Notes under the pieces: generated by a model
Told to the model about the DNA's origin: nothing
Seen by the model: the letters and a program-made list of their open reading frames with translations, nothing else
The model's database searches: none
Assembly (NCBI GenBank): GCA_050293845.1
Contig: JBNKNM010000123.1
Span: forward strand, 1-15,408
Reading direction: 5' to 3'
Origin: Pseudobacteriovorax sp.
Lineage (GTDB): Bacteria > Bdellovibrionota_B > Oligoflexia > Oligoflexales > Oligoflexaceae
DNA length: 15,408 bases
Made by a program: the position numbers and the translations under genes
Shown: positions 1-15,408 of the stretch, piece after piece
Position numbering within the stretch: the first letter of the stretch is position 1
How the letters are laid out: every line of letters begins with the position of its first letter

Positions 1-408
1 TCCCTTAACTTCTATAAAAATTTCAAACAAACCGTCTACAGACTTATCCGTGTGGGTGATAATCACGTCTGGTTGTTGCCAGATGACATCGTTAGAACTA
101 TATCTTAAAGAAGTTGTATCCGAGCCATATCGAATCGCTGTTTGTTTGCAATTGTCACGAAATGATTTGAGAAGATGAGGGTCGATGCTGTTTACATGCA
201 TTCGGGACAGAATTTCGCGATTCCAAGTCTGATCGCATTTTTGGCATTTATATATGAGCCATATATCTAAGACTTTTTGATTGCCATTCACACGAAATTT
301 TTCACTAGAAAAAAATACACTCTTGTTTCTGCAACCACGACAATATCTAGATACAGTGGGTGCTTCTCTCGGTAAGATAGTCCAAATATAGCTTGACGAA
401 ATACGCAT
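1..408 (-). CDS. DUF1062-family protein (putative zinc-ribbon), 3' end runs off the window
   Basis: Manually translated open frame from ATG at 408 to the window edge: MRISSSYIWTILPREAPTVSRYCRGCRNKSVFFSSEKFRVNGNQKVLDIWLIYKCQKCDQTWNREILSR... It has two CxxC pairs and the FRVNxNxKxLDIWLIYKCxxCDxTWN pattern I recognise as DUF1062. Strong SD GGAGG (+ strand 414-418). Confidence 0.85.
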   Translation of the reverse strand, partial: MRISSSYIWTILPREAPTVSRYCRGCRNKSVFFSSEKFRVNGNQKVLDIWLIYKCQKCDQTWNREILSRMHVNSIDPHLLKSFRDNCKQTAIRYGSDTTSLRYSSNDVIWQQPDVIITHTDKSVDGLFEIFIEVKG

Positions 409-484
409 AGATACCTCCCCAGGAAATGTGAAGGTGACTTTGGATGGCGCTTGGATTCGTTAAATATTATGGACGGACTTCAAT

Positions 485-541
485 TTAAGAAGGAGTCACG
501 ACTTTTAAATCTGAGAATCTACTGCCAATCCTCAGATTCAC
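485..541 (-). CDS. Candidate 18-aa leader peptide (MNLRIGSRFSDLKVVTPS) upstream of the DUF1062 gene
   Basis: GTG at 541, TAA at 485-487, SD-like GGAAGG (551-556) 9 nt upstream. It lies in a region of mutually exclusive pairings that involve the DUF1062 SD. Confidence 0.35.
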   Translation of the reverse strand: MNLRIGSRFSDLKVVTPS

Positions 542-907
542 CTGCGCACACCTTCCAGAATTATTCAATTAGGTTCCCTACACTAGGAAACCGACCTAAT
601 GGATGCGATGATTAAACTGAGAGATTGGCTAGTAACTTGGCAAAATATACCTCTTTTAAGAAACTCAGTTTTAGGGCTTAGGTTGTCCGCAACAACCAAT
701 GACTGGATATATTCAGCAAATACTATTCCAGGTGTTGATGATGGGATATATTTGGTTGATAATTTTAGTATTTTTTAAGATATGGATCAGAGCCACAGAA
801 TTCTATGACCAAATACTGGCCAAAATCGGCTCAAATTAAGCCAAAAATCACCAGCTAGTTTGAATATTAAATCCAGGGCTTTATGGTGTTTTGCCGGTAA
901 GTTTGAG

Positions 908-938
908 AAAAAAGGGGGTATCGATCTTCGATCCCCCT
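908..938 (-). terminator. Rho-independent terminator
   Basis: Minus strand reads AGGGGGATCGA-AGA-TCGAT(A)CCCCCTTTTTT: a GC-rich stem with one bulge followed by a U6 tract. Confidence 0.75.
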
Positions 939-1168
939 CTCCAAAAAAGGGGCACACTCGATAAGAGTTTTGTGCAAAAGTCATTTGACATACCACTAGT
1001 AGCACCCTTGGGCAGCCACTATAGAAAGATCAAGTCACACTGATTTTAAGAAAAAAAAGGCTATTTAGATACATTACTAGCGGGTAAAATTTAGAATTTG
1101 GGCAGTATTTTCGTAATAAAACTACAGTTTAGTAATGATGCAAGATTAGTATGCCATTTTAAATGGAC

Positions 1169-1395
1169 GTCCCGTAGATGATAACATCATTTGAAGCCCC
1201 TACTACCTAAAGGAAGCTGATTTTTATCGAAGAGCGTAACTTCTCAAAGCTCTAACCGTCGTACCTGGGTGTTGATCCTTCCGGAACGTTCCCAGCAAAC
1301 AGAAGCTTTGAGAACATGCAGCCAGACCAATTGTTAACTAAAGTTAACTCGCTCCCAAAACTAACCAATGTCATTCAAACCACTAAGATCAGGAG
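1169..1395 (-). ncRNA. Candidate structured ncRNA with 6S-RNA-like central bubble
   Basis: Nested pairings on the minus strand: UCCUG/CGGGA (1390-1394/1170-1174), UUUGAA/UUCAAA (1374-1379/1190-1195), a 17x16-nt bubble, GGGAGC/GCUUCC (1351-1356/1212-1217), perfect 11-bp UUCUCAAAGCU/AGCUUUGAGAA (1304-1314/1241-1251), CUGGG/CCCAG and an apical UCC-GGAA-GGA tetraloop. The structure is directly visible; the family is uncertain. Confidence 0.4.
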
Positions 1396-1851
1396 CTATA
1401 TCTCAAAAAGCGACTCGCTCGCCTTCTTCCATAATTCATCTATCTGCTTTAAAGCGTTGTCACACCCTAGTTGCGCTAAATCGAGCTTGGAGTATACTTG
1501 TCTGGAAATTTCTAAAAGTTCTCGAACAGAGGCCTGCTCTAACAAACGCAATAGGTAGTGAAATCCCTTTTGGTCCTCCAAACTTAAACAGTCTATCACT
1601 TGGTCTAAGGAAATAGCTAAGAGCCGCTTACTTTCAAAAAGGGTATCATTTTTCTTTAGCAATGTAGCCAGTAAGTCGGATATAGAGTCCATAAGTAAAC
1701 AATCGCTTTGGGTAAGGTGACTGTAACGGTAGGTTTTCGAAAAAGCCTGATCCATGAAGATCGGCTGCATAAAAAGATGATTAAAACTAAGAGCACTTCC
1801 GCCCATAGCTCCATATTTCACAAGCTTCCGCCTGTCCAGCTTAACATCCAT
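1396..1851 (-). CDS. Hypothetical protein with twin-arginine (Tat)-like signal peptide
   Basis: 151-aa ORF. N-terminus DRRKLVK resembles S/T-R-R-x-F-L-K, followed by a Gly/Ala-rich segment and a possible AFS cleavage site. The remainder looks helical and no family was recognised. Confidence 0.7.
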   Translation of the reverse strand: MDVKLDRRKLVKYGAMGGSALSFNHLFMQPIFMDQAFSKTYRYSHLTQSDCLLMDSISDLLATLLKKNDTLFESKRLLAISLDQVIDCLSLEDQKGFHYLLRLLEQASVRELLEISRQVYSKLDLAQLGCDNALKQIDELWKKASESLFEI

Positions 1852-1966
1852 TTTTCACCAACTTGAAATATTGACCCAGTTAATCTAAATAACTGCTAAG
1901 AAATTTGCAATAGTATAGGTGATTTGCTATAAATCGGAGCCAAAATCGAAAACTAGTAGAGATAAA

Positions 1967-2734
1967 ATGAGCAATACCATCCGCCAATTGAAAAAACTTT
2001 TCGTCGCTAATGAGAATATTTCCATCGTTTTTTTTGTTGGTAAGGGCAAAACCCACCGCAAGGTCTTCAATTTTAGACGTATTGTTGGATTATTAGGAAG
2101 CTTAACCTTTATCCTTTTAGCTGGCTCTATTGGACTTATTAGTAGCAGTTTTTTAAAAGTAAAATCAAGCCGTTTATCCACCGAGTTACAAGAACGCAAA
2201 TCGCAGCTCCTTAGCTATCAGGCGCAGTACGAAAACCTTTTCGAAATAGCTTATGGTTTAGTTGAGCGCCCTGATGAGATAGAAGAAAATGTCATTGTTG
2301 ACGATCACGAAACAGAAAATTGGCAGCCCAATATCACCAGTCCTGAAATTTACTTCAAATACCTAAATTTAAAACCAGATGAGAGCGGCAGCATTGTCTC
2401 ATTCTCCATTGTAAATAACACGAATGATTTGCAAGAGGGTATCGTTTGGGCTATCGCCAAAATCAATCAAGATGATGGTTCACCGTACTACCTCAGCGCT
2501 CCAGAGCCCGGTATGGTCTTCAATAAAGACGGCTCCGTTCTTGATTTCAAACTGGGTAAAAAGTTTAAGTTCAAAAAACAGTGGAATACTATACTGAAAC
2601 TCGACCGCCCTCAGAACATATCAGGCAAAATGACATATATAACTATTTATATTGCAGACCTAAATGGCAGCATTAAATTAAGACAGACTTTGCAACCCAT
2701 AGCCATCCCAACAGAACCTTCCGTGAGCCATTAA
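1967..2734 (+). CDS. Hypothetical single-pass membrane protein (TM helix, coiled coil, beta-rich C-terminal domain)
   Basis: Long ORF (track start GTG 1919; in-frame ATG 1967 preferred). Basic N-terminus, hydrophobic helix IVGLLGSLTFILLAGSIGLI, heptad-like segment LSTELQERKSQLLSYQAQYENL, then a beta-strand-rich domain. Confidence 0.8.
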   Translation: MSNTIRQLKKLFVANENISIVFFVGKGKTHRKVFNFRRIVGLLGSLTFILLAGSIGLISSSFLKVKSSRLSTELQERKSQLLSYQAQYENLFEIAYGLVERPDEIEENVIVDDHETENWQPNITSPEIYFKYLNLKPDESGSIVSFSIVNNTNDLQEGIVWAIAKINQDDGSPYYLSAPEPGMVFNKDGSVLDFKLGKKFKFKKQWNTILKLDRPQNISGKMTYITIYIADLNGSIKLRQTLQPIAIPTEPSVSH

Positions 2735-2837
2735 ACAAAAAACAGCTTTGTAAATATCAGATTTTGTTCATTTTATATTTTCTCAGGTGGTAAATTGTGT
2801 TCTAATTCAAACGCTTTCTTAAATAGGATTGGTAAGC

Positions 2838-3611
2838 ATGTCGAAAATGCCTCTCATAAAGTTTTTACAGTGTAAAATCAACAACTATGTCGAGGGTAAA
2901 AAGTACCAAAGCCTCATGACTCTCTCGGACAGATCGGGCGTTCCCTATAATACAGTCCGCAGAATCGCAAATGGTCAAGTTGACAAACCGACCTTGGAAA
3001 CGGTCTTGGCTATTTTAAGGGTAGTGGAAAGCCGGAAGGGTGTCGTTGATTCGGTGAAAGAGTATTATCCTGAATTGGGAGAATTCTTTTCATCTTCTCA
3101 GGAAGCCAGTCAAACTCAAATGGTAACCGACCACCTTGTTGATTCGATGGTTGATGATCAAGTAACTTACAGGATTTTCTCAGTAGCTGGAACTCATCAG
3201 GGCACAAATAGACAGGATATTCAGCGTCAGTTTGGTGAAAACGGCGTGGATAAGCTTAAGATGATGCTCGATGACGGCTTTTTATATGAAGACGAAAGTG
3301 GCACTGTACGAACAGTAGTTCGTGAATACTATTCCATGGACATCCGTACCATTCTCAAAAAGATTCGCCATGGTGTCGATATTTTTGATGTTTCCCTTGC
3401 AGGCACCGATGGATGTTTTCTAGCAACCCATACTGAATCTCTAAGCCTTGCTGGAATAAAAGCCATTAAGAAAGCCGCGAAAGATTTTTACTTTACTGTG
3501 GCAGAGATTAAAAATAACGAGAAATATGCTGGCAATATCGCCTTTTACGCCAATGTTATGTTAGGTCTTTTTGACTCAACGAAGCTTGAGGAATCTCATG
3601 AAACGAAATAA
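2838..3611 (+). CDS. XRE/Cro-type HTH transcriptional regulator with winged-helix and TIGR02147/DUF4423-like C-terminal region
   Basis: SLMTLSDRSGVPYNTVRRIANGQVDKPTLETVLAIL is a typical XRE HTH. The central TNRQDIQRQFGENGVDKLKMMLDDGFLYEDESG looks like a winged helix. The C-terminal strand-helix-strand (HTESLSLAGIKAIKKAAKDFY...FYANVMLG) resembles DUF4423. ATG 2838 with AGGA 9 nt upstream is preferred over TTG 2829. Confidence 0.8.
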   Translation: MSKMPLIKFLQCKINNYVEGKKYQSLMTLSDRSGVPYNTVRRIANGQVDKPTLETVLAILRVVESRKGVVDSVKEYYPELGEFFSSSQEASQTQMVTDHLVDSMVDDQVTYRIFSVAGTHQGTNRQDIQRQFGENGVDKLKMMLDDGFLYEDESGTVRTVVREYYSMDIRTILKKIRHGVDIFDVSLAGTDGCFLATHTESLSLAGIKAIKKAAKDFYFTVAEIKNNEKYAGNIAFYANVMLGLFDSTKLEESHETK

Positions 3612-3774
3612 CCTACTGCTTGTTACAGCTTTGTTTATTGCTTTAGGTCCCACCTCCTTAATGGCTGGAGATGGTTCTGCTATTGCTAAAAGAATAGACG
3701 AGATGGAGTGCCCTATTACAGAGAGGCAGGACAAGGACTTATTACAGATACTGCTCGAGATTCTCAGCGAATAA
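3598..3774 (+). CDS. Small secreted protein/peptide precursor, 58 aa
   Basis: GAGGA SD (3588-3592) and ATG 3598, overlapping the regulator's end by 14 nt. MKRNNLLLVTALFIALGPTSLMA is a classic Sec signal (basic n-region, hydrophobic h-region, Pro turn, LMA cleavage). Predicted mature part is GDGSAIAKRIDEMECPITERQDKDLLQILLEILSE. Confidence 0.75.
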   Translation: MKRNNLLLVTALFIALGPTSLMAGDGSAIAKRIDEMECPITERQDKDLLQILLEILSE

Positions 3775-3777
3775 ACT

Positions 3778-4665
3778 TTAGAAACATGTTGCATTTAGGC
3801 AGTTCTGAACAATCTCACAAGAGCTCACCACTCCATCGTTTACTTCACTGTTACTATCTATTACTTCTGATTGCACACAACCAAACTGTAAAGCTTGGCA
3901 AGCCAGCGAATCCCCGCAATCAGGTTGGTCTGAGCATCCCTTATCACCATTGCTCACAAACTGCTGGAGACGCTCTTCTACTGTGTTCAATGATGATGAA
4001 CTAGTATCAATAAAAGAGCATTCTGAAGTGGCTCGTAATATGAGGTCTAAATCCTCCTGGATCGTTGCTAAACTGCTTAAGTTGCTTTCAAGCTGCTCAA
4101 TGCCAGGACACTCGGCAGCCGTACTCCCACTACCAACGACATTATTTTGAATAGAGGACAAACTGCTCTGAACGGCAGAAATTCTGGAGTCCCCATCCTC
4201 AGCCACAGTAAATGAAAGCAAACCTCCCAGAAAACAGTTAAGGTTTTTCAGTTCACTTTGAGATGTATCGGGAGCCCCCAATAGGGTGTTGATGCTAAAA
4301 CGTAGGGCTTCAGCTCGCTCTACTTTTTTCTCTACACCAAAAATTGAGCTGGAAACAGAATCAAATAAACTATCAAAGCCGATATCTCCACCACCAGAAC
4401 CTGTATCAAGAACATCTAGGATGATCTGCCAAATATCAAACCCCGCAGTTCCTAGAGAACTTGCCACTTGCAGGATTCGCTTTTGATTGCTATCGCCTTC
4501 AACCTTTGCTAGGGTCACTTCTGCGCCTCGGTAGTCTTGCTCATCGATTTGATTCGCCGCTTTTTCCAGCAGAGATGCATCTGACTCTTCAGATACTAGA
4601 CCTTCATAAAGATTCCCACTACAAGACACTAGCACTCCCCAAAGGATAAAAGATAAAAACTTCAA
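3778..4665 (-). CDS. Cys-rich lipoprotein, unknown function
   Basis: TTG start with GGAGG SD. Lipobox LVS-C15, then a TPR-like helical pair (LLEKAANQIDEQDYRGAEVTLAKV). Acidic and Ser-rich, with 10 further Cys, 7 of them in the C-terminal ~52 aa. Confidence 0.85.
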   Translation of the reverse strand: MKFLSFILWGVLVSCSGNLYEGLVSEESDASLLEKAANQIDEQDYRGAEVTLAKVEGDSNQKRILQVASSLGTAGFDIWQIILDVLDTGSGGGDIGFDSLFDSVSSSIFGVEKKVERAEALRFSINTLLGAPDTSQSELKNLNCFLGGLLSFTVAEDGDSRISAVQSSLSSIQNNVVGSGSTAAECPGIEQLESNLSSLATIQEDLDLILRATSECSFIDTSSSSLNTVEERLQQFVSNGDKGCSDQPDCGDSLACQALQFGCVQSEVIDSNSEVNDGVVSSCEIVQNCLNATCF

Positions 4666-4675
4666 TGTTTCCTCC

Positions 4676-5788
4676 CTAAAAGCTCATGCTAGTTCGTAAA
4701 CTTAGCGCTACCCTTTGGTCACCTCTTTCTCCAGGATTGAGATCGAGTTCTTCACCATATTTGGCAAACTCTAGCCTAAAGATCCAAAGATCGGCAAACA
4801 AACCGTAACTAAGATAACCATCGTGAACTCCACTAGTAACACCAAAATCCAAATCCCTTGTGAAAACTCTTGTTCCTAGTTCTGCTCCCAGGTGTAATAG
4901 GCGGCTCCAGTGCATCCCTCGTGAATTTTCAATATGCTGAAGATCTAGAAGAAGGTTCAATTCCCACCTTTGAAACGGGAGACGATGCAACATACCCATA
5001 CTTGAAGTCTGTTGTAGTATCTCAGGATTGTCACCACTAGTAAGGTAACCCATACCTCCTATATTCTGCACCAAAGCTCCAAATCGCCAATTTAAAGTAG
5101 GACTCCAAATGGCTGATAGATCTAGGCCAATACCTGTTCCCTTATCGGTCTTTGCTATCTCTTCCACACTAGAATTTTCAATGTCCAAGATATCGGTAAA
5201 AGTTAAACTACCTATAGTCGTAGTTCTAAAAGCTGGTCGCACCGCTGCCCCTACCTTAAAAGTTCCCCCAAAATCATGGCCATAGGCAATATTCAATCCT
5301 GCCATTGTATCGAGTGAAAAATCGAACTTCGGTAAGTTAGGTCTGCGAATCTCTATAAAGGAGCTATTCATGACAAATGGCATAACTTCTAGGTTTAAAA
5401 TTTTTACGGATAAAATCTCACTTTCAATATGAGCAAAGTGCCGATCGCCAAATTTATCACCAAACTTTCGGATAAATCCTATAACGGCATCAGAACCTTC
5501 ACTTGAAAAATCCTGGTCTAAAATATCTTGTATAGTGTTGATCAAATTTTGCCCAGCTACCACAGACAGTTCGAGGGGCCTCAGCTGAAAACTGCTCTTA
5601 CTTTCTGCCAAAACTGCTGGATTAAAGCGGGAACTATGGTTTCCCCAAAACTGAGCGACGTAAGTTTGCCCCCTACCTCGGGTCCGCGCTGTTGAAAACA
5701 AATCGCTAGCAAGGACATCAGCAAAACTGAATGCAATCATGACAGCTACAAAACCGATGGATGTAAAACTGAAGTTAACCATAAACAT
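4676..5788 (-). CDS. TraF-like/DUF5723-like outer-membrane beta-barrel protein
   Basis: Signal peptide, N-terminal RxxGxGxTYVA...FNPAVLA motif (FadL/TraF/PorV-like superfamily), GTGIGLDLSAIW and FGALVQNIG strands, LHLGAELG, alternating amphipathic strands and a C-terminal Phe. Confidence 0.8.
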   Translation of the reverse strand: MFMVNFSFTSIGFVAVMIAFSFADVLASDLFSTARTRGRGQTYVAQFWGNHSSRFNPAVLAESKSSFQLRPLELSVVAGQNLINTIQDILDQDFSSEGSDAVIGFIRKFGDKFGDRHFAHIESEILSVKILNLEVMPFVMNSSFIEIRRPNLPKFDFSLDTMAGLNIAYGHDFGGTFKVGAAVRPAFRTTTIGSLTFTDILDIENSSVEEIAKTDKGTGIGLDLSAIWSPTLNWRFGALVQNIGGMGYLTSGDNPEILQQTSSMGMLHRLPFQRWELNLLLDLQHIENSRGMHWSRLLHLGAELGTRVFTRDLDFGVTSGVHDGYLSYGLFADLWIFRLEFAKYGEELDLNPGERGDQRVALSLRTSMSF

Positions 5789-6024
5789 CTCAGCCAGCTA
5801 AGTTTCTAGAATGTAAACAATTTGGATGTATTCAATATACCAGGAATCCATCCCATTAGGAAACAAGCTGGCCACATTGAGGGGCACAATCTATAAAACA
5901 AGGGTAAAACATGTCAATAAAGCATATTCAAAATGGTTAGTTAACCGCTTTGAAGCTTGGTTTCTATCATCAGCACACAGTTGAATATCTGCTATCCAGC
6001 GGAGCTTATCCATTAAAGATTATG

Positions 6025-6152
6025 TTCACAATGAAGAGGTTTTTAAACTTGCCTATGGAATGGATTCACCATGAATAAAAATAGATATATTAATTTCATA
6101 ATGCTACAAGTCTATAATATAATTGTCGATCACCATGAATGAGCACTATGAA
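6025..6152. promoter_or_regulatory. Four copies of CACnATGAA (best copies are TTCA-N3-TGAA dyads): candidate operator array
   Basis: CACAATGAA 6027, CACCATGAA 6067, CACCATGAA 6131, CACTATGAA 6144. ATTCA-cca-TGAAT (6064-6076) is a perfect dyad. A TTGACA lies at 6175-6180. Confidence 0.45.
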
Positions 6153-6238
6153 CTAATTAATGCCCCCCCCTGTATTGACACATCACAGAAAGATTAGTAA
6201 GAGACAAAAAAACTCTTGATACAACAGAGGGGAAAGTA

Positions 6239-6478
6239 ATGCTTGCACTAAACCACAAAATTGAAAAATTCACCAAAGAGCATGGTCTATCAAGCCGTCA
6301 AAAGGATGTCCTTGAGGAGCTAGTTAAAGGTAACGTAACCAGTATTGAAATCGGCAAGGCACTAGGTATCTCAGCAAATACAGCTAGAATCCACATCAAA
6401 AGCATTAACAGCAGAGTGGGAGTTCACTCAAAAGCCGCCGTGCTCTCACAGCTCATCAGGTTTTCTACATCTGAATAA
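6239..6478 (+). CDS. Stand-alone LuxR/GerE-type HTH regulator
   Basis: 79 aa. GLSSRQKDVLEELVKG..SIEIGKALGISANTARIHIKSINSRVGVHSKA matches the LuxR C-terminal HTH consensus. No receiver or ligand-binding domain. SD GAGGGG. Confidence 0.9.
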   Translation: MLALNHKIEKFTKEHGLSSRQKDVLEELVKGNVTSIEIGKALGISANTARIHIKSINSRVGVHSKAAVLSQLIRFSTSE

Positions 6479-6542
6479 AGATGTAAAGATGGCAAGCGTT
6501 GTGGTCAAGATAATACAACGCATAGCCGCTATCGATAGTTTA

Positions 6543-6899
6543 TTAAACTTGATCCGGACGTTTCAGGCCACCAAATTTTTTTAGAATAAACCTTTGTTCA
6601 TTCATGATTTTTTGGTACGGAATACCTTCGGTAAACTTTAAAACAATTGAACTTTTATCAGATCTGATAATGGTTCCAATTACATTTTTTTCTTCGCTAT
6701 CATAAAAAACAATTTTTCCTAGAATGGGCTTCTTCTCATCCATTTTGGGAGAACTCTTAACTAGAGAAAACTTAACCCCTCCTTCACAGAGATTGATAAC
6801 CTCGAACACCTGATCACCAATTTCAATTTTTGGTCGCACTTCCTTCGGATACTCGATACGAAAATGGTTGCGTGCTGGGCCTTCTTCTTTCTTCCCCAT
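6543..6899 (-). CDS. Stand-alone PilZ-domain protein (putative c-di-GMP receptor)
   Basis: RNHFR (RxxxR) near the N-terminus and NLCEGG (variant of D/NxSxxG), beta-barrel pattern ending G.IIR....IVLKF. SD GGAAGG. Confidence 0.85.
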   Translation of the reverse strand: MGKKEEGPARNHFRIEYPKEVRPKIEIGDQVFEVINLCEGGVKFSLVKSSPKMDEKKPILGKIVFYDSEEKNVIGTIIRSDKSSIVLKFTEGIPYQKIMNEQRFILKKFGGLKRPDQV

Positions 6900-6990
6900 T
6901 AGCTACCTTCCTAAGTATACTCACATTTAATACAGGTATTATTAGCTTACTACAATCGTAGCGCAATTAACATCCTGATACATAGCTTTT

Positions 6991-7015
6991 CAATGGTGAT
7001 TATTAATCACTATTG
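6991..7015. promoter_or_regulatory. 25-bp near-perfect dyad, candidate transcription-factor operator
   Basis: CAATGGTGATTA-T-TAATCACTATTG, a 12-1-12 inverted repeat with one mismatch, ~90 bp upstream of the PilZ gene. No U-tract follows it on either strand. Confidence 0.5.
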
Positions 7016-7100
7016 TAGGATTATTGCGTTCGCGAGCAGCCCCAGCAGACCATGATTCTTAGCTGCATCATCCCCCATGGCTGTGACGTATCAATGCAAG

Positions 7101-8819
7101 TTAGGACCGGAACAGCTCACCCATCTTCTTCCCGAGAATCAATGATGCTCCCAGGATACAAATAGTCAAGATCAACATCCCTACAACACCCAAGGCACTG
7201 GCGACTAGGGAACCGCTACCTTGCTCCAGGAATAGAACATAGATAGCTTTCGTCATAGGATAGAAGCTTTCCTTCATAGCTAGAATCAGACTATCCGATA
7301 CATCTAGCATGGCATAAGAAAAACAAAGCAAGCTACCTGCAATTAGATTAGCCATCACAAGGGGGACAGTTATTTTTCTCAGAGTATGGAAGCGGGAAGC
7401 TCCAAATGTTTCCGAAGCCTCTTCTAATGAATGGCTGGTTTGCTGCAGACCTGCCACTGCTGATCGTACCATATAAGGAAGTCTCCTGATAGCATAGGCA
7501 ATGACCAACAAGGGAACAGGATTATGCAGGGGATCGAGAAATGTATCCGTATAAGTGACTACATAGCCAAAGGCTAATACAATGCCTGGGAGGGCTAATG
7601 GCACCATGACCAAGCTATCGAGCAAGCCGGGAAATGGAACCAACTTGCGCACCACAACATAGGCTATTAGCAGACCTAGTACCAGGTCGACAATGGTAGA
7701 AAGACCAGCAAAAAAGAAACTATTTTTAATCCCAATAAATGGCAGCTCAGCTTGGAAGATTTGCTCATAGTACTTGGTGGTGTATCCATCAGGAAGCACC
7801 GTCATGAACCATTTATCGGAAATACTTGTTACCATAACAGATAAATGAGGTATCAGTGCTAATACAACTGTTCCTAGCACAACACTATAAATGACCACCA
7901 TGCCTAATGGTGTCGCTTTTGATTTCCCACTGGTGACATGGCCTTTGGCCATCATTTCATACTTTTGGTTGCCAAGAGCAAATTTAGAGATCAAAAAGAA
8001 AACAACAGTCAACACGATGACCACACACACTAGGGAATACCCTACTGGGTTTTCATTCACATCAGTAATCATATTGAAAATCTGCACCGGGATCGTTTCG
8101 TGAAAACCCACTAGAAGTGGCGTACCCAAGTCGGTCAAAGCCCAGATAAATACAATGATAGCACCAGCGAAATAACCGGGACGCGAAAGAGGCCAAATGA
8201 TATCCAAATACTGACGCCAACGAGGGACTCCAAGAGTCGTAGCCATTTCCTCGACGCTTGGGTCTATATTGGCCAATGCAGCTGATAGATTTAAATACAT
8301 AATAGGGTAAAGGTGAAGTACTTCTAATACGATCACAGCCCAAAACATATTTTCAGGCCCTAACCAATCGACAGGTTGATCTATCAAACCCCAGTCCATA
8401 AGAGCCAGGTTCACCGAACCTCGACGTGCGAAAAACCTTTGAATACCAATAGCTCCAACGAATGGAGGCATGACCATGGGAACAAGAAGCAAGCCAGATA
8501 AAAGAGCTTTTCCTGGAAATTCAAACTTTGCATTGATCACTGCCAACGGCAGGCTCACCAATGTAGCAACGACGGTAGTTCCCACTCCAATCAATAAACT
8601 GTTCACCATGGAGTTTTTAAACAGCTCGTTCTGAAATAGAAGAGGAAAGTATTCCAGAGTAAACTGCCCATTATTCAAAAAGGCCTTGCTGACAATAATG
8701 GACACTGGCCAGATCAGGAAAAAAAACAACATTGCCAAGGTACAGGCAACAGTGCCATATCCTACAGCCTCGGAAAGGATTCTTGCAAATTTGGAGGATT
8801 CTTCTTTTGGTGTAGCCAT
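7101..8819 (-). CDS. ABC transporter permease, FbpB/AfuB (Fe3+-type) family, two fused TM modules
   Basis: 572 aa, about 12 hydrophobic helices, two EAA loops (VEEMATTLG, LEEASETFGAS), DLGTP motif. Confidence 0.93.
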   Translation of the reverse strand: MATPKEESSKFARILSEAVGYGTVACTLAMLFFFLIWPVSIIVSKAFLNNGQFTLEYFPLLFQNELFKNSMVNSLLIGVGTTVVATLVSLPLAVINAKFEFPGKALLSGLLLVPMVMPPFVGAIGIQRFFARRGSVNLALMDWGLIDQPVDWLGPENMFWAVIVLEVLHLYPIMYLNLSAALANIDPSVEEMATTLGVPRWRQYLDIIWPLSRPGYFAGAIIVFIWALTDLGTPLLVGFHETIPVQIFNMITDVNENPVGYSLVCVVIVLTVVFFLISKFALGNQKYEMMAKGHVTSGKSKATPLGMVVIYSVVLGTVVLALIPHLSVMVTSISDKWFMTVLPDGYTTKYYEQIFQAELPFIGIKNSFFFAGLSTIVDLVLGLLIAYVVVRKLVPFPGLLDSLVMVPLALPGIVLAFGYVVTYTDTFLDPLHNPVPLLVIAYAIRRLPYMVRSAVAGLQQTSHSLEEASETFGASRFHTLRKITVPLVMANLIAGSLLCFSYAMLDVSDSLILAMKESFYPMTKAIYVLFLEQGSGSLVASALGVVGMLILTICILGASLILGKKMGELFRS

Positions 8820-8820
8820 A

Positions 8821-9915
8821 TTAAGTTCCTGGCCCCATTTCTACCTGTGGAGGCAACACAAGCACATCCGCCTTAGGTAAGAAGCATGTGATTTTATCTC
8901 CTTCGCGAAAAGAGTGCTCAGGTGCATGGTAAAAATTCACACGCAATGCAATATCGTGGGGTCCACGCAATAAAAACTGTTCGGATTCTCCTAAATAGGT
9001 CAAATGCTCCACCTCCAACCCTACAGGATTCTCACCGGTTTGTTGTCCCGACCAGTTGATAGCTACAGCCTCTGGGCGGATCGACAAGCAAACTTGATCA
9101 CCTATCGCAAAGCTACCTTCCACCCTTGAAGATTGAATCTCTCCAAAGGGGGTGTTCACTACCGCTAATCCGCCTTCTAATTTACTCACTTGCCCATTAA
9201 TCAGGTTGGTCTCGCCAATGAAGCCGGCAATAAAAGGAGTCGAGGGATGGTTGTATAGCTGACGTGGGGGAGCTGTTTGAATCAGATTGCCAGCATGCAT
9301 TACGGAGATATCTGTTCCCATCGATAGAGACTCTTTTTGATCGTGGGTAACATAAACAGTGGTGATTCCCGTCTGTTTGTGGATTTTCAGGATATTATCG
9401 CGCATCTCCATACGAAGTTTGGCATCAAGGTTAGACAATGGTTCGTCTAGTAATAAGACATTAGGCCTAATAGCAAGAGCGCGGGCTAGGGCCACCCGCT
9501 GCTGTTGCCCCCCAGAAAGTTGTCCTGGGAGACGGTGGCTGAAATTTGCCAACTGAGTAAAATTGAGAACTTCACTAATCCTTTGCTTCAACGCTTGTTC
9601 CGAAAGCTTACGAAGCTTTAAGCCATATTCAATATTTTTATAAACAGTCATGTGGGGCCATAGAGCATAGTTTTGGAAAACCATCCCAATACCACGATCT
9701 GCAGCTGGTAACTTCGTGACATCTTTCCCGTCAAAAAATAATTTTCCTGAGGAGACAGATTCCAAACCCGCTAACATGCGAAGAGTGGTGGTTTTACCGC
9801 ACCCAGAAGGTCCAAGAAGGAAGTGAAGAGCTCCACTTTTAATCTTAAGATTTAGGTTTTCTACAGCAGTAAAATCACCATACCGCTTAGAAACATCTTT
9901 GAATACTACTTCCAT
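8821..9915 (-). CDS. ABC transporter ATP-binding protein, FbpC/PotA family
   Basis: Walker A GPSGCGKT, Q-loop VFQNYALWPH, signature LSGGQQQR, Walker B LLLDEP, H-loop VTHD, C-terminal TOBE-like domain. Confidence 0.95.
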   Translation of the reverse strand: MEVVFKDVSKRYGDFTAVENLNLKIKSGALHFLLGPSGCGKTTTLRMLAGLESVSSGKLFFDGKDVTKLPAADRGIGMVFQNYALWPHMTVYKNIEYGLKLRKLSEQALKQRISEVLNFTQLANFSHRLPGQLSGGQQQRVALARALAIRPNVLLLDEPLSNLDAKLRMEMRDNILKIHKQTGITTVYVTHDQKESLSMGTDISVMHAGNLIQTAPPRQLYNHPSTPFIAGFIGETNLINGQVSKLEGGLAVVNTPFGEIQSSRVEGSFAIGDQVCLSIRPEAVAINWSGQQTGENPVGLEVEHLTYLGESEQFLLRGPHDIALRVNFYHAPEHSFREGDKITCFLPKADVLVLPPQVEMGPGT

Positions 9916-9941
9916 GAAAGGAATTGCTCCGCGTAAATGGA

Positions 9942-11240
9942 CTATTTTAAACTTTTATATCTATTTTTTGCGTAGGATACCCATTTATTAATGGTTTTAT
10001 TGCGAAAGACATCGTCACCCCATTTTTTTTCAAGCTCGAAAAACTCCTTCTCACTCACAGGCGGGGTGCCAAATGCGGTCAGTTTTTCCGGGGTCAAACC
10101 CGACTTTACTAGACGCTTCCATGCACGCTTCAGATCATGATGGACATCAATAAGGACAGCACCGATAAGATCATTGAAAACTCGTTGCATCCTTGTGGCT
10201 TGCTTTAAATCTAACTGTAGGAAGGTTTTTTGCACGAATGGATTAAAGTTTCCAATGCGCCTTCCCTCTGTTTCACTATAGGTCTGTCGATTGACACTCA
10301 TTCTACCCAAGGAAGCAATTTTGGGCCCACCCTTCGTCCCTTTGGGTAAGACCAAAAGCTTCTGCGCTTCACTGCCCAATACGAAATCTATAAAGCGCTT
10401 TGCAGGAACTTTATGAGGGGCACCTTTTAGTAAGGCTATGGGGTCAGGGTCGATCACTGTCTGCCCTTCAGGCATCATGAACCCTAAATTTTCGTCCCCA
10501 ATGTCGCCGATCTTAGCCTGGGCATAGAAATCTATGGCCATAGCTAAAGCAACATCCCCTGACACAACAGCTTTAATAGGATCGGAGCTGGAATGGGTAA
10601 AAGACCTAGTGTTTCCAGCTATAGCTGCCAACAGCTCCCAGCCTTTTTGCCATCCTAAACTTTGCAGAATGATGTTATTCATGGTGTTGGAAGAGCCAGA
10701 ACGACGAGGATCAGCGATGCTAATATTTCCGATATACTGAGGGTTAGCCAAATCGTTCCAGGTCTTTGGAGCGGGAATACCGTCAAATTTTAAGATGCGC
10801 TTATTGTAGAACACGCCAAACGAAGACATGGCCGAGCCGTACCAGGTTTTAGTTTGATCGAATAAAGGAACTCCAGCTACGGTTTGTGGAATATTAGCAG
10901 CTACTTTCTGGGGTAGTTCATGAGAATCAAAAAACCCTAACCGCTGTAATTCAATAAAGGTCGCTGATCCTCCTCCCCAGAAAATATCGACTCCAGCAGA
11001 AGCCGGATTTTTACTATACTTAGCTTTTAGAAACCGTACATCATCAGAAGTTCCCCCCTGGTCTAGCCAATCCACTTGGATCTCTGTCTTATAGGTATTC
11101 TTGTAATGGACTTTAAACGCCGGAATAAACTCTTGCTGAATGGACTTTCTGTGGGGAGACAAAATGACTAGTTTATCGGCTGCCAAAGCATAACATGTAC
11201 TTAGAGCAGTAAGAATACCTAAGATCCATTTGGTTATCAT
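9942..11240 (-). CDS. ABC transporter substrate-binding protein, Fe3+/thiamine/AfuA-like family
   Basis: Start re-called to ATG 11240 (MITKWILGILTALSTCYALA signal peptide; SD GAGGAAGGA) rather than the track's 11369. Motifs GVDIFWGG, PKTWNDL, ADPRRSGS, DPIALLKGAPH..AKRFIDFVL. Confidence 0.9.
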   Translation of the reverse strand: MITKWILGILTALSTCYALAADKLVILSPHRKSIQQEFIPAFKVHYKNTYKTEIQVDWLDQGGTSDDVRFLKAKYSKNPASAGVDIFWGGGSATFIELQRLGFFDSHELPQKVAANIPQTVAGVPLFDQTKTWYGSAMSSFGVFYNKRILKFDGIPAPKTWNDLANPQYIGNISIADPRRSGSSNTMNNIILQSLGWQKGWELLAAIAGNTRSFTHSSSDPIKAVVSGDVALAMAIDFYAQAKIGDIGDENLGFMMPEGQTVIDPDPIALLKGAPHKVPAKRFIDFVLGSEAQKLLVLPKGTKGGPKIASLGRMSVNRQTYSETEGRRIGNFNPFVQKTFLQLDLKQATRMQRVFNDLIGAVLIDVHHDLKRAWKRLVKSGLTPEKLTAFGTPPVSEKEFFELEKKWGDDVFRNKTINKWVSYAKNRYKSLK

Positions 11241-11278
11241 CGAACTTTCCTTCCTCTCGGTTCGGTAAAGGTGCGGCC

Positions 11279-11306
11279 ATTTTACACAGCGTAAGGGAAC
11301 GTGCAA
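11279..11306 (-). promoter_or_regulatory. Candidate sigma70-type promoter of the ABC operon
   Basis: Minus strand TTGCAC-N16-TAAAAT, ending 38 nt upstream of ATG 11240. Confidence 0.5.
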
Positions 11307-11521
11307 GACGTTTTTTTGCTTTCTAGGACCGGGGGGTATGTGTCTAAAATCAAAAGATAAAAATTTCAAGTTTTTATCTTTAATTCACCCAAAAAATAGG
11401 GCATATTTTCGCACATTTATCTTTTAAAAAAATAACTATCAACGATTTCAAGATATTATCAAACTGTATATTTTTTCAATTTCGACATACTTCCTTTCTC
11501 TCTAGTATGTAAATGCCCATC

Positions 11522-12697
11522 TTACGCACCTAATAGGTACTGGCGAATTGCAACAGCTGCATTATGAGCCAGATTACCATCCACTAGATTATCCAGCTGA
11601 TTCAGTTTACTAATAGTACGATTGCGATACTCACCTGGATTTGACAAGCGATAAAGCTCATTAGCCAAGTCGCTAGCGGTAAAGTTTTGGATAAACTCAC
11701 GGATCACTTCCTCGTCAGCAACAAGATTAACTAGACTGATATACTTAATCTTGACCAAGTGCTTCGCCAATTTGTAGCTCAGCGGATTCATACGATAAGC
11801 TACACAAAGAGGCGTTTTAACTAAACCACACTCCAAGGTGGCCGTTCCTGAAGTCACTAGAGCGGCATCAACCGACTTCATTAGATCTAACGAACGTCCC
11901 CTTACCAGGCTTATGGATTTGCCACGCAAGACTCCTCCCTGAGCACTTAGGTCGTCTGGTATCGTCTGAGTTAGTACAGGTTGAAAAATTTGTGGTGGTA
12001 CAGCAGGGCTCATGGAAACTGCAAACTGCAGATCCGTAAATCTAGTTCCCAGTTCTTCTATAATCTCCATGACAAGGGGGAGCATACGACTAATTTCCCC
12101 CTTCCTGCTACCTGGGAAAAAGCCAATACAAGGCCGGTCATCGAGTTGAAAAGCTATACGATCCTGTCTAGCATCCTGGGACCTATCTACCTGTGGGGTT
12201 CCAACATAGCGATAATTGACCTGTCTCTGAATAAAAAAATTCTTTTCAAAGGGCATGATCCCCAAGACCAAATCCGTAAGCCGCCGCAGCTTTTCCGTTC
12301 GCTTTTCTCCCCATGCCCAAAGTTGGGGAGCTACATACTGGATAACCTTTATCTTTCTGGCGCGTAAGAACTCAGCAAGCCGCAGATTAAAGCCAGGATA
12401 GTCCACCAAAATCGCAAATTCTGGCTGACGCCTATCAATTTCAGCGAGCAAATAGTCTTCCAAGCGTTTAAGATGGCTTAAATGTCGGATCACTTCGGCA
12501 AACCCCATGACAGCTAGTTCGCTGATATCAGCAATAACTTCGTAGTTATCGATGGTCGATAACTTAGGGCCACCTATACCGAAAGCTTGATAGCCTGGCA
12601 GCTCTTTTTGCACGTGCACCAACAACTCGCTAGCTAAAAGGTCTCCCGATGGCTCACCCACCGAGATGAAAAAAGAAGAGCCCATAGCAGTACTCAT
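11522..12697 (-). CDS. lpxB: Lipid-A-disaccharide synthase
   Basis: GEPSGDLL, ELAVMGFAEV, VDYPGFN, YVAPQLWAW, PGSRKGEI, TSGTATLE and ISLVNL motifs. Confidence 0.96.
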   Translation of the reverse strand: MSTAMGSSFFISVGEPSGDLLASELLVHVQKELPGYQAFGIGGPKLSTIDNYEVIADISELAVMGFAEVIRHLSHLKRLEDYLLAEIDRRQPEFAILVDYPGFNLRLAEFLRARKIKVIQYVAPQLWAWGEKRTEKLRRLTDLVLGIMPFEKNFFIQRQVNYRYVGTPQVDRSQDARQDRIAFQLDDRPCIGFFPGSRKGEISRMLPLVMEIIEELGTRFTDLQFAVSMSPAVPPQIFQPVLTQTIPDDLSAQGGVLRGKSISLVRGRSLDLMKSVDAALVTSGTATLECGLVKTPLCVAYRMNPLSYKLAKHLVKIKYISLVNLVADEEVIREFIQNFTASDLANELYRLSNPGEYRNRTISKLNQLDNLVDGNLAHNAAVAIRQYLLGA

Positions 12698-13744
12698 TTA
12701 AGATATGGAGCTATCGCGAGTTATAGCAGTTTTAGGTTGCCACCGTTCACCGACAAAACAAATACTCCTGAAATTTTGGTTGGCGTGGTCAATGGCATCA
12801 CCAGCTAGCCTTACAGATTCCACCAGTTGCTCTCCTTGGGCTAGACGATTAGCGGTGCCTAAAAGGTTTTTGCGCCACTCTTCTAGTTGCAGCACTAAAG
12901 GCTCTACTCTGGTCACAGGACAAGTGATTTGCTGACAGAATGGGTGGTCGACAAACTCGAAAGGTTGCTTAAGTTCGCCAATATTAAGCTGTTGGCCGTA
13001 TATAGTACATGATTGAGCAATATAATCGACTTCGCATACACCACTGGTGCCAAAAACCTTTATACTGCGTAACTTTTGAGGGCTTAGCCAATTGGCATGA
13101 ACTGAGCCAGAGATACCTTCTGCGCTACGCACTGAAATTTCAGCTGTATCATATATTCCTTGCAGAGTATTTTGATGAGCTAAGGCATGGGTCACAGTCA
13201 GGGGGCCCAAAAGCCGACGCAAGACATCCAAGTCATGAACAGCAAGATCAAGGATCACGTTGTTGCCTGGCTTAACAGCCCGAGGAAAGCCTCCCCCGCG
13301 CATAGCACTAAAGTGGACAGGGGTTCCTATGACTCCACAATGTAATACAGATTCAAGTTTGTCGATTACGGGATTGCAACGCTCGATATTTCCAACTGCC
13401 AATTTGACCCTGTATTCATGCGCCTTTTCGACAAGGATTCTTGCTTCCTCAAAACTACTGGCCGCAGGTTTTTCAACCAAAGTATGGATTCTTTCATGGA
13501 GCAATTTTTTAACAATTTCAAAATGTGTCTCTGTTGGCGATGCGACAATCGCACAATCAATGGCATTAAATGGCAACATTTCCAGTGAGCTGAGAACAGG
13601 AATATTCGGATCAGGACACAAACTCCTATCGAATGATGGGTCTACAATGAATTTCAGAGCAAAATCTGAACTCTTCTGCAGTACACGCAAATGATTTTTG
13701 CCCATGTTCCCTGTGCCGATAAGGACGACTCTGACTTTGCTCAT
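12698..13744 (-). CDS. Gfo/Idh/MocA oxidoreductase, probable UDP-GlcNAc 3-dehydrogenase (GnnA/WbpB-like)
   Basis: IGTGNMG Rossmann motif, ASPTETH, LVEKP, VGNIERCNP, ILDLAVHDLD. Its stop codon directly abuts the lpxB ATG (TAAATG). Confidence 0.88.
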   Translation of the reverse strand: MSKVRVVLIGTGNMGKNHLRVLQKSSDFALKFIVDPSFDRSLCPDPNIPVLSSLEMLPFNAIDCAIVASPTETHFEIVKKLLHERIHTLVEKPAASSFEEARILVEKAHEYRVKLAVGNIERCNPVIDKLESVLHCGVIGTPVHFSAMRGGGFPRAVKPGNNVILDLAVHDLDVLRRLLGPLTVTHALAHQNTLQGIYDTAEISVRSAEGISGSVHANWLSPQKLRSIKVFGTSGVCEVDYIAQSCTIYGQQLNIGELKQPFEFVDHPFCQQITCPVTRVEPLVLQLEEWRKNLLGTANRLAQGEQLVESVRLAGDAIDHANQNFRSICFVGERWQPKTAITRDSSIS

Positions 13745-13866
13745 ATTGGAGTTCCTTAAAATCTCGTTGCCAAACGACGCAATCTAGCCAATTCTGAAAG
13801 TTTTGGAAAGCCCTGAATTTTCTGAGTTATGACCGGGTATATGAAGCACACGTAGGAGATTATTCC

Positions 13867-15078
13867 ATGGTAACATTAGATCATTCGTCTTACTGGTTAA
13901 CCGAGCCACTGATCACAGGACAAGACTCCCTACCTGATTCTGGAGAAATTGTCATCATAGGATCTGGACTTTCCGGTGTAAGTACCGCTTATTGGTTACA
14001 AAAAATGGGCTTTAATGATCTCACTTTAGTTGATTTTGAACCCGAAAAATCGGCCTCCTTCCGCAACTGTGGACATATTTTACACGGTTCCGTAGAATCT
14101 GCCAAAGCCCTTTGTACCCTCCACGGTTTTACAACGGCAAAGCAGATCTGGGAGTTTTCTGTGGAGCTATGTGAGGAGGTAGCCTCTACAGCGCATACTC
14201 TTCCCGATGATACAGAATATCGAAAGGATGGCTATCTGGTTCTTGCTATCGACGATACTGAGCGCCAGGAAATCATTGAATCCATTGAAATTATTGAAAA
14301 ATTTGGGTTTAAAAATCAGTTTATCAAAGCGCAAACGCTTTGTGAAATGGGCTTCTCAAACGTTCTTGGAGCTCGGTTCGAGGCTGACTCAGCTCAAGCT
14401 CATCCCGTAAAATTTAGAAATGCTCTCCTGAAAAAAGCCTGCTCGCAAGGCCTACGATATTGCCAACCTACTGAAATATTAGGTGTTAACGATATTGGAG
14501 GAAGAATTCACGTGGAGACCGCTCAACGGGTTATACCATGGGATGCCGCTGTATTAGCGACTAATGCTTATTCCCCCTTACTCAGTCCCTACTTTGCCAG
14601 CCATCGATTAGTAGAGCCCTTTCGCGGGCAAATTATCTGTTCACACCCATTAAAATCAAAATTACCTGTCACTTATCCCCATAGTTTTGATCACGGATAT
14701 GAGTATGCTATTGCCACTTCTGACAACCGTCTCATGCTAGGAGGCTGGAGAAATCATACTAAAGAGGGTGAGCTAGGGACTTATGAACTGAGCCCTAATC
14801 CTGTTGTCGAAGAAGGATTAAAGAATTTTGCTAAATTTCATTACAAAGTTGACGAAGACATAAACTGGAAATACTCATGGTCCGGAATCATGGCCAGCTC
14901 GAAGACCGGTTTTCCTTTCATCGGACCGACAAACAGCCCACTCATTTATACTGTGAGTGGCTTTACAGGGCACGGATTTTCCTGGGCCCACGGCTCAGCA
15001 AAGCTTTTGGCCAAGATAATGAGTGGACGAGAAATTCCAGCTGTTGCAAAATTTTTTGATCCACGCCCATTAAAATAG
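13867..15078 (+). CDS. FAD-dependent oxidoreductase (DAO/PuuB-like family)
   Basis: IIGSGLSGVSTAYWL dinucleotide-binding motif, ASFRNCG, VLATNAYS, PFRGQI, WSGIM...FPFIG, GFTGHGFS. SD AGGAG. Confidence 0.92.
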   Translation: MVTLDHSSYWLTEPLITGQDSLPDSGEIVIIGSGLSGVSTAYWLQKMGFNDLTLVDFEPEKSASFRNCGHILHGSVESAKALCTLHGFTTAKQIWEFSVELCEEVASTAHTLPDDTEYRKDGYLVLAIDDTERQEIIESIEIIEKFGFKNQFIKAQTLCEMGFSNVLGARFEADSAQAHPVKFRNALLKKACSQGLRYCQPTEILGVNDIGGRIHVETAQRVIPWDAAVLATNAYSPLLSPYFASHRLVEPFRGQIICSHPLKSKLPVTYPHSFDHGYEYAIATSDNRLMLGGWRNHTKEGELGTYELSPNPVVEEGLKNFAKFHYKVDEDINWKYSWSGIMASSKTGFPFIGPTNSPLIYTVSGFTGHGFSWAHGSAKLLAKIMSGREIPAVAKFFDPRPLK

Positions 15079-15141
15079 CTTGCATACATCTTGAATGATG
15101 TGAAAAAACATATACATTAACTCAGCAAAGGAGATAGTTCG

Positions 15142-15408
15142 TTGGCAAAGAAAAAAGTAAAAACAGCAAAAAAGGCAGCAACTAAAAAAAAGGTGGCTAA
15201 GAAAAAGGCAGCAAAAAAAGTTGCTGCTAAAAAGAAAACTGCCAAGAAAAAGCTTGTGAAGAAGTCTACAGCCAAAAAAAAGCTTGCTAAAAAGAAGGTA
15301 GCCAAAAAGAAAGCAACTGCTAAGAAAAAAGTCGCTAAAAAGAAGGTAGCCAAAAAGAAAGCGACCGCTAAGAAAAAAGTTGCTAAAAAGAAGGTAAACA
15401 AAAAGAAA
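15142..15408 (+). CDS. Histone H1-like Lys/Ala-rich repeat protein, 3' end runs off the window
   Basis: AAGGAG SD (15128-15133), TTG start, 89 open codons: MAKKKVKTAKKAATKKKVAKKKAAKKVAAKKKTAKKKLVKKSTAKKKLAKKKVAKKKATAKKKVAKKKVAKKKATAKKKVAKKKVNKKK. Third positions vary synonymously. Confidence 0.88.
   Translation, partial: MAKKKVKTAKKAATKKKVAKKKAAKKVAAKKKTAKKKLVKKSTAKKKLAKKKVAKKKATAKKKVAKKKVAKKKATAKKKVAKKKVNKKK
15286..15408 (+). repeat. 48-bp intragenic tandem repeat (AKKKVAKKKATAKKKV), ~2.6 copies visible
   Basis: Units start at 15286, 15334 and 15382. The first two differ only at three synonymous positions. Confidence 0.85.

Follow-up and report, generated by a model that had tools for sequence, protein, structure and literature searches.

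A divergent TIGR02147/DUF4423-superfamily regulator gene overlapping a 58-aa Sec-type pre-protein gene: probably one copy of a multiplied two-gene cassette in Oligoflexus-like Bdellovibrionota

When a regulator gene runs directly into a very small gene whose product carries an export signal, the question arises whether the small product is a message addressed to the regulator or an envelope component made under its control. Such a pair of genes lies on a 15,408-nt stretch of the metagenome-assembled genome of an uncultured Pseudobacteriovorax sp. (GCA_050293845.1, JBNKNM010000123.1), the whole of which is called the window hereafter. A preliminary description of the pair took it for a receptor-propeptide system, in which the regulator would bind its neighbour's exported and re-imported product, or for a regulator with a small secreted effector.

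The regulator ORF (2838..3611, + strand) starts with the ATG at 2838, ends with the TAA at 3609-3611, is preceded by an AGGA at 2825-2828, 9 nt upstream of the ATG, and encodes a predicted DNA-binding protein of 257 aa. In its AlphaFold2 model (pLDDT 93.6), an XRE/Cro-type helix-turn-helix (HTH) in residues 1-80 (2838..3077, + strand) is followed by a winged-helix domain in residues 97-168 (3126..3341, + strand), and a helical and extended region in residues 169-257 (3342..3608, + strand) forms the C-terminus. The HTH was recognized by the HTH_3 model at E 1e-3, which is below the cut-off, by Foldseek (SinR 3qq6, TMt 0.72) and by VIA (ClgR Z 8.8, C.AhdI Z 8.1 and HipB Z 7.7). DSSP of the model gave H125-145, E149-151 and E157-159 in the winged helix, and VIA related residues 97-180 to TubR (Z 7.9), ArsR (Z 7.1) and MecI (Z 6.8); for residues 95-245 the best VIA row was 4g6q_B, a protein of unknown function (Z 9.3, rmsd 6.4). 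The XRE-HTH/winged-helix architecture originally read from the letters is therefore confirmed by the predicted model and the fold searches. The whole regulator had zero Foldseek matches at E<=1e-3, and PDB sequence searches gave matches at the HTH level only, including HigA at E 3e-3.

The same description had called the regulator DUF4423-like, a label that holds at the level of remote homology and fails at the level of family models. Neither the PF14394 nor the TIGR02147 HMM matched the regulator at E<=1; none of its 18 aligned relatives matched TIGR02147, and two of them matched PF14394, both at E about 0.08 (the curated cut-offs are 50 bits for TIGR02147.1 and 30 bits for PF14394). Bona fide members of 280-300 aa in the same genome score 1e-18 to 3e-41 on PF14394, and the two that were run against TIGR02147 reached 213 and 129 bits. 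When a profile of the regulator's paralogues (18 sequences) was compared by hhalign with 12 bona fide TIGR02147/DUF4423 proteins of this genome, the two aligned over 228 columns with a probability of 95.5% (E 1.6e-8), and the winged-helix and C-terminal columns of the regulator fell on the DUF4423 part of the TIGR02147 members. An iterated family HMM, which had not converged, likewise merged the regulator branch with the bona fide group. By remote homology only, then, the regulator can be placed with TIGR02147/DUF4423, as a divergent branch. At 257 aa it also has the layout of that family, which is about 270 aa with an XRE HTH at the N-terminus and the DUF4423 region behind it. The two branches are alike in length (about 250-300 aa), in the N-terminal XRE-type HTH, in a C-terminal region that can be aligned full-length, in being heavily multiplied within a single genome, and in the gene behind them, which overlaps theirs and encodes an exported protein with a tag. 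They are unlike in that the regulator and 16 of the 18 aligned relatives have no PF14394 match, and in their partners, which in the regulator branch are for the most part small signal-peptide proteins (58-157 aa) that are not lipoproteins, whereas bona fide TIGR02147 genes are accompanied by lipoproteins or GNGGD proteins of 190-560 aa. The regulator profile retrieves 1444 clusters (50% identity), which make up a large sister branch invisible to the Pfam and NCBIfam models. The gene arrangement of the family, in which the regulator gene runs into that of a tagged protein for export, appears to be kept in this branch, but the partners are small and soluble where the bona fide group has lipoproteins. 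Both the branch and its small non-lipoprotein partners are new. TIGR02147 ('Fsuc_second')/DUF4423 is catalogued as a paralogous family of unknown function, and full-text searches found it in a single paper, as a row of a proteomics table.

The small ORF (3598..3774, + strand) begins inside the last codons of the regulator gene, as had been noticed before: a Shine-Dalgarno sequence GAGGA (3588..3592, + strand) stands 5 nt upstream of the ATG at 3598, the two ORFs overlap by 14 nt, and the TAA lies at 3772-3774. The 58-aa pre-protein carries a Sec-type signal peptide in residues 1-23 (3598..3666, + strand), called, like all signal peptides here, by a crude rule of charge and hydrophobicity, with MKRNN as n-region, LLLVTALFIALGP as h-region, then TSLMA and a predicted cleavage LMA/G before G24. 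The predicted mature product (3667..3771, + strand) would be an acidic protein of 35 aa with an amphipathic LLQILLEIL end, starting with GDGSAIAK as the preliminary description had it; the first six of these residues, G-D-G-S-A-I (3667..3684, + strand), form the predicted mature N-terminus and are called the tag below. The exact 58-aa protein is present on 4 contigs in the protein collection. HMM searches with the ORF gave no family match, a word-index search found only itself, and a profile of 16 other partners from the same genome did not match it at E<=10. Its place in the partner class described below rests on position, signal peptide and tag, and sequence statistics give no tie to the longer partners.

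Behind regulators of this kind there very often stands a gene whose product is exported. In a first pass through the window's own genome, 13 of 17 regulator paralogues were immediately followed by an exported partner, which was a small signal-peptide ORF in 12 cases and a lipoprotein in 1. A wider set was drawn from the iterated family HMM, whose 3 rounds gave 21, 25, 31 and 41 hits; as the search was unconverged and its lower ranks may be drift, only the top 37 ORFs were used. Among these, 27 have an exported protein or lipoprotein directly downstream, and 20 of the 27 partners overlap the end of their regulator gene. The partner-less ORFs number 9 of 37, or 10 of 37 if the borderline C79 is counted, and include two that lie no more than about 325 nt from the end of a contig, and a fragment of 165 aa. 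As a chance level, a signal-peptide-like ORF of 45-150 aa starting at -45 to +100 nt follows 132 of the 3522 ORFs in the same genome that are 200 aa or longer; with the Gly motif added the number is 32 of 3522, and 16 of these 32 lie behind members of the regulator family. In related genomes an adjacent ORF of 59-222 aa was found at all 19 best-hit loci, with a signal peptide in 18, and across the class an ORF with a hydrophobic N-terminus lies downstream of the regulator at 28 of 29 bona fide PF14394 loci. Inspection by eye showed an NGG[DEGS] or [VIT]GN[PGA] motif at 19 of these 29 loci and variants at 5 more. The expectation that homologues would keep a downstream signal-peptide ORF with a conserved mature N-terminus is borne out by these counts. 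No third gene recurs within 4 kb of the cassettes. The cassette is heavily multiplied in Oligoflexus-like Bdellovibrionota, and the pair in the window is probably one copy, with the shortest partner seen.

The partners themselves are diverse. Across sister cassettes they range from 58 to 562 aa, usually 90-560 aa, with the other small-partner cassettes at 89-137 aa in the same genome and 110-222 aa in relatives, and they belong to DUF4360, DUF4382, the Kelch propellers or no family, some being lipoproteins. The only feature common to them is a signal peptide followed by a Gly/Asn-rich motif, the form of which varies by clade (G-x-G-S-x-T-V, G-[NDEQ]-x-G-G-G, GNGGD or C-G-T-x-V-G-N-P). GDGSAI of the window aligns with the nearest-clade motif G-x-G-S-x-T-V, the Gly of which is invariant in 14 of 14 partners. 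A regular expression for the clade motif matches 25 of 28160 small ORFs taken as background and fits 12 of 22 clade partners by eye, figures of descriptive use only, since the expression was composed after the data had been seen. Nor is the tag exclusive to the cassettes: of 31 signal-peptide ORFs that bear it by the crude rule, 12 stand behind a regulator of the family. The AlphaFold2 model of a typical nearest-clade partner is an alpha/beta domain (pLDDT 84) in which the tag is the strand E28-33, and this model had no fold match (best Z 3.7; Foldseek E>=0.2).

The orthologous locus bears on whether so short a partner is a working gene or a ruin. The closest relatives of the regulator are named Oligoflexus sp., and the orthologous regulator in an Oligoflexus metagenome-assembled genome (G005, L009) is 75% identical; in the single-protein locus search, the genome contigs gave this orthologue only and the metagenome contigs one weak, irrelevant locus. 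Retention of the short ORF was scored in this one orthologue, the orthologues P0003-P0007 (48-73% identical) standing outside the count. A 59-aa ORF starts there 47 nt past the regulator stop, its signal peptide ends with AYS and is followed by GDGSAIG, with the same Gly at +1, and between the window and G005 the six codons for GDGSAI show 5 synonymous, third-position changes and 0 non-synonymous ones. The small ORF could be a shrunken, functionless remnant of a longer exported partner, the regulator alone being of consequence; it is indeed the shortest partner known to us, well below the other small ones in its genome and in relatives, and it is without a match to the profile of the other partners. 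In the orthologue, however, the frame is open, the signal peptide is present with cleavage predicted at the corresponding position, and the hexapeptide is unchanged despite the silent codon differences; moreover, the Shine-Dalgarno sequence and ATG in the window are intact, so that we give decay little credence. The suspicion that the ORF might be what is left of a secreted protein that is longer in relatives is hence half justified: the paralogous partners are longer, and the true orthologue is equally short. Because the latter is both equally short and under purifying selection, the short form is inferred to be old and probably functional. A toxin-antitoxin-like or bacteriocin-like pair, in which an XRE-type antitoxin or immunity regulator would be coupled to a small toxic peptide, may be suggested by the overlapping two-gene layout and by the likeness of the HTH to the HipB and HigA antitoxins (Z 7.2-7.7, and the HigA match given above). 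With HipB, HigA, C.AhdI and SinR the regulator shares the fold of residues 1-80 (Z 7.7-8.8) and the overlapping operon layout, but it is 3x longer than these proteins and has two further domains, the winged helix and the C-terminal region. The window partner, moreover, is exported with a Sec signal, not a cytoplasmic toxin or enzyme as in antitoxin and controller systems; it has no toxin-family match and a strongly acidic mature part, and sister partners are large lipoproteins and propeller proteins. The pair therefore does not have the small HTH antitoxin and cytoplasmic toxin of known fold that define type II systems, and we hold this explanation to be very improbable. The bacteriocin form was set aside, as the mature peptide is acidic and has no double-glycine leader.

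Signalling by a receptor and its propeptide would mean that the 58-aa pre-peptide is exported, processed, re-imported, for example by an Opp-type permease, and bound by the C-terminal region of the regulator, altering transcription. According to PMC10075063, the RRNPP signature consists of a propeptide of 10-100 aa with a Sec signal, encoded directly beside (-50 to +191 bp) a receptor of 250-500 aa that has peptide-binding TPRs, and its hosts are Firmicutes and their mobile elements. The pair agrees with four of the five signature criteria in that text (58 aa, a Sec-type signal by the crude rule, a 257-aa receptor and -14 nt) and so resembles Rap-Phr, PlcR-PapR, NprR-NprX and AimR-AimP, in which a cytoplasmic HTH protein of at least 250 aa adjoins, and may overlap, a small Sec-signal ORF. 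The short form is also kept in the orthologue, and Opp/Dpp-type binding proteins are among the products of the genome (PF00496 matched 15 times, 14 of these over the cut-off). Unlike the receptors of that signature, however, the regulator shows no TPR domain, as had already been remarked: only HTH_3, HTH_26 and HTH_31 appear at E<=1, the confident model consists of HTH, winged helix and about 90 residues, and, residues 97-168 being a winged helix with two strands, no TPR array fits into what is left. Foldseek likens the regulator to ComR and Rgg2 at no more than TM about 0.2, with a probability of 0.2-0.3. The host is likewise outside the range given for RRNPP systems, being a diderm member of the Bdellovibrionota (LpxB is encoded within the window), so that Sec export ends in the periplasm. 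The sister partners are folded proteins, lipoproteins or a 562-aa propeller protein, and what is conserved among paralogues is a common tag at the mature N-terminus, not a variable peptide that would give specificity. A complex prediction with the regulator and mature peptide residues 24-58 scored 0.02, which counts neither for nor against binding. We part from the preliminary description on the signalling reading and regard peptide signalling as unlikely. Another possibility is that the C-terminal region of the regulator binds the unexported pre-protein through its signal peptide and tag, so that transcription of the cassette would track export flux in the manner of secretion-chaperone/regulator couples. 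Translational coupling, with the overlaps counted above, would give a fixed regulator-to-partner ratio, and signal peptide and tag alone are common to otherwise unrelated partners, as expected of a shared binding site for a conserved regulator domain; the tag, though, differs between clades and in the modelled partner is an ordinary first beta strand, and such export-coupled feedback seems to us improbable as well. The broader proposition, that the regulator senses its own exported partner via the conserved tag, whether a processed fragment is taken back up or the precursor is bound before export, we consider unlikely. Were it true, the 35-aa product would be a partner cut down to its signalling core, and the cassette would amount to a feedback circuit of the peptide or secretion kind, neither TPR-based nor RRNPP, with dozens of copies per genome in a diderm bacterium.

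As the unit is repeated dozens of times in the bacterium and its relatives, a self-controlled envelope-protein cassette is likelier than peptide signalling. We think it reasonably probable that the pair is a copy of a two-gene cassette composed of a TIGR02147/DUF4423-superfamily regulator and a Sec-exported protein with a Gly/Asn-rich tag, a reading that builds on the observed pairing, gene overlap, tag, remote homology of the regulator and conservation of the short partner in the orthologue. In such a cassette, judging from the gene layout, the regulator would bind an operator upstream of its own gene and control the bicistronic mRNA; ribosomes ending translation of the regulator would re-initiate at the ATG at 3598, which would hold the amounts of exported product and regulator at a fixed ratio. 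The pre-protein would leave by Sec and be cleaved after A23, and the 35-aa product would serve in the envelope as the smallest kind of partner and would not re-enter the cytoplasm as a signal, with the shared tag acting in all partners as a recognition or structural element, a first beta strand in the typical one. The many variable envelope loci of PapB/MrpJ-type fimbrial operons and Bacteroides capsule UpxY/UpxZ operons, each with its own small regulator gene, offer an analogy, which might suggest locus-specific control or cross-control here; there is no sequence or fold kinship with them, and the window pair differs in that the regulator comes first and that its translation is coupled to that of one exported protein only. 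With roughly 30 copies in a 6.7-Mb genome, the cassette is probably a main means by which these bacteria organise the expression of envelope or secreted proteins. Of the natural versions the 35-aa partner is the smallest, and it is also the simplest to make by synthesis, so that it would be a practical entry point to the functions of the tag and the regulator.

The presumed promoter and operator would lie, by position, in the intergenic region upstream of the regulator gene (2735..2837, + strand). A sigma-70 consensus scan of this region gave no + strand site, and promoter and terminator scans gave nothing on that strand. In the 37 family upstream regions no 7-mer was clearly enriched (best 7 observed against 1.1 expected), and inverted repeats whose best arm is at least 8 nt were found upstream of 4 of 36 family genes, against 4.4% of 573 controls, with no clear excess. 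One imperfect inverted repeat, 70% complementary, is located at 2743-2789, and a TCTAATT block is common to the upstream regions of the window and the G005 orthologue.

The regulator gene runs on the forward strand from an ATG at 2838 to a TAA at 3611, encodes 257 aa and carries AGGA 9 nt ahead of its start; the small ORF, on the same strand, extends from an ATG at 3598 to a TAA at 3774 and encodes 58 aa. The sequence GAGGA (3588-3592), 5 nt ahead of the second ATG, sits within the last codons of the regulator gene, and the coding regions share 14 nt. The small product opens with a basic stretch, MKRNN, and continues with a hydrophobic core of 13 residues, TSLMA and Gly24; its predicted mature form is an acidic peptide of 35 aa with GDGSAIAK at the N-terminus. 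The regulator followed by a small signal-peptide ORF, as reported in the preliminary description, is thus confirmed by the ORF coordinates, the Shine-Dalgarno sequence, the overlap and the simple charge and hydrophobicity rule by which signal peptides were called throughout. Among the control ORFs, i.e. those of at least 200 aa in the window's genome (n = 3522), 132 have a signal-peptide-like ORF (45-150 aa) that starts between -45 and +100 nt from their end, and the count falls to 32 if this ORF must also carry a Gly motif past its hydrophobic core; 16 of these 32 are themselves family cassettes, in which the regulator gene adjoins a gene for an exported protein (the partner) with a short Gly/Asn-rich N-terminal tag.

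The sole retrievable orthologous locus lies in G005, a MAG named Oligoflexus sp., where the regulator is 75% identical to that of the window, the neighbour genes are the same, and a 59-aa ORF starts 47 nt past the regulator stop, so that the gene overlap is not kept (-14 nt in the window, +47 nt in G005). The two small proteins share 40% identity, each has a signal peptide, and the predicted cleavage places the same Gly at +1, with GDGSAI common to both. The six GDGSAI codons differ at five third positions with no amino-acid change, and, as all these differences are synonymous, they point to protein-level selection; judged from its sequence, the small ORF is a genuine gene and a conserved one. 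Two convergent ORFs on the reverse strand are also syntenic in G005, i.e. a 295-aa lipoprotein-like ORF (3778-4665) ending 3 nt past the small ORF, and a 370-aa ORF (4676-5788) with weak PorV/DUF5723-like matches (E 0.003-0.1, far under the cut-offs). A forward-strand ORF of 271 aa (1919-2734), located 103 nt upstream of the regulator, carries a single membrane span near its N-terminus and matches no family; it does not recur at the paralogous cassettes, and may be specific to this locus, since a 302-aa counterpart occupies the same place in G005 (2419-3327 of locus L009, reverse strand).

The AlphaFold2 model of the regulator, built from a 133-sequence alignment (pLDDT 93.6, pTM 0.83), comprises an XRE-type HTH in residues 1-80 (SinR, TMt 0.72; ClgR, Z 8.8; C.AhdI, Z 8.1; HipB, Z 7.7) and a winged helix in residues 97-168 (TubR, Z 7.9; ArsR, Z 7.1; MecI, Z 6.8). 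Residues 95-245 are best matched by the structure 4g6q_B, whose function is unknown (Z 9.3, rmsd 6.4, 144 aligned residues); no TPR array is seen in the model, and no sequence relative beyond the HTH was found among solved structures. In family searches the regulator matched only HTH_3 (E 1e-3, under the cut-off) and related HTH models, and neither PF14394 nor TIGR02147. Bona fide members are present in the same genome, where 12 of 19 further tested ORFs score 1e-18 to 3e-41 on PF14394 and two of these, tested on TIGR02147, reach 213 and 129 bits (cut-off 50). Profile-profile alignment between the window's branch and the bona fide members spans 228 columns (probability 95.5%, E 1.6e-8), by which the earlier label 'DUF4423-like' proves right as remote homology, although the regulator matches neither the PF14394 nor the TIGR02147 model itself. 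On these profile comparisons, the window's branch is a sister group of TIGR02147 missed by the curated models; it contains 1444 clusters (50% identity) at E<=1e-3 and 952 at E<=1e-10, and those of known phylum belong mostly to Bdellovibrionota.

In the window's genome (6.68 Mb, 741 contigs, 41% G+C), 17 regulator matches were found at E<=0.01, with a signal-peptide ORF of 58-137 aa directly downstream in 12 and a 195-aa lipoprotein in one; the remaining four, one of them 325 nt from a contig end, have no visible partner. Over three iterations a family HMM returned 21, 25, 31 and then 41 matches, and because it had not converged only the best 37 were used. An exported partner lies directly downstream in 27 of these 37, overlapping the regulator end in 20 of the 27, typically as ATGA, and the best-hit locus of each related genome has an adjoining ORF of 59-222 aa (19/19), with a signal peptide in 18, the exception being L020 at its listed start. 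The recurrence that the preliminary description had proposed to score among homologues and paralogues is therefore borne out. No additional gene turns up regularly within 4 kb of the pairs, and the unit duplicates and diverges as a whole. At the cassette on contig C25 (L004, ~17858-18229) the partner ORF has tandem DQSSVLL repeats broken by a run of N, an assembly gap that makes its listed length (123 aa) unreliable. A cassette on C25 and one on C35 lie near shared sets of similar ORFs of 90-95 and 209-221 aa, which may be phage or mobile-element genes. On the reverse strand of C4 (46867-47610, reverse-strand coordinates), a 247-aa ORF missed by the regulator HMM has a 125-aa signal-peptide ORF containing SGGGS behind it, at -11 nt; the partner profile matches this second ORF weakly (E 0.0017), and the pair may be a cassette that has diverged further still.

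Downstream of the bona fide TIGR02147 genes in the window's genome are lipoproteins of 188-358 aa, with the lipobox Cys and then G-T-x-V-G-N-P, or larger secreted proteins that contain VGNGG. Of 29 PF14394 loci from across the class, 28 precede an ORF whose N-terminus is hydrophobic, and by eye the tag reads NGG[DEGS] or [VIT]GN[PGA] in 19 of the 29, with variants in five and nothing in five. The domains behind the tag are mutually unrelated: of 20 larger partners, three contain DUF4360, one a Kelch propeller, and two DUF4382 (one above and one under the cut-off), two have only sub-cut-off, chance-level matches and 12 have no family match, and none of 10 small partners matched a family model. 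The tag is G-[NDEQ]-x-G-G-G in the window's branch and G-x-G-S-x-T-V in the clade nearest the window (GDGSAIAK in the window, GSGSDTVFK on contig C1, GNGSTVHK on C208), and one of its Gly residues is invariant in 14/14 aligned partners. By a crude rule it is enriched rather than exclusive, 12 of 31 tag-bearing signal-peptide ORFs lying behind family regulators. A typical 126-aa partner of the nearest clade is predicted to form an alpha/beta domain (pLDDT 84) with the tag as its first strand, and comparison of this model with solved structures revealed no relative (best Z 3.7). No partner seen is shorter than that of the window, 35 aa when mature. The window's partner goes unmatched by a profile built from 16 others, so that it is assigned to the class by its position, signal peptide and tag and not by sequence statistics.

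At these loci the gene for a cytoplasmic protein that has two domains of DNA-binding type directly precedes, and in most cases overlaps, the gene for a tagged exported protein. We consider it moderately probable that the regulator controls its own bicistronic operon, that translational coupling sets how much of one product is made relative to the other, and that the exported protein works in the envelope. This reading is weakened by the lack of a motif common to the family's upstream regions and of a clear excess of upstream inverted repeats (4/36 family members versus 4.4% of 573 controls).

The preliminary description had proposed, as one possibility, peptide signalling, with the regulator as receptor and the small ORF as propeptide. 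The pair shows four of the five RRNPP signature features given in PMC10075063, and Opp-type binding proteins are encoded in the genome. Against this, TPRs are absent from the would-be receptor, the partners in sister cassettes are folded proteins that reach 562 aa, and what is conserved is a tag common to paralogues instead of a specificity peptide, which leaves this proposal unsupported and, in our view, improbable. Feedback coupled to export through the tag would fit an N-terminal element common to the partners, and is given a low probability. That the small ORF is a decaying remnant is likewise unlikely, as its frame, signal peptide and ribosome-binding site are intact and its tag changes synonymous only, and a toxin-antitoxin or bacteriocin pair, which fits poorly with an exported acidic peptide and with large lipoprotein partners, is very improbable.

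TIGR02147 is a catalogued yet uncharacterised family; a search of main article texts for TIGR02147/DUF4423, including alternative identifiers, returned one paper, PMC12546842, in which Bd3700 is a 'DUF4423 domain-containing' entry in a proteome table. New here are a sister branch invisible to Pfam and its partners, which are small soluble exported proteins, reduced to 35 aa in the window. The rest of the window starts with a DUF1062 ORF (1-408), and the gene content of 6543-15078 is ordinary, comprising a PilZ protein, an ABC transporter (permease, ATPase and SBP_bac_6 binding protein), LpxB, and GFO/IDH/MocA and DAO-family oxidoreductases. A forward-strand ORF of 79 aa (6239-6478) encodes a GerE/LuxR-type HTH only (E 3e-11), and two other cassettes, on contigs C16 and C72, have similar small ORFs no more than 4 kb away.
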